A program made the position numbers and the translations under genes. Positions 1 through 64,000 of a stretch of 64,000 nt of DNA are shown piece by piece. Under the pieces are notes generated by a model that worked only from the letters and a program-made list of their open reading frames with translations, ran no database searches and had not been told where the DNA came from. This DNA comes from an uncultured delta proteobacterium. GTDB taxonomy: Bacteria > Desulfobacterota > Syntrophorhabdia > Syntrophorhabdales > WCHB1-27. How positions within the stretch are numbered: the first letter of the stretch is position 1; every line of letters starts with the position of its first letter. The stretch lies in NCBI GenBank assembly GCA_963810935.1, contig CAWEPK010000005.1, positions 64,001-128,000 of the forward strand. The letters are read 5' to 3'.

Positions 1-1486
1 TCGCAGGCGGCCTGCCCCTGCAATTCTCGACCATCGGCATCTGCGACGGCATAGCCATGAACCATGAGGGGATGAAGTATTCTCTCGGGTCGAGGGAGCT
101 TGTAGCCGACTCCGTCGAGGTCATGGCCAAGGCATATCCCTTTGATGGGCTCGTCCTCATCCCGAACTGCGACAAAATAATCCCCGGCATGATGATGGCC
201 GCCCTCCGTCTCAACATCCCCGCCATTATCATCAGCGGTGGCCCTATGCTATCCGGCCGCTTCAAAGGGCGTACGGTCGACCTGATCTCCGTATTCGAGG
301 CGGTCGGCAAGGTGGCCGCAGGCTCAATGAGCGAGCAGGAGCTTACCGAGCTGGAAGGCTGCGCCTGCCCCGGCGCCGGCTCCTGCGCAGGCATGTTTAC
401 GGCAAACTCGATGAACTGTCTGAGCGAGGCCTTAGGGATAGCGCTGCCGGGCAACGGCACCATCCCGGCCGTCCACGCAGACCGTATCAGGCTCGCAAAG
501 ACTTCGGGGAAAGCCATCGTCGCCCTCGTCAAGGCGCAGCTTCACCCCCAGGCAGATCATGAATGAGAGGGCCTTCAGGAACGCGATCACGGTAGACATG
601 GCCTTCGGCGGCTCGACGAACACGGCCCTGCACCTGCCGGCAATCGCCAATGAGGCAGGCATGAAACTGCCCCTGGCCCTTTTCGACGAAATTTCGGAGA
701 AGACGCCGCACCTGTGCTATATGAGCCCCGCAGGCCCCCACCACCTTGAAGACCTTTACGAGGCGGGCGGTGTTTACGCCATCATGAAGGAGCTGTCGAA
801 AAAACGCCTTGTAGACAAAACCTGCAAGACCGTCGCGGGGAAGAAGGTTGGAGGAGCTGATGGCACTGGCGAGTGTAGAAGACTACAGCGTGATCAGGCC
901 CATCGACGAGCCGTATCACCCGAGGGGCGGCCTCGTGGTCCTCTCCGGAAGCCTCGCACCGCTTGGCGCCGTCGTCAAGGCTGCGGGAGTCGCGGACAAC
1001 ATGCGAAGGTTCGCAGGGCGGGCGCGGGTCTTCGAAAGCGAAGAGCAGGCGATGAAGGCCATCATGGAGAACAAGGTAAAGGCAGGAGACGCGATCATCA
1101 TCCGGTACGAAGGCCCAAAGGGAGGGCCGGGCATGCGGGAGATGCTGACTCCGACGAGCGTTCTGTGCGGCAGGGGGCTCGACCTCGATTGCGCCCTTAT
1201 CACGGACGGCAGGTTCTCCGGGGGCACCAGGGGCCTTTGCATAGGCCACGTCTCGCCGGAAGCGGCGGAGATGGGCCCCATTGCATTCGTCAGGGAGGGA
1301 GACAGCATCACGATCGATCTCGACAAAAAGTCGATAGATCTCCTGGTTACCGAAGCGGAGATGAACAAGAGGCGGAAGGGCTGGAAAAGGCCCGAGCCTA
1401 ACATTAAAAAGGGCTATATGGCGCGCTACGCAGCGATGGTGACCGGGGCTGCCGGCGGCGCCGTGTTCCAGCTTCCCGAGGAATAA
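1..1486 (+). CDS. ilvD: Dihydroxy-acid dehydratase (5'-truncated by the window edge; two apparent frameshifts near 550 and 845)
   Basis: Motifs [56 protein letters not shown] and [10 protein letters not shown] are spread over ORFs 57-566, 559-~845 and 848-1486. Confidence 0.93.
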
Positions 1487-1504
1487 AAAGACCGGACCGG
1501 CCAC

Positions 1505-2884
1505 ATGCCTATGGACGCAGCGACTATAGATAAGATAAGGGCAATCTGCGGCGCGGAGAACGTCAAGGAGTCGCTCGAAGAGCGCAAATGCTACGCCTAT
1601 GACGGAAGGACGGAAGGCACGATCCCCGACCTTGTCGTTTTCCCCGCGTCCGCCGGAGAAGTATCGGAGATACTCAAGCTCGCCAACAACCTCCTTTTCC
1701 CCATAATCCCCAGGGGGCAGGGCTCCGGCCTTACGGGCGGGTCCGTGCCCGCGAGCGGCGGGGTCGTCCTGTCGTTCATGCGCATGGACCGCATTCTCGA
1801 GATCGACACGGCAAATCTGGTGACCGTTGTGGAACCTGGGGTCATCACGTTCGTCCTGCAGCAGGAGGTCGCAAAAAAGGGGCTTTTCTACCCGCCGGAC
1901 CCTTCTTCGTATAAATATTCGAGCATCGGCGGCAATGTGGCCGAGTGCGCCGGCGGCCCGAACTCGCTTAAATACGGCGTGACCCGCGACTATGTGCTTG
2001 GACTTGAGATCGTGCTCCCCACCGGAGAGATACTGAACGTGGGCGTCCGGACGATGAAGGGCGTAGTCGGCTACGACCTGACAAGGCTCTTTGTGGGCAG
2101 CGAGGGCACCCTCGGCGTCATTACGAAAATAACGCTCAAGCTCATCCCCCTGCCTGAGGCGAAGGTGACCCTTCTGGCCCTGTTCGGCGACGTGGAGGAG
2201 GCGGCGCAGACGGTCTCGGCCATTATCGCCGCAAAGATAGTACCGGCTACGATAGAGTTCATGGACAAATCGTCTATACAGTGCAGCGAGAAGGCATCAC
2301 CCATGGGCCTGCCCGAGGGCGTAGGCGGCCTGCTTCTGATCGAGGTCGATGGGACACGGGAAGGGGCGCTCGCCCAGGCGGAAAAAGTCCGCTCGATTGC
2401 CGCCGCCCGCCGCGCTGTCCGCTGCGACCTGACGGAAGACCCCGTCGAGGCGGACAAGCTATGGCAGGCGCGCAGGGTCCTCTCGCAGGCGACTTATAAC
2501 ATCAACCCCGTCAAGATAGCGGAGGACGTGGTAGTGCCACGCTCCGAGATACCGGCTTTCATCCGGTCCCTCGAGGCGCTGCAGGAGCGCTTTGGCGTGC
2601 CTATCCTGAGCTTCGGCCACGCGGGCGACGGAAACTTCCACGTCAGCCTCATGATAAAAGACACGGCCGAAGACAGGCAAAAGGCCGAAGAGGCGGTGAA
2701 AGAGATATTCGCCGAGGCCTTGAGGCGCGGAGGCACCATGTCCGGCGAACACGGCATAGGGCTCTCAAAAGCGCCATATCTGGGCATGGAGCTGTCGGAC
2801 GACGTGATAGCGACCATGAAAAAGATCAAGGTGTCGTTCGACCCGAACAATATTCTCAACCCCGGCAAGATATTCCCTAGTTAA
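1505..2884 (+). CDS. FAD-linked oxidase, glycolate oxidase GlcD / D-lactate dehydrogenase family
   Basis: PRGQGSGLTGG, YPPDPSS, GSEGTLG, HAGDGNFH, SGEHGIG, NILNPGK. Confidence 0.88.
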   Translation: MPMDAATIDKIRAICGAENVKESLEERKCYAYDGRTEGTIPDLVVFPASAGEVSEILKLANNLLFPIIPRGQGSGLTGGSVPASGGVVLSFMRMDRILEIDTANLVTVVEPGVITFVLQQEVAKKGLFYPPDPSSYKYSSIGGNVAECAGGPNSLKYGVTRDYVLGLEIVLPTGEILNVGVRTMKGVVGYDLTRLFVGSEGTLGVITKITLKLIPLPEAKVTLLALFGDVEEAAQTVSAIIAAKIVPATIEFMDKSSIQCSEKASPMGLPEGVGGLLLIEVDGTREGALAQAEKVRSIAAARRAVRCDLTEDPVEADKLWQARRVLSQATYNINPVKIAEDVVVPRSEIPAFIRSLEALQERFGVPILSFGHAGDGNFHVSLMIKDTAEDRQKAEEAVKEIFAEALRRGGTMSGEHGIGLSKAPYLGMELSDDVIATMKKIKVSFDPNNILNPGKIFPS

Positions 2885-2887
2885 TGT

Positions 2888-3018
2888 GGGGCCTGGCTCT
2901 TTCCGCGCCTTTCGCGTCGTTTTCTCGGGCGCGAGTCCTCACGTACACAAAACGTACGCTGCGGCTCGCTTCGTCGAAAAGCAACGCGAAATCCATCGGA
3001 AATAGCCAGGCCCGTTGC
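2888..3018 (+). repeat. REP/MITE-like palindromic element, family A copy 1
   Basis: Terminal inverted repeats GGGCCTGGCT (2889-2898) / AGCCAGGCCC (3004-3013); internal CTCACGTAC-N-GTACGCT core; colinear with the reverse complement of 6229-6359. Confidence 0.85.
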
Positions 3019-3064
3019 AACTCTTTGGCCGGTTTACCTGAGGCTTTGGAATCTTTCAACGCTG

Positions 3065-3589
3065 TCACGGACTCTTGATAATCTGCCGAATCAACTTAGC
3101 TACATCAGGTGGCAACGCGTCCTGACGTGCCTCTGATAGGAAGGCAGCGAGCAGCGGTTGGACTTCAGCAAGAAGCCCAGAGAAGTCCCACTGTTTTGTC
3201 ACCGGTGTACCAAACTGTCGGCCAGTTGTTAGATGCGCCATTTCTTTGTTTGCACGCGTGCGAGCTTCAGACAGTGTCTGGCTCATGGCCGGCCGGGCGG
3301 TATCCCAGATCCCAGGTTTACAGAAATCGGATGCCGACAGGTCGGTTGGTTTTGGGCTTATATACAGGAAGTCAATCACGTTCCGAAGATGGAGTACGAA
3401 CCCTTCTATTTTAAGATTTCTCATTAGCGCTGCGTCGGCCGCGCTTGACACCCCGACCATTGTGGGTTTTGAAAGAAGCGTGCCGACCCCAAAAAGCATG
3501 TCAATCTCGTAGAATAGGTGCTCCTCTGAATAGGCTTGAAGGTAACTATCGCCGAAGGGCCTTTTAGGTTGGGTCTTGACTGTAGCCAT
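3065..3589 (-). CDS. Hypothetical protein, possibly HEPN-like
   Basis: Lower-GC ORF; GGAGG RBS 6 nt before ATG 3589; C-terminal RANKEMAH motif. Confidence 0.6.
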   Translation of the reverse strand: MATVKTQPKRPFGDSYLQAYSEEHLFYEIDMLFGVGTLLSKPTMVGVSSAADAALMRNLKIEGFVLHLRNVIDFLYISPKPTDLSASDFCKPGIWDTARPAMSQTLSEARTRANKEMAHLTTGRQFGTPVTKQWDFSGLLAEVQPLLAAFLSEARQDALPPDVAKLIRQIIKSP

Positions 3590-3823
3590 GATCATCCTCC
3601 TGTCTAGAGAAAACGAAACGGTATGATGCTTTTCGGCCTTGTCTCTACTATTCTGCTCATGCTCCACGCTTCCAAATAGATATTTACCACCCACATTCTC
3701 TAAACACAAGTAAACTGTCCCAATAACCTCTCAACTGATATTGACACTTTCCCATCCCCATGCTAATTTTTCTTTTCATTTCCGGACATTTCTGTGCCGA
3801 TGGGGAGGAGAGGCTTTTAGACG

Positions 3824-5962
3824 ATGTGCGCCTTTACGCTGAGAGAGATCAAACGGTTTGACTACAAGAGGCCGGATATACGGAACGGGTACGCCAACCA
3901 GACCCTTGACGTAAACCTCTCGGACCTGACGATCGATATAAAACCCGTGACCGAACAAATGAAGGAGACCTTCATCGGAGGAAAAGGCTTCGACCTTTGG
4001 CTCCTCTGGAACGCGGTGCAATCGTCCACGCGATGGAACGACCCAGAGAACGCCATCTGCATTGCCTCCGGCCCGATGGGCGGCACGTCGGTCTACCCCG
4101 GGTCCGGCAAGAGCATCGTCACGTGCATCTCCGCGACGACCGGCTCCGTAATGGATTCGAACGTGGGCGGTTATTTCGGCCCGTACCTCAAGTTCTCAGG
4201 CTTCGACGCAATGGCGGTTCAGGGCAAATCGAAGGCACCGGTTGTCGTCTACATCGACGGCGTCGATTGGCATGTAGAGATTTTCGAGGCCGAGGGGCTG
4301 CCGGATCAGTCGCACGACCGGACGACCGCGCTGACGGACCATTTCGGCAAGGGAGCGCAGAAGGACATCTCCGTGGTAACGACGGGGCCGGCCGCGCACC
4401 ACACCCTCATCGGGTGCCTCAATTTCTCATGGTACGACCAGAAACGGGGAAGGGCAAGGCTCAAACAGGCCGGCCGCGGGGGCATAGGCACGGTCTTCGC
4501 GGACAAGGGGATCGCCGCCCTCGTCGTGCGCTGGCACCCGGTAAAGCTTGAGACCAATGACCCGGCTGACACAGCATTGTTGAAACGGGTGGCGAAGCTC
4601 CACTCTGCCGAGATCCTCGAACAGGACCCGAAGCAAAACCATATGTCCACGGTGGGGACGGCGCACCTCGTCACGATCATGAACGATTACGACCTGCTGC
4701 CGGTCCGCAACTACCGTTACGGCAGCCACCCGGACGCGCCCCTGATGGGCGAAGACGTCTTCCTGAAACTCTTCGATAAGGGCTTCGACGGCTGTTGGAT
4801 CGGCTGCACCCTCTCGTGCGCGCACGGCGTCAAGGATTTCGTGCCGGTGAGCGGGCCGCGCAAGGGAGACAGGGTATTCGTAGACGGACCGGAGTATGAG
4901 ACCATCGCAGGGTGCGGATCGAATTGCGGCATCTTCGACCCCCATCACGTAGTCGAGATGAACTATTATTGCGACACCTACGGGCTCGACTCGATCTCCG
5001 CCGGCACGGGCATCGCCTTTGCGATGGAATGCTTCGAGATGGGCCTCATCGACAAGACGCACACGGAAGGCCTCGACCTTTCCTTCGGCAACAAGGAAAG
5101 CGCCCTGGAGCTGATGCACCAGATGGCCGCAGGCGTTGGGTTCGGCAAAATCGTAGGCCAGGGCGTCCGAAGGATGAAAGAGATATTCGCCGGCAGTTTC
5201 GGCGCCGACATTGCCGTGCTCTCCGACATCGGCATGGAGGCAAAGGGCCTGGAGTTCTCCGAATACATGAGCAAAGAATCGCTCGCGCAGCAGGGCGGCT
5301 ACGGCCTGGCCCTCAAAGGCCCACAACACGACGAGGCCTGGCTGATCTTCCTCGATATGGTGCATAACCTGCTGCCGACCTTCGACAAGAAGGCCGAGTC
5401 GCTTCATTGGTTCCCCCTCTTCCGCACCTGGTTCGGCCTGTGCGGGCTTTGCAAGCTGCCGTGGAACGACGTCAGCCCGGCCGACAACAAAGAGACGGCG
5501 GAGCCTGCGAAGGTCATGAAGCACGTCGAGTGGTATGCGCAATACTATGGCGCAGTCACCGGCAAGGAGGCGACGCCCGAAGACCTCATAATGATGAGCG
5601 AGAGGGTATACAACTTCCAGCGCATCTTCTGCGTCAGGATGGGCTTCGGCCGCAGGGAGCACGATGCCATCCCTTACCGGGCCATGGGGCCGGTAACCGT
5701 TGACGAATACGAGTCGAGGGCGGAGCGCTACGACGGCCAGTTGAAAGAATTATACAACGTGGACATCGACGGGAAGGCAACCGCAGAGAAGGTGGCGCTT
5801 TTGAGGCGCCTGCGCGAGGATAGGTACGAGCAGCTCAAGGACGCTGTGTACGAGCGCAGGGGCTGGACGGCGGACGGCATCCCTACCCTTGCAACCGTAA
5901 GGCGGCTGGGCATCGACTTCCCCGAGGTAATCGACGTATTGAATAAGCACGGGGTAGCGTGA
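3824..5962 (+). CDS. Aldehyde:ferredoxin oxidoreductase family (W/Mo pterin)
   Basis: FIGGKG, DSNVGGYFG, AGRGGIG, C-x2-C-x3-C, GPEYET, YGLDSIS, C-terminal RGWTADGIP. Confidence 0.9.
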   Translation: MCAFTLREIKRFDYKRPDIRNGYANQTLDVNLSDLTIDIKPVTEQMKETFIGGKGFDLWLLWNAVQSSTRWNDPENAICIASGPMGGTSVYPGSGKSIVTCISATTGSVMDSNVGGYFGPYLKFSGFDAMAVQGKSKAPVVVYIDGVDWHVEIFEAEGLPDQSHDRTTALTDHFGKGAQKDISVVTTGPAAHHTLIGCLNFSWYDQKRGRARLKQAGRGGIGTVFADKGIAALVVRWHPVKLETNDPADTALLKRVAKLHSAEILEQDPKQNHMSTVGTAHLVTIMNDYDLLPVRNYRYGSHPDAPLMGEDVFLKLFDKGFDGCWIGCTLSCAHGVKDFVPVSGPRKGDRVFVDGPEYETIAGCGSNCGIFDPHHVVEMNYYCDTYGLDSISAGTGIAFAMECFEMGLIDKTHTEGLDLSFGNKESALELMHQMAAGVGFGKIVGQGVRRMKEIFAGSFGADIAVLSDIGMEAKGLEFSEYMSKESLAQQGGYGLALKGPQHDEAWLIFLDMVHNLLPTFDKKAESLHWFPLFRTWFGLCGLCKLPWNDVSPADNKETAEPAKVMKHVEWYAQYYGAVTGKEATPEDLIMMSERVYNFQRIFCVRMGFGRREHDAIPYRAMGPVTVDEYESRAERYDGQLKELYNVDIDGKATAEKVALLRRLREDRYEQLKDAVYERRGWTADGIPTLATVRRLGIDFPEVIDVLNKHGVA

Positions 5963-6159
5963 TGGTGCGGGTAGACGGCAGGGGCGTGCCGTGGCGCGAT
6001 GGGATGACCATCGCCGACCTTTTGAAGGAGCTTAACGACCCCTTCCCCTATCCTGTCGCACGCATAGACGGCCGCGCAATCACCGCGCAGGAATTCGACA
6101 GTTTTCCCCTTCCTGACGACATAGAAGTTCACCTGATACCGCTGGTCGCAGGCGGCTGA
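5959..6159 (+). CDS. ThiS/MoaD-family sulfur carrier protein
   Basis: 66 aa with C-terminal VAGG; translationally coupled to AOR. Confidence 0.85.
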   Translation: MMVRVDGRGVPWRDGMTIADLLKELNDPFPYPVARIDGRAITAQEFDSFPLPDDIEVHLIPLVAGG

Positions 6160-6228
6160 ACCGGTATTATCCGGACTATCAGAGCCCGAGAAAAACCATA
6201 TTGTTGTAAAGCGGGAAATAACTGAAGC

Positions 6229-6359
6229 GCAAGCGGCCGAGGCGATTTTCGATGGAATTCGCGTTGCTTTTCGAAGGCGCGCGGCGGAGCGTACGTAGTG
6301 GGTACGTGAGCAAGCCGCGCCGAGAAAACGGCGCGAAGGCCGCGAAAAGCGCCCGGCCC
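6229..6359 (-). repeat. REP/MITE-like palindromic element, family A copy 2 (inverted)
   Basis: Reverse complement aligns along its length with 2888-3018 (shared TTTTCTCGG, CTCACGTAC, ACGTACGCT, CGAAAAGCAACGCGAA, TCCATCG); lies between convergent genes. Confidence 0.85.
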
Positions 6360-6367
6360 TCAACCCA

Positions 6368-6607
6368 CTAGGGGGCGAAGTTGGAGAGCTGGTATGGTAT
6401 CTCCTTCTCTTCCAGCTCCTGCTTCTTTTCGAAATAGACCTCGCCGGCGGCGATCTCCCTCAGGGAAGTTACTACCTCCCGGTTGGTCGATTTTACCATC
6501 GGCTTCGATCCCTTGACGAGTTGTTTCGATCTCTTCGCAGCGAGGTGGACAAGCTCGAAGCGGTTTTCAACCTTATCCATGCAATCTTCAACGGTTATCC
6601 TGGCCAT
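6368..6607 (-). CDS. rpoZ: RNA polymerase omega subunit
   Basis: MARITVEDC...NRFELV...LREIA. Confidence 0.95.
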
Positions 6608-7169
6608 CCTGCTGCCTCCTTACGCCGGCGATAATTGATTTAAACTCGCCGTACGCCTTGTTAAGATTATCATTTATGACTACATAAGTAAAGAGGTCCT
6701 TCTTTGCGATCTCCTCTCTGACACGCTGCATGCGCCGCTCGATCTCCTTCTCCCCCCTGGCCGAAAGCCTTCTCACAAGCTCGTCCATCGACGGCGTATC
6801 TACGAATATAAGCACCGCCTCGGGCAATTTCTCTTTTACTGTAAGGGCGCCCTTGACGTCGATGTCGAGGATGACGTCGAGCCCTTCCGACAAAGGGCCC
6901 GATATTTCCTTGCCGGGCGTGCCGTACAGGTTGTCGTGGACGCTTTCCCACTCCAGGAATTCTCCTTTTGCAATCATGGCCCGGAACGTCCCTTCGTCGA
7001 CGAACCGGTAGTCCCGCCCGTCGACCTCCTGCCCTCTCTTTTGGCGCGTTGTATATGAGACGGAGAAGCGGCTGGATGCGTCTTCCGCCAGGAATTTTTC
7101 TATGAGGCTGCTTTTCCCCGTTCCCGACGGGCCGGAAACTACAAAGAGACGCCCGCGCTTATTCGACAT
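6588..7169 (-). CDS. gmk: Guanylate kinase
   Basis: [10 protein letters not shown]-loop, SYTTR, EVDGRDY, YGT, LDIDVKG. Confidence 0.95.
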
Positions 7170-8019
7170 TCTGCACTTGCTCCCGCATCTTCTCTATCTC
7201 CACCTTGATCAGGATCGCCTTCTCGCTGATGGAAAGGTCGCCTGACTTGCTCGCTATCGTATTGGTCTCCCTCACCATCTCCTGGATGACGAAGTCGAGC
7301 TTCCGGCCTATCTCTTCTTTGGAAGCCAGCGTCGTCCTGAAGAGGTCCAGGTGCCCCTTCAGCCGCGCTATCTCTTCCGCGATATCGAGCCTTTCCATGT
7401 AGAATCCCATCTCCTGGAGCAGCCTCGCCTCGTCACCGGCGGTCCCGCTTATCTCGGCGATCTTCTTGCGCAGCGTCTCCTGGTGGCTCTTTACCGCCTC
7501 CGGCCAGCGCTCCTCGATCACTATCAGGTAATCACCGATGTTAGAGAGCCTTTCGGAAAGGTCTTTTTCAATCAGCGCGCCTTCCCGTTCCCGCTCCCCG
7601 TTCAGGCCGGCAAGGAGCGTCTCAAGACAGGAGAATAACAGCGCCTCGGGCAGGGCCTCTTCCTCGTAAACCAGGATATCCTTGAGACCGAGCAGGTCGG
7701 CGACGGTCAAATCCCCTTCGAGGCCGTATGACTCCTTCAATTTGCGGGCAAGACCGACGTACCACCCGATGGCCTCTTCGTTCGCCTTCGGCACGCCGCC
7801 GTCCGCGCCTTTGTCCCACTTTATCGTTATGTCTAGCCTGCCCCGTTTTATGAGCTTCTTGGCGGCTTCCCGCAGGCGCGACTCGTAGCCGGAGGCGCTC
7901 CTCGGCAGCCGCAGCGAGACCTCCAGGTAGCGGCTGTTGAGCGACCGCGCCTCACCGTAACACTTCCCTTCCCCGCTCTCCATCTCGACTTTCGAAAAAC
8001 CCGTCATGCTCTTCGGCAT
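7159..8019 (-). CDS. yicC: YicC/YloC family endoribonuclease
   Basis: SMTGF start, [26 protein letters not shown] end; upstream of gmk. Confidence 0.92.
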   Translation of the reverse strand: MPKSMTGFSKVEMESGEGKCYGEARSLNSRYLEVSLRLPRSASGYESRLREAAKKLIKRGRLDITIKWDKGADGGVPKANEEAIGWYVGLARKLKESYGLEGDLTVADLLGLKDILVYEEEALPEALLFSCLETLLAGLNGEREREGALIEKDLSERLSNIGDYLIVIEERWPEAVKSHQETLRKKIAEISGTAGDEARLLQEMGFYMERLDIAEEIARLKGHLDLFRTTLASKEEIGRKLDFVIQEMVRETNTIASKSGDLSISEKAILIKVEIEKMREQVQNVE

Positions 8020-8537
8020 CTCAGCAACCCCTTATAGTCTTCTCTCCATCCGTTAAAAAGACCGACCAGACGGCCGCCCCCGTAATCGGGATAGGTCCAC
8101 TTCAGCGGCCTATAGCTTCCGTTCTCATAAATGAGCGTCAGGTCCGCGAAAATGCCGCCCCCTAAGTAAATCCTGTGGGCGAAACCCTTGGTCGTGCCGA
8201 GCACTAAGTGCTCAAGGGCGATATATCCAGGGTCCACGTTCACCTGCCGCTTCTCGTCCGATGATGCAGCCGCCTCTATACCGTTCGACGCGACCTTGAA
8301 AGCGGCCAGCTTATCGCGGTCGAGGAGGGGTTCGAAGAGGACGAAATAACGGAGCAGACCGGCGCCCATCTCGGCCTCATAATAGTTTGACTCCGAAAAA
8401 GGCATGACTTCCGTCTTCTTCAGGATGGGGCCGACGATGCCGGCAAGCCCTTCCTCCACCCCCTTCAGTATAACCGGGTCCTTGTAGATAATGCTCGAAA
8501 AAAAGAGAACGGGGGGAGGCGGCTTCAACGTTCCCAC
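8004..8537 (-). CDS. DUF4416-family protein
   Basis: YYEAEMG, RQVNVDPGY, HRIYLGGGI, WTYPDY; likely GTG start at 8537. Confidence 0.75.
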   Translation of the reverse strand: MGTLKPPPPVLFFSSIIYKDPVILKGVEEGLAGIVGPILKKTEVMPFSESNYYEAEMGAGLLRYFVLFEPLLDRDKLAAFKVASNGIEAAASSDEKRQVNVDPGYIALEHLVLGTTKGFAHRIYLGGGIFADLTLIYENGSYRPLKWTYPDYGGGRLVGLFNGWREDYKGLLRCRRA

Positions 8538-9256
8538 AGTATAAAATACTCCCTGTTCTTCTTTTCTTTGCCCCTCGGCGCCTCCACCGTATCGACCGCG
8601 CGCAGCCCGCACGTGCCTCCGAACTCCCGTATATCGTCCAGCACTTCCCTGATCCGTTCGGCGTCCTTTACAACGCCGCCTTTGCCCACCCTGTACCTGC
8701 CCACCTCGAACTGGGGTTTGACGAGCGTAATGAGGACGCCCCCCGGTTTCAGCAGAGGCAGCAGCACAGGGATGATCTTCTTCAGTGAAATGAAGGAAAC
8801 GTCGACCGTAATGATATCGGCCGTCTCGCCCACCGATTCCGGGGAGAGATAGCGGGCGTTCACGTTTTCCTTAACTACGACCCGCGGGTCCGCCCGCAGC
8901 TTCTCGTGGAGCTGGTGGGTGCCCGCGTCTATCGCGTAGACCCTGGCCGCCCCGGATTTGAGCAGGTAATCGACAAAACCGCCCGTCGAAGACCCTATGT
9001 CGATCGCTGTCTTCCCGGCCGCGTCGAGTCCGAAGCGCCCGGCCGCGTCCGCCAGCTTGACGCCGCCGTAACCCACGTACGGCAGGCCCTTGCCGCGCAC
9101 TTCCACGGCCGACTCCTCGTCCACCACCCTGTCCGCCCGCAGGACGCGCTGTCCCTCCAGATAGACCTCTCCCGCCATGACCAGTATTTTTGCCTTTTCT
9201 CTTGATTCGACGAGGCCCTTCCGGGCAAGGAGAGTATCTATTCTGAGCTTAGCCAC
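8525..9256 (-). CDS. tlyA: TlyA-family RNA methyltransferase
   Basis: S4 N-terminus, DIGSSTGGF, DVSFISL, LVKPQFE. Confidence 0.92.
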   Translation of the reverse strand: MAKLRIDTLLARKGLVESREKAKILVMAGEVYLEGQRVLRADRVVDEESAVEVRGKGLPYVGYGGVKLADAAGRFGLDAAGKTAIDIGSSTGGFVDYLLKSGAARVYAIDAGTHQLHEKLRADPRVVVKENVNARYLSPESVGETADIITVDVSFISLKKIIPVLLPLLKPGGVLITLVKPQFEVGRYRVGKGGVVKDAERIREVLDDIREFGGTCGLRAVDTVEAPRGKEKKNREYFILWER

Positions 9257-11106
9257 TGCTTTACAGTCTTCTTGATGCCGTCCTTGTCCAGGCCGGTCTC
9301 CTGCCGCAGCGCCTTCTGCGACGCATGGCCCAGGAAACGGTCCGGCAGGCCGGTCCGCCTGACGGGCATCACTACGCCTTCTTCGGAGAGCGCTTCCATG
9401 ACTCCGCTTCCGAAGCCGCCTATTGCCGCATTCTCCTCGAACGTAGCTATCCGCCCGACGGTACGGCCCAGGCGGGCAAGCATCTGTCTGTCCATCGGCT
9501 TGGCGAACCTTCCGTTGACGACTGCGCAGTCGATCTTGTCTTCAGCTTCCAGCTCGGCCGCCGCTTCCAGGCAGGTATAGACGACCGGTCCGCACCCGAT
9601 CAGCGCTATATCTTTCCCCTCCCGCAGAAGCTCCCAGCTACCCATCGGTATCTCGCCGGGGTCGCCCTCCGTCGCAAGGCCCCTCGCCTCCCCTCTCGGA
9701 TAACGTATGGCCACTGTCGTCTCGTAACGGGCGGCGGAGAAGAGCATGTCCCTCAGCTCTCTTTCGTCCTTGGGACACATGATCACCATGTTCGGGATAT
9801 GGCGCAGGTAGGAGATATCGAAGCTGCCGTGGTGGGTCGCCCCGTCCGCCCCTACGATGCCGCTCCTGTCTATGGCGAAGACGACCGGAAGCTGCTGGAG
9901 ACAGACGTCCTCGATTATCTGGTCGAAACCCCTCTGGAGGAACGTCGAGTACATGGCGACGAAGGGCCTCATCCCGCCGAGCGCCATGGCGGCCGCAAAG
10001 GTAACGCCGTGCGCCTCCGCTATGCCTATATCGTAAAAACGGCCTGGAAAGATCTTCGAGAATTTTTCGAGGCCCGTGCCCAGCCCCATAGCGGCAGTGA
10101 TGGCTATTATCCTTTCGTCCTCCGACGCGAGCCGGATGAGCGTCTCGCCGAAGACGTCCGTATAGGTCATCTTGCCGTTATTCATCGCCTCGCCGCTTTC
10201 GAGGTTGAACTGGGAGATGCCGTGAAAGCGCGCAGGGTCCTTCTCGGCGGGCCCGTACCCCTTCCCTTTCTTCGTTACTACATGGACCAGTATCGGACCT
10301 TTGAGCTTTTTGACGTTTGCGAGGTTGAGGATCAGGTGGTTCAGGTTGTGGCCGTCCACCGGACCGACATACTGAAAACCCGACTCTTCGAAGAGCAAGC
10401 CCGGGGTCACGAGACCCTTAACCGCTTCCTCAAAATAACGGGCGGCCTTGTAAACCTTGTCGCCGAAGGCGGGCAGGTTGCGGATCGTCTGCTTGATGTC
10501 TTCTCTGAGGCCGCTCATGAACTCGCCCGTCATAATCCTGTTAAGGTGGGCGGAGAGGGCGCCGACGTTCTTGGAGATCGACATCTCGTTATCGTTCAGG
10601 ATGACGATAACGTCGCTCTTCAGGTGTCCCGCGTGGTTCAGCGCCTCGAAGGACATGCCCCCGGTGAGGGAGCCGTCGCCTATAACGGCCAGGATGCGGC
10701 AGTCTTTCTTCCACTTCTTCTTCGCCTCGGCAAGCCCCGTCGCAATCGATATGGAGTTGGATGCATGGCCCGTGTCGAAGGCGTCGTAAACGCTCTCCTT
10801 CCTGCACGGGAAGCCTGAAAGGCCGCCGCCCTGCCTGATAGTCCCGAAGCGGTCCTTCCTCTCCGTAATGATCTTGTGCGTGTAGCACTGGTGTCCCACG
10901 TCCCAGACGATCCTGTCTTCCGGCGTGTTGAAGACGTAGTGGAGCGCAAGGGTTAACTCGACGACGCCCAGGTTCGACGAAACATGGCCGCCGGTTTTCG
11001 AGATGGTGCGGATGATCAGCTCCCGGATCTCGTCAGCGAGGACCTGAAGCTGGGCCGGTGTAAGCTCGCGTATATCCCGAGGGCTGTTGATTGTCTCAAG
11101 AAACAT
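9238..11106 (-). CDS. dxs: 1-deoxy-D-xylulose-5-phosphate synthase
   Basis: GGHVSSNLGVVEL, WDVGHQ, GDGSLTGG, LNDNEMSI, YSTFLQR. Confidence 0.96.
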   Translation of the reverse strand: MFLETINSPRDIRELTPAQLQVLADEIRELIIRTISKTGGHVSSNLGVVELTLALHYVFNTPEDRIVWDVGHQCYTHKIITERKDRFGTIRQGGGLSGFPCRKESVYDAFDTGHASNSISIATGLAEAKKKWKKDCRILAVIGDGSLTGGMSFEALNHAGHLKSDVIVILNDNEMSISKNVGALSAHLNRIMTGEFMSGLREDIKQTIRNLPAFGDKVYKAARYFEEAVKGLVTPGLLFEESGFQYVGPVDGHNLNHLILNLANVKKLKGPILVHVVTKKGKGYGPAEKDPARFHGISQFNLESGEAMNNGKMTYTDVFGETLIRLASEDERIIAITAAMGLGTGLEKFSKIFPGRFYDIGIAEAHGVTFAAAMALGGMRPFVAMYSTFLQRGFDQIIEDVCLQQLPVVFAIDRSGIVGADGATHHGSFDISYLRHIPNMVIMCPKDERELRDMLFSAARYETTVAIRYPRGEARGLATEGDPGEIPMGSWELLREGKDIALIGCGPVVYTCLEAAAELEAEDKIDCAVVNGRFAKPMDRQMLARLGRTVGRIATFEENAAIGGFGSGVMEALSEEGVVMPVRRTGLPDRFLGHASQKALRQETGLDKDGIKKTVKQWLSSE

Positions 11107-11985
11107 CTAAAAGGACCTGTTGCCTATAAAGTTTGCGATCTGCACGAGCATCTTTCCCTTGGGTCCGAGGAACGCGACCGATGTGACGGCCTTGTCGGTC
11201 AGCGCGTCTATTCGTGCCTTAGAGGCGGCGATGCCGTAATGCTTCACGTACGTCTGCTTATCTCCGTCCTTTTTGAGCTTCTTCCCGACCTCCGCTTCCT
11301 TACCCTCCACGTCGAGCAGGTCGTCCTTGATCTGGAAGGCCAGACCGATCGAGTCGCCGAAAGTCGCAAAATTGCTGAGGGCGCGCCCTCTCGCATTGCC
11401 GACGATCGCACCGGTCAGCACCGATGCCCTGATAATCGCGCTCGTTTTGTTGCGATGGATGAAATTAACGATCTTTTTCGTCCCCGCCTTGTTTTCGTAA
11501 ATGACGTCCATCACCTGGCCAGCTACCATCCCTTCGGCGCCCGCTGCTGCCGCTACTTCGTAAATCACCCTTTGGACAACGCCCGGCGCTGCGGCCTTTC
11601 CCGGCGAGGCCATGACCCGGAACGCCTCGGTGAGCAGCGCATCCCCGGCGAGGAGTGCGACCGCCTCCCCGAATACCTTGTGGCACGTGGGTCTTCCCCG
11701 TCTCATAGCATCGTCGTCCATGCACGGCAAATCATCGTGGATGAGTGAATAGGTATGTATCATCTCGATGGCCGCGGCAAAAGGCAGGACTGCGGCCGCG
11801 TCACCGTCCATCGCCTCACAGGCAGCTATGGCAAGGCAGGGCCTGATCCTCTTACCGTCCGAAAAGAGGCTGTACTCCATCGCTTCGGTGATCGCCCTTG
11901 AGGAAGCCGGATAGGCCGAAAAAATCTGCCTCAGCTCCTTCTCGACGAGCGCCCTTTTCTCCGCCAGAAAACGGGTCAGGTCCAC
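11107..11985 (-). CDS. ispA: Farnesyl-diphosphate synthase / polyprenyl synthetase
   Basis: GKRIRP, SLIHDDLPCMD, RRGRPT, FQIKDDLLD. Confidence 0.92.
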   Translation of the reverse strand: MDLTRFLAEKRALVEKELRQIFSAYPASSRAITEAMEYSLFSDGKRIRPCLAIAACEAMDGDAAAVLPFAAAIEMIHTYSLIHDDLPCMDDDAMRRGRPTCHKVFGEAVALLAGDALLTEAFRVMASPGKAAAPGVVQRVIYEVAAAAGAEGMVAGQVMDVIYENKAGTKKIVNFIHRNKTSAIIRASVLTGAIVGNARGRALSNFATFGDSIGLAFQIKDDLLDVEGKEAEVGKKLKKDGDKQTYVKHYGIAASKARIDALTDKAVTSVAFLGPKGKMLVQIANFIGNRSF

Positions 11986-12206
11986 TATGGCTCTTCCTGT
12001 AAGAAAGGTCTTTTCTCCAGCGTGCCGTCTTCCTTTTTGACGAGGATCTCTACCTTGTGTTCTATGTCGTCGAGCGTCTTGGAAAGCTTTTTGGTAAGGC
12101 CCACGCCTTCCTCGAAAAGACGCAACGCCTCGTCGAGGGGTACCTTCCCCTCGTCGAGCGAGCTTACGATTTCCTCGAGCTTGCGCAGCCCGTCTTCGAA
12201 TTTCAT
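11985..12206 (-). CDS. xseB: Exodeoxyribonuclease VII small subunit
   Basis: MKFEDGLRKLEEIV...LDEALRLFEEG; upstream of ispA-dxs. Confidence 0.92.
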   Translation of the reverse strand: MKFEDGLRKLEEIVSSLDEGKVPLDEALRLFEEGVGLTKKLSKTLDDIEHKVEILVKKEDGTLEKRPFLQEEP

Positions 12207-12212
12207 CCCTAA

Positions 12213-12242
12213 ATTATAGAATCTTGGCGGACACTTTTTCAA
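12213..12242 (-). promoter_or_regulatory. Sigma70-type promoter of the xseB-ispA-dxs operon, probably leaderless
   Basis: TTGAAA-N18-TATAAT ending 6 nt before the xseB ATG. Confidence 0.6.
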
Positions 12243-12256
12243 GTACATTGGTTCGT

Positions 12257-12375
12257 TGGTCGCCGGAAGCCCTAACCCGGCGGGCTGCGTTCCCGCCAGG
12301 ACCGCGGGTGCGCGAAGGTGTAAATCCGCACTGTTAGGGGCTAAACGGCAGGTTTGCCCGCCGGCTTCGGCCCCG
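12257..12375. ncRNA. Unassigned, highly structured intergenic element (candidate small RNA)
   Basis: Several perfect or near-perfect stems (CCGGCGGGC/GCCCGCCGG, CCCTAAC/GTTAGGG, GTGCG/CGCAC); lies outside both flanking promoters. Confidence 0.4.
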
Positions 12376-12421
12376 GATATTATCTGTTGCCATGCCCGGC
12401 GCCTCCGGGGTAGAATGGAGC

Positions 12422-12808
12422 GTGACCGAAATCGGCATCAAGACGTCTAAAAGGATAGAGGCGCGGGACATCACGGATGAGGTGCGCCGCGCCCTGGAAG
12501 GCAAAGAAGGTCAGTACGTTCACCTCTTCTGCCTGCATACGACCTGCGGACTGACGATCAACGAGAACGCCGACCCGGCGGTGATGAAAGACGTGATCGA
12601 CGCACTGGGCAGGCTGGTGCCCGCCGACTATCCTTACAGGCACGGAGAAGGGAATTCGGACGCGCATATCAAGTCCTCCATGATGGGCTGCTCCCTCACT
12701 GTCCCGCTTTCAGCGGGCAGGCTCGTTCTCGGGACCTGGCAGGGGATTTATCTGATGGAGTTCGATGGCCCGCGCGAAAGAAGGGTCGCCCTGACGGTGG
12801 TCAGGTAA
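12422..12808 (+). CDS. yjbQ: YjbQ/UPF0047 family protein
   Basis: HTTCGLTINENADP, HGEGNSDAHIK, LGTWQGIY; TTGCCA-N18-TAGAAT just upstream of the GTG. Confidence 0.9.
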   Translation: MTEIGIKTSKRIEARDITDEVRRALEGKEGQYVHLFCLHTTCGLTINENADPAVMKDVIDALGRLVPADYPYRHGEGNSDAHIKSSMMGCSLTVPLSAGRLVLGTWQGIYLMEFDGPRERRVALTVVR

Positions 12809-12820
12809 CATGAGGAGTAT

Positions 12821-13297
12821 GTGATGAAATCGACGCAAAATCTCGCTCGATGCGCCGCCGTTGCGGCCCTGGCGGTCTTTTTTCTGGCCGGTACGCTCTT
12901 GGCGGCCACAGCCAAGGAGAACGTGCAAAAACCCAAAGAATTCGGCGTATATGTGAAGACGTCCAAAAAGCTCGTCAGGATAATGCCCAATATCGTATTC
13001 GACCAGGAGTCGATGCTTTATATCGAGACCAACAACCCTCCCCATTTCCCCCTGAAAGACATAAGGTATTTCATAATCTACGGGAAATACAACATGCAGG
13101 TCCTGACCGTAAACACGCTCCTGTTCGCCAATCAGTCGCCTCTGGGGATGGCCCGCTTCATCTTCGGGAAAGAAGCGGACGTGGACGTGAAAAAGGTGGG
13201 GGAAGACTTCTATTCCGTCAGGCCCAAAGGCCTCTTCGGGCGCGGCTACTACGCCATATGGATAGAAGATTCCGCTTGGGACTTTATCGTGGAATAA
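12821..13297 (+). CDS. Exported hypothetical protein
   Basis: GAGGAG RBS, N-terminal signal-peptide-like segment, host-like codon usage. Confidence 0.75.
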   Translation: MMKSTQNLARCAAVAALAVFFLAGTLLAATAKENVQKPKEFGVYVKTSKKLVRIMPNIVFDQESMLYIETNNPPHFPLKDIRYFIIYGKYNMQVLTVNTLLFANQSPLGMARFIFGKEADVDVKKVGEDFYSVRPKGLFGRGYYAIWIEDSAWDFIVE

Positions 13298-13357
13298 CAG
13301 TCGCGAGATTACCGTCCGGAGGCAAAACCGGCCTTTATTCCTGTGGGCAACCAGGCT

Positions 13358-14430
13358 ATGACCGTTGCGCCGAAAAGGATCTATGAGGCTCGATCTTCTG
13401 CGTCTGATCGGGGCAGCTATGGTGGTGTTTTACCATTATGCGTTTTTCATCCGATATGCCGCTGCCGGGAAGATAATAATACCTTATCCATGGCTGGCGG
13501 CCTATGCAAAATATGGATATCTCGGCGTAGACCTTTTTCTTTATAATCAGCGGTTTCGTCGTGTTTATGGGAACGGCGTCCATGGGCTCGCCGCAACGTT
13601 TTTTGATGGCCCGCATCGTTCGCCTGTACCCGGTGTTCCTGGTGTGCTGCTCCATAACTTTCCTCGTAACGGCCCTGATCGGCGCTCCCTACTATGCTGT
13701 AACATTTCGGCAGTTTATAGCCAACTTAACGATGCTGAGCGGTTTTTTCGGTGTTGACGCTATAGACGGCGTATACTGGACTTTGTTCATAGTCATACAA
13801 TTCTACTTCATAGTGTTTGTGATGTTGGCGCTTCGTATCGGACGATATTGGGAAGCTTTTCTCGGCCTCTGTCTCCCCATATTATTGATTTTGATAATTT
13901 CGCATGTGAAGTGGGTGAACGGTTCCGCTGCAATCTACTACGCTCCCCACCTCGTTGTCGGAGCCATGTGTTATGTCATTTACGATCGGGGCATCAACTG
14001 GTACCGTGCTCTTGTTACGGGTTTTGCCGCGATTTGCGCTGTCCTCGTAGCTGTGCGTCAAACCTCCTGGCTGTCGTCTCACTTTGCCGTGCCGTTTAGC
14101 CCGGCGATATCGGCGATTATCGTGGCTTCTTTCGTTATGATTGTTTTCTTCATTTCCGTCAGCAGGGCCAAATGGTTGTCTTCACCTAAATGGCTGCTGC
14201 TGGGCGGCATTACGTATCCGCTTTATTTGATACATGCAAAAGTGGGCTCCATACTTTTTTATATCCTCTCTCCCTATCTGAATATTCATCTGCTTTTGTG
14301 GGCCATTATCCTGGCGGTGTTGCTTTTTGCATACTCCATCCATATGCTTGAACGAAAGTATTTGAATCCCTACAAGAGTCGCGGAATGCGGTCTGCCGAG
14401 CCGGTCCGTAAAGTACGGACAGCGGCTTAA
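13358..14430 (+). CDS. Acyltransferase-3 (OafA-like) membrane protein with two apparent frameshifts near 13388 and 13540
   Basis: RIYE/LDLLR, VVFYHY, GYLGVDLF, RIVRLYP, GVYWTL, TYPLYLIH motifs across three frames. Confidence 0.8.
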
Positions 14431-14467
14431 GCGGTGCATCTCTCTACATCTGCTATGGGCGGATCGA

Positions 14468-16207
14468 TCAGATATTTGACGGATCGGGCGGCCCCTGCGT
14501 TCCTTCCCTGTCGAAGAAATGGAGGGAACATGAGTCGGGTAGAAAAAGACCGTATTCTCTCAGGTTTCTGGCCAAAAGAACTTTTTCCGAGGGCTCCAGG
14601 GCAAAAAACCCTATTTTCGTATTTCCGAAGCCGGTAACCCTCGGCATTTGCATCTCCGCTACCTTTATCCACGCCGCCGGTATCACGTCCCCAATCTCAC
14701 TCCACTCTGTTTGCAGGATCGCGATCCTAGCCGCTTTGGATTTCGCCCATCGAAATACTTCATCTTTCGAGAAGCCGCCGGGCCGCCCCCTCAAGGCCAG
14801 GGGCTCCAGGCTGGCGAGCCCGTAAACATCCAGAATGCGGCAGTCCGAGTAAAATGAGACGGCCCCGATGTCATTGACCGCAATGGTGGAGCCGCTGTAG
14901 TAGCGGTCGGCAAACCTTGCCGCGAAAACGTGCTCGACAAACCTGTCGTGCATGGCCCTTGGAGGATGGAGAAGCGATTTGACGCTCAGCTCCGCAAACG
15001 GCCATAAGATCATCGCAGCCGCAAGCGCGGCCGCAAAGTAATGGGAAGGAGAACGTCTACAGAGCATCGAGATTGACTCACGTATCCGGGGCAGCAAATA
15101 ACAGCCCGAAATCATGGCTGTCTCTATGCCCAGCACGACGATATATGCTTCATACCTGAAAGGCCATATACCGGCCAGGCTAAATTGTACATGGAACAGC
15201 AATAGAAAAAGGAAGATAAGATTCAGCCACCGTATGCGGACGCTCGATGCGTCTTCTCCGGCGGCGGAGAATATGAGGCTGCATACACTCATTAACGCAA
15301 GCATAAGCATGTGGGGATTGCTTTCCAGCTTGTCTATGCCCGAAAAAAGAAACTTGACCATTGCTTTCGAAGAGAGCGTGCCTGGCATGGGGCTTTTGAG
15401 CAGGATGGAATTGGGAAAAAAATACCACCCCTTGGCTACCGACACGAGGCCGTACGCCACGATCGGCGCCATGCCCAGACACAACATAGCCACGGCTGGA
15501 ACGTATCTCTTTTTGGCCGCCATTACTATGCTTACAATCAAAACCAGCGCTGCCCCTTCGGGTCGAGCCGCTGTAATAAGAGGCGAGCAAAGGAGTAACA
15601 AGACCGCGGTCCTCGTCGGTTTTCTCTCGTCGTTCGAAAGGATGTTCATCGCCAGCATCAAACAGGATACGGACAGAAGGATTTGCAGAATATGCTCCAT
15701 GCCCGACATAACCAGCGAGGGCAGGCCGGCAGCCAGAGTCACCGAAATGAGAGTTCCGAAAAGAATAAAAGGTGACTCGACATAATTCCTCAGGAAGATA
15801 AAAGAGACGAACAGGACCAGACTTCCCAGAATGATGTTAAGCACAAGGGGTGCGAGCTCGTTGCCGCCCGAAAGATAACCGGCCGGCGCCAACACAAGGG
15901 GCCATAATATGGAAGTGCCTGAAGAGGAAAAGGCATACCGCGTAACACCCCATACGCCGTACCGGGCTAAATTCTTTGCTATGGCCAGATTGATATACGT
16001 ATCATCGAGGGAGTAGACCAACTCACCCCGGTTTTGGGAGACAGATACGGCAAGGATAATGAAAACGGCCAACCAGAAAAGAGGTATTGTCGCGAGTAAC
16101 GGCCAGTACTTCTTCAGCAATTTCCTTCCCCGGTGACTCCCGCTTGCGTAACCATATGAGCGGTTCCCCAATGAGCCTCCTGAGGGCACGAGGTCCATGT
16201 CTGTCAA
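14468..16207 (-). CDS. Multi-pass membrane protein, GT-C glycosyltransferase-like
   Basis: LDDTYI-x3-A, S-TSILW, SGME, RPEG, DIGA-x-Y and D-x-GL motifs; many hydrophobic helices. Confidence 0.6.
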   Translation of the reverse strand: MTDMDLVPSGGSLGNRSYGYASGSHRGRKLLKKYWPLLATIPLFWLAVFIILAVSVSQNRGELVYSLDDTYINLAIAKNLARYGVWGVTRYAFSSSGTSILWPLVLAPAGYLSGGNELAPLVLNIILGSLVLFVSFIFLRNYVESPFILFGTLISVTLAAGLPSLVMSGMEHILQILLSVSCLMLAMNILSNDERKPTRTAVLLLLCSPLITAARPEGAALVLIVSIVMAAKKRYVPAVAMLCLGMAPIVAYGLVSVAKGWYFFPNSILLKSPMPGTLSSKAMVKFLFSGIDKLESNPHMLMLALMSVCSLIFSAAGEDASSVRIRWLNLIFLFLLLFHVQFSLAGIWPFRYEAYIVVLGIETAMISGCYLLPRIRESISMLCRRSPSHYFAAALAAAMILWPFAELSVKSLLHPPRAMHDRFVEHVFAARFADRYYSGSTIAVNDIGAVSFYSDCRILDVYGLASLEPLALRGRPGGFSKDEVFRWAKSKAARIAILQTEWSEIGDVIPAAWIKVAEMQMPRVTGFGNTKIGFFALEPSEKVLLARNLREYGLFLPDSCSLHFFDREGTQGPPDPSNI

Positions 16208-16781
16208 AACGTACTCCTGGGATAGCGGCCCCCGGAAGGCAACATCCGATCTTTAGAGCAGACACGAGGTAGGCGCCGTGGACAGTTTAGCATCACGGTC
16301 GGTCGGATTCTACAATTTTTCGCTCTTCTCGAAAGATATTTGACACTACCTCCAAGGACAGCCCTTTACCTGTTTTTGGATGCAGAAAACTCATATCTAC
16401 TATACAAAAACAGGATAGACCGACGCCCTGCTAACCTTTTGACAAGCACACTGGTTTTGAAGAGCATAAAACACCGAAAACGAAGTTCTCACAAAACCCG
16501 CACAATTCCTCACAATCCGTTCATTATGAGTGAATGGTTTTCCGGTTTTCCTTTATCGATAGGAATCGGTGATAAATGGTTGTATTCGAAGCGGGATGGG
16601 CATAAGGCAGCCATAAAACCCCAGAAGTCAAACAGTACTGAAACGACTCACGGCCGAGGGTCGACGAAAACTTTTGTGATAGGGCACGCGTCAGAATGTC
16701 TTGTGCTTCAAGACAAACCAATCCATTCGACAAGATTCTGTCTTGAGGTACAAGACGTTTATGCTCAATTTAGCGAATGAG

Positions 16782-17155
16782 TCAGCCTATGTTGTTTGCC
16801 AAAGATCCCAGCATAGACACCATCTCTCCTTGCCACTCTTTCAAAAGTTCTTCGCCTTTCTTCGTCAACCTCCAACAAGGTTTTTTGTTTATCTCCTCCC
16901 GTTTAACAATGTCCATTTCACGATATCTTCCGAGTTCCTCAGCAAGGCCAGACCCAATCGACCAAGCAACGTAGAATGTCGGAATCTCCTTATTCGCTTT
17001 CTGCCAATTCTCTGCCAGTTTCCTCTGACATCTCGTCTGAACAAACCCCACTATTGTTGTGAATTGTGTAAAGAAGCAGCCACTCAGACGCCCTGAATAC
17101 GCCTCGTTGTAGGGTTTCGGAAGCTTTCCCTTACCGCAGCCTCTTGCATCGCCAT
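16782..17155 (-). CDS. Small winged-helix-like protein (apparently frameshifted), partner of the HD gene
   Basis: AGGAGG RBS and ATG at ~17155 immediately after the HD stop; C-terminal WRLTKKGEELL motif in ORF 16782-17051. Confidence 0.45.
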
Positions 17156-17178
17156 GGAACCCTCCTATGTTCTTGTGC

Positions 17179-18849
17179 CTACCTATGTTTCTCTTTGCTT
17201 CTAAGCAAATCTTGTGCCCAAAGTTGTTTCATATGATCCTTGATTCGAGTTCTATTGTCAGCTATGATCGCCTGCCACTCTGATGATGCGGGTTTTTTCT
17301 TCCTAACGACAAAAAGGAACAGTTGCATATCATTACCCCAGGCATCCTGCAATTGTTTTACGCTCTCCGATAGGTCTGACAATGGAACTGCACGTTTATT
17401 GTTATCGATCAAGCAAGTCAAAGTCTTAAATTCCGTTCTTACCAGACGTGATGCTTCTCCAGATATCATCGCCGTTTCCTCATACCGTATGGCCGAGTAG
17501 CTCTTGAATTTGCCCCTATCAGTTTCGAGAATAAACTGCTCGTCAGTGAAAAGGACTTCCTTCAGGCGATGTTCGTCCCTAATAACGAGATGTTCATTCG
17601 CCTTTTCGACATAATCGTTGAGCAGCGGCCTTCTTGAGGACAAATTATCCCCATATACACCCTCACTTCTTATCAAAACCTTTAGTTCTTCATCGAAGGC
17701 ACGGTACTCACTTATGTTTTTGAAGACCGCTTTAGCGTACTTTTCCCTAAAAAGAACTATCCGAAGAAGTGGACATAATATTTCGAAATCATTTTTGAAT
17801 TCCTCATCGGTTTGCTGGCAGATGCGAAACGCCTCCCTCAGCTTCGACGTGAGAACGTCATCGTTGAAAGGAAGTTCATCTATGATATATCTGCTATAGT
17901 GAAAGTCGTCAATCTTAAGCAAATTTCCCAGAGGATGGCCAGGCTGTTTCGAATGCCTTAGCAACCTCATGATGATCTGCTCCATAGCCGTATCCGTCAG
18001 CACCACGTGCGGATGGTAGTAAAGCCATTTGTACAACTTGTAACGCTCAAGAAAGAAGGCTTCGACCGTGCTAAGGGCAGACATGGAGGGCATTACTTGA
18101 TAGTATTTTCCCGCATTATCCCAAAATAAAACCATTGACTCCACGAGTCGAGTAAGGTCGTATTGGCCAAATCCAATTCCACTCGCAATGCCGTCCCTGA
18201 TGATGAAGTCAGCGCGATCAGCGTCCACGTCCGACGAAACAATGCCATGAATTGTAGCAAATACGTTCAAAGGTTGAGGGCCAAAAATGTTTAGCAACTT
18301 GTCCTTGTAGTCATAGCCACCTTTCAATAAAGGATCAAGCTCCGCGTTATCTCGTATCAGACAGAAGGTCGCAAATTCATGAATGGGTGGCGCTTTTCCA
18401 TCAGCCTTCTCTGCAAAGCGGTTGAAGGCAGGATCTTTGCTATACAAATCAACCCCATCCTCTCCTATAACCGTCTCGCTCAGGTGGGACAGAGGTAAAT
18501 GACCAAGGTCATGGAGCAAGCCGGACAACCTTACGAGTTGCAAGAACAGTTTTTTACTTTCCTCCAAGTCCTTTCCGCCAAGGGACTTCTGACAAAGCTC
18601 AAGGAAGTGAAGCCGATCATCCTTGTCTGACATCTCTATTGCATAGGATGCCATTTTGCCCGCTAATTCCATCGTTCCCAAACTGTGTACGAAGCGATCC
18701 ACATGGTGAGATGGATACGTGAAATATGCGGTTGAGCTTTGTTTGATGTTCTGAAGCCGAAGGAAGATTCTGGTGTTTATGATCTCTGTCTCAAGGGGGC
18801 TTAAGTGTATATAATTATGTACAGGGTCTCGAATTACTTTCTGGGCCAT
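17179..18849 (-). CDS. HD-domain phosphohydrolase, dNTP triphosphohydrolase (SAMHD1/YwfO-like) family
   Basis: IRDPVH, RLQNIKQ, RFVHSLG, LLHDLGHLPLSH, DADRADFIIRD, R-x2-LYKWLYYH. Confidence 0.85.
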   Translation of the reverse strand: MAQKVIRDPVHNYIHLSPLETEIINTRIFLRLQNIKQSSTAYFTYPSHHVDRFVHSLGTMELAGKMASYAIEMSDKDDRLHFLELCQKSLGGKDLEESKKLFLQLVRLSGLLHDLGHLPLSHLSETVIGEDGVDLYSKDPAFNRFAEKADGKAPPIHEFATFCLIRDNAELDPLLKGGYDYKDKLLNIFGPQPLNVFATIHGIVSSDVDADRADFIIRDGIASGIGFGQYDLTRLVESMVLFWDNAGKYYQVMPSMSALSTVEAFFLERYKLYKWLYYHPHVVLTDTAMEQIIMRLLRHSKQPGHPLGNLLKIDDFHYSRYIIDELPFNDDVLTSKLREAFRICQQTDEEFKNDFEILCPLLRIVLFREKYAKAVFKNISEYRAFDEELKVLIRSEGVYGDNLSSRRPLLNDYVEKANEHLVIRDEHRLKEVLFTDEQFILETDRGKFKSYSAIRYEETAMISGEASRLVRTEFKTLTCLIDNNKRAVPLSDLSESVKQLQDAWGNDMQLFLFVVRKKKPASSEWQAIIADNRTRIKDHMKQLWAQDLLRSKEKHR

Positions 18850-19484
18850 AATAGCTTCATATCAATGTTGCGAGCAATTAAGAACGGCATCAGCAGGCAA
18901 GCACAAGGTACATGGGCCTCTCCGTTACATGCGTTGTCTTCTCCATTTGTTTTGCGCCGATGCCCATACCTGCACACTTTCTATTATACTTACCACACTG
19001 AAGCAGAAAACAAAACATTAAAAGTTGTTGTTTTTGCTGGCCACCGCCTGTCATGCTCTTAATTATCTTGATAATAAGCGCTTTTCCGCCTCTGGGATTC
19101 CTGAAACTCCGGCGCTATTCTTGAGCACAGTGGATCGCCCTGGTTTTCACGACAACTGGCTTATCATCCTAGGCAACATCAGTGGGTCTTTGCATACCAT
19201 GAAATCCCATTTCCCCAGCCGTCCCCAGTTGTTCACTACTATGGGCCTTAACCTGTGAATTTAAAAGGGTTTTGGAAAGACTGTATAGTGAAATGTATAG
19301 GAGGGGTAAGTATGAAGATCGCAGAGATTGACAAGAATAAAACAGAGAAAATCTTTATCAGCATTGAGGAATACCGGAGTCTCTATGCTATAAAAGCCCT
19401 CTTCCACAGGGACGGATAAAAAGGCTACCCTCTTTCTCTTAAGCGATGGATGCACATCGCAAACCAAGGAAAGGGAGGTAGCCA

Positions 19485-20558
19485 ATGGAGATTGATAGGG
19501 TACAGGATTTTGTGGTTGAAGGTAAAGAGGTTTTTATCGGTTTGGAAGACTCAAAGAAGACCTGGAAGATAGCAGTTCGGTGCGACAGGATGGTGATCCA
19601 CCAGGTATCCATGGAGGCAAAGTATGTCTTGCTGAAGCAATACCTGAGAAACAGGTTCCCCGGTTGCACGGTCCATTTGATGTACGAAGCAGGCTTCAAG
19701 GGGTTCAACCTTCACGATCTTCTTGCCGAAGACGGCATCGACTGCGTGGTGATCCCTCCCCATATGGTGACGGAGCCGAAGGCAAACAAGGTTAAGACCG
19801 ATAAAAGGGATGCAAACCGTCTCGCCCGCATCCTGGAGAGCCACGATTACGGGGACCCCTGCTGTGTACCCGACAAAGAGAGGAGGGAGGACCGGCAGGT
19901 AAGCCGTACCATAATCGCCATACAGAAGGATATCATCGGTAACCGCAACCGCATCCGCAAGCTCCTCGACTTTCACGGGATCGAGGGCCCCTTTGCCGGT
20001 AAGAGCGAAGGGGCGAAAGGAGTTCGAGGGTCTTCGGACATTACCCCTGAGCGATCCCTTAAGGGCAGCTCTGGGCTCGCTTTTGACCATACTGGAGGAA
20101 CTGTGGGGCCAGCGTGCGGTCTTGAGGGACTATCTCCGGGGTCTGTGCAAGAAGGAGCGTTATAGAAAGCCCTACGAGGTCGCAAAGAGCATCCCCGGCA
20201 TAGGGTGGTTCACAGCCATCCGCCTGATATTAGAGTGGGGGAGGATCTCTCCCGTTTCGGAAGCGGGAAGAAGATCGCAGGCTTCGTGGGGTTGGGCTGC
20301 AGCGAGCATTCGACGGGCCAGACCGAACGGAAAGGTCGTATCACGGGCATGGGGTCGGGGTTCATACGGCATATCCTGGTCGAGAATGCCTGGATAGCGA
20401 TCAGAAAGGACCCGGCCCTGCTGTCCAAGTTCTCACGGGTATGGCGGTCGAGCGGCAGTAAGAAGAAAGCCATAGTGGCAGTTGCCCGTACTCTTATTGT
20501 GCGCCTTCGGGCCTGCATGCTTTCGGGCAGGCCTTATACGGTCGGAGTTATTAGATAG
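19485..20558 (+). CDS. IS110-family (DEDD/RuvC-like + Tnp20) recombinase with two apparent frameshifts near 19990 and 20238
   Basis: FIGLEDSK, YEAG, KTDKRDA, SIPGIG, SEHSTG, KKAIVAVAR motifs across ORFs 19485-20165, 19993-20397 and 20205-20558. Confidence 0.92.
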
Positions 20559-20561
20559 GAT

Positions 20562-20733
20562 GAGCCTGACGGAAGAGGACCTTAACGGAACAAGGGCGTA
20601 CAACGCCACGTACGCTGTATTAAAGAACGGCCCGGAGTATGTTGACGCCCGTTCCTCTTTTTTCGAAAAGCAGACACATGTGGGTTGGACCACGAATAGC
20701 AGCTTGCAAAGAACCTCCTCTTCAAAAAGGCTC
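20562..20733 (+). ncRNA. Predicted bridge/seek RNA of the IS110 element
   Basis: Closing stems GAGCCT/AGGCTC and GAAGAGGA/TCCTCTTC; loop 1 holds ACGTACGCT (20608-20616) and CCGGAG (20632-20637), matching the target flanks; loop 2 holds ATAGCAG (20696-20702), identical to the IS right end 20880-20886. Confidence 0.75.
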
Positions 20734-21136
20734 GCGCTTCGGCCGCGGACCTGTGTAAGGTCGTCGGCCTCGCGCTCGCTATCGGATATGTACTCATAAT
20801 AACAAGGGAAAGTCATGGACTGACCCATAAAGAAAAGGGGGTAGCAAAAGCCCGCTGGAAGAATCCGTTGACTTTTATCATAGCAGGCGTACGTTTGTAG
20901 ACCTTCGGGTGTACTGGAAGGATGAAGTGGGCGAGTATAAGTCGTCAAAGAAAGGAATTGCCCTTTACGATGAGACCATTGACCCGGTTATCGAGGCGCT
21001 CAAGAAAGCGAGTAAGGCCCTTGAAAAGTGAGACAACCTATTCCTCTCGCGCCCGCGTATATAAATCACGGAATCTATCCGTGGTCCCCTTCAACCGGCT
21101 GTATCCTAGTCCTATACCTCTCGCGTTTTTTGTCAT

Positions 21137-21712
21137 TTGCGCGTCAACCATCATCCCTATGCACCTTCAACGAAGCTTATCGAACGGTACCAAACCGACT
21201 GTCTTGAACAAGGGCATCAGAGAGATAAAGAGGGCAAGGTTGTACCAGGAAACATGCCAGCGACGATAAACCGGCATGTCGCTGTCATGAAACAAATGTT
21301 TACCAAGGCCGCCGAGTGGGAAATGGTCGAAGAAGAACGCTCAAAGATCGTCCACAAGGTGAAGCTGCTTGAAGAGAACAACAACAGGCTACGTTTTCTG
21401 TCCAAAGACAAATGCCAAGCCCTTGTGAAGGCTTCTGACGCGCACCTCAGACCCATTGTTATCTGTGCCCTTAATGCAGGGGTGAGAAATGGCGAAATCT
21501 TTGGGCTAAAGTGGGACGATGTAGACCTGAAGCACAGTTTCATCCTTCTACAAATCACAAAGAACGGGGAGGGCCGCGAGATACCGATCAACAGGACACT
21601 CAGAGCAACCTTCGATGACCCTCTACGCGGGAACGAAAGAACGGCCCAGGCGTCTCGATATCCCATACGTCTTCCAGGTATACAAAAACTATACAATCGG
21701 GAAGATGTATGA
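21137..21712 (+). pseudogene. Truncated tyrosine recombinase (phage-type integrase)
   Basis: ATINRH, RLRFLS, ALNAGVRNGEIFGLKWDDVD, TKNGEGREIPIN; no HxxR or catalytic Tyr region; ends ~30 bp from tRNA-Cys. Confidence 0.8.
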
Positions 21713-21744
21713 TCGGGTGATGTTAGTTAAGTTGTTGAAATTAG

Positions 21745-21819
21745 TGGAGGCGGCATCCGGATTTGAACCGGAGAATAACGGTTTTGCAGACCGCTGCCTT
21801 ACCACTTGGCTATGCCGCC
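21745..21819 (-). tRNA. tRNA-Cys(GCA)
   Basis: GGCGGCATAGCCAAGTGGTAAGGC...CTGCAAA...GGTTCAAATCC...GCCGCCTCCA cloverleaf with encoded CCA. Confidence 0.97.
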
Positions 21820-21825
21820 ACTTGA

Positions 21826-21890
21826 GGAGCGGGCACGCTTTCACCCGCGACATATGTGTTTTTGGAGCGGGCAACGTCTCCACCCGCGAC
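21826..21890 (-). repeat. Two degenerate tandem copies of the tRNA-Gly 3' end
   Basis: GGAGCGGG..ACG...ACCCGCGAC at 21826-21851 and 21862-21890 versus the true tRNA end starting at 21902; period ~38-39 bp. Confidence 0.75.
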
Positions 21891-21901
21891 GCTTTTGTAT
21901 T

Positions 21902-21976
<75 letters not shown>

Positions 21977-22016
21977 TAATGCTGTAATGATACCGAAAAT
22001 CCCGGCCTGTGTCAAC

Positions 22017-22424
22017 TCAGTATTCCGACAAATCGGGCTTTGCCCGTCTCGCTTTCTTGCTCGTCTGCAAGTGCTTCATCTCCAGCACCTTTTCTTTCGC
22101 GCGTCTGGAGCGTCGCCTTTTCTGCCGCCTCACCTTTTCTATGGCCTTTTGCTGTTCGCTCTGCCTGCCCTCGACCATGTTCTCGATCTTCTGCACAAGG
22201 AGCCTTCGCGCGAAAAACCGGTTAGCGGCCTGGTAGCGCTCCTGCTGGCACTTCACTTCCAGGCCCGTAGGCAAATGCTTCAGATAAACGCAGGTGTTAA
22301 CCTTGTTGACGTTCTGGCCGCCGTGGCCCCTCGACCGCACGAAGCGCTCGATTATGTCCGTTTCCCGTATACCGAGACGCTCCATCCGCTCCTGCAGGGC
22401 CTTCTCTTTTTCGCTGCTTACCAT
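22017..22424 (-). CDS. Peptide chain release factor-like protein (RF-1 domain, ArfB-like)
   Basis: RSRGHGGQNVNK motif and basic C-terminal tail. Confidence 0.85.
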   Translation of the reverse strand: MVSSEKEKALQERMERLGIRETDIIERFVRSRGHGGQNVNKVNTCVYLKHLPTGLEVKCQQERYQAANRFFARRLLVQKIENMVEGRQSEQQKAIEKVRRQKRRRSRRAKEKVLEMKHLQTSKKARRAKPDLSEY

Positions 22425-22544
22425 CTGCTCTATCTCCACGAAAAGTATAAACCTTAAAGGGGGCTGCTGTGAAGTCCCCACCGGAATCAATGACCGTTTT
22501 GCAAGCATCTCACCTATCCAGGACAACGAGCGAAGCGAGTCATT

Positions 22545-22673
22545 GAGGGGGTGGCTCCGCGCGCTTTGCGCGCGGAGGGGGCGACGCGAGCCCCGGTATC
22601 TTTTAATGCCTCTTCTTTTTGATGAGGGGGTGGCTCCACGAGCTTTGCTCGTGGAGGGGGCGACGCGAGCCCC
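22545..22673 (+). repeat. REP-like family B, two tandem 50-bp copies (22545-22594, 22624-22673)
   Basis: GAGGGGGTGGCTCC-[6-bp stem, TTT loop]-GGAGGGGGCGACGCGAGCCCC; stems differ by compensatory changes. Confidence 0.85.
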
Positions 22674-22714
22674 AATAGTTGACGCGCTTCACCCAAGTCC
22701 CTTACAATTAACCC

Positions 22715-23713
22715 GTGTTTTCATTGGGCGCCCTGCAACTGTCCACTCCCGTTATCCTCGCCCCCATGGCGGGCGTGACGGACCTGCCTTTCCGGCTGAT
22801 CGCGAGGGAATTCGGCTGCCGGCTGGCCTTTACCGAAATGGTGAACGCAAGGGCGCTCGCCTTCGAGAACCGGGCGACCGTCGGCCTTCTCAGGTCCGCG
22901 CCGGAAGACCGCCCGCTGGGTGTCCAACTGCTCGGACGGGACCCGGACTTTCTCGTGCGGGCCGTCGAGACGCTTAGAGGCTACCCCTGCGACCTCATCG
23001 ATCTTAATGCGGCCTGCCCGGTCCATAAAGTCACGAAAAAGGGAGAGGGGGCAGCCCTTTTGCGCGAGCCGGCCACACTATCCCGGCTGGTGCAGGCCCT
23101 CGTCAGATGCTCGCCCGTGCCCGTCACCGTCAAGATACGCTCGGGATGGGATGCGGCATCCATCAACGCGCCGGAGATAGCAAAAATCGCAGCCGGCGCG
23201 GGGGCGGGCGCAATCTGCGTGCACGGCCGCACAAGAAGGCAGGGGTACGCGGGCACGGCCGATACGGCCGTAATTAAGGCCGTCAAGGAGGCCGTCCACA
23301 TCCCCGTCATCGCATCCGGGGACATATGGTCGCCCGACGCAGTAATCAAGACCTTCGAGACGACAGGTTGCGACGCGGTCATGATAGCAAGGGGCGCATT
23401 GGGTAACCCCTGGATATTTCAGGACCTGGCTGCTTTCTACGCGGAGGGGGAGGCGCCTGCGGGTTCGTTCTCCCTGGCAGAGCGGCATGAGGTCAGCCGG
23501 ATGCACGCCCGCTCGATAGAGGAGGTCAAGACGGTGATGGCGCGCCACCTGCGGCTGTCCGTAGCCCACGACGGGGCCGAAAAGGGCGTTATCGCTTTTC
23601 GCAAAGCCTTCGTCTGGTACAGCCGGGGGCTGCCGAACGCGCGCACCTTGCGGCCGAAGGCCGTGCGCGTGTCGGGAGTCGAGGAAATGCTGGCCCTCAT
23701 CGACGAGCTATAA
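22715..23713 (+). CDS. dusB: tRNA-dihydrouridine synthase B family
   Basis: LAPMAGVTD, DLNAACP, VTVKIRSGW, HGRT, IARGALGNPW. Confidence 0.9.
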   Translation: MFSLGALQLSTPVILAPMAGVTDLPFRLIAREFGCRLAFTEMVNARALAFENRATVGLLRSAPEDRPLGVQLLGRDPDFLVRAVETLRGYPCDLIDLNAACPVHKVTKKGEGAALLREPATLSRLVQALVRCSPVPVTVKIRSGWDAASINAPEIAKIAAGAGAGAICVHGRTRRQGYAGTADTAVIKAVKEAVHIPVIASGDIWSPDAVIKTFETTGCDAVMIARGALGNPWIFQDLAAFYAEGEAPAGSFSLAERHEVSRMHARSIEEVKTVMARHLRLSVAHDGAEKGVIAFRKAFVWYSRGLPNARTLRPKAVRVSGVEEMLALIDEL

Positions 23714-24425
23714 ACGCCTCAATCGCACGGTTGGTCTCTTCCGGCTTCTCGATCATGACCATGTGGCCTGCGCCGGGGACCACGGAAAGACGCGCGCCGG
23801 ATATCTGCGCGGCCAGGTATTCAGCGTACCTGGGGGGCGTCAGCAGGTCGTTCTCGCCTGTTATGATGAGCGTGGGGAGCGTTATGGACCCTATCTCCTT
23901 CATCATATCCACGCCGTCGCAGGCCGAGAAGTCGCCGTGAATAATCTCTTCAGGCGCAGCCGTCATCATCGAGATGCCTTCCTCGACGAGGTCCGGCGGA
24001 GCTTTTTTCGAGAAGGCAAAGCCCATAATGCCCCTTACCGCTTTCTCCTTGTCCTTGAGGATGCCTTCCAATATCTCCGGGAATACCCGAAGCCGCGCCC
24101 CCGTCCCCAGAAGGATCAGGCCGGACAGGAGGCCGGGGCGGTCGAGGGCGAGACGGGCCGCTATGGCCCCGCCCATGGAATGGCCCGCAAGGCAACACCC
24201 GGCGAGGCCGTTCTCTTCGATTGCAGCAGCCACGGATGCGGCGTAGCCGCCGATTTCCCGGCAGCCCTCACCAGGCGATCTCCCGTGACCGGGCAAATCC
24301 ATGAGGATTACTTCACATACCTTATCGAGGCCCTTTTGAAAACGCCAGGCAGCGCGGCTCCCCCCTGCGCCGTGCACGAAAAGCACCTTCTCCCCACTGC
24401 CGCATCTCTCCAGGTAGACGCCCAT
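23697..24425 (-). CDS. Alpha/beta hydrolase
   Basis: HGAGG, DLPGHG, GHSMGG nucleophile elbow, AGHM. Confidence 0.9.
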   Translation of the reverse strand: MGVYLERCGSGEKVLFVHGAGGSRAAWRFQKGLDKVCEVILMDLPGHGRSPGEGCREIGGYAASVAAAIEENGLAGCCLAGHSMGGAIAARLALDRPGLLSGLILLGTGARLRVFPEILEGILKDKEKAVRGIMGFAFSKKAPPDLVEEGISMMTAAPEEIIHGDFSACDGVDMMKEIGSITLPTLIITGENDLLTPPRYAEYLAAQISGARLSVVPGAGHMVMIEKPEETNRAIEAFIARR

Positions 24426-24481
24426 CGCAACCTCCCAGAATTGTATTGCAAAAAGACGGATAGCCATTATAGTATGACGAC

Positions 24482-24758
24482 ATGAGGGTTTTTGCAACGG
24501 CGATCGCCGTCTCCCTTCTCTTCTGCGCGTGCCAGAAAGCGCCCCACGCCACCTCCACCAAAGTCCGTCCACGAAGTACAAGCGGACGACCAGTATGCCC
24601 AGGAGCTGAACGAGATAAAGAAGAACATCAAGGGCGAGATCAGAATCAAGCTGAAAAGGGACGGAAAAGGCGAATCCTATAGCTGGGAGATCACCGGTAA
24701 AGACCCGCGCGAAATCCTTAAAGCCAACGACGTGCTGGCAAAAAAGCTAGGTAATTAG
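24482..24758 (+). CDS. Small hypothetical lipoprotein (apparent frameshift near 24545)
   Basis: Lipobox-like LFCAC in 24482-24682 joins the C-terminal frame of 24492-24758. Confidence 0.55.
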
Positions 24759-24773
24759 TGAGGGAGTGAGGCG

Positions 24774-25796
24774 TTACGGATATTGCGGGAGGAACGCGAG
24801 CCCCTTCGTCTCATCGATGCCCAGGCAAACGTTCATATTCTGCACCGCCTGGCCGGACGCCCCCTTGACGAGGTTGTCTATCGCCGAGATCAGTATAAAC
24901 CGCCCGTCCTCGAAGGTCTTTACGCCGATATCGCAGTAGTTCGAGAACCGCACGAACCGCGTGTCCGGGAAAACCCCTTCATCCAGGACGCGCACAAACG
25001 GAGCGTCTTTATACGCCTCCCGGTAGAGGTCGAGCAGCTTTCCTGACGGAACGTATTGATTAAGGCTCCCGTATATAGTCGTCAGGATGCCTCTGTTTAT
25101 AGGCAGCAGATGAGGTGTGAAGGTCGTCGTGACGTCAGCAAGCTTCGACAGCTCCTTCTGTATTTCCGGCTCGTGCCTGTGGGTGCCGACGCCGTATGCC
25201 CGGAAGCCTTCCGCGACTTCGCAAAAGAGGTTCCCCACCTTTGCCTCCCGGCCCGCGCCGCTCACGCCGGACTTAGAATCGACGAAAATGCGCCCGCCGG
25301 CCAGACCGGCCTTAAGCATGGGGTAAAGGGCAAGGATGGCGCTCGTCGGGTAACAGCCCGGATTCCCCACCAAGCGCGCACCCGAAAGCTTTTGCCGATG
25401 GATCTCAGGAAGGCCGTAGACTGCCTTCGGCAACAGGTCTGCGGCGGGGTGCGGACCGTAGGTCTTCTCGTAGAGGGCTTTGTCTTCGAAGCGGAAAGCG
25501 GCGGCAAGATCGATGATAAGGGCCCGGTCGTCGAACAGGCCCCTGGCTGCCGATGCGGAGACGCCGTGGGGCAGGCAGAGGAAATAGACGTCGCAGGCGC
25601 CCTTGTAATCCGCGTCGGTCGCCTCGAGGGGCATCTCCAGCCGCCCCCTGAAGAGGGGGAAGACCTCCGAGATCTTTTTCCCCCTGTAAGTGTTCGACGT
25701 AATAAGTGTGACTTGCACGTCGGGATGACCGAGCAGAATGGACAGGAGGACAGCTCCCGTATATCCGGTGGCCCCGAGGACCCCTGCGCGCAACAT
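24774..25796 (-). CDS. argC: N-acetyl-gamma-glutamyl-phosphate reductase
   Basis: GATGYTG, NPGCYPT, SGVSGAG, IDNLVKGASGQAVQN. Confidence 0.96.
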   Translation of the reverse strand: MLRAGVLGATGYTGAVLLSILLGHPDVQVTLITSNTYRGKKISEVFPLFRGRLEMPLEATDADYKGACDVYFLCLPHGVSASAARGLFDDRALIIDLAAAFRFEDKALYEKTYGPHPAADLLPKAVYGLPEIHRQKLSGARLVGNPGCYPTSAILALYPMLKAGLAGGRIFVDSKSGVSGAGREAKVGNLFCEVAEGFRAYGVGTHRHEPEIQKELSKLADVTTTFTPHLLPINRGILTTIYGSLNQYVPSGKLLDLYREAYKDAPFVRVLDEGVFPDTRFVRFSNYCDIGVKTFEDGRFILISAIDNLVKGASGQAVQNMNVCLGIDETKGLAFLPQYP

Positions 25797-25802
25797 GGTC
25801 TG

Positions 25803-26195
25803 TTATCTCTTGGAGAACTGGAAGCTTGCCCTTGCAGCCTTCTTCCCGTACTTCTTTCTTTCCTTGACCCTTGGGTCTCTGGTGATGAGACCCTGTTTCT
25901 TCAAAAGTACCCTGAGTCCTGCGTTGAACTCGAGGAGCGCTTTCGCTATTCCGTGTCCGAGGGCCCAGGCCTGGGCAGGCACGCCGCCGCCGTAGATGTT
26001 GGCGACGACATCGAATTTGTCGGCGTTCCCGGTGATCGCGAAAGGCTTATTGACCATCAGGCGCCACTCTTCCAAGGGAAAATAATTGTCGAGGGTCCTG
26101 CCGTTGACGACGTAATGGCCCTCGCCCGGCTTTATCCATACCCTCGCAACTGCGGTCTTCCTTTTCCCCGTTGCGTAAAACCTCTTATCAGGCAC
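25803..26195 (-). CDS. rpsI: 30S ribosomal protein S9
   Basis: [10 protein letters not shown]...[13 protein letters not shown]...QFSKR. Confidence 0.97.
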
Positions 26196-26640
26196 TCCTT
26201 ACCTCCTTCACGTCGAGCGTCTCGGGCATCTGTGCCTTGTGGGGATGCTCACCCCCCCGGTATACCTTCAGCTTCTTCAGCATCCGTCTCCCGAGCGCGT
26301 TCTTGGGAAGCATGCCCTTCACCGAAAGCCTGATAATATCTTCCGGCTTAGTGGCAAGAAGCGTCCTTGCGTTCACCTGCCGCAGCCCCCCGGGGTAACC
26401 GCTATACCGCGCATAGGTCTTCTGATCGATTTTGTTGCCGGTCAGCCGCACCTTTTCTGCGTTGACTACGACCACATAGTCCCCGGTGTCGGTATGCGGA
26501 GTATAGATGGCCTTATGCTTCCCCCTCAGAATAGAGGCAATCCTGGCTGACAACCGCCCGAGGACGGCGTCGCTGGCATCCGCCACGTACCACTTCTTAT
26601 TCAGGTCTTCTTCTTTCGGAAAAAACGTATCCATCCGCAC
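26188..26640 (-). CDS. rplM: 50S ribosomal protein L13
   Basis: [28 protein letters not shown]. Confidence 0.97.
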
Positions 26641-26691
26641 ACCTTTAGCTTAAAACGTAATATACTTGTGGGTCCAAGTCAAGAAAGGAGG

Positions 26692-26976
26692 TTACTTCTT
26701 TCCTGCGGCTCTCTTCGAAGCCTTCAGGGGATTGATCTTCTGCTCCTCTGCTTTAGCCGCTTTCTTTATATGTGTGGCCATCGAACAGTTTGCGTTCTGC
26801 CACTTCTGCGCCGGATAAGGAAAGTTGCTGCAATACTTACCCGTCGAGAACTCGACGGTCCTGGTGCAACCCTCACAACTCTCTATGACGGCGTGGCACT
26901 TCCCCCCATTATACGAACAGCCTGTCTTTTTCATGAACAGGCATTCAACACCTGGTTTTTGCGTCTGGCACTGCAT
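26692..26976 (-). CDS. PxxKW-family cysteine-rich protein
   Basis: Multiple Cys, PAQKW, C-terminal INPLKASKR. Confidence 0.8.
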   Translation of the reverse strand: MQCQTQKPGVECLFMKKTGCSYNGGKCHAVIESCEGCTRTVEFSTGKYCSNFPYPAQKWQNANCSMATHIKKAAKAEEQKINPLKASKRAAGKK

Positions 26977-27292
26977 AACGGCATCACCTCCTTTTTCTAT
27001 TTCGGACGAATATTTAACTATAAATTCGCAGTAGTGTCAAATGGTTTTTCGGCCTCCCGCCTACCGGCCGGCAAAACTATTGTATCCAGACCGGAACTTC
27101 ATGGGGCAAGTGCGGCGATGGAACGCAAGCGCGGCCGGGGCGCCGCTCAAAGGCCGGCCTTGACGTACGGAGGTTGGTGCTTGGAAACATCCGGTCCCCT
27201 ATCGCGTTATTAGCACGAAAACGTTGAAACTTTAGGCCCCGTAAGGGCTTTCCCGACCTCCGGCCGTCCTTGAGAGTACCGCACGCCTCCGC

Positions 27293-27319
27293 TTAATTTT
27301 TTCCTCCGTCCGTCGATAA
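27293..27319 (+). promoter_or_regulatory. Possible sigma28 (FliA)-type promoter
   Basis: TTAA-N15-GTCGATAA ending 9 nt before the HDOD gene start. Confidence 0.4.
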
Positions 27320-27328
27320 AAATGTTAC

Positions 27329-28138
27329 ATGAAAACGCTTACACCAAGGGAAGAGCTATTTTCAACAGCAGAAACGCTAAAGGTTCTGCCCACTTTAAGC
27401 ACGATTATCGACGAAGTCTTGCGCATCCTGGCTGACGATAACTCCTCTTTTCACAGCCTTTTCAATGTGGTCAGGTACGATCAGGCCATATCCTCAAAGA
27501 TCATCAGCATAGCGAATTCGGCCTATTTCAACAGGGGGTCGCAGATAGTCCACCTGGAAAGGGCCATGGTTGGCATAGGCTTCGACGAGATACGGAGGGT
27601 CGTAATGTGTCTCGTCTTCCTGAAGGAAATGCTGGGCCGATGGAAGCTGAGCCAGGAGGACCTCGCGTCCCTCTGGAGCCACACGCTCTCGGTTGCCTGC
27701 GCGGCCAAGGTCCTCGCGGAGAAAACAATGACGGAGGACCGGGAGAAGGTCTTTACGGTCGCGATCCTCCACGACCTGGGCAAGGTCCCCCTCTTCCTGT
27801 ACGGCGATCTCTACCGCAAGATGCGGGCGGAAGCGGCCGCAAACGGCGGTGACATCTGCTCCATGGAAAAAGAGGCATTTGACATCGACCATACGGAGCT
27901 GGGCCATTTTATAGCGGTAAAGTGGAGGTTTCCCGAAGAGTTTGCCGACGTTATACTGAAGCACCATTCCGGCGGAGCGGAAAGCGCCGTACCTCTCATC
28001 GACATAGTAAGGAAGGCAGACATATTCGTCGAGAGGCCGACCGTGGACCTGGGACCGGCCGGCGCGCTCTTGCGGGAAGAGGCCGCTAACATAGCGGCCG
28101 AGACAAACAGGATTTCGGAGCTGCTCGGGGTGTCATGA
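27329..28138 (+). CDS. HDOD-domain signalling protein
   Basis: LPTL, ISIANSAYF, LWSH, LHDLGK, DHTELG-x5-W-FP. Confidence 0.9.
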   Translation: MKTLTPREELFSTAETLKVLPTLSTIIDEVLRILADDNSSFHSLFNVVRYDQAISSKIISIANSAYFNRGSQIVHLERAMVGIGFDEIRRVVMCLVFLKEMLGRWKLSQEDLASLWSHTLSVACAAKVLAEKTMTEDREKVFTVAILHDLGKVPLFLYGDLYRKMRAEAAANGGDICSMEKEAFDIDHTELGHFIAVKWRFPEEFADVILKHHSGGAESAVPLIDIVRKADIFVERPTVDLGPAGALLREEAANIAAETNRISELLGVS

Positions 28139-30123
28139 TGCACGCGAAAGCCCTTCCCGCCCAGTCACTTCTGTTCCAATGGGACTTCTATGAAAGGACC
28201 ATAAGCAACTACTCCGTCATCATACGGATGTTCCAGCATATGGAAACCGAGGAAGACTTCCTGTCCCATATGCCCAGGGTATTCGTCGAGGAGACGCTCT
28301 TCGACGCCTGCCAGCTCGTGCTCCGGGGCAACGGCACACAGGGCTTCTTTGCCGTGGACCGCAAGCTGCAAGGGATCGACTGGGAGGAGCTGGAGCGCGA
28401 AAAAGGCAAGCTTTTCTCTCCGGCCGTGATCCACGACGCCCTAGGTTACGGCACGCTTTACATTTATCCTCTCAAGCGGTCCATACACGTGTTCGGCTAC
28501 CTTATCTTCGGAAAAAAACAGCCTATCACCCTCGAGGCGAACATCATCCGCGATCTGGAGCTGTTGAGCGAGATCATGAACCGCTTCATCCTCCTTAATA
28601 TGCGTATAGACGAGCTTAAGAGCGCGGAGGATGCGAAGGTGCGCACCCTCGACACGCGTCTTGCCACGACCAAGACGCTCCTGGAGAACGTCATAGACCA
28701 ATTCCCCCACGCCATGTTCCTCGTCGACCGGAGTGGGGCGGTCTGCTTCGCCAACATCAACGCGAGACAACGGTTCATGGGGGGCAACGACCCTACAGGC
28801 GAGAAGATCGTAGACGTGCTGCCCGGAATTGAAAAGGGCCTGTTGGAGAAAGACCTCTTCGTCCAGGGAGAGCTGCACCACAGGCAGGGGGACACCTACC
28901 GTATCTATAACCTGGAGAGTTACCCCATAAAGGACGATCACGACGCGATATCCTTCAAGAGCATCGTTCTGAAGGACGTAGCCGACGAAAGGGCCCTCGA
29001 TGAAGAGAACATTTACAAGGACAGGATGGAGAGCATCGGCAAGCTCGCGGGCGGCGTCGCGCATGACTTCAACAACGTGCTGACCGGCATACTGGGCTAC
29101 GCCTCGCTGGTCAAGAAAATGGCGCCCAAGGAGGGCCATCTCGGAAGGTACGCCGAGGTCATTGAGAACTCCGCGAAAAGGGCGGCGAGCCTGACCGAGC
29201 ACCTTCTCAATTTCTCGAGGAGGCAGCGCGCAAAGACGATAGACATGGTCGACCTCAACAGCCTGCTCGGCGACGTGCTGTTCCTCGTCCGGGAGAGCTT
29301 CAGGACGATCAAGGTGGAAAAAGAGTTCGAGGAGCCGCTGCCGCCGGTCAGCGGCGATGCAGGCGAGCTTCAGCACGTCTTCCTCAACCTCTGCGTCAAT
29401 GCGAAAGACGCGATGGGCGAGGGAGGCACGCTCACGATAAGGACCAGCAGGGCCGCCATCGGACGTTCGGTGTACGTCGCGGTGAAGATAGAAGATACGG
29501 GCCCCGGCATCGATGACGCCGTAAGGGCAAAAGTTTTCGAGCCCTATTTTACTACCAAGACGGAAGGGACGAAGCTCGGCATGGGTCTTTACCTGGTGCA
29601 GAAGACGGTCAAAGCCCACAGAGGCTTTATCGAGATGGAAAGCAAAAAGGGCAAGGGGACTATCTTCACCCTCTATTTCCCCGTTGCCGACATTGAAAAA
29701 ACAGTTGACCCCGACCCCGACCCTTTGCCACAGGACGGTCCCGGGAAGAGGACGGTCCTGGTCGTCGATGACGAAGAAGTCGTAAGGGAGCTTCTGACCA
29801 GTTTGCTTGCGAGCGAAGGCTTCAAGGTGCTGAAGGCCGGTAACGGGACAGAAGCCGTCGAGATATTCAAGGGCAAGACGCACTCGATAGACCTCGTGAT
29901 CCTCGATATGATCATGCCGGGCATGAAAGGGGAAGAGGTGCTCAGGAGGCTGCGCCGCCTATCGAAGTCAATCAAGGTCGTCGTATCGAGCGGCTTTATG
30001 AGCGAGGACCAGCGCGACAAGCTTCGGGAATACGGCGTGGACGGCTTCCTCGACAAGCCCTACGGCGACGGCGACGCGATCAGGACCGTCAGGTCGGTGC
30101 TCGCAAACAGCAAGGAAGCCTGA
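28135..30123 (+). CDS. Hybrid sensor histidine kinase/response regulator with PAS-like domain
   Basis: AGGVAHDFNN H-box, NLCVNAKDAM, DTGPG, receiver VVDDE...LDMIMP. Confidence 0.92.
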   Translation: MMHAKALPAQSLLFQWDFYERTISNYSVIIRMFQHMETEEDFLSHMPRVFVEETLFDACQLVLRGNGTQGFFAVDRKLQGIDWEELEREKGKLFSPAVIHDALGYGTLYIYPLKRSIHVFGYLIFGKKQPITLEANIIRDLELLSEIMNRFILLNMRIDELKSAEDAKVRTLDTRLATTKTLLENVIDQFPHAMFLVDRSGAVCFANINARQRFMGGNDPTGEKIVDVLPGIEKGLLEKDLFVQGELHHRQGDTYRIYNLESYPIKDDHDAISFKSIVLKDVADERALDEENIYKDRMESIGKLAGGVAHDFNNVLTGILGYASLVKKMAPKEGHLGRYAEVIENSAKRAASLTEHLLNFSRRQRAKTIDMVDLNSLLGDVLFLVRESFRTIKVEKEFEEPLPPVSGDAGELQHVFLNLCVNAKDAMGEGGTLTIRTSRAAIGRSVYVAVKIEDTGPGIDDAVRAKVFEPYFTTKTEGTKLGMGLYLVQKTVKAHRGFIEMESKKGKGTIFTLYFPVADIEKTVDPDPDPLPQDGPGKRTVLVVDDEEVVRELLTSLLASEGFKVLKAGNGTEAVEIFKGKTHSIDLVILDMIMPGMKGEEVLRRLRRLSKSIKVVVSSGFMSEDQRDKLREYGVDGFLDKPYGDGDAIRTVRSVLANSKEA

Positions 30124-30149
30124 GAAACAGACAACACCTGCGCCTTTTG

Positions 30150-30917
30150 TTATTCCTTCTTATAACCCGCGGCTATCCTTCTTCTCACCTTTTTCCACGA
30201 TGGCGTGACGAGGAAGCTTTCCTCCATGTTTTCAACCATCCGCACGAATTTCTTTAAGGGCGCTGCAAAGGTAAGGGTATCGGGCTGCACGCAGGGGCGC
30301 GCAGATACGTCGAGCATCCCGAGGACGGCCCTCGGCCTGTCTGCGTCTTTTTCGAGCCAGGGATATTGCACGATAGTCGCGCAGCCGGCCCCGAAAGGGG
30401 AGAAGACGGCGTTGGGGTCCGCCTCGTCGAACCCCGCCAGGGTGAAAAGACCGGAGAAGACGTCAGGGGCCGCGAAAAAGATGACCACGTCCGGGTAGTC
30501 CGATTCGAGGAGCTTGTCCCATCGCTTGAAGACGATGTATTTGGCCGGCGCGGTGAATGCGGGTTGTGTCCTCATCACCTCCCTGACGAGCTCAGGTGAT
30601 TTCTTGTACCGTTCCCCCTCCAGCTTCCCCGGTTTTCCGTAAGACAGAAAATATTCGAAGTCCGGCGCAAGATCGCTCGAGAAACCGAGGTACCTTTTAC
30701 CGCCGAAGCAGCCGACGGATTTGACGTCGAATGCCACGTTCTTTCCGCGCCTCACCTTTGCGATGTCCGCGATCAGGCACCTGTGTTCCGCGCCGGGTTT
30801 CGGCATGTCTGCCGCCGGCGGCTTCTCGCCCGTATAGAAAAACGTTATGGGGAGGTCGCTGCCGCCGAAATATTTCTTCCAAAGACGCTCGAATTTTTCC
30901 TTGGTCGGCATATCCAT
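30150..30917 (-). CDS. DUF169-family protein
   Basis: C-x-GGKRYLG, PDVVIFF, FGAGC pattern. Confidence 0.7.
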   Translation of the reverse strand: MDMPTKEKFERLWKKYFGGSDLPITFFYTGEKPPAADMPKPGAEHRCLIADIAKVRRGKNVAFDVKSVGCFGGKRYLGFSSDLAPDFEYFLSYGKPGKLEGERYKKSPELVREVMRTQPAFTAPAKYIVFKRWDKLLESDYPDVVIFFAAPDVFSGLFTLAGFDEADPNAVFSPFGAGCATIVQYPWLEKDADRPRAVLGMLDVSARPCVQPDTLTFAAPLKKFVRMVENMEESFLVTPSWKKVRRRIAAGYKKE

Positions 30918-30952
30918 AATCGATGCCTCCTTTTAATATTAGTACAGTTATT

Positions 30953-31018
30953 GGGGTTCAGCACCCCCTCCACCGGCAAAGCCGGATGGAGCCTCCCCGC
31001 TCGGCGCGGCGCTTCGCT
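30953..31018 (-). repeat. REP-like family B copy 3
   Basis: Reverse complement reads GCGAAGCG...GGGGAGGCTCCA-TCCGGC-TTT-GCCGG-TGGAGGGGGTGCTGAACCCC. Confidence 0.7.
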
Positions 31019-31083
31019 TGCTTTATTATTCCAGAAGAACGGCCCAGCCGCGCGATTGCCGCGTGCTAGACCCTTCCTTCGCT

Positions 31084-31626
31084 TTAGATGCCCCGCTCCG
31101 CCAGCTCCGCGAGCCTGTCCAGGTCTGTGCGTATCGCCTCCGGATCGAACGCGCCGCCGCCCCATTTCCACAGAAGCAGGCCGGGATTGTACCAAAACCC
31201 GAGGGGCCTGGTAATCAGCCTCGCGGGCAGCGGCGTGCCGGCCGAGGTGACGAAAAGGGCGCGGAAGTCCTCGACATCGGATAGTGCAGCCATGGTCTCC
31301 CTCACCGGTGCGTCGAGGAGCCCTACGTCGCCGCCCTGGTAAAACCGGAAATTACCCTTCACGGGGTATTCCAGGAGCAGATACGAGCTGACGGGGCCTT
31401 TCCTCTCATCCCCGAAGACACTATAACGCATGGGCCGGCCGTTGACCTTTCCGGAAAGCAGGAGCGTGCGCACGAAGAACGACACGCGGCAAGCACCCGC
31501 TTCACAGAGCGATGCGGCAACGGCCAGGTATTTTGCGTGATAACGGCGATATTGAAGCCAGGCGCCCGCTGTTATCATGGCAACTATAAAAATAAGAGAG
31601 ACTACTATAATCAGTAACGGACTCAT
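31084..31626 (-). CDS. Hypothetical membrane-anchored protein
   Basis: N-terminal TM helix; coupled to the upstream gene. Confidence 0.7.
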   Translation of the reverse strand: MSPLLIIVVSLIFIVAMITAGAWLQYRRYHAKYLAVAASLCEAGACRVSFFVRTLLLSGKVNGRPMRYSVFGDERKGPVSSYLLLEYPVKGNFRFYQGGDVGLLDAPVRETMAALSDVEDFRALFVTSAGTPLPARLITRPLGFWYNPGLLLWKWGGGAFDPEAIRTDLDRLAELAERGI

Positions 31627-32192
31627 ACCCCGAAGGTTCCTTCCAGGACGACCGCCGCCGTCTCCACATCAAAGATCTTTACCGTGCCTTCCTTCGAATC
31701 GAGAACGCCTGCCGTCTTGCCGTAAGGGCTCGACGGGTTGGGGATCGTGGGCGTCCCCGGGTTTACGATAAGGCCCTTCCCCGCCTTCCTGATGCGCGCT
31801 ATATGGCTGTGGCCGTGCACCAGGACGGCCAGGTCGAACCTGCGTACGAAGTTTTCGAGGTCCTCGTCGCTCTTTCCATCGCCATGTATGACGAGGAGTC
31901 TTCTGCCGTCGATCTGGAGGAAGGCGTAAGGGGACATTATAGGGGTGTTGAGGACAAGCTGGTCCACGTCTGCATCGCAGTTTCCCCTGGCGATCACGAT
32001 CGGTACGGGCAGGCCGTTGATCTCCCCGGCGAGGCCCGATGTATCGTACCCGTCGGCAAGGGGGTTCCTCGGGCCGTGGTAAAGGACGTCGCCTGCGTGG
32101 AGGACCATCTCGACGTCCCTGAAAGGCCCTTCCATCACTTTACGGAAGCCCTTGACCGACCCGTGGGTATCGCTTATAAGACCGATTTTCAT
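31623..32192 (-). CDS. yfcE: YfcE-family metallophosphoesterase
   Basis: SDTHG, GDVLYHGPRN, RGNCD, HGHSH, NPG. Confidence 0.88.
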   Translation of the reverse strand: MKIGLISDTHGSVKGFRKVMEGPFRDVEMVLHAGDVLYHGPRNPLADGYDTSGLAGEINGLPVPIVIARGNCDADVDQLVLNTPIMSPYAFLQIDGRRLLVIHGDGKSDEDLENFVRRFDLAVLVHGHSHIARIRKAGKGLIVNPGTPTIPNPSSPYGKTAGVLDSKEGTVKIFDVETAAVVLEGTFGV

Positions 32193-34056
32193 ACTTTTGT
32201 CCGCCCAGCCCTTTCGGCCAGCGCCCGCTCAGCGCTTCATGACCAGGGCCGAGCCGCCCCTGACCTCCGCAGCGTATCGCTGCGACTTCTTCAGCCTCGG
32301 ATACGAGCCGTTCCGGGTCGTCGACGCAGACGACAAGCGTCCCCTCATGCTTCAGGTACGCCGTGGCCCGCTTGATATACGCCCTGGCCATCTCTTCCGG
32401 GGGGAAGTGCTCGTCCCAGATATAGGCGAGGGCCGGGCGCGCGAATATCAGGTCGAAGCCGTCGTTCAATAGGAACGGGAACTCGACCTCCATGTGGAAG
32501 AAGCGCTTCTTTGCGGCCATCTCCCGCGCAGAAGAATACCAGCCCTGCCTGCGCGCCGCCTGCCAGTGCTCCTCGTCGCCCTCTATGTAATAAACTAGTT
32601 CGGCTATTTCGTTCCATTCAAGGCCGGCGTCGAAGTACGTTGCGGTCGCAAGGTCCATGATCTCCCTAACCCTGCCCAGGGCCGTATTTAGCCGCCCGTT
32701 TATCTCGTCCTTTACCACTGCGTCTTCCTTGATCCTTGCGGAGAGGGTCGAGGAAAGCCGCTCCAGACCCTTGAGCCGCTCAAACACTGCCGTAAGCTCC
32801 TGGACTGCGCCTGCGTGGATGCCCAGCAGAACGTTCCCCAGCCGGTAGGTCGGGCTCGTCTCACCGAAGCGGGACTGCATCGAGTTCTGCAGGACATCCA
32901 GGGAAAAGGGCTGCTTTTCAACGCCATAGAGCACATGGCTGAGGATAAAACGGTAGAGAGGGCGCTCGTTTTCCCATTCGGCAACGAAAGAGCGCTTCTC
33001 CCGGTAAGGCAGGAGGAACGAGAGGTACGATATCGCCTCTACCAGCCGGGCCGCAAGCTCCCCGAACCCCGGCGTCATGTCGAGCATCCTCAAACCCAGC
33101 AGGCGCTCCTTGGTACGTTCTCCCAGGGCGCGAGTGATAATCTCCTCCAGGTTTATCTCCGTCTCGCTGCCTTCCATGAAAAGGTAGCTGAAGATGTCGC
33201 ACTGGTCGTGCTCGCGGAGAGGCGGCGGCGCGCTCCGCAAACCGTTTGTGCCCTGCGTACGGGGGCCTGCGTCGTCCCCGGAAGAGAGCCCGGACCCGGG
33301 AAAAAGCTGCGCGTAAAGGGGGGCGGCCGCGCTGATTGCCCGTTCCTCCCCGTCGCCGTTCATGGCATGGATATCGTTCCGTTTTTCCCTCAGATAGGCG
33401 ATCACCTCCCTCCTCTCTTCTTCGAGGAAGGCGCCCAACGTACCGCCGAGGCCGGCGCAGGAGAATATCCGGGAAAAAAGGTGAAGGGCCGCTTCATCGC
33501 CTTGTGCGACCGCCCGTTCGAGGTCGATCTCGACGATCCGCTTCTCGAAGGCAGACGGCCTCTTCAGAAGCAGCCAGCTCCTCCCGTTCGTTATTATGCT
33601 CCAGGGCGTCCCGGCTTTCTTGGAAAGGTAAAGCGATTGGAACAGGGGTATCCGGTTATCGAGCTCCAGGTAGAAGCCGCCGATGCCCTCCAGCAGGTTC
33701 CTGCCGTACCGTTTTACGAGGAGCACTCCGAGCACCCCCTCGTAATACTGTTTTGTTCCCCAATATGGCGCCCTGCCGGCGCGGTCTTCTTCCGACCTGA
33801 ACAGGGCGAAGTCTGGCGGCGCTATCTTCTCCTCGAAGAATTGCGGCTTCGACTCGAAGACGTAGCCCAGCTCCTTCAGGATGGGCTTCACGAGGTTAAG
33901 CTCCGTCTGGATCTCGCTTGCGCTTGCCCTGCTTTGCTCGAAATTACGTACGATTGTGGAAAGGGCGGAACAGACCTGCGGGTCACGGGGCAGCGCGAGC
34001 AGGCGCTCGGTGAGAGCGCCGGAGAGGAGCGTATTTCTCACAAACTGGGGGACCAT
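32140..34056 (-). CDS. Degenerate type IIG (Eco57I-like) restriction-modification-like protein; true 3' end uncertain
   Basis: PDFALF, WSIITNGRSW, LDMTPGFG, LYGVE, GNVLLG, FFHMEVEFP, GFDLIFARP echo type IIG motifs in the expected order. Confidence 0.6.
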   Translation of the reverse strand: MVPQFVRNTLLSGALTERLLALPRDPQVCSALSTIVRNFEQSRASASEIQTELNLVKPILKELGYVFESKPQFFEEKIAPPDFALFRSEEDRAGRAPYWGTKQYYEGVLGVLLVKRYGRNLLEGIGGFYLELDNRIPLFQSLYLSKKAGTPWSIITNGRSWLLLKRPSAFEKRIVEIDLERAVAQGDEAALHLFSRIFSCAGLGGTLGAFLEEERREVIAYLREKRNDIHAMNGDGEERAISAAAPLYAQLFPGSGLSSGDDAGPRTQGTNGLRSAPPPLREHDQCDIFSYLFMEGSETEINLEEIITRALGERTKERLLGLRMLDMTPGFGELAARLVEAISYLSFLLPYREKRSFVAEWENERPLYRFILSHVLYGVEKQPFSLDVLQNSMQSRFGETSPTYRLGNVLLGIHAGAVQELTAVFERLKGLERLSSTLSARIKEDAVVKDEINGRLNTALGRVREIMDLATATYFDAGLEWNEIAELVYYIEGDEEHWQAARRQGWYSSAREMAAKKRFFHMEVEFPFLLNDGFDLIFARPALAYIWDEHFPPEEMARAYIKRATAYLKHEGTLVVCVDDPERLVSEAEEVAAIRCGGQGRLGPGHEALSGRWPKGLGGQKYENRSYKRYPRVGQGLP

Positions 34057-34278
34057 CTTTTTCCGGAGTCCCTCTTCAGGGGTTGTTGCGCTACCCCGCG
34101 TTGATCCATTCGGCGAGCATCGTGGCATCGTCCGCCTCCAAAAAGGAACGGGACATTACCCATTTCCTTGCGGACCTCCTCGCCACCCACCTCATAATAG
34201 CACAAAAGGGAAGACAGGGGAATGCGGCTCCGGCACGTCGAATACGGCTGCCTGGACGCTATTCACCCGCGCTGCGGC

Positions 34279-35784
34279 TCAAAGCAACGGCGTTTTCCAT
34301 TTATAATGCCTTGGGGTTATACCCTGCGCCACCGACGCGGCGGCCGCAAAACCCGCGATCTCCCCAGTCTGCACGCACCACGGGAAATTCCTCATGACCA
34401 TGAAGATCGTTTCGTAGGCGAATGAAAGGGACGCGCCGGTCAGGAGCAGGTTGTCGACTTTCCGGGGCAGGAAGCAACGGTACGGCACCTCGAAGGTATA
34501 GCTCTTTCCGCAATCCCAATGGAAGCTTTTGGTCATCGGCTTCGTCACTGCGTCGGCGAACCTGCGGCCGCTCAGGGCGTCGTCGAGGGAGAAGACATAT
34601 TCTCCCCTCGGGTGCCTGCCGTCCCTCGTGCCGACGTAATGGCTGATATTCGTGACGAACGCGCCCTTGAAACCGGGTACGTATTTTTTGAGAAAGCGCG
34701 CTTCCGCTTCCACGAACCTGCGCAGCGTCACCTGGGCCCGCTCCATGTCGCCTGTGTTGTCCTCTATATGGAGCGCCCATTCATAAGGCACGTTCTCCCA
34801 GAATATGAAAGTGCCGGGGCCCTCCATGGGACTCATGTCTACCGTCGGGTGGCCTATATAGAGGTCGCCGTAAACGCATTTCCCCTGGAACCTCGGCCTG
34901 TAAAGATTGTCCGGTATGTCCCCGGCTGCGCGGGCGGCGGAGATAAGCTTGCCGAGGTCCGGGTCGTTCCGGCTTTTCTGGTATTGAGCTATTTCCTCAA
35001 AATCGATGCCCGCCATCATCCAGAGCAGCCCTCCCGGGATAGGCCGGCTCTCTTTCGCGGCCGCGACAGCCGAAGGCTGCGGCCCGCCTCCCCTGACGAA
35101 GGGCGCGCCAGCGCGCGACGCCACCTCGGCGGTGCCCGAGCCGTCTACGAAAACCCTCCCTTTTACGGCGAAGACGCCCGATGCGTTCGTGACAACCGCG
35201 GCCTCTATCCTCTTCTCCCCTTTGGGCAGCTCTTTCGTCACGAGATCTACCAGCGTCGTGTTGCAGAAGGTCTTTACGCCCGCCTCATTCAGCATGGCGA
35301 GCATGACACAGGCTCCCCCTTCGGGGTTGAACGTGCTGCGCGAGAGCGCGCTGCCCGGTTTTATGTTCTTGTCATAATGGGATAAAGGGTTGCCGGCAAA
35401 GCCGGGATAGGTCTTTTCCGTAGCGGTATATACATATCCTTCCTTTCCTAACCGCTCCATCAGCTCCGTATGGATGCCGCCGACACCCGGGTTGTACGCG
35501 CCCTGAAGACCCGTTGTGTGCACGCCGCCGGGCACATCGTACCTGTCTATAAGCACCGTTGTTGCGCCTTTTCTGGCCGCAGCCAGGGCTGCCCCGAAGC
35601 CGCCCGGTCCGCCGCCTATTACGACGACGTCCGCTTCCGCTCCCACGGGTATCTCCTCGGCCGGCAGCCTTACGCCACTACGGGCTGAGGCGCCGGCCTC
35701 CCTGCCCGGCAGACCCGATAGGCCGCCTGCGACAATTCCAGCGCCGGCCAGGGCGGATGTCTTCAGGAAATCTCTCCGGTTCAT
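34279..35784 (-). CDS. Tat-exported FAD-dependent oxidoreductase
   Basis: MNRRDFLK twin-arginine signal, DVVVIGGGPGG, FVDGSG, VPYRCFLP. Confidence 0.85.
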   Translation of the reverse strand: MNRRDFLKTSALAGAGIVAGGLSGLPGREAGASARSGVRLPAEEIPVGAEADVVVIGGGPGGFGAALAAARKGATTVLIDRYDVPGGVHTTGLQGAYNPGVGGIHTELMERLGKEGYVYTATEKTYPGFAGNPLSHYDKNIKPGSALSRSTFNPEGGACVMLAMLNEAGVKTFCNTTLVDLVTKELPKGEKRIEAAVVTNASGVFAVKGRVFVDGSGTAEVASRAGAPFVRGGGPQPSAVAAAKESRPIPGGLLWMMAGIDFEEIAQYQKSRNDPDLGKLISAARAAGDIPDNLYRPRFQGKCVYGDLYIGHPTVDMSPMEGPGTFIFWENVPYEWALHIEDNTGDMERAQVTLRRFVEAEARFLKKYVPGFKGAFVTNISHYVGTRDGRHPRGEYVFSLDDALSGRRFADAVTKPMTKSFHWDCGKSYTFEVPYRCFLPRKVDNLLLTGASLSFAYETIFMVMRNFPWCVQTGEIAGFAAAASVAQGITPRHYKWKTPLL

Positions 35785-35946
35785 TTTCACGGTCGGTAAC
35801 CTCCCTTTTTCGCGATTGTCCCGACTCCGGCCGGGCTGTTTTGATTTGAATATAGCATGGCGCATGGTCGTGTCAAGGAAAAACGGGGTGACGGGGGTTG
35901 CGCCTCTCATGTGGCATTGCAGCCATGCACATGTTAAACTAAAATC

Positions 35947-36874
35947 GTGGACGACCTATACGAGGCGGTAATTATCGGCGGAGGGCCGGCGGGGCTGACT
36001 GCGGGCATTTATTTGATGAGGGCCGGCATACGGACGGTCCTTCTCGAAAAACAGCTTACAGGCGGCGCGGCCCTGAACACGGAGCACATCGAGAACTATC
36101 CGGGCTTCCCCGACGGCATATCGGGCGCGGGAGCTGATGCGAAGGATGGCCGACCAGGCCCGAAGGCTCGGCCTGGAGATAAAAGAATTCTCCGAGGCCG
36201 TGGGCTTGGCGCGTAAAAACGGAGTATTCGAGGCGACCGTTGACAATGAGTCGTACCGGTCTCTCGGGGTCATCGCAGCGATGGGGACGGAGCCGGCGAA
36301 GCTTGGCATACCGGGCGAGGAGACCCTCGTCGGCCGAGGCGTCTCTTACTGCGCTACGTGCGACGGCATGTTTTTCCGCGGCCTCGAAGTCGCGGTCATA
36401 GGCGGCGGGGACTCGGCCCTGTCGGAAGCGCTCACCCTGGCCAATATAGCAGCGAAGGTCTACCTGGTGCACAGGCGGGACCGGTTCAGGGGACAGCAGA
36501 TATTGCAGGACCGGGCAGCGAAGAACGGAAAGATCGAGTTCCTGCTCAACAGGGCGCCGTCTGCCATAAACGGCGCAAAGCAGGTCGAGTCGGTCACGCT
36601 GCGCGACACGCTGACGAACGAAACATCGGACCTCAAGGTTAGCGGCGTCTTCATGTACGTGGGCTTACGGCCGCAGACCGCTTTTCTCGGCGGCCTTGCC
36701 GACAGGGACGAGCCGGGGTTCGTGATAACGGGTGAGAACATGGAGACGCGGACACCCGGACTTTTCGCCGCAGGCGACGCGCGGGAAAAGACGCTCAGGC
36801 AGATATCGACCGCGGTCGGTGACGGGGCGCTGGCAGCAGTAAGCCTTGAAAAATACGTGTTGGAGAAAAGGTGA
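35947..36874 (+). CDS. trxB: Thioredoxin-disulfide reductase (apparent frameshift near 36130)
   Basis: [40 protein letters not shown]. Confidence 0.93.
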
Positions 36875-36932
36875 CGTTCGTTGAGGCCGTCCGCGTCAAA
36901 CCGCTGACGGGCGCTGTTGCCGCTGATTTATC

Positions 36933-37487
36933 ATGAAGGCTCTCTTCGCCGCAATATTATTTTTCCTTTTCCTGGCAGCGCAGGCTTCCGCCGCGGGACA
37001 GGGTATCGTTCTATATAAGGTAGGTGAGGGCGGCCAGGAGATGCTGGCGGACCTGGGAAAGGCCTTGGGCTTCAAGGGTTACACGGTCGAGATAATACAG
37101 GGCGAGACCGAGATCGACAAACACGTAGAGAAGGCGGGCAAGATCAACCGGGGCGGCGGCGCCGTGTTGCTTGCCGTTGAGGTGATCCCGTCCGAGAAGA
37201 GCCGCGTCATGGTGGCGGCGGCTACGGAGGCGCCCAAAGGGGAAGGCCGGTTCCTGTCGATCACCGAGATATCGTCCCGCTTCTCGCAGGAATCGGGCAG
37301 GCTTGCGGCCTGCCTCGCCGCACCTTTTGAGACGAAGGTCACGCATCTCCCCCTCTTCCCGCTTCTCGGCGTCAGCATGCCGGGGGTTGCGCTGAGGCTG
37401 GAATTGAAAACCGGCGATAACGACCAGGCCGTATCGAAGATCACGGAAGGAATAGAGAAATATTTTTCAGAAAGGACCGGTAAATGA
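36933..37487 (+). CDS. Exported hypothetical protein
   Basis: Signal peptide ending AQASA; coupled to rph. Confidence 0.7.
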
Positions 37488-38215
37488 GAAACAACGACAG
37501 ACCGAACGATAAGATACGCGACCTGAAGATAAGCAAAAATTTCCTCAAGTACCCGGATGGGTCGGTGCTCGTGGAGATGGGCGAGACGAAAGTAATATGC
37601 AGCGTCAGCATCGAGGAGAAGGTCCCCCCCTTCCTGAAAAACTCAGGCAAGGGATGGCTGACGGCTGAATATTCGATGCTTCCGCGCGCTACGGCTTCCC
37701 GCAACATGCGCGAATCGGTGACCGGCAGGGTCGGCGGAAGGACCCATGAGATTCAGCGGCTCATAGGCCGCGCCCTGCGCGCAGTGGTGAACCTCAATGT
37801 CATCGGCGAGCGGACCATCTGGGTCGACTGCGATGTGATCCAGGCGGACGGCGGCACCAGGACGGCGAGCATTACCGGCAGCTTCGTGGCCCTCGTCGAG
37901 GCGCTCTGGAGCCTCAAGAAAAGAGGCGTCATCGAAAAGATACCCTTACGCGACTCCGTGGCCGCAGTGAGCGCAGGCATCGTCAACGGGACGGTCCTTC
38001 TGGACCTTGCTTATGTAGAGGACTCGAACGCCGACGTGGACATAAATTTCGTCATGACAGGCAAGGGCGCGCTCATCGAGGTACAGGGCACGGCCGAAAA
38101 GCAGCCCTTCTCGAAAGAGGTCCTTGACGTGATGTACGAATATTCCCTGAAAGGGATACAGGAGATTACCCGCGTCCAGAAGGCTGCCCTCGGCAACCTC
38201 TTCCCTCTGGTCTGA
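37484..38215 (+). CDS. rph: Ribonuclease PH
   Basis: [39 protein letters not shown]. Confidence 0.97.
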
Positions 38216-38239
38216 GAGCGGCCCTAAAACGGTGCGGCC

Positions 38240-38815
38240 GTGATCGTCATAGCAACGGGCAACAAGGGAAAGTTCGGGGAGATGTCGCATTACCTGGCAG
38301 GCGCAGGCGAGGGGCTTTTGTCGCTGGCCGACCTCGACGGCTCCGTCACTGTCGACGAGGACCGGCCGACGTACCTCGAGAACGCGTGGAAAAAAGCCAG
38401 GAAGGTCGGCAACCGGTTCGGAATGAAGACCCTCGCCGACGACTCCGGGCTTGAAGTTAAAGCGTTGAACGGCGCGCCGGGCATCCATTCGGCCCGCTAC
38501 GGCGCGACCGACGCGGACCGGGTGGGACGGCTCCTCCGGGAGCTGAAGGACGTGCCGGAGAAAGACAGGGGCGCGGTCTTCAAGGCATACCTCGTCTATT
38601 ACCTGCCCGACGTAGAGCAAACATTCATATTTTACGGCAGCGTCAAAGGCTGCATCGGCTTTGAAGCCAGAGGCGAAAAAGGCTTCGGCTTCGACCCGGT
38701 CTTCATGCTACCGGAAATGGGAAAATCGCTCGCCGAGTTGAACATGGACGAAAAGAACAAGATAAGCCACAGAGGCCAAGCGCTCGCCGCGTTCAGGGCC
38801 TTCATCAATATATAG
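38240..38815 (+). CDS. rdgB: Non-canonical purine NTP pyrophosphatase
   Basis: ATGNKGK, ADDSGL, PGIHSARY, GFGFDP, KNKISHRG. Confidence 0.93.
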   Translation: MIVIATGNKGKFGEMSHYLAGAGEGLLSLADLDGSVTVDEDRPTYLENAWKKARKVGNRFGMKTLADDSGLEVKALNGAPGIHSARYGATDADRVGRLLRELKDVPEKDRGAVFKAYLVYYLPDVEQTFIFYGSVKGCIGFEARGEKGFGFDPVFMLPEMGKSLAELNMDEKNKISHRGQALAAFRAFINI

Positions 38816-38886
38816 TCCCCCTCCTTCCGTATGTGTCCCGGCTGCCTTTTCGCCGACCGCCTTTTGAGTAATTCCATATATTTTGA

Positions 38887-39333
38887 TTGAAAAACGGCGC
38901 CCATAATTTGATGCGGGTCTTGAAGGAAGGTGGGACTGTGGCCCTCTCAACCTGGAGCACGCCTGACAAATCCTTGATGCTGAGCATAGCGGCGGGGGCA
39001 ATAAGGGAGCATTTTCCGCAGGCAATTGTGCCGGGTGCCCCAATGTGGTTCGATTTTGGACCGGCCGGTGTCCTCGACAAAACTCTTACCGATGCCGGGT
39101 TCGGCAATATAGCCCTCGAACGCCATGTTTTTGTTCAGGAAATGAGGGACGGGGAAGAATACTGGGAAGCCGTCGTGGGAATAAGCGGCCGGCTCCAAAT
39201 GCTGATGGCGAATATTCCCGCGGAAACGGCGGTGCGGATCAAGGCCAATGCAGTAGGAGCAGCCGAGAGCTTCCGCGCAGGGAAGGTGATCAAGATCCCC
39301 TGCGAGGAGCTTTTGGCTTGGGCTGTCAAGTAA
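38887..39333 (+). pseudogene. Probable C-terminal fragment of a class I SAM methyltransferase
   Basis: Starts near MRVLKEGGTVALSTW and contains LTDAGF; no SAM-binding motif I upstream. Confidence 0.5.
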
Positions 39334-39404
39334 TTACAGAAACAACTTGAAACGGCATGGGAGTTATCCTTGAGTAAAAGATGTAACCATGCTAAATAAA
39401 AGGA

Positions 39405-40241
39405 ATGCGGCGAGCAAACGTTATAACTCGGAGGGCCTTGGACAGCTTTGGCGATGCAGCATTTTTTGTGCCTGACAGCATTCAGGCCCCGTACGGTTGG
39501 TGTGGGCACTTGCCCTTTGCCTACTGGCTCGTACGATCCATTGAACCACGCACTTTAGTAGAACTCGGGACTCATTCCGGGAATTCCTACCTTACTTTTT
39601 GCCAGGCAGTACAAGAGCACTCCCTCGACACCAAATGTTACGCAGTCGATACCTGGCATGGAGACGAACATTCCAATCGCTACGGGGAAGAGGTTTTTTC
39701 GCGCCTCAAGCGGTATAGTGAAACACGTTACAGTGGTTTTTCCAGCCTTCTGCGAATGACCTTCGATGAGGCGGTGAACCATTTCGCGGATGGCTCTATC
39801 GATCTTCTCCACATCGATGGTTTGCACACCTACGAGGCTGCCCGGCATGACTTCGAAACCTGGCTCCCGAAACTCGCACCGGCCGCTATAGTGCTGTTGC
39901 ATGATACTAATGCCCGGGAGCCCGGGTTTGGAGTTTGGAGATTATGGACCGAGTTGAAGGAACGCTATCCCGAACATTTGGAATTCCTCCACTCATCAGG
40001 TCTCGGAGTTGTGCAGCTCCCAGGCGGCGCGGAAGCAAAGCTGCCGACACGGCTGGGCTCGAACGCTCTTCAAAAACAACTGGTCCAGGACTATTTCTCT
40101 GTATTAGGTATGCGGCAGGTACATCGGTGTCCGAGGCGTGGCCGGTTAAAGCGGTTGCGCCGTCTGGTCATAGCTAATCTGACGGTCTTCATGTGGCGCC
40201 ACAAATTGCGTGCCCGGCGCCCGGGGCTGACTCACACTTAG
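39405..40241 (+). CDS. Class I SAM-dependent methyltransferase (Methyltransf_24-like)
   Basis: [32 protein letters not shown]. Confidence 0.85.
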
Positions 40242-40287
40242 GCGCAAACACCCCTTTCACATATCCTGTAACGACCGTAACTTTTCC

Positions 40288-40341
40288 TTGACACCGCAAG
40301 CCGTTTTACTATAAATTGTCCTGACAACATTGTTTTGACAA
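40288..40341 (+). promoter_or_regulatory. Promoter with tandem palindromic operators, likely MarR sites
   Basis: TTGACA-N16-TATAAA followed directly by TTGTCCTGACAA (40316-40327) and TTGTTTTGACAA (40330-40341). Confidence 0.65.
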
Positions 40342-40415
40342 CGGTCCGTCCCCCAGGCCGAGCGGAAGGCCTGAAGGGGCGGGGTCCGGCTGCATATCGG
40401 AAAGGTCTCGACTAA

Positions 40416-40859
40416 ATGAAAGTCGGCTGTCTCGACGACTCACCCGGTTTCTGGTTATACCGCGCCCACACGCAGGGGAGCAATCTTTTCAGGAAGATGC
40501 TCCTGACTGCGGGCTACGACCTGACACCCGAGCAGTGCGGCATTCTGCTGAGACTTTCGGAATTCGAGGGCATGAACCAGAGCCAGCTCGGCAAAAAGCT
40601 GCTCAAGGACCGCCACAACGTCACGCGCCTGCTCAACCTGCTCGGCGAGCGCGGCTTCATCGAGCGCAGGTCCGACGGAGCGGACAAGCGGATATTCCGC
40701 ATTTACCTCACGGAGGCGGGCAGGGCCCTGGGCGACAAGCTGGCGCCTATCGCGGGCGAATTCTTCGATTGCATGATGGCGGGACTCACGGACGAAGACG
40801 TGTCCGCAATGAAAAGAACGCTGGGACGGATAAGCAGGAATCTTGAGAGGAACACATAA
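40416..40859 (+). CDS. MarR-family transcriptional regulator
   Basis: LTPEQ, DRHNVTRLL, DKR-x4-LTEAG. Confidence 0.92.
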   Translation: MKVGCLDDSPGFWLYRAHTQGSNLFRKMLLTAGYDLTPEQCGILLRLSEFEGMNQSQLGKKLLKDRHNVTRLLNLLGERGFIERRSDGADKRIFRIYLTEAGRALGDKLAPIAGEFFDCMMAGLTDEDVSAMKRTLGRISRNLERNT

Positions 40860-40900
40860 TGGCCGGGAGATGGACGGTTTTAGGCCGCAAGGGGAGCGGA

Positions 40901-42110
40901 ATGCAAGGCATGACGAGGAAAAACGGGGTCGGCAATCAATTACTTGCCTGCGCGGCCGTTCTGCTGGCGGCAGCGGCGCTTTTCAACGGCGGGTGCAGGA
41001 AGGCGCAGTCGGTCCCTTCCGCGCCGGTCGTTGAGGTGATAGGGGTAGTGCAGAGGGACGTGCCTGTCTTCTCGGAATGGACCGCCTCGGTAGACGGCTA
41101 CGTGAACGCCACGATCCGCGCCCAGGTGCAGGGTTATCTGATAACGCGGGAATATAACGAGGGCGATTTCATAAGAAAGGGCCAGGAGCTTTTCAAGATA
41201 GACCCGCGGCCTTTTGCGGCCGCTCTCGATCAGGCCAAAGGGCGCCTTGCCGAGGACCATGCCCGGTGGGAAAACGCACGGGCAAACCTGGAGCGCATAA
41301 GGCCGCTCGTTGCCGAGCGCGCAGTGAGTAAGAAAGACCTTGACGACGCGACCGGCGCGGAGCAGTCCACGTTTGCTGCCGAGCCTCGCCTCGAAGGCGG
41401 CAGTCGATAAGGCACAGCTCGACCTCGGCTTCACGCGCATCTGCTCTCCCATCGACGGCGTGGCCGGCATCGCCAGGGCGCAGATCGGAGACCTCGTCGG
41501 CCCCGGCTCGATCGAGGAGCTGACCATCGTCTCTTCCGTAAACCCGGCCAAGGTATATGTCCCGGTGAGCGAGCAGGAATATCTTAAGTATATTCAGAAC
41601 GGCTTCGCCCAAAAAATGTCTCTGGAGCTGATCCTTGCCGACGGCAGCACCCATCCCCACAAGGGTCGCTTCGCCTTCGCAGACAGGAACGTGGACGTGC
41701 GGACGGGCACGATCAGGGTCGCGGCCCTCTTCCCCAACCCCGGAAATATCCTGCGCCCCGGCCAGTTCGCCAGGGTCCGCGCCCGGACCACGCTGAAGAA
41801 ATCGGCTATGCTGGTGCCTCAGCGGGCGGTGGCCGAGCTTCAGGGCAGTTACCATGTTGCGGTCGTAAGTCGGGACAATAAAGTGGACATCAGGCCGGTA
41901 ACGGCCTCCGAGCGCATTGAAAGCCTCTGGGTGATAGACAAGGGTTTGAAACCCGGCGAGCAGGTGATCGCAGAGGGGATCCAAAAAGTCAGGCAGGGAT
42001 CGACCGTCATTGCGCGGCCTTTCGTTCCCCCTCCGCCGGAGGCCGGCGACTCAAGCTACGTCGAGGGACAGCCAGCGGCCCCCCAACCCGCCGGTTCTAA
42101 CGGCAAATAG
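40901..42110 (+). CDS. RND efflux periplasmic adaptor (apparent frameshift near 41385)
   Basis: IRAQVQGY, LFKIDPRPF, SPIDG, TGTIRV, LRPGQF, LVPQRAV in two frames. Confidence 0.9.
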
Positions 42111-42122
42111 GGGGCCTCATCC

Positions 42123-45100
42123 ATGTCTACTTTCTTCATCAGACGCCCCATCGTTGCAATGGTCATCTCCATCATGTTCGTCGTGCTGGGCCTGGTTTCG
42201 ATGGCGGGCCTGCCGATATCGCAGTTCCCCGAGGTCGTCCCGCCTGAAGTCCAGATTCTCACCACATATACGGGCGCAGACGCGGAAACCGTCGAGCAGT
42301 CGGTCGCCACGCCCATCGAGCAGCAGATGAGCGGCGTTGACAACATGAACTACATGTATTCGGTCAACGCGAGCAACGGTACGATGCGCATCTTCGTAAA
42401 CTTCGACGTCAAGACCGACCCGAACACGGACCTCGTCCTCGCCCAGATACGCCAGAACCTTGCCCAGCCGCAGCTCCCGATAGACGTGAGGAACTACGGC
42501 GTGACCATGCAGAAGGCACGCAGCTCGCCCCTCATGATCATTGCCCTTTCTTCGCCGAAAGGCACGTACGATTCGACGTTCCTTGCCAACTACGCGAATA
42601 TCAACCTCATCGACCCCATGCTGCGCGTGCCCGGCGTGGCGATGATCAACGTTTTCGGGGCAGGCCAGTACGCCGTGCGCATATGGGTGAAGCCCGACAC
42701 GCTCGGCAAGCTCGGCGTTACGGTCCCCGATATCGTCAGCGCGGTCCAGAAACAGAATACCGTCAACCCGGCCGGGCAGATCGGCGCAGAGCCTGCACCG
42801 CCCGGACAGGAATTCACCTATACGGTGCGTACCCAGAGCCGCCTGGTCTCCCCGGAACAATTCGGCAGCATCGTGGTCCGCGCGAACCCCGACGGCTCCA
42901 CAGTGAGGCTAAGCGACGTGGCCCGCATCGAGCTCGGCGCCCAGACGTACAACGTAATGGGCCGCGTCGACGGCCATCCTGCCGGCGTCCTCGCCCTCTA
43001 CCAGTTGCCGGGCACAAACGCCCTTCAGACGGTTGGGGGCGCAAAGAAGGTCATGGAAGAGGCTAAGAAACGGTTTCCTGCCGATATCGACTATGCCGTG
43101 CACCTCGACACTACAAGGTCCATCAGCGAAGGCATCCACGAGATGCTTATCACGCTGCTCGAAGCCCTGGGGCTCGTCATCCTGGTCGTCTATCTCTTTC
43201 TCCAGGGATGGAGGGCGACCCTTATCCCGGCCCTCGCGGTGCCCGTCTCCCTCATCGGCACCTTCGCCTTCTTTCCGCTGCTCGGGTTCTCCATCAACAC
43301 CCTATCCCTTTTCGGCCTGGTCCTCGCCATAGGCCTTGTCGTCGATGACGCGATCATCGTCGTCGAGGCGGTGGAGCGCCATATCGAAGAGGGCATGACC
43401 CCGAAAGAGGCGTCCGTCAAGGCGATGCAGGAGGTCGCGGGCCCCGTCATGGCCATTGCGCTGATCCTGGCCGCAGTCTTCATCCCCACTATCTTCATCC
43501 CCGGCATAACGGGCAGGCTGTACCAGCAGTTCGCGGTGACGATCGCCATATCCGTGTTGATCTCGGCCTTCAACGCCCTCTCCCTAAGCCCGGCCCTTTG
43601 CGCCCTGCTGCTCAAACCGAGAAAGACGACGCAGGGACCGCTCGGCAGGTTCTTCGCCTCCTTCAACCGCACCTTCCACAAGGCGACCAACGGGTATATC
43701 ACGCTTTGCGCGTCCCTGATCCGCAAGAGCGTCCTCAGCCTCGGCATCCTCGCGATAGTCGCTCTCCTGGCCGGACTCCTCGGCCACCAGATACCGAGAG
43801 GGTTCCTGCCGGAAGAAGACCAGGGTTACTTCTTCGTCAACGTGGCCCTGCCCGACGCAGCCTCTCTTCAGCGCACTACCGCGGTTTCCAAAAAGATCGA
43901 GAATATCCTCAAGGATACCCCCGGGGTCGAGCATTTCCAGTCAGTGCCGGGCATCAGCCTGCTGAGCAACGCCCAGAACACGTACAGCGGCTTCTTCTTT
44001 GTTACCCTTAAGGAATGGAGCAAGAGGACAAAATCCGGGGAGCGCTCCGACGCTATCATAGCCCACCTGAACCGGGAGCTTTCGAAGCTGCCGGAGGCGG
44101 TGGCCTTTGCGTTCCCTCCGCCGGCCATCCAGGGCATCGGTATGGCGGGCGGCGCAACCGTCGTCCTTGAAGACCGGGCCGGAAAGAGCATCGGGTTCCT
44201 CGCCCAAAACCTGAATAAATACGTAGAGGCGGTCCGCAAGCGGCCCGAGATCGAGAGGGTCACGACCACTTTCGTCCCCGGCGTCCCCCAGATTTGGGTG
44301 GACGTGGACCGCGATAAGGTGCTTAGACAGGGTGTCGACGTCGGACAGGTCTACCAGACTCTCCAGGCCTTCATGGGCGGCTACTTCATCAACTATTTCA
44401 ACCGCTTCGGCAGGCAATGGCAGGTCTATGTGCAGGCAGAAGGCAAGTACCGCACAAAGGCCGAGGACATAGGCCGGTTTTACGTTACGAACGACAAAGG
44501 GAACCCGGTGCCGCTCTCGGCCGTCACGAGCATATTGTCCAGGCCGGGCCCGGAATTCACGATGCGCTATAACCTTTACAGGGCAGCGCAGATCAACGTG
44601 GCGGGGAAACAGGGCTACAGCTCAGGCCAGGTCATGAATGCAGTCGAAGAAGTATTCCGGCAGACCATGCCGCCCGAGATGGGCATCGACTACATCGGCA
44701 TGAGCTTCCAGGAAAAGAAGGCGCGGGAAGGCGTCCCGGCCTCGGCCATCTTCGGCCTCTCCCTTTTGTGCGTCTTTTTGATCCTGGCTGCCCAGTATGA
44801 AAGCTGGTCCCTCCCGTTCAGCGTGCTCCTGTGCACGCCGGTCGCGGTCTTCGGGGCCTTCCTCGCGATATACTCGCGGGGCCTGGACAATAACATCTAC
44901 GCCCAGATCGGCCTCATCGTGCTTATCGGCCTCGGCGCAAAGAACGCGATCCTTATCGTCGAATTCGCAAAAGCGGCCCACGAGCGGGGCAATGCGCTCG
45001 AAGCTGCGGCCCTCGAAGGGGCCAGGCTCCGTCTCCGGCCGATCCTGATGACGTCGTTTGCCTTCCTTTTGGGCGTCCTTCCCCTCGCCTTCTCGTCCGG

Positions 45101-45275
45101 CGCCGGCGGCATGGCCCGCCGGGTGATGGGGACCGCGGTAATGGGCGGTACGGTGGCCGCTTCCGTCATCGCCGTCTTCCTTATCCCCGTCACGTTCTAC
45201 GTGGTGGGGCGGATAACGGACCGCTCGAAAAAACGCAAACCGAAAGAGGCGGATAAAGGGGGCGGTCATGCGTAA
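42123..45275 (+). CDS. RND efflux permease (HAE1/AcrB family)
   Basis: 1050 aa; FFIRRPI, GLVVDDAIIVVE, KNAILIVEFA, RLRPILMTS. Confidence 0.96.
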   Translation: MSTFFIRRPIVAMVISIMFVVLGLVSMAGLPISQFPEVVPPEVQILTTYTGADAETVEQSVATPIEQQMSGVDNMNYMYSVNASNGTMRIFVNFDVKTDPNTDLVLAQIRQNLAQPQLPIDVRNYGVTMQKARSSPLMIIALSSPKGTYDSTFLANYANINLIDPMLRVPGVAMINVFGAGQYAVRIWVKPDTLGKLGVTVPDIVSAVQKQNTVNPAGQIGAEPAPPGQEFTYTVRTQSRLVSPEQFGSIVVRANPDGSTVRLSDVARIELGAQTYNVMGRVDGHPAGVLALYQLPGTNALQTVGGAKKVMEEAKKRFPADIDYAVHLDTTRSISEGIHEMLITLLEALGLVILVVYLFLQGWRATLIPALAVPVSLIGTFAFFPLLGFSINTLSLFGLVLAIGLVVDDAIIVVEAVERHIEEGMTPKEASVKAMQEVAGPVMAIALILAAVFIPTIFIPGITGRLYQQFAVTIAISVLISAFNALSLSPALCALLLKPRKTTQGPLGRFFASFNRTFHKATNGYITLCASLIRKSVLSLGILAIVALLAGLLGHQIPRGFLPEEDQGYFFVNVALPDAASLQRTTAVSKKIENILKDTPGVEHFQSVPGISLLSNAQNTYSGFFFVTLKEWSKRTKSGERSDAIIAHLNRELSKLPEAVAFAFPPPAIQGIGMAGGATVVLEDRAGKSIGFLAQNLNKYVEAVRKRPEIERVTTTFVPGVPQIWVDVDRDKVLRQGVDVGQVYQTLQAFMGGYFINYFNRFGRQWQVYVQAEGKYRTKAEDIGRFYVTNDKGNPVPLSAVTSILSRPGPEFTMRYNLYRAAQINVAGKQGYSSGQVMNAVEEVFRQTMPPEMGIDYIGMSFQEKKAREGVPASAIFGLSLLCVFLILAAQYESWSLPFSVLLCTPVAVFGAFLAIYSRGLDNNIYAQIGLIVLIGLGAKNAILIVEFAKAAHERGNALEAAALEGARLRLRPILMTSFAFLLGVLPLAFSSGAGGMARRVMGTAVMGGTVAASVIAVFLIPVTFYVVGRITDRSKKRKPKEADKGGGHA

Positions 45276-46704
45276 GCCCCTAGCCTGCTTTTGTTTGATC
45301 TTTACTATGGCCTTGTCGGCCTGCATGGTAGGCCCCGATTACCACAGGCCGGCCGTCGATACCCCCGAAAACTGGCGCTTCGCGGACAAAGAGGCGCAGC
45401 AGATCGCCGACACGCAGTGGTGGAGGCAGTTCGGCGACCCGGTGCTCGACGGTCTTATCGATTCGGCGTTGAAGGAGAACAAGGACGTCAAGATAGCCGC
45501 TGCGAGAGTCGAGCAGTACATTGGAAGGGCCATGGTGGTCCGCGCAGCGCAGTTCCCGCAGGTGACGGGGGCCGCCGTCCCGACGCGGACCAGGGTCTCG
45601 GACTATATCAATCCGCCCTGGCCGGCGGAGTCCGGCGCCCTGAACCCGTACTCCGACTTCAGGCCGTTCTTAAGCGCAAGCTGGCAGATCGACCTCTGGG
45701 GCCAATTGAGGCGCGCCACGCAGGCAGCAAGGGCTGACCTCCTGGCGACCAGGGAGGCCAGACAGGGGGTCATCCTTACAGTCGTCGCCGCAGTTGCTTC
45801 CGCGTATACGGACCTCCTCGACCTCGACAAGCAGCTCGACATCGCAGTACAGACCGTCGCAAGCCGGGCGGACACCCTCAAGCTTTTCCAACTGCGCTTC
45901 GACCGGGGCCTCACCTCGGAGCTGGAGTTGCGCCAGGCACAGTCCGAGTACCAGTCTGCCCTTTCTACAGTGCCGCTGCTGAAGAAGCTCATCGGCCAGC
46001 AGGAGAACGCCCTCTGCGTACTCCTCGGAAGGAACCCCGGCCCCATCGTGAGGGGGCGGCCTTTCGACGGCCTCGTGCTGCCCGCGGTGCCTGCCGGCCT
46101 GCCCTCGGAGCTTTTGGAGAGGCGGCCCGATATACGCCAGGCGGAGCAAAACCTGATTGCCGCGAACGCGCGGATCGGCGTAGCGAAGTCCCAGTACTAC
46201 CCGAATATTACGCTGACGGGCCTTTACGGCTACGAGAGCACCAGCCTGTCCAATCTGTTTACCGGCCCCGCAAGGATGTGGAGCTACGCGGCGCCGGTCG
46301 TGGCGCCCATTTTCACCGCCGGGGCGATCGCCGGGACGGTTCGGCTCGCGGAAGGCGTGCAGATGGAAATGCTGGCCCGCTACGAGCAGACGATCCAGCA
46401 GGCGTTCAGGGAGGTGGAGGACGGCCTCATAGACCAGGCGAAGTCGAGGGAGCAGCTTTCAATACAGGCTGGACAGGTCGAGGCGCTCAAAGAATATGAC
46501 CGCCTGGCGCGGCTCAGATACAACAACGGCTACACGAGCTACATCGAGGTGCTCGATGCGGAGCGGAGCCTGTTTGTCGCGCAGCTTTACTATGCGCAGA
46601 CACAGGCCGTTCTGATGCGCGCCCTTATTAATCTCTACAGGTCTATGGGCGGCGGCTGGGTAATGGAGGCTGAAAAGTTGGCTTACCCGGCCCCGGTGAA
46701 GTAA
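45268..46704 (+). CDS. RND efflux outer-membrane lipoprotein (OprM/NodT family)
   Basis: LSAC lipobox, WWRQFGDP, LLERRPDIRQAE, GGGW. Confidence 0.93.
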   Translation: MRKPLACFCLIFTMALSACMVGPDYHRPAVDTPENWRFADKEAQQIADTQWWRQFGDPVLDGLIDSALKENKDVKIAAARVEQYIGRAMVVRAAQFPQVTGAAVPTRTRVSDYINPPWPAESGALNPYSDFRPFLSASWQIDLWGQLRRATQAARADLLATREARQGVILTVVAAVASAYTDLLDLDKQLDIAVQTVASRADTLKLFQLRFDRGLTSELELRQAQSEYQSALSTVPLLKKLIGQQENALCVLLGRNPGPIVRGRPFDGLVLPAVPAGLPSELLERRPDIRQAEQNLIAANARIGVAKSQYYPNITLTGLYGYESTSLSNLFTGPARMWSYAAPVVAPIFTAGAIAGTVRLAEGVQMEMLARYEQTIQQAFREVEDGLIDQAKSREQLSIQAGQVEALKEYDRLARLRYNNGYTSYIEVLDAERSLFVAQLYYAQTQAVLMRALINLYRSMGGGWVMEAEKLAYPAPVK

Positions 46705-46725
46705 AGTCTCCGCCGGAAAAGTACC

Positions 46726-48372
46726 CTATCCCTTGCCGAGCTTTTCCTTGATGTCTTCCCTCAGAACTTTCTTATCGACCTTGCCGACCTTCGTCATCGG
46801 CAGGTCCTCTATAAACTCGACCCTCTCCGGCAGTTGCTGCACCGACGCGCCCTTCGATTTCAGGAAAGCGACGATCTCTTCGAACTTAAGCCCTGCGCCC
46901 GGCTTCGTTTTGACGTAGGCGCAGATCCTTTCGCCCAGGACGACGTCTGGCATGCCGACTACGGCGCTGTCTTCGATCTCCGGATGGGCCGAGAGCCGGT
47001 TCTCGATCTCTACGGCGCTTATCTTCTCTCCGCCCCTGTTGATGATGTCCTTGATTCTTCCGGTGATCGTGATATTCCCGGCGTTGTCTTTACGCGCCCT
47101 GTCGCCCGTCTTGAAAAAACCGTCGGCCGTGAAGATGTCCTTGTTCTCTTCGGGCGACTTGAAATAACCGGTGAAAATGCCGGGCCCCTTCGAGACCAGC
47201 TCGCCTTCGCCGCCGGCCGGCACCTCGTTGCCTGCCTCGTTGATGATCTTTATCGTATCGTAAGGACAAGCCGGCCTGCCCACGCTGCCGAGGATGATCT
47301 CTGCGCTGTCTCCCGGCCGCGTCGAAATGTTGGTTCCTTCGGAGGAGCCGAAGGCGTTTATAACGATGCAATGGAGCTTCTGGTTGGCTGCCGTCAGCAG
47401 TTCCGGCGTTGAGGGCGCACCCCCCAGGCAGACTTTCTTGAGCGAGGCGAGGTCGTATTTTTCCAGGCCGTCCACCCCGATCATCCTCGTGATAAGCGCG
47501 GGGACGGAAGGGATGGCGGTGACCCGCTCCTTCTGGACCCATTCGCATATGTCCTCGCCCGTCGAGGAATCTAGAAGGACCAGCTTGGCATAATTCAGCA
47601 GGGCGGCCCCGATGCCCCAGTGCATGGCCATACTGTGCCCCACCGGCGTGATCACCATGATCGTGTCTTCCGCCGTGATGTTCCATGCCCGCGAGTGGTA
47701 CTCGACGTTCACGATATAGGAGTTGTGCGTGCGGACGCTCGCCTTCGGCAGGCCCGTCGTCCCGCCGGTCGGCATGATATGGGATACCTCGTCCGGGTCG
47801 GGCCTCATTTTCTCCAGGGCCTCGAAATCTTCCGGCGTCGGCTCCGTGGCCTCTATCAGCTCTTCCATCGTCGGATAAGGGCCTTTCTTTCCCGCGCGCA
47901 GGTTAATTACGTGCTCAAGCTGCGGGTTTTCCTTCAATACTGCGTCTATGACCGGCTGGTAATCGATCTTGCCGTACTGCTTCGGCACCACCCAGGCGAC
48001 GGGCTTCGTAAGCGCCGCGATATGGTTGATCTCCGACTCGTTGTGGCGCGGAATGAGGAGCACCGTCAGGGCGCCGATCTTCTGCATGGCAAAGAAGGCC
48101 ACTATATACTCGTGCCAGTTGGGGAATTGGAGAAGCACCCAGTCGCGCTGCTTCACGCCGAGCTTCATCAGCGCGATCGCAAAACGGTCCATCTCCCGGC
48201 GCAGCTCGCCGTAAGTGTAGCTCCCCGTCCCGTCGACAAGGCCTATCCTGTCCGGATAGATATCGGACGCCCTGTCGAGCAGGTCGCTCCACGTAAGGCC
48301 GAGCCACCAGCGCCTGCGGTTGTACTTCTCCCTGTCTTCTTTTGCGTATTCCGTAAAACCTTCTATTGCCAT
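46726..48372 (-). CDS. AMP-dependent ligase, 2,3-dihydroxybenzoate-AMP ligase / aryl-CoA ligase-like
   Basis: TGGTTGLPK, FGSSEG, TGD, GRIKDIINRGGEKI. Confidence 0.88.
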   Translation of the reverse strand: MAIEGFTEYAKEDREKYNRRRWWLGLTWSDLLDRASDIYPDRIGLVDGTGSYTYGELRREMDRFAIALMKLGVKQRDWVLLQFPNWHEYIVAFFAMQKIGALTVLLIPRHNESEINHIAALTKPVAWVVPKQYGKIDYQPVIDAVLKENPQLEHVINLRAGKKGPYPTMEELIEATEPTPEDFEALEKMRPDPDEVSHIMPTGGTTGLPKASVRTHNSYIVNVEYHSRAWNITAEDTIMVITPVGHSMAMHWGIGAALLNYAKLVLLDSSTGEDICEWVQKERVTAIPSVPALITRMIGVDGLEKYDLASLKKVCLGGAPSTPELLTAANQKLHCIVINAFGSSEGTNISTRPGDSAEIILGSVGRPACPYDTIKIINEAGNEVPAGGEGELVSKGPGIFTGYFKSPEENKDIFTADGFFKTGDRARKDNAGNITITGRIKDIINRGGEKISAVEIENRLSAHPEIEDSAVVGMPDVVLGERICAYVKTKPGAGLKFEEIVAFLKSKGASVQQLPERVEFIEDLPMTKVGKVDKKVLREDIKEKLGKG

Positions 48373-48394
48373 GCAGAGACCCCTTTCTGTATTT

Positions 48395-49459
48395 TTAGTA
48401 TTGATACGCCGTAGGTATCTTCTTTGCCTTTTCCTGGGCCTTCCAGTATTCGATGCGCTCTTTGATGAAGGCTATCCAGGCATCGACCTCGGCGGCCTTG
48501 TAGCCCTTGGCGATCATGTCTTTTTTGAAGTCTGCGATGACGGGCTGTGCTGCTTTTACCCACCTGGCGCTCTCGGCGTCGGAGATGTTGATTATCTGGC
48601 CGCCCTGCTTTTTGAACCAGTCGCCGCCCTCGATGTCAATGCGGTTCCACTCGACAAGCCACTGGTCTAAGAACTCGCCCTTGGAGTAGTCGGTTATGAT
48701 CTTCTGGACGTCTGCGGGCAGGCTGTTCCACTTGTTCTTGTTCATGATTACGTAGAAGGAGAAGACGCTGCCTATCTTCCAGGAGGCGGTGACGTACTTC
48801 TCTACCTCGCCGATCTTGAACCCTTTGAGCTGCTCTAACGGACCGAAGTTGCCCTCCACTACGCCGCGGCGCAGGGCCTCATAGGTATCGACGATCTCGA
48901 TAGGCATCGGGACTGCGCCCAGGGCGCGGGCTATGTCGCCTATCCTGCCGGGGCCCCGTAGCTTCATGCCCTTTATGTCTTCCAAGGTCTTTACGGGCTT
49001 TGAGAGCGACTGGAGGACGTTGACGGGGCTCGTCGAGAACATGATGGGATGGAAGGCGTCCCATTCCTTCGGCTTGAACTTGTCATAGAAGTCGTTGGAG
49101 ACGTGGCCCGCGATCCAGGGGCTCGGGAACCCTATAGGCAGCTCCATGATCTCCATTACGGGGAAGCGGCCGCGGGTGTACGAGCAGTGGGAGAAGCCGA
49201 TGTCGGCAATGCCCGTCAGCACGCCCGGGGCGATCTTGGGGGCGGTAAGAAGCGTGCCGCCCGTATACTGGGTGATCTCCACCTTGCCCGCGAGCTTCTT
49301 GTTAAGCCCGTCGGCCCACTTGCCGAGCATGACCGAGTTCATGTGGACGGGCGGGAAGTAATTGGCCAGCTTCAGCTTGATCACATCCGCGCCGGCAATC
49401 GAAGAGAACGAGAGACAAAGCGCGAGGACACATAGGAAGACCGTCAGTTTTCTTAGCAT
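48395..49459 (-). CDS. dctP: TRAP transporter substrate-binding protein
   Basis: Signal peptide, GMKLR, YEALRRGVV, WNSLP. Confidence 0.88.
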   Translation of the reverse strand: MLRKLTVFLCVLALCLSFSSIAGADVIKLKLANYFPPVHMNSVMLGKWADGLNKKLAGKVEITQYTGGTLLTAPKIAPGVLTGIADIGFSHCSYTRGRFPVMEIMELPIGFPSPWIAGHVSNDFYDKFKPKEWDAFHPIMFSTSPVNVLQSLSKPVKTLEDIKGMKLRGPGRIGDIARALGAVPMPIEIVDTYEALRRGVVEGNFGPLEQLKGFKIGEVEKYVTASWKIGSVFSFYVIMNKNKWNSLPADVQKIITDYSKGEFLDQWLVEWNRIDIEGGDWFKKQGGQIINISDAESARWVKAAQPVIADFKKDMIAKGYKAAEVDAWIAFIKERIEYWKAQEKAKKIPTAYQY

Positions 49460-49512
49460 CTTTTTACCCCCTTTGAAGGTTTTTGCGTATCTTTATACCC
49501 CATTTACCCCTC

Positions 49513-50817
49513 TTACTTGCCATAGAAGACCGAGGGCAGCCAGAGGGCAAGCTGGGGAAAGACGAACATAAGGCCCCAGACAAAGACTAAAGAGAGCAGG
49601 AACGGGGCCACGCCTCTGTATATGCGGCCCATCGGCTCCTTCGTGATGTTCTTTACGACGAAGACGCAGACTGCGACAGGCGGGATGACAACCCCGATCA
49701 TGACGACTACGCCGATCACTATGCCGAACCATAACGGGCTGAAGCCGAGCTTTAAGACGGCCGGATAGAAGATCGGGGTCGCAAGGATCATAAAGGCCAG
49801 ATCGTCGATAAAGGAGCCCCCCAGCTCGTAGACAAAGCAGATGAGTATCATGATTACGTACCGGTTCAGGGGCAGGGAGACTATCCAGTCGGCCACGGCC
49901 TGGGGTATGTTGGTCACTGCGATGAAGTGGCCGAGTATGGTCGAGCCTGCGATCAGCATCAGGATCATGCCTGCCGTGCGGGTGGCCTCGGCAAGCGAGA
50001 GGACGTACTTCTTGAAGTTCATGTTACGGGTGACTATCGATAGGATGAAGATGGCGAAGGTGCCTACTGCGCCCGCTTCCGTAGGCGTGAAGTAGCCGGC
50101 CATCATGCCGCCCACGACGAGGAAGAAGACGAGGACGATCCAGACGACCTCCGGCAGGCTCCTTGCCCTATCTGCCCAGCTCGACCTCGCGGACAATGGT
50201 GCGGCCTTCGGGTATATCTTGGCCCACCCGTATATGATGAAAAGGAAGAGGAAGGCGATCAGGAAGCCCGGGATCATGCCTGCCAGAAAGAGCTGGCCTA
50301 TCGACTGCTCGGTCAATATGCCGAATATGATGAGGACGACGGAGGGAGGGATTATGCAGCCCAAGCTTCCGACCGTTGCGACGATGCCGGTCGAGAGCCT
50401 CCTGTCGTAGCCGAAGCGGTCCATCTCGGGGACTGCGACGGCAGCGAAGGTGGCCGAGGTCGCGGCCGACGAGCCGCAGATCGCCTTGAACCCCGTGGCG
50501 CCTATGACGGTCGCCATGGCGAGGCCGCCCGGGATGTGGCCAACGAACTTATTGGCGGCCGAATAGAGTCTGACCGCAATGCCGGCGTTGAAGCCTATCT
50601 GGCCCATGAGGATGAACAGGGGGAAGACCGTGTAGCCGTAGTTCGTGATGACGTCGTAGACGTCCCTTCCAAGTAAGTTCATTGCGGCTGATAAGCCGTT
50701 GAAGTAAGCGAAGCCGCAGAAGCCGACCGCGGCCATGGCGAACCCCAGCTCTATGCCCGTAGAGAAAAGGGCCAGAAGGATGACGAGCGCGACGATGCCT
50801 ATAGTTATCTCATTCAT
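49513..50817 (-). CDS. dctM: TRAP transporter large permease
   Basis: PLFILMG, GSSAAT, IIPPS, FTPTEAG. Confidence 0.92.
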   Translation of the reverse strand: MNEITIGIVALVILLALFSTGIELGFAMAAVGFCGFAYFNGLSAAMNLLGRDVYDVITNYGYTVFPLFILMGQIGFNAGIAVRLYSAANKFVGHIPGGLAMATVIGATGFKAICGSSAATSATFAAVAVPEMDRFGYDRRLSTGIVATVGSLGCIIPPSVVLIIFGILTEQSIGQLFLAGMIPGFLIAFLFLFIIYGWAKIYPKAAPLSARSSWADRARSLPEVVWIVLVFFLVVGGMMAGYFTPTEAGAVGTFAIFILSIVTRNMNFKKYVLSLAEATRTAGMILMLIAGSTILGHFIAVTNIPQAVADWIVSLPLNRYVIMILICFVYELGGSFIDDLAFMILATPIFYPAVLKLGFSPLWFGIVIGVVVMIGVVIPPVAVCVFVVKNITKEPMGRIYRGVAPFLLSLVFVWGLMFVFPQLALWLPSVFYGK

Positions 50818-51295
50818 AATGGCCCCTCCAGATCTTCACGAGCTGCGAGATGAAGACCACACATTCTATGAAGCAGCAGACCCCCACCGCGTAGGCTATC
50901 GGGTAGAAGGGGAGCCTGATCGTAGGAGAGACCTCGCCTGACGTATGGAACTCTGCGCCTATGCTGAACAGGTTGTAGGAGATAAGGATGAAAAGGCAGA
51001 GGCAGATCAATCTCGTGAACGTGTTTAGGACGGCCTTGGCCTTCATGCCGACCTTCTCCAGGACTATCTCCATGTAGACGTGGCTCTTATCCAAAGAGAC
51101 CCTGGGGATGCCGAACCCTATGACGAGGGCGAGTGCAAGGCTGACTACTTCGTAGGTGCCGACGAGCGGGTGGCCGAGGGCACGGCAGACAATGTCGGCG
51201 ACGGTAAGAAACATCATGAAGGTAAGGGCGGCGCTGGCAACGACGTTAAGCACCGCCTTGCAAACCCTCAGGAAAAGGTCGAGAGCGTTTTCCAT
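50810..51295 (-). CDS. dctQ: TRAP transporter small permease
   Basis: Four TM helices; first gene of the Q-M-P cluster. Confidence 0.85.
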   Translation of the reverse strand: MENALDLFLRVCKAVLNVVASAALTFMMFLTVADIVCRALGHPLVGTYEVVSLALALVIGFGIPRVSLDKSHVYMEIVLEKVGMKAKAVLNTFTRLICLCLFILISYNLFSIGAEFHTSGEVSPTIRLPFYPIAYAVGVCCFIECVVFISQLVKIWRGHYE

Positions 51296-51542
51296 TGAAT
51301 CCCCCTCTTTAAGTCCATGTTACAGACTATCATTCATGAAAATCGCGTCGATGGCTCGAATGTAGCGGCTTAGCTCGTGCAGAACATCGGAAACCTCCCG
51401 TACCATGCACCACGCGTAACTCCAATTGCCCGATTAAGCAGGGCTTAGTGAGATAATATGCGGCGCCGGCCCCTCAAAGTACGGCCATTTTACTCAATAA
51501 AATGGCGTTTCTTCTAATTGTTGCCTTTTTAGGAAAAGATTG

Positions 51543-51800
51543 TCAAGAGAAATCTCGGAGTACCTTTTCGACCTCGTCTTCGGGGAGAGGAATGGAGATT
51601 ATTTTCCTTCTGTCCTTACGGCCGGATACGATGGCGACGTCGCGTTTCTTCAGCCCGAAGGTCTCCGCCACGTAGTCGATCAGCTCTTCGTTGGCCCTGC
51701 CCTTCTCCGGCCTGGCCGTGAGTCTTATGGTGATACGGCCGCCGTCAATGCGCATCCCGCGCTTCCCGGCGCCTGTAATCACCTTGACTTCGAGGTTCAC
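51543..51800 (-). CDS. DUF167/YggU family protein
   Basis: P-x2-GRANEEL motif; follows yggT. Confidence 0.85.
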   Translation of the reverse strand: MNLEVKVITGAGKRGMRIDGGRITIRLTARPEKGRANEELIDYVAETFGLKKRDVAIVSGRKDRRKIISIPLPEDEVEKVLRDFS

Positions 51801-52096
51801 CTCAGCTTGTTTCCGAGATCGACGATGACGCGGACGAGGAACGCCTGGGCGAACCAGATGAGCGCGATCAGTATGATGGGCGATACATCGACCATGCCGA
51901 TCCGCGTAGGTATGATCCGCGAGATGCGGTAGGTGATAGGATCGACGAGGTTGGTTATAAACCTGACGATGGGATTATACGGGTCGGGCCTCACCCAGGA
52001 AAGCAGTGCGCGCACTATCACGACAAGCATGTATATGCTGAGCAGCTTATCGATGATAATGCCGATTGCGACCAGCAAGTCCCCGGCTACGAACAT
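51797..52096 (-). CDS. yggT: YggT family membrane protein
   Basis: LLSWVRPDPYNP, DVSPI. Confidence 0.88.
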   Translation of the reverse strand: MFVAGDLLVAIGIIIDKLLSIYMLVVIVRALLSWVRPDPYNPIVRFITNLVDPITYRISRIIPTRIGMVDVSPIILIALIWFAQAFLVRVIVDLGNKLR

Positions 52097-53355
52097 ACCG
52101 GCTCTCCCATCAGTCTCCCCTCCTGCATGTCCTCTATTGTAACGTCAACGAGATTATTTTCAAGCATTTTCTCATAAGGGATGTAGACGGGCAGGTAATT
52201 GTCCGTGAAGCCCCTCATGAGCCTGCCCCTGTAAACCTTGCCTTCAGGGACGATGCGCACCGTCCTGCCGACGTGGCCGCGCATGAAGGTATCCCTCTTT
52301 CGCGCGTCCACCGCTTTGAGAATCTTCGCGCGCCTTCTTTTGACCCCTTCCGGCACCTTGCCTTGAAAGGTGGACGCCCTGGCGCCTTCCCTGTCGGAAT
52401 AGGGAAAAACGTGGAGGTAGGAAACGTCGAGCTCCTCGACCATCCGCAGAGTCGCCGTGAAATCCTCCTCGTCCTCACCGGGAAAGCCCACCATGATGTC
52501 CATGCCTATGCCTATGTCCGGCATGCTGGTTTTAAGCCTTCCTGCGATCTCGCGTATGGTGGATGCGGAGTAGGCCCTGCCCATTGCCGCGAGGATCCTG
52601 TCCGACCCGCTCTGCACGGGGATATGGATGCTTTTCGCGATCTTGCCTGAAGCGGCGATAACCGGGACCAGGCCGTCTATGTAGCCCGGGTCCACCGAGC
52701 TTAAGCGGATCCTTGGCGGGGTCGGCCGCCGCTCCAGGGATACGAGCAGCTCTTTCAGTCCCATTTTCGATGCGGGATCGCGCCAGGCGGCCAGATCGAT
52801 GCCTGTAAGGACCACTTCCTTGATGCCCCGTGTCGCCAGCGCATCCATTATATCTGCGACCTCTTCTGCCGGGCGCGACCTGACGGGCCCTCTCGCGAAA
52901 GGGACGATGCAGTAACTGCAGAAATGGTTGCAGCCGTCCTGTATCTTGAAGAAGAACCTCGTCCGGTCCTTCCCTACGCCGTCCACGTACGCCTGCTCGA
53001 TCGTCACATCCCGCGCAGGCCCGACGAAGCGGCCTGCCCCGGACAAATACCTTGCGGCATCGAATTTCTCCGCCTGGCCGAGCACTATGTCCGCCCCGAA
53101 ATCCCGCAATGGATATACCTGCGCATGGCAGCCGACGAGGGCGATACGGGCCTGCGGGTTGGCGTCCCTGGCCTTCCTGATGAAGCGCTTTGCGTCGACC
53201 TCCGCCCTGCCTGTAAGCGAGCAGGCGTTCACGACAACCAGGTCTGCCTGCCCGGCCGCGGCGAGGGTAAGCCCTGCATCCTCAAGCCTTTTTTCGATAA
53301 TGCGGGAATCCCATTGGTTGGCTTTGCACCCGGAGGTAAAGACAAAAAACGTCAA
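52087..53355 (-). CDS. mtaB: Radical-SAM tRNA methylthiotransferase (MtaB-like)
   Basis: GCKANQWD, KIQDGCNHFCSYC, HVFPYS. Confidence 0.85.
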   Translation of the reverse strand: MTFFVFTSGCKANQWDSRIIEKRLEDAGLTLAAAGQADLVVVNACSLTGRAEVDAKRFIRKARDANPQARIALVGCHAQVYPLRDFGADIVLGQAEKFDAARYLSGAGRFVGPARDVTIEQAYVDGVGKDRTRFFFKIQDGCNHFCSYCIVPFARGPVRSRPAEEVADIMDALATRGIKEVVLTGIDLAAWRDPASKMGLKELLVSLERRPTPPRIRLSSVDPGYIDGLVPVIAASGKIAKSIHIPVQSGSDRILAAMGRAYSASTIREIAGRLKTSMPDIGIGMDIMVGFPGEDEEDFTATLRMVEELDVSYLHVFPYSDREGARASTFQGKVPEGVKRRRAKILKAVDARKRDTFMRGHVGRTVRIVPEGKVYRGRLMRGFTDNYLPVYIPYEKMLENNLVDVTIEDMQEGRLMGEPVCS

Positions 53356-53359
53356 ACCC

Positions 53360-54526
53360 CTATCCCTTCTTCATGTAAAAAGGCGACATCTCGCGGAGCC
53401 GCGCCGCGACTGCGGGGATTGCGTCGAGGGCATAGTCGATGTCTTCATCGGTGCTTTCCCGGCCCAGGCTCATCCGGAGGGCGCTCTGGCAGACTTCCGG
53501 CTCTATGCCCATGCCGAGGAGCACATGCGAAGGCTCCGTGCTGCCCGACGAACAGGCCGAGCCCGCAGAGACTGCGATGCCGGCAAGGTCGAGACCGATG
53601 AGCATCGATTCGGCCTCGATGAACGCAAAGCTTAGGTTGAGCGTATTGGGGAGGCGCTTCTCCTCGTCCCCGTTCAGTTGGATATCGCCGACCTTTTCCA
53701 TTAAACCAGCCAGGAGCCTGCCCCTGAGGCTCTCGATTTTTGCATTCTCCGACGCCATGTCGCGCGCCATTATCTCGCACGCTTTTCCCAAAGCGGCTAT
53801 ACCCACCATGTTCTCCGTCCCGGCCCTTCTTCCTCCCTCCTGGTGTCCACCGTGGATTAGGTTGTCTATCTCGAGACCCTCCCTGATGTAGAGCACGCCG
53901 ACGCCCTTCGGTGCGTAGACCTTATGGCCGGAGAACGACGCGAAATCGACATTAAGCTCCGCCACGTCGATATCGAGCTTCCCCATAGCCTGGACCATGT
54001 CCGAGTGGAAGAGCACCCCCGCCTCCCGGCAGACGGCGCCTATCTCCCTTATGGGAAGCACGGTGCCTGTCTCGTTGTTCGCGAGCATGATGGAGACGAG
54101 GACCGTCTCCTTCCTTATGGCTTTCCTGACGTCGGCCGGGTCTATCAGGCCGTTTCTGTCCGCCTGGAGGTAGGTCACGGGAAAACCTTTGCCCTCCAGG
54201 TATCGGCACGTGTTGAGCACCGCCGGATGTTCTATCCTGGTCGTAATGATGTGGTTACCCCTGCCGCTAAAGGCAGACGCAGTGCCGACGATTGCCTGGT
54301 TGTCCGCCTCGGTGCCTCCTGCCGTGAAGACGATCTCCTCCGGCTTTGCCTTGATAAAAGCGGCTACGCGGCTGCGCGCATCATCGATGTACGGCCTTGC
54401 GTCCCTGCCCGACCAGTGGATGCTGGACGGGTTGCCGAAGACCGGACCCAGAAGGGGCTGCACGAAAAGGGCCACGTCCGGGTGCGTCGGGGTGGTGGCG
54501 TTATAGTCGAAATAGACCCTGCGCAT
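53360..54526 (-). CDS. nifS: Cysteine desulfurase (NifS/IscS)
   Basis: YFDYNATT, GNPSS, SGHK, GSACSSG. Confidence 0.9.
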   Translation of the reverse strand: MRRVYFDYNATTPTHPDVALFVQPLLGPVFGNPSSIHWSGRDARPYIDDARSRVAAFIKAKPEEIVFTAGGTEADNQAIVGTASAFSGRGNHIITTRIEHPAVLNTCRYLEGKGFPVTYLQADRNGLIDPADVRKAIRKETVLVSIMLANNETGTVLPIREIGAVCREAGVLFHSDMVQAMGKLDIDVAELNVDFASFSGHKVYAPKGVGVLYIREGLEIDNLIHGGHQEGGRRAGTENMVGIAALGKACEIMARDMASENAKIESLRGRLLAGLMEKVGDIQLNGDEEKRLPNTLNLSFAFIEAESMLIGLDLAGIAVSAGSACSSGSTEPSHVLLGMGIEPEVCQSALRMSLGRESTDEDIDYALDAIPAVAARLREMSPFYMKKG

Positions 54527-54535
54527 AAATGCCCC

Positions 54536-54943
54536 TCATGTAAACCAGACTTGCATCGCCCTCACCGGGCACACCTTCACGCAAAGCTCACACGCTACGC
54601 ATTTCTCATAGTCGAACCGGACCCGCATGGTCTCCCTGTCGATGTCGAGCGCCTGCGGGGCGCAAACGCTTGTGCAGAGTCCGCAATGGACGCATTTATC
54701 CTCGTCCTTGCTGATGTCCTGGTCGATGTTCTCTATGGCCACTCCGATCTCCTGGAGGTAAGCGGTCCCTTTGTCGAAGTTTTTTTCCTCGCCTTCCACC
54801 TCCAGGACCATCATCGATTCCGCTCTCGGCGAGACGTTTGCCCGCAGGATCGTGTAGACGAGTTCGAAATCCTTGCCCAGGCGGTAGACAATCGGCTTGT
54901 CTATATCGTTCCTTTGAAATCTCAGGATTATCCTCTTTTTCAT
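54536..54943 (-). CDS. NIL-domain 2[4Fe-4S] ferredoxin
   Basis: N-terminal NIL-like segment plus two CxxCxxCxxxCP motifs. Confidence 0.85.
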   Translation of the reverse strand: MKKRIILRFQRNDIDKPIVYRLGKDFELVYTILRANVSPRAESMMVLEVEGEEKNFDKGTAYLQEIGVAIENIDQDISKDEDKCVHCGLCTSVCAPQALDIDRETMRVRFDYEKCVACELCVKVCPVRAMQVWFT

Positions 54944-54950
54944 TTGCCCC

Positions 54951-55673
54951 TCACAATGAGATTAAATCGACATCCCCCCAGGCGCCCAGGGTCTTGCCCA
55001 TGATAATGATAATGGCGCTGACGCCCGGAAACGCCTTGCCCTCTTCCACGGCGCCGGCGATGTCCTCTTCTTTATGTACGATATTTCCGAGCCTCGTTGC
55101 AAGACCATCGGAAAAAAGCGACGAGCGGCCGACAATGCAGACAGCGTCGGCCCGTCCGAAGCTGAGCGAAGGACCGACCGTGGCCGACGACGTGCAAATG
55201 CCGTATGCCTCTTCCGCTGCCTTAAGCTTCATGCCGATCTGCTCGCTGTAAGGCGAGTCCTTGGCATAGATCGATACCTTCCGCTCGTGCCGCGTCTTCA
55301 GGAAGATGTCGCCCCCGTTCTCTATAATGTATTCAGCCGATTTGGGCTCGACATCCCTTCCTATAAACTCGGCCACGGCCCCGGCCACGCAGGCCATCGG
55401 GCCGACGCCTGCTGACGATGAGGCCTCCAGCATCTCCCGGGCGATCCTCGGTGCGAGAGGGTCGGCCGCAAGAGGCGCAAGGCTGCTTGCGAACTCCGGC
55501 CTCTGACGGATGTACGCCTCAAGCTGGTTACGGTAGAAAAGCGTCCTTTCCTCTATGAAAACCTTCAGGTCCGTAGACGTGCAGCAGAAAAGGTCCGTCT
55601 CCTTACAGACGACTTCGTAGCAGACAAGGTCGGCAGGCCTCGATACGCGCCTGTAGGTGCGCTCTTCATACAT
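54951..55673 (-). CDS. UPF0280 (ApbE-like) protein
   Basis: [31 protein letters not shown]. Confidence 0.85.
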
Positions 55674-56328
55674 CGCCTTCTCGCTTCGCACTCTCGTCCT
55701 TCAGTTGGCCCAGCCGTTCCTCTACAAGCCGGACCCTGTCGAGGAGGGAGGCAATGGCCTTCCCTTGAGGGTCGGGCATGAACTCTGTATCGAGGGCTAT
55801 CCGCCTGTCGCCTTCAACCCTGAAGACGACCTTGCCCGGTATGCCCACCACGATGGAGTTCGGGGGGATGTCGTGGAGGACTACCGAATTGGCGCCTATG
55901 CGCGTGTTGTCCCCTATGTGCACGGGTCCGAGTATCTTTGCGCCCGCGCCCATAACCACGTGATTGCCGATGGTGGGGTGCCTTTTCCCCTTCTGCCACG
56001 TGGTCCCGCCGAGAGTCACGCCGTGGTACATCGTCACATCGTCGCCCACCTCTGCCGTCTCCCCGATAACGACGCCCATCCCGTGATCGATGAAGAACGA
56101 TTTGCCTATCTGCGCGCCGGGATGTATCTCTATCCCCGTGAAGAACCTCCCGATGTGCGAGACGAAGCGCCCCGCGACGCGCATCCCATGGCCCCAGAGC
56201 CAATGGGCGACGCGAAAGAAAAGGAGGGCATGGAAGCCTGGATAGGCGAGGAAAATCTCTACGACGCTCCTGGCCGCGGGGTCCCTCCGAAAGATCTCCC
56301 GCACGTCTTCTCTCACTCTTGATAGCAT
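55666..56328 (-). CDS. cysE: Serine O-acetyltransferase
   Basis: [31 protein letters not shown]. Confidence 0.95.
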
Positions 56329-56431
56329 CGGAATAGCCCTATTATACAACAATCTTGACCATCTTTGTCAACTTAGGGACGGGCAGGTTTTCGCGTTATG
56401 CGGCCGGGATTCTTCCGCGTTTTGTCTGTCT

Positions 56432-56515
56432 GAGCAACGGGGAAGGCTCCATGCGGCCGGGGCACCCGCCCGACGTAAGGAGGGAAGGGTCGCCTGGAGG
56501 GGGCGCTCAAGCCCC
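56432..56515 (+). repeat. REP-like family B copy 4, with expanded central insert
   Basis: GGGGAAGGCTCCA...TGGAGGGGGCGCTCAAGCCCC flanks match family B. Confidence 0.55.
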
Positions 56516-56576
56516 GATACTGTTGCTTTTTTCCCTTGAAAGCGTTACTTTTGTTTGTAGCACTTGGAAGAATATA

Positions 56577-57809
56577 GTGAAAAATATCCTCGCGATGATC
56601 CTGGCGGGCGGCCGGGTGGACGAGCTTGATGTGCTCACATTCCTGCGCCCAAAATCCGTCCTGCCCTTCGGTGCGCTTTACCGCATAATCGATTTCCCCA
56701 TGAGCAACCTGATGAACTCAGGCATCGAAAAGGTGGGCATCCTCTCCCAGTACAGGCCGTTCCATCTCATCAACCACATTGCCAACGGCCATCCGTGGGA
56801 CATGGTCGGCAGGAACAGGTTTGCACTCATCCTGCCGCCCTTCAAGGGGAAAGATGCGTCCGACTGGTACAAGGGCACGGCAGACGCGGTCTACCAGAAC
56901 ACCGACTTCATCAAGATGTACAACCCGGACCTCGTGCTCATACTGTCGGGCGACCACATCTACAAAATGGACTACCAGGCGGTAATAGATTTCCATATCG
57001 AGAAAAAGGCGGACCTCACCATCGCCTTCACCAGCGTCCCCAAGGAAGGGGCCGACCGCTTCGGCCAGGGCCTTATAGACGACGAGGAGCCGAGGGGCGG
57101 CCGGGTCGTCCGGTACGTCGAGAAACCGCGGAAGGCCCTTTTCGACTGGGCCTCACTGACGATCTATGTATTCAACCCCGGCGTCCTGTTCGAGGCCCTC
57201 GAAGAGAACGCCGGGAAAGAGTCGCACGAGTTCGGCCGTGACATCATACCCGCCCTGCTCGGCAGGGCCAGGATTTACGGATACAAGCACAGGGGCTACT
57301 GGGGCTACACGCGCACGCTCGAAGAGTACTGGCGGACCAGCATGGAGCTTTTGGGCGAGCGGCCGAAGATCGACCTCGACGCATGGCAGCTAAGGACCAA
57401 CCTCGCACACAAGGAGATAAGGGACAGGCAGCCTGCCATCCTAGGCCCCTCTGCCGCAGTCGAGGACTCTTTGCTCAACCTCGGATGCGACGTGAGAGGC
57501 AAGGTCTTTCGCTCCCTTCTTTTCCCCGGTGTGAAGGTCGAGAAGGGCGCAGTGGTGGAGGATTCGATACTCTTCTTCGACACCGTGGTAGGCAAGGAAG
57601 CCAGGGTCTCAAGGACGATTACGGACATAGGCGTCCGCATAGGACCGCAGGCGCGGATCGGTGACGCGGACGGAGAGCTTTCTGTCATAGGGACCGAAAG
57701 CGATGTGCCTGGCGGGGTGACGATGCGGTCAGGGGTGACCGTCTACCCGAGGGTGGAGTCCGGCCGCTTCACGAGAAGCGAATACAAAAGCGGCGAGATC
57801 ATAAAATGA
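56577..57809 (+). CDS. Glucose-1-phosphate adenylyltransferase family protein (divergent, GlgD-like)
   Basis: LAGGRVDEL in place of GGxGxRL, WYKGTADAV, SGDHIY, hexapeptide C-terminus. Confidence 0.85.
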   Translation: MKNILAMILAGGRVDELDVLTFLRPKSVLPFGALYRIIDFPMSNLMNSGIEKVGILSQYRPFHLINHIANGHPWDMVGRNRFALILPPFKGKDASDWYKGTADAVYQNTDFIKMYNPDLVLILSGDHIYKMDYQAVIDFHIEKKADLTIAFTSVPKEGADRFGQGLIDDEEPRGGRVVRYVEKPRKALFDWASLTIYVFNPGVLFEALEENAGKESHEFGRDIIPALLGRARIYGYKHRGYWGYTRTLEEYWRTSMELLGERPKIDLDAWQLRTNLAHKEIRDRQPAILGPSAAVEDSLLNLGCDVRGKVFRSLLFPGVKVEKGAVVEDSILFFDTVVGKEARVSRTITDIGVRIGPQARIGDADGELSVIGTESDVPGGVTMRSGVTVYPRVESGRFTRSEYKSGEIIK

Positions 57810-59062
57810 GGAACGTTGTGGCGCTCCTTCTTGCCGGAGGCGTCGGCAGCAGGCTGAACGTTCTGGTGCAGTACAGGGCGAAGCCCGCAGTCCCCTTCGG
57901 CGGCATCTATCGCATAATCGATTTCACTTTGAGCAATATAGCGAACAGCGGCCTGACGCGCGTGGCAGTCCTCACGCAATACAAGCCTTTGTCCCTTATG
58001 GACCACATAGGTGACGGGTCGGCATGGGACATGGCGGGCAGGACGCGGGGCATAAGCATACTTCCCCCAAAGACCGGAGAAAAAGACTGGGACTGGTACA
58101 AGGGCACGGCAGACGCGGTGCGGCAGAACCTGAACTTCGTCTCTTCGGAACGGTACAGCGAGGTGCTCGTGTTGTCGGGCGACCACGTTTACTGCATGGA
58201 CTACGGGCCGCTCCTCGCCTTCCACAGGGAGCGTAAGGCGAGCGTCACCATCGGGATGATACCCGTGGCGCCGGAAGAGACGCGCCACTTCGGCACGGCT
58301 ACGCTGGACAAGGACAGAAAGATCGTCGACTGGCAGGAAAAGGCGGCTAAGGCACGGTCGAACCTGGCCTCCATGGGCATTTACGTCTTCGACAGGCAAT
58401 ACCTGACCGCGACCCTGACGAAGACCAAGGAAGAGGATTTCGGGAAGCAGATTATCCCCAGGGCCTTAAAAGAGGCCCACGTCTACGGTTATCCTTTCGA
58501 GGGATACTGGAGGGACGTGGGGACGATTCAGGCTTACTGGGATGCGAACATGGACCTTTTGAGGGCCGATTCCGGGCTGACGCCCGAGGCCTGCGACATA
58601 CGGACGAACCATACTGCCGAGGCGCTGCCGTATGACCGCTCGCCTGTGCGGATAAGCGCCTCCGCGCGCGCGGTCAACTCCGCCGTCTCGCCCGGCTGCA
58701 TCGTCTCCGGTACAGTCGAAGGCTCGGTCCTCTCTCCGGGCGTCGTGATCGAAAGGGGCGCGTTCGTGAAAGACTCGATCATTATGCACGATACGGTCAT
58801 CAGGCAGGGGGCGCACATAGAGCGCTCGGTACTGGACAAGGAGATCGTTGTCGGTGAAAATGCGGTTATCGGCAGCGGAGACGCAAAACGACCGAATGCG
58901 CGCTTCCCCGACCACCTTTATTCGGGCCTTACGCTGATCGGCAAGAAGGCGTCGATACCGGCCGACGCCCGTATCGGAACCAATTGCATCGTCTTCCCTC
59001 TGGTCGGAGAAAAAGGCCTGCGCCACCTCAACCTCGCGGACGGCGGGACGGTCGAGAAATAA
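57806..59062 (+). CDS. glgC: Glucose-1-phosphate adenylyltransferase
   Basis: LAGGVGSRL, RAKPAVPFGG, SGDHVY, ASMGIY, YWRDVGT. Confidence 0.92.
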   Translation: MRNVVALLLAGGVGSRLNVLVQYRAKPAVPFGGIYRIIDFTLSNIANSGLTRVAVLTQYKPLSLMDHIGDGSAWDMAGRTRGISILPPKTGEKDWDWYKGTADAVRQNLNFVSSERYSEVLVLSGDHVYCMDYGPLLAFHRERKASVTIGMIPVAPEETRHFGTATLDKDRKIVDWQEKAAKARSNLASMGIYVFDRQYLTATLTKTKEEDFGKQIIPRALKEAHVYGYPFEGYWRDVGTIQAYWDANMDLLRADSGLTPEACDIRTNHTAEALPYDRSPVRISASARAVNSAVSPGCIVSGTVEGSVLSPGVVIERGAFVKDSIIMHDTVIRQGAHIERSVLDKEIVVGENAVIGSGDAKRPNARFPDHLYSGLTLIGKKASIPADARIGTNCIVFPLVGEKGLRHLNLADGGTVEK

Positions 59063-59089
59063 CAAGGCCCCGCTGCCCCTTTCGCCCTT

Positions 59090-60055
59090 TTATTTCCTGA
59101 AATCGAGAAGGACTTTGACGCTGTCGGGCTCTTCCGCTTTTTCGAAGGCGAAAGAAGCATCTTCTAAACGATATACGGCGGACACCAGGCGCTTCACGGC
59201 TACCCGGCCGGACGCAAGGGCGTCGATGGCAGGCGCGAAGGGGCCGCACCGCGACCCCACGATGACGATCTCATCGACGACGACCCTCGACGTGTCAATC
59301 TCGGTCCCGGCAGCCACTGTGCTCTTCAGCACTATCGTCCCGGCCGGCTTTACGAAATCGAGGGCCGCTTCCAGCCCCGCCGCCGAGCCGGTCGCCTCGA
59401 CAACTATATCGTAGTCTCTTGTCTTCTTTATCTCGTCGATTTTCCTGGTCCTTATCCCCTCCGCGGATGCAAGGGCCAGCTTACCAGCGTGCCTGCCGCA
59501 TAACGTCACGTCTGCCACGCAACCTTTTAAGGCAAAAGCCGTGAGAAGGCCCAGGCACCCGTCACCCAGTATAAGGACACGCGACGCGGGCCTGATATGG
59601 ACCTGCTCTGTCACCCGGAATGCTGCGGCTAGGGGCTCGACGAAGACGGCCTCTTCGTCGGTAAGCCGATCGGGCACCACGTGCAGGTTCTTGATGGGAA
59701 GCGCCGCATATTCGGCGAAGACGCCGTCCCTGCCCGCTATCCCGAGGGCCGACCTGTCCGGGCAATGTTTCTCCATGCCTCCCAGGCAGTACGCGCACGT
59801 CCCGCAGCCGCAGTTGATCTCGCCTACGACCCGTTTGCCTACAAGATCGGGACGCGCAGGACCGGTCCGCTCGACGACCCCGATAAATTCGTGGCCAGGT
59901 ACGCCCCGGAAGCCCCTGTATCCTTTCAGGACCTCCCTGTCCGTCCCGCAGATGCCCGCCATCGCTACCCGCACAAGGGCCTCGCCCGGCCGCACTTGCG
60001 GCCGGGCTGCACGGTAATCGAGCCTCAGTCTCCCATCGAAAAAAAGCGCCTTCAT
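59090..60055 (-). CDS. Zn-dependent alcohol dehydrogenase (MDR family)
   Basis: GICGTD, GHEF, CGTCAYC...HC, EPLA. Confidence 0.9.
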   Translation of the reverse strand: MKALFFDGRLRLDYRAARPQVRPGEALVRVAMAGICGTDREVLKGYRGFRGVPGHEFIGVVERTGPARPDLVGKRVVGEINCGCGTCAYCLGGMEKHCPDRSALGIAGRDGVFAEYAALPIKNLHVVPDRLTDEEAVFVEPLAAAFRVTEQVHIRPASRVLILGDGCLGLLTAFALKGCVADVTLCGRHAGKLALASAEGIRTRKIDEIKKTRDYDIVVEATGSAAGLEAALDFVKPAGTIVLKSTVAAGTEIDTSRVVVDEIVIVGSRCGPFAPAIDALASGRVAVKRLVSAVYRLEDASFAFEKAEEPDSVKVLLDFRK

Positions 60056-60229
60056 ACGAAGTCTACGTTATCACAGCCCCTTTCGGACCTCAAGCCAAAA
60101 AACCCCGAATAATTGATGCTCTGCCTTTTTCGTTTGTTATAATAGCGTTCAAGGGCCGAAAATCTCGCGCGACCGGCAAAAAATGATTACACTGTATAGA
60201 CGGAACAAGAAAAAGTGCCCGGAGGACGC

Positions 60230-60541
60230 ATGGACCTGAAGGACGAGATCGAGAAAGTAGCGTATGAGCTTTTCGAGAGGGATGGCGGGCAGCACGGGAA
60301 AGACAGGGAACACTGGCTGGAGGCGGAGGAGATCGTAAAGGCGAGGCACACGCCGGGTCAGAAAGGAGCCGGGTCGCCGAAAGTCGAAAAGGCGCCCGTG
60401 CCCGCGAAGGCAGCGGCCCCGAAAATCCCGGCCGTGAAGCCTGCCTCCGGTGCCGCTGACAGGCAGGCTGCGAAGCCCGCCGCGTCAAAGGCGCCGGCAA
60501 AAGAACGGAAAGCGCGGCAACAGACGAAAAATACGCACTGA
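60230..60541 (+). CDS. DUF2934-domain protein with Ala/Lys/Pro-rich tail
   Basis: I-x3-AYELFERDG...WLEAE; GGAGG RBS. Confidence 0.8.
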   Translation: MDLKDEIEKVAYELFERDGGQHGKDREHWLEAEEIVKARHTPGQKGAGSPKVEKAPVPAKAAAPKIPAVKPASGAADRQAAKPAASKAPAKERKARQQTKNTH

Positions 60542-60629
60542 ACATAACGCGGCCGGAGAAGGGAGCAGACTCCGGCTGCCATACGACCAAACGATAGATT
60601 TGCTGGTGTGCCGGACCTTCTCTTGCCCG

Positions 60630-61847
60630 CTATAGCCTTGTCGAGTTCCCGCCGGAAGCAAAAGACGCCCGGGTGCGAGCCTTCTTCTTCCTGCTCAGGA
60701 CAAAAAGCACCAGGGCAAACACGTAGACGCCCGCAGTCGTCCCGAACACAAACCATGACAACTTATTGACCAGCGCCAGAACCACTACCAGCCAGGCAAA
60801 ATCGCGGTTAACCGTCAGTGACGCCAGCCAGTTCGACTCGCTCGACGCCTGCTCTCCCGGGCCGTGGCCCATATAGAGCTGTACCGAGATGGCGCAAAGG
60901 CCGAAGCCTACCAGAAGGAACGCCAGGGCCCAGAGGTAGACCGGGTTGTCGGACCGGTAATAGAGGCCGAGGGCCATACCCAGAAATACGGCCACGTGGA
61001 CCACGTTGTCGCCAACGATATCGAGGTAATGACCGAAGTTGCTCTCCTGGAGCTTGAGCCTCGCAAGCTCGCCGTCGACCCCGTCGAGGATGGTCGATGC
61101 AAGGAAAAGCAGCCCGCCTGCAACCTGCGACGGATACGTTCCCTTCAAGAGAAAGAATGCTCCCGCCAGCCCGACCGCGATGTGGAACAGCGTGAACATG
61201 TTGGGCGTCACGAATGTATTGGCGAGGCGGCTGCTGATGGGACGCGAAAGGGGCCTGTGGATCTTCTTCGAGAAAAAGCTGTCCGTCTGTGCGGTCGACG
61301 CGCCGACGGCGGCCACCAGGGCCCGGCCGGCATCGGCCGCTTCCTTTGCATTGCGGGGAATTACGGGCAGGCCGGCTGCGACTGAAACGCGCTCGCAGGA
61401 GATACCGGCAGGCAGTGACGAGCCGGGCGCCCGAAGTACCTTCAAAATGTCAGGAACGCAACGGGGAGTCACAAGACAGACCGAAAGGGCATCCCTGTCG
61501 CCCGCCGCGTAGACGTCGCTCGGCCCGGCTCCTGCAGAAATGAGTTTTTTCACAGACCAGGCGTCGATTACTGCCCCGGCCGCCATCACGAGGACCCTCT
61601 CGCCTGCATCGGCGCCCGGCTCACAGACGGCCGAACCTGAGTCCGCCTCACCGTCGACTTTCACGAAAGCGTCACCCGGAACGATATCGTGAAGGACTCC
61701 GGCAAGCCCATCATCACGCCCGACGACACTGACGTTATCGAAACCGCACCGGCGGGCAACGAGCGCAAGCCTCCTCGCGGCCGGCGTCCGGAAGATGGGC
61801 CTAAGGCCCGCCCCTTCGAAATCCGCGATAACTGTGCGCCCGGCCAT
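60630..61847 (-). CDS. CDP-alcohol phosphatidyltransferase with degenerate N-terminal NTP-transferase-like domain
   Basis: TPN, DGVDGELAR-x8-G-x2-D-x3-D signature. Confidence 0.85.
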   Translation of the reverse strand: MAGRTVIADFEGAGLRPIFRTPAARRLALVARRCGFDNVSVVGRDDGLAGVLHDIVPGDAFVKVDGEADSGSAVCEPGADAGERVLVMAAGAVIDAWSVKKLISAGAGPSDVYAAGDRDALSVCLVTPRCVPDILKVLRAPGSSLPAGISCERVSVAAGLPVIPRNAKEAADAGRALVAAVGASTAQTDSFFSKKIHRPLSRPISSRLANTFVTPNMFTLFHIAVGLAGAFFLLKGTYPSQVAGGLLFLASTILDGVDGELARLKLQESNFGHYLDIVGDNVVHVAVFLGMALGLYYRSDNPVYLWALAFLLVGFGLCAISVQLYMGHGPGEQASSESNWLASLTVNRDFAWLVVVLALVNKLSWFVFGTTAGVYVFALVLFVLSRKKKARTRASFASGGNSTRL

Positions 61848-62459
61848 CTACCCCTTCTCCACGGCCTGCTGCTGCAGCTTCATCCTCTTGAGCAGCCCAT
61901 CATACGATTCCTGCTGAATGACCTTGCCGAAGCTCTTGCGGTAGTTCTGCACGATGCTCACGCCGTCTATCGTGACGTCCCTCACCAGGAGCCTTCCCTT
62001 TGCGTCGTTAAGAGAGTAATCGACAGGTATCGCCTCGCTTGCCCTCTGCATGCGCGTCTTGACCGTAGTCTGCCCCTGTCCGTCCCCCTCGCCTGCATAG
62101 GTAATCTTCTCCTTGCCGACGAAGTCGAGCACCAGCCTCGAGTACGAATCAAGGAAAAGGTCCTGGAAGATCGACTTGAACTCCGTGCGCTTCGCGGCGC
62201 TCATCCCGCTCCAGTAAGAGCCGAGCGCCTGCTGCGCCATATCGTCGAAATTGAAATTGGCCAGGATGATCTTCTTGATATCGGCTCTTCTCGTCGGGCG
62301 CGCGGCCTGGCCTTGAAGGGCCGGGTCCGTCTGCACCGATATGACCGCGTCGAGCATTTTGCGGACGACGTCGGTCGCCGCGCCGGAGGCTGCAAGGCCC
62401 CTTTCCGGGAGGACCAGGATAACGACCGCAAAAAGCAGAAGCACGATTTTCACTTTCAT
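61848..62459 (-). CDS. MlaC/HpnM-family periplasmic lipid-binding protein
   Basis: Signal peptide, FNFDDMA, DV-IDGVS-x3-YR. Confidence 0.85.
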   Translation of the reverse strand: MKVKIVLLLFAVVILVLPERGLAASGAATDVVRKMLDAVISVQTDPALQGQAARPTRRADIKKIILANFNFDDMAQQALGSYWSGMSAAKRTEFKSIFQDLFLDSYSRLVLDFVGKEKITYAGEGDGQGQTTVKTRMQRASEAIPVDYSLNDAKGRLLVRDVTIDGVSIVQNYRKSFGKVIQQESYDGLLKRMKLQQQAVEKG

Positions 62460-64000
62460 GGTTCCTCCTTGAAACGGCGGGCGCGCTCGTCCTCGCCCTC
62501 TGCCGCATTTTTATCGGGACTCTTTCTCCCCCTCATGGAGAGATTCGCAGACGCATGAAGAAGGGCGGGCAGGAAAAGCACCGCGGCGGCAAGGACGCAA
62601 AGGCTCCCTATCGTTGTAAGCACGCCCAGGCTGTGTATTCCCTGGTGGGTCGATATTATCAGGCTGCAAAAACCTACCGTCGTGGACAACCCGGCCAGAA
62701 TCACCCCTGTACCCGTGCTTATCGGCAGGCTGAAGGCGGCGCGGTCGCTGCTCTGGAGCCAGCGCTGGACGACGATGATCCCGTACTCCACACCCGCGCC
62801 CACCACCAGCGGCATGAATATGGTATTGGCAAGGTTCAGGTCGATCCCGAAGACGTGCATCAGGCCCAGCGTCCAAAGCGTCCCCAGGATGAGTGGGGCA
62901 AGGGCAGCGGCGATCGGCACCGGGCTGCGCAGCGTCACCACAAGGATGAGCACGATGAAGATGACCGCGTACACGGCTGCCATGATGCAGGCGTTGCGGA
63001 AAGCCTTCGTAAAAACGGAAAGCGTTATCGGGTCGCCTGTCGCGTCTTTATCGACCGACCGCAGGTCGAACACGAACTTGTCGAGCACATGGGGGTCCCA
63101 GACGTTCCCCGTGGGGAAGATGCGGAGTATGTAAAGGTTGTCTGGACCGACGAACCGGTCGTAGAGCGGCTTCGGCAGGTCCTCCGGCCGCAAGGGCTCC
63201 GTCTCTATGTTCTCCCATAATAGAGAGAGCTTGTCGTTCAGGTCTTCAATCATCCGCAGCTCGAACGATTTCAGCCGTACTTCCAGAAGCGGCTTTCTGA
63301 TAGTCGTGAAGTCCTTCCTGACTGCGTCGATCAGGCGCCTCACCTCCCGCATCTGCCTGGCGAGCGAGCCTTTGCCGTCGCCCCCGGCGGAGCCGGGATC
63401 GAGCATCTTGAAGCGTATCCGCGAGAAGGCGCTCTCCAGCTTGTCGATATCGACGGGACCTGAAGGCATCGGGATGGACCGGATGTCCCCGAGCACCGGC
63501 CGCAACTCTTTGAGCATAAGAAGCTTACGGTCCTGGTCCGCAGGCATGACGCTCAGGATGCTGTTTACCTTAGAAACACTCGGGAGGCGCTCGACCGCTT
63601 TCGTCTGCTTTTCGACCTCATCGAGGGAATGCGCAAAGAGGACGCCGTAAATGCTCGCGTATTTCGACCCCTGGATCAGCCTGTTCTCCCAGATGACCGA
63701 TTCGGCGCTCTTCGATTGCAGGTGAAGCATGTTCAGGTCGAACTTGAGGCCCCACATAGCCCAGACCGAGAGGGCCGAAACGACGAACGCGAGGCTCAGC
63801 AGGAAAAACGTCCGGGGCCGGGTGGTCTTCAAAAGCGGCTTTATCTCCTCGGTCACCGGCTCCCTGACGAGCCCTTTGCGAAAGCGATCGACGAGCATTA
63901 TCATCGCAGGCAGCAGTCCCATGGTGGCCAGCGTCGCAACCAGAAGTCCTATGCTGCAAATGAGCCCCAGCTCCGAAAGTCCCTTGAAGCTCGTAAGGAC
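62456..64000 (-). CDS. MMPL/HpnN-like RND lipid transporter (5' part outside the window)
   Basis: GFKGLSELG, LNLAN, G-GVEYG, TTVGF, LFLPALL; adjacent to the MlaC/HpnM gene. Confidence 0.85.
   Translation of the reverse strand, partial: VLTSFKGLSELGLICSIGLLVATLATMGLLPAMIMLVDRFRKGLVREPVTEEIKPLLKTTRPRTFFLLSLAFVVSALSVWAMWGLKFDLNMLHLQSKSAESVIWENRLIQGSKYASIYGVLFAHSLDEVEKQTKAVERLPSVSKVNSILSVMPADQDRKLLMLKELRPVLGDIRSIPMPSGPVDIDKLESAFSRIRFKMLDPGSAGGDGKGSLARQMREVRRLIDAVRKDFTTIRKPLLEVRLKSFELRMIEDLNDKLSLLWENIETEPLRPEDLPKPLYDRFVGPDNLYILRIFPTGNVWDPHVLDKFVFDLRSVDKDATGDPITLSVFTKAFRNACIMAAVYAVIFIVLILVVTLRSPVPIAAALAPLILGTLWTLGLMHVFGIDLNLANTIFMPLVVGAGVEYGIIVVQRWLQSSDRAAFSLPISTGTGVILAGLSTTVGFCSLIISTHQGIHSLGVLTTIGSLCVLAAAVLFLPALLHASANLSMRGRKSPDKNAAEGEDERARRFKEEP

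What the first reader, a model, noticed from the sequence alone, without database searches (positions are those of the whole stretch)
2952..6296. The IS110 guide appears programmed against the host's REP-like repeat
Seen: the target spelled by the two guides, ACGTACG-CT-CCGG, matches 12/13 nt in both family-A repeats: ACGTACGCTGCGG (2952-2964, +) and ACGTACGCTCCGC (6284-6296, -). Their consensus is the perfect target. Established: some IS110 members such as IS621 target REP sequences. Inference: this element's intended landing pad is a multicopy intergenic palindrome, i.e. a safe-harbour strategy in this lineage.
Basis: partly seen in the sequence, partly recalled or inferred. Interest (0 to 1): 0.8.

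Follow-up and report, generated by a model that had tools for sequence, protein, structure and literature searches.

The report
Guided IS1111 element targets host hairpins
A small RNA-guided jumping gene carries a guide that spells the tip of its host's scattered hairpin repeats, and most of its copies sit exactly there; this habit is already known for the family, but its relatives show the guide being re-aimed many times at different spots of the same repeats.

Summary
Confirmed, and a new member of a known kind. The element lies at window 19380-20886, outside the finding's coordinates. It is an IS1111-group element with a right-end bridge/seek RNA whose guides spell ACGTACG-CT-CCGG.

All 4 exact and 26 of 31 near-exact genomic 13-mers lie in family-A hairpins (82 copies). 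Of 4 genomic copies, 1 splits a family-A repeat at the predicted CT and 2 split a related family-B repeat. The window's own copy interrupts a PC4-domain gene at a look-alike site. Two of the 4 targets carry one extra base next to the core.

In relatives, guides covary with flanks, and 18 of 49 sites hit repeat A or B, at several offsets and on both strands, from separate clades. A sister element (9 copies) uses the same site with A where ours has C, each matching its host's commonest repeat variant.

Repeat targeting is published (IS621, ISPa11, ISPpu9/10, IS1111-QMITE2), and this scan found it before on other genomes. 'Safe harbour' as the cause is inference. No RNA or activity data.

The parts
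2889..3003 (+). family-A long hairpin repeat, unoccupied (arms 2875-3014)
   Evidence: nhmmer hit C5:66889-67003; DNA fold z -6.28; inverted pair I1
2952..2964 (+). guide-like 13-mer ACGTACG-CT-GCGG on the 3' arm of the apical stem; mismatch at the first base after the core
6245..6359 (-). second family-A repeat, unoccupied (arms 6234-6373)
6284..6296 (-). guide-like 13-mer ACGTACG-CT-CCGC; mismatch at the fourth base after the core
19312..19379 (+). 5' part of the PC4-domain gene interrupted by the element; ends in right target and core (CCGG-AG, 19374-19379)
19380..20886 (+). IS1111-group insertion sequence (IS110 family), about 1.51 kb, core AG at both junctions
   Evidence: 4 copies at 99% identity with differing flanks
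19384..19398 (+). left subterminal inverted repeat and -10-like hexamer TATGCT of the predicted circle-junction promoter
19485..20558 (+). IS110-family recombinase gene (358 aa in intact copies); frameshifted in the window by single-base deletions that are probably assembly errors
   Evidence: PF01548 and PF02371, NF033542 173.6 bits over cut-off 140; indels; gap-free contig
20587..20713 (+). predicted bridge/seek RNA core: target-binding loop then donor-binding loop
   Evidence: fold z -3.76 for the right end; consensus of 64 relatives, 37 pairs, 12 with compensatory change, loops variable
20608..20616 (+). left target guide ACGTACG + CT
20632..20637 (+). right target guide CCGG + AG
20671..20677 (+). 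left donor guide (5 of 7 match to the element's left end)
20696..20702 (+). right donor guide ATAGCAG (7 of 7 match to the element's right end)
20868..20886 (+). -35-like TTGACT, right subterminal inverted repeat and core AG
20887..21031 (+). 3' part of the interrupted PC4-domain gene; begins with the extra base and the left target (G-CGTACGT)
   Evidence: PF02229, E 1.4e-7; the frame is continuous across the empty site only with the extra base

Best explanation
An IS1111-group, RNA-guided insertion sequence whose target guides are set to the apex of a modular family of host hairpin repeats (A and its relative B). SHOWN from sequence: element ends, duplicated core, guide-target and guide-donor complementarity, covariation of guides with flanks across relatives, and 3 of 4 copies splitting a repeat at the predicted core. 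INFERRED from the published IS621 and ISEc11 mechanism: the element excises as a circle, the junction forms a TTGACT-17-TATGCT promoter, the right-end RNA loads on the recombinase, pairs with both strands of ACGTACG-CT-CCGG and with the circle junction, and recombines at the CT/AG core in one orientation. Base pairing alone seems enough: the window's copy hit an unstructured look-alike in a gene. The left guide can be read in two registers, with or without one extra base before the core, so that one guide serves family A (13-mer) and family B (14-mer). INFERRED and untested: such guides persist because multicopy, mostly intergenic sites give many low-cost landing places (about 0.6), and the guide is tuned to the host's own repeat variant (about 0.5).
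For: 4 copies with flanks. Repeat families and junction halves. Enrichment 4 of 4 and 26 of 31; exact 14-mer 3 of 4 in B; shuffled controls 0. Repeats cover 0.31% of the genome, P(>=3 of 4) = 1.2e-7 (family B was seeded from one occupied site, so take this as optimistic). Repeat midpoints fall inside long ORFs in 14 of 83 (A) and 8 of 27 (B) hits against 84% of the genome. Guide-flank match 6.32 of 7 (72 rows; null mean 2.88, max 3.39) and 3.25 of 4 (63 rows; null 1.18, max 1.57). Donor guides track the element ends. 18 of 49 non-redundant two-flank sites hit A or B over the core. Sister element in G004: 9 copies, 6 hit family A, 8 of 8 parsed left flanks end in CCGG. Loop-end base: C 29 vs A 17 in G000 (guide C); C 0 vs A 14 in G004 (guide A); C 1 vs A 124 over the 7 genomes of G004's genus. 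Guide-like sites with intact core and right target lie in repeats in 21 of 29 cases, close to the 3 of 4 observed.
Against: Only 1 of 4 copies is in family A itself, and 1 of 4 interrupts a gene. 31 of 49 sites of relatives do not hit A or B, so most of the wider family aims elsewhere or at repeats that the G000-trained models miss. 3 of 9 G004 copies give no HMM hit. The 4 exact 13-mers and the 3 exact 14-mers in B are unoccupied. Host tuning rests on two elements; within the window's own genus G001 (C 12, A 49) and G003 (C 0, A 8) favour A, and the element was not found in G001-G003. Register assignment in other elements is ambiguous: 51 standard, 10 '+1', 9 '-1' of 70. No expression, circle or activity data.
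Confidence: 0.88

Rival explanations
1. Sequence-plus-structure gate: the recombinase also reads the hairpin, as reported for ISPpu10, because the left target is the 3' arm of the apical stem. The repeat is then preferred beyond its sequence match.
For: At the three repeat insertions the left target pairs with upstream sequence with mean probability 0.72-0.75 against a background of 0.39. The same geometry is described for ISPpu10 (bioRxiv 10.64898/2026.03.19.712850; abstract and sections 8 and 11 read). A clade of 9 guide types stays on the apex.
Against: The window's own site scores 0.24. Over all 18 repeat sites the mean is 0.43 against 0.40 for the 31 other sites. The share of guide-like sites in repeats (21 of 29) already predicts 3 of 4. 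Four insertions cannot exclude a twofold enhancement.
Confidence: 0.25
2. The guide is aimed mainly at family B, or at the PC4-domain gene of integrative elements, and family A is the side target.
For: 2 of 4 copies are in B and 1 is in the PC4 gene beside an integrase remnant and tRNA genes. Close relatives in the same clade target the B apex.
Against: The standard-register 13-mer occurs exactly only in A (4 of 4) and in no unoccupied B copy within 2 mismatches. The sister element uses the same core in A. A and B share the apex module, and one hybrid copy is seen in G001, so the distinction is partly artificial.
Confidence: 0.2
3. Reverse or neutral history: the C variant of the repeat spread in this genus for reasons of its own, and the guide's match at that base is incidental or reflects a horizontally acquired element that merely happened to fit.
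For: The C variant is common in G002 and present in G001, where the element was not found. Left-guide distal positions are permissive in ISPpu10.
Against: Two sister elements each match their own host's majority base; all 4 G000 targets have C and all 7 parsed G004 left targets have A at that position.
Confidence: 0.3
4. Chance match of a short, near-palindromic GC-rich word.
For: Not significant inside the window alone.
Against: Genome-wide enrichment, shuffled controls, occupied repeats and family-wide covariation.
Confidence: 0.01

Closest known systems
ISPa11 (IS1111 group, targets Pseudomonas aeruginosa REP; Siddiquee 2024 PMC11187229, passages and Introduction read; Tobes and Pareja 2006 PMC1525189, passages read)
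   Same: Guide RNA downstream of the gene, top-strand complement before bottom-strand match, subterminal inverted repeats with 7/3 spacing, oriented insertion into a host palindromic repeat
   Different: Here the target is a 115-150 bp modular hairpin limited mostly to one family of anaerobes, not a short REP; two repeat families are used through two registers; only 3 of 4 copies are in repeats against 6 of 6 for ISPa11; no experiment here
IS621 (IS110 group; Durrant 2024 PMC11208160, passages read)
   Same: 7-nt left target, CT core, 4-nt right target; separate target- and donor-binding loops; REP targeting (144 of 173 sites); the paper notes some off-targets with insertions in the target
   Different: IS621's RNA is in the left end and reads the target in the other order; no phmmer hit of this protein to any PDB chain at E<=0.001; the first catalytic motif reads GLEDS, not G-x-D
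IS1111 of Coxiella inserting into QMITE2 (Wachter 2018 PMC5896051, passages read)
   Same: IS1111-group element whose copies split a multicopy MITE-like hairpin of 150-190 bp (20 of 21 copies)
   Different: QMITE2 has a GTAG REP and direct repeats; no guide analysis there; no transposase or target duplication was identified for families A and B here
ISPpu9 / ISPpu10 (IS110 group, Pseudomonas putida REP; PMC12288879 passages; bioRxiv 10.64898/2026.03.19.712850 abstract and sections 8, 11)
   Same: AG/CT core, intergenic REP targets; in ISPpu10 the left target is one arm of a target stem-loop, as at the three repeat sites here
   Different: Left-end RNA; a structure gate was shown there (disrupting the stem cut activity to 44%) but is not supported by the natural sites here

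Membership tests
IS110 family | DEDD (RuvC-like) plus Tnp domain recombinase | tested here: met
   PF01548 and PF02371 over cut-off; NF033542 173.6 bits, cut-off 140
IS110 family | Catalytic D-E-D-D and serine | tested here: inconclusive
   E68, D106, D109, S277 present and aligned with another IS110 of the genome; the first position reads G-L-E-D-S in 99 of 99 N-termini, with E21 where G-L-D has D; which acid is catalytic is untested
IS110 family | Non-coding end folds into target- and donor-binding loops that match target and donor | tested here: met
IS110 family | Two-base core at both junctions, no terminal inverted repeats, one orientation | tested here: met
   AG at both junctions in 4 of 4 copies, same orientation to the target
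IS110 family | Circular intermediate with a junction promoter | tested here: inconclusive
   the predicted junction gives TTGACT-17-TATGCT; no circle joint appeared in contigs of 4 runs, which cannot show absence
IS110 family | RNA is expressed and bound by the recombinase; transposition depends on it | not testable with these tools
   needs RNP purification and an assay
IS1111 group | Long non-coding region downstream of the gene | tested here: met
   right end 328 nt, left end 105 nt
IS1111 group | Subterminal inverted repeats, 7 bp from the left end and 3 bp from the right | tested here: met
   ATG(CT)ATAAAAG left and ATGATAAAAG right: 10 bp with a 2-nt interruption, 7/3 spacing if the core is counted on the left; weaker than the usual 11-13 bp of PMC11187229, inside the 7-17 bp of PMC11208160
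IS1111 group | Top-strand complement precedes bottom-strand match in the RNA | tested here: met
   ACGTACGCT (complement of the top strand in gene orientation) lies 5' of CCGGAG (rule)
IS1111 group | Recombinase groups with IS1111 references in a tree | not tested
   no ISfinder reference set was at hand; the tree holds relatives only
REP / REPIN (target repeat) | Short palindrome with GTAG/CGTC tag and an adjacent RAYT/Y1 transposase (recalled definition) | tested here: not met
   unit is 115-150 bp; none of 7 Y1 transposase loci has an A or B repeat within 1.5 kb; so REP-like in role, not filed as REP
MITE (target repeat) | Terminal inverted repeats, long stem-loop, multicopy, mostly intergenic | tested here: met
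MITE (target repeat) | Target-site duplication and a cognate transposase | tested here: inconclusive
   no clean empty site in 5 related genomes at the two window loci; no duplication evident

The most novel reading that the evidence does not exclude
This clade is a natural record of guide evolution against one host repeat system. The guides have been re-aimed repeatedly, in separate branches and once convergently, at different offsets and strands of the same modular hairpin family. They follow host-specific drift of the repeat base by base (C here, A in the sister genus). One guide reads two repeat families by tolerating a one-base bulge beside the core as a normal mode, not a rare error. The recombinase does this with a fixed GLEDS (E-for-D) first catalytic motif.
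Probability: 0.4. Interest if true: 0.62.

Novelty: new member of a known kind. Interest (0 to 1): 0.42.

Why it matters
Repeat targeting by IS110/IS1111 elements is established, so the basic finding is a clean new example in an uncultured anaerobic lineage (nearest named records are Syntrophorhabdales). The added value is comparative. About 70 guide variants with natural targets make two open questions testable: how guides are re-aimed in nature, and whether they track host repeats. Natural two-register targets also bear on off-target prediction for bridge recombinases, where one-base insertions in the target were noted only among experimental off-targets in the passages read (PMC11208160).

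Tried and rejected
In-window chance test was not significant.

Rfam search of three loci holding the other copies and repeats: only a tRNA and a sub-threshold RNase P hit. PDB sequence search: no hit.

Family-A DNA searched in 150 other genomes drawn across the phylum: 0 hits. The apex patterns were found in 14 of 21 (A) and 20 of 21 (B) genomes of the family, and in 1 of 39 and 5 of 39 genomes of other families.

RAYT link: no Y1 transposase near a repeat. The other IS110 elements of the genome do not sit in A or B; one of 7 lies beside the C17b site. The element's right end was not found in G001-G003 or G009; one distant hit in G019.

Whole-site hairpin z-scores did not separate repeat from non-repeat sites well. 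Fixed-register counting of bulged targets across all relatives was unreliable because guide length varies; only same-guide pairs are used (this element; L063 versus L064). The scoring allowed a one-base shift, also in the null.

No RNA holder listed. No circle-junction joint in contigs; contigs cannot show absence, and those runs may include the source sample. Search by sequence in earlier findings: nothing.

Literature searches that returned no description of this repeat family, of this clade, of guide-repeat co-evolution or of an EEDD motif. Only listings were seen, and one search listed 10 of 414. ISfinder and the papers' supplements were not consulted and may hold a relative.
Full report
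Observation. In the window alone the count is unremarkable: 3 matches at <=2 mismatches, 2.08 expected. The element is not in the finding's interval. It lies at 19380-20886.

The element. It has four copies in the genome at 99% identity. The intact copies encode a 358-aa IS110-family recombinase. The right end is 328 nt and the left 105 nt; the subterminal repeats are imperfect with 7/3 spacing; the predicted circle junction reads TTGACT-17-TATGCT. The right end folds better than shuffles (z -3.76). A consensus of 64 relatives gives two hairpins with variable internal loops, 37 pairs, 12 with a compensatory change. The first loop holds ACGTACG-CT (20608-20616) and CCGG-AG (20632-20637); the second matches the element's own ends, and these donor guides change with the ends across relatives. 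The guide order is the IS1111 order of Siddiquee et al. (PMC11187229, passages and Introduction read). The window copy has single-base deletions that break its frame. A gap-free short-read contig carries four of that copy's private substitutions, so these are probably assembly errors; the run may be the source sample.

The repeats. Iterated nhmmer gives 83 family-A hits (82 copies, 0.23% of the genome) and 27 hits of a related family B (25 copies, 0.08%); both carry a CGTAC-loop-GTACG apex. Their midpoints fall in long ORFs in 14 of 83 and 8 of 27 cases against 84% of the genome. All 4 exact and 26 of 31 near-exact 13-mers lie in A; 40 shuffled 13-mers never hit a repeat; 3 of 4 exact 14-mers with an extra C lie in B. 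Apex patterns occur in 14 of 21 (A) and 20 of 21 (B) genomes of the family and in 1 and 5 of 39 others. No RAYT link, no Rfam match and no clean empty site was found, so the repeat is REP-like in role and MITE-like in shape, with an unknown mobiliser.

Where the copies sit. C17:17173 splits a family-A repeat at ACGTATG-CT-CCGG. C17:104561 splits a family-B repeat at ACGTACG-CT-CCGG. C7:15874 splits a family-B repeat at GCGTACGC-CT-CCGG. The window copy sits at ACGTACGC-CT-CCGG inside a PC4-domain gene next to an integrase remnant and two tRNA genes. Three of four in 0.31% of the genome has P = 1.2e-7, optimistic because B was seeded from an occupied site. The extra base is real in the window copy, since the interrupted gene is in frame only with it, and it is standard in unoccupied B copies. 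The C17b junction without it is supported by a gap-free contig. One guide therefore uses two registers, 2 of 4 each. A second same-guide pair (L063, L064) shows the same; counting over all relatives was unreliable (51 standard, 10 plus-one, 9 minus-one of 70). Durrant et al. mention tolerance for insertions in some off-targets (PMC11208160, passages).

Relatives. Loci came (32; best 80 of 190); 105 of 161 parsed loci had guides and at least one flank. Guides match flanks far above permutation: 6.32 of 7 on the left (72 rows, null max 3.39) and 3.25 of 4 on the right (63 rows, null max 1.57). Of 49 non-redundant two-flank sites, 18 hit A or B across the core and 31 do not; 5 of 39 one-flank sites also hit. 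The offsets differ: A +71 (this element and G004), A -66, A 3' end, B -43 to -45, B +47/48, B +55 to +57 and B about +81. On a tree of 68 recombinase genes, guides excluded, this element lies in a clade of 9 guide types (support 91/91, not starred; inner 8 rows 97/93), 8 of which hit the A/B apex by HMM; the ninth site resembles its sister's by eye. The 'repeat' label needs 7 changes, at least 5 forced by starred branches; these may include losses. The B +55 guides arise in two clades that the data reject as one (p-AU 1.3e-77, group named after seeing the tree). The sister element in G004 has 9 copies, 6 with an A hit, and the same right guide, but its left guide has A where ours has C. The C variant of the repeat counts 29 against 17 in G000, 0 against 14 in G004, and 1 against 124 in G004's genus. 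Against this, G001 and G003 of the window's own genus favour A, and the element was not found there.

Mechanism. Shown: ends, core, pairing potential, covariation and occupancy. Inferred from published IS621 and ISEc11 work: circle formation, junction promoter, RNA loading and recombination at the core. Sequence alone accounts for the four sites: 21 of 29 guide-like sites with intact core and right target are in repeats, and the window's site is unstructured (pairing 0.24, against 0.72-0.75 at the three repeat sites and 0.39 background). A contribution of the stem, as reported for ISPpu10 (bioRxiv 10.64898/2026.03.19.712850, abstract and two sections read), is possible but not needed. That safe, multicopy sites are why the guide persists is a reasonable inference, not a result.

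Comparison and verdict. It works like ISPa11, IS621, ISPpu9/10 and IS1111-QMITE2 (passages read) and meets the IS1111-group features that could be tested. One deviation is the invariant GLEDS motif at the first catalytic position in 99 of 99 N-termini. Passages of bioRxiv 10.1101/2025.05.14.653916, PMC3184786 and bioRxiv 10.64898/2026.08.14.744561 added nothing on this clade; no supplements were read. This scan has reported the same kind of element on other genomes. Eight searches (listings only) showed no account of this repeat family or of guides tracking a host repeat. New member of a known kind; interest 0.42, carried by the comparative features.

Noticed in passing
window:2878-3730: The first family-A repeat and the 214-aa ORF of no known family (3065-3709, -; no Pfam or NCBIfam hit) are both missing from G002, where the flanks join: a repeat-plus-cargo indel.
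   Followed up: partly
window:6234-6373; L167, L168: G001 and G002 have a family-A repeat at the same place but with different inner arms, and G001 has an A/B hybrid downstream of the FAD-oxidase gene (L173). This suggests module swapping or gene conversion among repeat copies.
   Followed up: partly
L001:2285-3361 (residues 19-23): First catalytic motif is GLEDS in 99 of 99 homolog N-termini instead of G-x-D; one search for EEDD IS110 gave 0 papers.
   Followed up: partly
G000:C8:467641-467751 and C7:259575-259722: One A and one B copy lack exactly the core region of the target (read ...GTACG-CCGG); possible imprecise-excision scars or assembly errors.
   Followed up: no
G000:C7:242636, 344358, 349529, 375963, 405337; C12:219037, 412374; C15:4882: Eight family-A copies have the apex replaced by another hairpin module ending in GGGTACCCGGC; guides of some relatives (L044, L069, L134) spell a GGGTAC target.
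   Followed up: no
window:22544-22673: Two 51-nt hairpin repeats of a third type; the same unit appears inserted in a family-B copy at C7:306313.
   Followed up: no
window:19000-21980: Decayed integrative element: PC4-domain gene, phage-integrase fragment (PF00589), tRNA-Cys and tRNA-Gly, with an HD-domain gene (17179-18849) upstream.
   Followed up: partly
window:57-1486: The dihydroxy-acid dehydratase-like gene (name recalled from the translation, not scanned) is split over three frames, consistent with indel errors in this contig.
   Followed up: no
L085, L086, L091, L092, L093: A separate clade targets a short tandem unit (TTCAAGCGG-like), a different class of repeat.
   Followed up: no
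L002:1162-2361: An unrelated 399-aa IS110 lies divergently about 200 bp from the C17b copy.
   Followed up: no

Follow-up and report, generated by a model that had tools for sequence, protein, structure and literature searches.

An IS1111-type insertion sequence with a predicted bridge/seek RNA gene in its right end, from an uncultured anaerobe of the Syntrophorhabdales neighbourhood

The closest described systems are insertion sequences of the IS1111 group, for four members of which seekRNAs have been demonstrated (Siddiquee et al. 2024, PMC11187229). According to that paper, the marks of the group are a downstream non-coding region, sub-terminal inverted repeats of 7–17 bp and the motif GL-P----S(t)G, and the guides of the IS1111 seekRNA are ordered so that the top-strand match lies 5′ of the bottom-strand match, the two overlapping in the target. 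A second study reports that every guide pairing of IS621 takes in the core, and it predicts bridge RNAs for 93.0% of IS1111 elements, placing them in the right end (Durrant et al. 2024, PMC11208160). The class has been known since 2024; the mechanism considered below is not new, and the element described here is a well-supported further example of it. We found no publication joining Syntrophorhabd- and IS110; the supplementary tables of Durrant et al. may list relatives.

The window, by which we mean the whole 64,000-nt stretch of DNA analysed, carries an insertion sequence that belongs to the IS1111 group of the IS110 family, and the stretch flagged in its right end by a first-pass annotation is very probably the bridge/seek RNA gene of this element (coordinates in Table 1). 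The annotation had called the element IS110; the family stands, but the group is IS1111 and not the IS110 group proper. Compared by description with the published accounts of ISEc11, ISPa11, ISKpn4 and ISPst6, the element shares with them a long non-coding region 3′ of the gene and sub-terminal inverted repeats, and its guides follow the order given for IS1111 seekRNAs, a top-strand match and then a bottom-strand match. Its recombinase has 358 aa, against the 330–350 aa quoted for the IS1111 family. Going by how the records of its relatives are named, the host belongs to the uncultured anaerobes around the Syntrophorhabdales, and the RNA is predicted from DNA, unlike the ISEc11-type seekRNAs. 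The likeness to the predicted IS1111 bridge RNAs, as outlined by Durrant et al. (2024), extends to the location, the two loops and the complementarity to target and donor.

With IS621 and ISCro4 the element shares a two-loop RNA with separate target and donor loops and the full-length fold of the recombinase. A 2-nt core that reads CT on one strand and lies inside the guide pairings is common to IS621 and the window element, as is the use of repeat elements as natural targets. In contrast, the RNA of IS621 precedes the gene, being located in the left end, and has the guide order in the loop reversed, whereas the RNA of the window element lies downstream; and the sub-terminal repeats of IS621 have only 2–3 bp, compared with 12 bp and a 2-nt gap here.

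The limits of the element were set by comparison of copies. A DNA search of the own genome returned four copies of 19380–20886 with 99–100% identity and unlike flanks, and metagenome contigs break at 19373/19374 and at 20886. The left junction reads ...CCGGAG followed by TCTCTATGC... in all four copies, and at the right junctions ...CATAGCAG is followed by GCGTACGT, CGTACGT, CATACGT or GCGTACGC. Since AG is present at both junctions, the core is AG (CT on the opposite strand), and the joined donor of the element is ATAGC-AG-TCTCT. The sub-terminal inverted repeat, CTATG-(CT)-ATAAAAG at 19383–19396 versus CTTTTAT-CATAG at 20872–20883, comprises 12 bp with a 2-nt gap; it was read from the sequence by eye, the gapless repeat finder not having listed a repeat with such a gap. 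TTGAC...CATAG is invariant in 12 of 12 right ends. Non-coding DNA amounts to 328 nt downstream of the gene, whose stop codon is at 20558, versus 105 nt upstream, in agreement with the non-coding end of about 330 nt that had been noticed at first.

Table 1. Positions of the element, its recombinase gene, the predicted guide RNA and the target site in the window
Feature	Position	Strand	Basis or remark
Whole IS1111-type insertion sequence, 1507 bp	19380–20886	+	IS110 family; four copies share exactly this stretch
Recombinase (transposase) gene, split into three frames	19485–20558	+	ORFs; PF01548, PF02371
Left target flank CCGG + core AG	19374–19379	+	Same in 4/4 copies; equals target-loop 3′ strand 20632–20637
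Core dinucleotide AG	20885–20886 (element's copy); 19378–19379 (target's copy)		
Right target flank GCGTACGT	20887–20894	+	Read from sequence and copy comparison
Left sub-terminal inverted repeat CTATG-CT-ATAAAAG	19383–19396	+	Kept in left ends of homologues
Left-end hairpin	19423–19483 (arms 19423–19440 / 19466–19483)	+	Inverted repeat; pairs recombinase Shine-Dalgarno GGGAGG
Outermost stem GAGCCT/AGGCTC	20562–20567 / 20728–20733		
Guide RNA gene including outer stem GAAGAGGA/TCCTCTTC	20572–20723	+	Fold; predicted RNA
Outer stem GAAGAGGA/TCCTCTTC	20572–20579 / 20716–20723		Also listed as inverted repeat
Conserved two-arm core of guide RNA	20585–20713	+	Covariance model R1: 107.1 bits, E 6.5e-17
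Target loop 5′ strand, ACGTACG + CT, ACGTACGCT	20608–20616	+	Covaries with right flanks
Target loop 3′ strand, GCCCGG + AG	20630–20637	+	Covaries with left flanks
Donor loop 5′ strand CAGACACA	20671–20678	+	Family register: core + first 6 nt of left end (AG TCT CTA)
Donor loop 3′ strand AATAGCAG	20695–20702	+	ATAGCAG = last 7 nt of element
G+C-rich hairpin directly 3′ of guide RNA, without U tract	20734–20775	+	Present in 11/12 homologues
Right terminus: TTGACT 20868–20873, repeat CTTTTATCATAG 20872–20883, then C + core AG	20868–20886	+	

The recombinase gene of the window copy is spread over three overlapping ORF pieces (19485–20165, 19993–20397 and 20205–20558, all on the + strand), and the protein is intact, with 358 aa, in two of the three sister copies (L002 and L003; intact form at L002:1606–2682). 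The N-terminal RuvC-like DEDD domain PF01548 (DEDD_Tnp_IS110) was found in the first ORF piece (E 1e-09) and the C-terminal Tnp domain PF02371 in the third (E 1.1e-11). Against NF033542, the equivalog 'IS110 family RNA-guided transposase', the intact protein scored 173.6 bits (cut-off 140). A structure predicted for the recombinase (pLDDT 79.1, pTM 0.65) gave its best fold matches, all of the top 10, with chains of ISCro4 (9T56) and IS621 (8WT6, 8WT9) over the full length, with E values of 8e-13 to 6e-11, TM scores of 0.60–0.76 and an identity of only 20–22%. A sequence search with the recombinase among solved structures yielded no matches at E up to 0.01, so that the relation to IS621 is seen at the fold level only. 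The NF033542 match and the IS621/ISCro4-like predicted fold support the reading, offered in the first-pass annotation, of an RNA-programmed recombinase.

Residues D22, E68, D106 and D109 are invariant in 12 relatives of the recombinase; they probably correspond to the DEDD tetrad of IS621. S274, S277 and G279 are conserved among the relatives, with T or S at position 278, and the loop bearing this conserved S/T-G (residues 273–290) has a pLDDT under 50 in the structure model. The C-terminal motif reads GLGCSEHSTG, that is, this clade has C in place of the P of the IS1111 motif GL-P----S(t)G; a motif of the exact type, GLIPSEYSSG, occurs in a distant clade (L019, L020, L026 and L027). The exact protein is public but unnamed, in an 8-member cluster without names. 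With one genome searched per species, relatives of the recombinase turned up at 32 loci, mostly in MAGs labelled Syntrophorhabdales or delta proteobacterium. One of them, L005, encodes a 73%-identical recombinase together with the same RNA; it comes from a MAG labelled Nitrososphaerales archaeon, in which its contig measures 3.7 kb. Being short and dominated by a mobile element, this contig may be mis-binned, the alternative being transfer.

The first-pass annotation had described a fold of about 172 nt behind the recombinase gene, and every string and coordinate that it gave was recovered from the sequence as written. The minimum-free-energy fold of 20562–20733 contains the stems that had been named and reaches −61.7 kcal/mol, versus −43.55 ± 4.07 kcal/mol for 200 dinucleotide shuffles (z −4.46), none of which folds as well. 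The outermost stem, GAGCCT/AGGCTC, was rejected as part of the functional RNA, as it is not conserved (43.3% of cells paired). The outer stem next to it is moderately kept, with 69.7% of cells paired in a sequence-based alignment of 20 homologues. The regions 3′ of the stop codons of the relatives align, with stems conserved and loops variable, and the core, 20585–20713, is made up of two internal loops, each bounded by stems, that are conserved across 20 homologues. In the 20-sequence core alignment 30 pairs were defined, for which 89.6% of cells are paired, versus 27.7–43.9% with the 3′ partners slid; compensatory changes occur in 13 of the 30. RNAalifold alone gives the same stems of arm 1 and arm 2, with 9 of its 19 pairs compensatory, and 26 further distinct sequences are 94.3% paired on the model structure, to which their alignment was fitted. 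The orientation of the RNA, on the + strand, follows from G-U pairs that do not vary.

Covariance model R1, built on this core, matches only the four element copies in the own genome, with no orphan RNA copies, and, across 96 genomes of the order, it hits 22, among them G000. A search of Rfam 15 at E up to 10 over 19000–21500 returned no family; the sole match, to DUF3800-X on the minus strand, is at chance level (16.5 bits versus a gathering score of 38.2, E 8.4). With no match above chance, no described RNA family in Rfam 15 fits, and the window RNA is set beside the predicted IS1111 bridge RNAs by description.

An alternative reading takes the structure for a regulatory part of the 3′ UTR of the recombinase mRNA, or for a terminator of this mRNA, without guide function. 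It stands directly behind the stop codon, and next downstream is a conserved G+C-rich hairpin (20734–20775) with 13 consensus pairs, 4 of them with compensatory changes. Yet this hairpin has no U tract, and the two terminator-like sites found in a scan of 19300–20960 (1.9 expected) are both on the minus strand, with none on the + strand. A terminator would also leave unexplained four loop strands that covary with flanks and ends, and we consider the alternative reading very improbable. A promoter scan of the same interval listed one promoter-like site (1.2 expected), which is inside the gene, and none ahead of the RNA.

The state of the window copy bears on whether its predicted guide RNA is still in use. 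Relative to three near-identical sisters it has 5 substitutions and 6 small deletions. Two of the deletions break the reading frame of its recombinase gene, which is short of 2 nt near 20009 and of 1 nt near 20235, and one small deletion near 20725 lies in the outer RNA region. As its recombinase frame is broken, the window copy could at most be mobilised in trans by the intact sisters. None of the sequencing runs listed as containing the stretch is an RNA run. The fold could accordingly be a relic, the RNA gene of a decayed copy no longer expressed or used, with matches that record the programme of an active ancestor. We regard this as unlikely: each of the four guide stretches and every conserved stem read the same as in the intact copies, and the only substitution within the core, a G at 20587, creates an additional base pair; model R1 gives the window copy 107.1 bits versus 105.3 for the sisters. 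The stem GGAAC/GTTCC, listed at first as part of arm 1, is indeed present in the window copy but is specific to it, the three sisters having A at the place of 20587. An RNA made from the window copy could, moreover, serve intact recombinases in trans. Short-read contigs, which are collapsed over all copies, show the intact letters at six of six indel places, and some of the frame breaks may be assembly errors. Repair of the transposase, which had been suggested for experiments, is unneeded because intact sister copies exist.

Reading the element as a guide-RNA carrier, we compared the strands of the first loop with the insertion site. The 3′ strand of the target loop equals the left flank plus core (CCGGAG, 20632–20637 and 19374–19379, identical as first reported) and therefore can pair with the bottom strand, and the 5′ strand, ACGTACG-CT, could pair with the top strand across the core AG and the right flank; both pairings overlap at the 2-nt core. 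For the 3′ strand the match is 8/8 with copy L002 and 6/6 with the window copy. For the 5′ strand it is 9/9 with L002 and 8/9 with L003, and the window copy and L004 match at a 1-nt offset. The reported complementarity between ACGTACGCT and the right flank GCGTACGT is correct except that the window copy has one extra G next to the core, the pairing with L002 being 9/9 without it.

Loop and flank covary among homologous elements, as the first-pass annotation had proposed to check. Set 1 comprised 15 elements, one locus per distinct RNA, and the reverse complement of each 5′ strand was compared with the right flank. Over 7 nt in strict register, the own flank was matched at a mean of 4.6 positions versus a cross mean of 1.9; with a +1 shift allowed in all comparisons, the values were 5.47 and 2.44. 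For the left flank (5 nt next to the core) they were 3.33 for own and 1.27 for others. None of 20000 permutations reached the observed sum for the right flank in strict register, the right flank with shift, or the left flank. Left out of set 1 were further copies (L002–L004, L013, L015 and L021–L025), elements whose right end was uncertain or absent (L026 and L027) and loci that stop short of the RNA (L029 and L031–L036).

Set 2 comprised 11 further elements found by the RNA model search, and for these the right flank gave 4.82 for own versus 2.0 in strict register and 6.27 versus 2.81 with shifts of −1 to +1, again with 0 of 20000 permutations reaching the observed sum each time. Not counted here were matches that are set-1 elements (L054, L056, L059, L061, L062, L068 and L076–L078), L075, which is a second copy of L057, loci with no right end by pattern (L064, L066, L070, L072, L080 and L081), and L074, a weak 50-bit match with an aberrant loop. 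Taking both sets together, right flanks agree with the guide at ≥5 of 7 positions in 17 of 26 elements in strict register and in 23 of 26 with a one-base shift. The shift is needed for six right flanks, including that of the window copy (0/7 strict, 7/7 shifted). The right flanks of three set-1 elements (L018, L028 and L030) fail the guide, with 1, 0 and 1 of 7 positions, and no displaced guide matches were found near them. Many of the compared elements are kin (e.g., L008, L009, L010, L065 and L071), so that the permutation counts overstate independence.

A sibling element in genome G077 (L057, L075 and L081), with 10 model matches in that one genome, shares the left guide CCGGAG with the window element but has another right guide, directed at CATACT; the pairing of its left donor guide is perfect.

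The target that the guides would program, CCGG-AG-(G)CGTACGT, was sought in the own genome, where 13 uninterrupted CCGGAG(G)CGTACG sites (L037–L049) were found, whereas the reversed pattern gave 3. The sequence is CCGG-AG-[IS...AG]-(G)CGTACG where a site is occupied and CCGGAG(G)CGTACG where it is empty, without duplication beyond the core dinucleotide; the four copies have (G)CGTACG or CATACG on the right and CCGGAG on the left in every case. The covariation of structure and of flanks, the four copies and the 13 empty sites together bear out the two-loop guide RNA with target ACGTACG-CT-CCGG that had been put forward at first. The target sits in two families of imperfectly palindromic repeat elements of about 100 nt, grouped by eye: family 1 carries CCGGAG-G-CGTACG and has 6 empty members, and family 2 carries CCGGAG-CGTACG and has 6 empty members, one a variant. 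One of the 13 empty sites is outside any repeat. Sibling elements of other genomes are associated with similar repeats in other registers; the right flank of L015, for example, contains CCGGAGGCGTAC.

The window copy itself lies outside the repeats, in a small PC4-like gene that offers a 14-nt chance match. The downstream part of this split gene (19312–19379 plus 20887–21031) matches PF02229 (PC4, a single-strand-binding domain; E 1.2e-07), and excising 19380–20886 in silico restores its reading frame. Upstream of the split gene, a 556-aa protein is encoded at 17179–18849 on the minus strand; its HD domain scores 22.2 bits versus a cut-off of 22, and an HD-associated region is below threshold. 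On the other side, the interval 21137–21976 holds a short tyrosine-integrase-like ORF of 191 aa, in which PF00589 covers only profile positions 2–86 of 172, next to tRNA-Cys (21745–21819, minus strand) and tRNA-Gly (21902–21976, minus strand); the ORF may be a remnant of an integrated element.

These targets were also weighed against a different account, in which protein–DNA contacts and the hairpin of the repeats find the target and the loops match only because they reflect the element's ends and remnants of targets. In its favour, the elements usually target structured repeats, and three elements are found at sites unlike their right guide. With a one-base shift permitted, however, 23 of the 26 elements show loops that change along with the flanks, while the stems are fixed; the window copy sits outside repeats, in coding sequence that merely holds the 14-nt match; and RNA guidance has been shown by experiment for the protein family. 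We therefore give recognition without RNA hardly any credence and retain guidance by the RNA.

For the second loop, the identity of ATAGCAG (20696–20702) with the last 7 nt of the element (20880–20886), already noted in the first-pass annotation, was confirmed, so that the 3′ donor strand matches the right end of the window element at 7/7 positions. The register of the 5′ donor strand was set by homologues, e.g., TAGACAC with left end AG-TGT-CTA in L006. The family form of this strand, (T/C)AG-xxx-CT, is the reverse complement of the core AG, three variable left-end bases and CTA. By hand tally, the window strand CAGACACA matches TAGAGACT at 5 of 8 positions in the family register. The short AGAC match to the left end that had been proposed falls in the same stretch but is better read two positions further on; the alternative two positions away is possible because the left end begins TCTCT. 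At the position 3 nt from the right end (C, G or T), guide and end are the same in 26 of 26 elements, also by hand tally. A hand tally of 9 distinct guide/left-end combinations showed that left-end position 3 pairs in 9/9, with all four base pairs seen, position 2 in 7/9, and position 1 in 5/9 plus one G-T.

The spacing between core and right pairing differs among insertions. An extra G separates the core AG from the paired right flank in the window copy (20887) and in L004 and is absent from L002 and L003, and three other elements (L017, L055 and L073) have the same one-base shift at the right junction. Copy L002 is without the G that is carried by its nearest empty paralogue, L037, and by all 6 empty members of that repeat family; a loose end of a metagenome contig behind 20895 shows an occupied site with G in a context like that of the G-lacking repeat family. 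A spacing that is not fixed in the clade, such that exchange of the top strand may slip by one base relative to the bottom strand, would fit these junctions, and we consider it distinctly improbable. If true, such a slip would be new for bridge recombinases: a bulge could be accommodated in IS1111-type recombination, or a base even lost from the target, which would bear on off-target rules.

By analogy with IS621, ISEc11, ISPa11 and ISKpn4, the element would excise as a circle in which the right end is joined to the left end. TTGACT (20868–20873) and TATGCT (19384–19389), both conserved among the relatives, would be 17 nt apart in the excised circle, and they may form the −35 and −10 boxes of a sigma-70-type promoter that arises at the circle junction only. 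The DEDD/serine recombinase would be made together with the downstream RNA and would bind it, and the RNA would hold the circle junction and the target CCGG-AG-(G)CGTACGT in one complex. Strand exchange would take place at the AG core, with no duplication except the core at both ends. Neither the empty window site nor a circle junction was seen among joints sought in four DNA runs. Loose ends of metagenome contigs behind 20886 show more right flanks of like kind that are absent from the four copies of the genome, which may give a weak hint of recent movement.

Conserved blocks were also found in the ends outside the RNA. The left-end hairpin is kept in sequence in 14 of 14 left ends, with zero compensatory changes, and the Shine-Dalgarno within it has a mean unpaired probability of 0.167 in the fold of the left end; the hairpin probably keeps translation of the recombinase low. 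A right-end box at 20834–20845 (AAAGGGGGTAGC here, GAAAGCGGGTAG in relatives) is complementary to 19424–19435 in the 5′ arm of this hairpin and lies about 41 nt from its end of the element, versus 44 nt for the hairpin arm, and could be a second inverted repeat for protein binding. The idea that this box frees the ribosome site in circle-junction transcripts found no support: when the right end was folded with the left end behind it and the result compared with the left end alone, the Shine-Dalgarno was unpaired at 0.167 in all four equilibrium folds. A further conserved block at 20815–20823, ATGGACTGA (ATGG.CTGA in 11 of 12 relatives), with a purine-rich stretch 5′ of it, looks like a start-stop mini-frame.

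The element offers a clean natural example of its class, in that the guides fit the four copies, the 13 empty sites and the one insertion that lies outside the repeats. The RNA family, present in 22 of 96 genomes from one order of anaerobes, supplies 26 guide/flank pairs on closely related scaffolds. They reveal at which loop positions of IS1111-type systems pairing is constant and at which a mismatch or a one-base shift is tolerated; such systems are less studied than IS621. Orthologues with intact recombinases are candidates for programmable recombinases, and the roughly two dozen siblings, with guides for different registers of related repeats, are a natural record of reprogramming.
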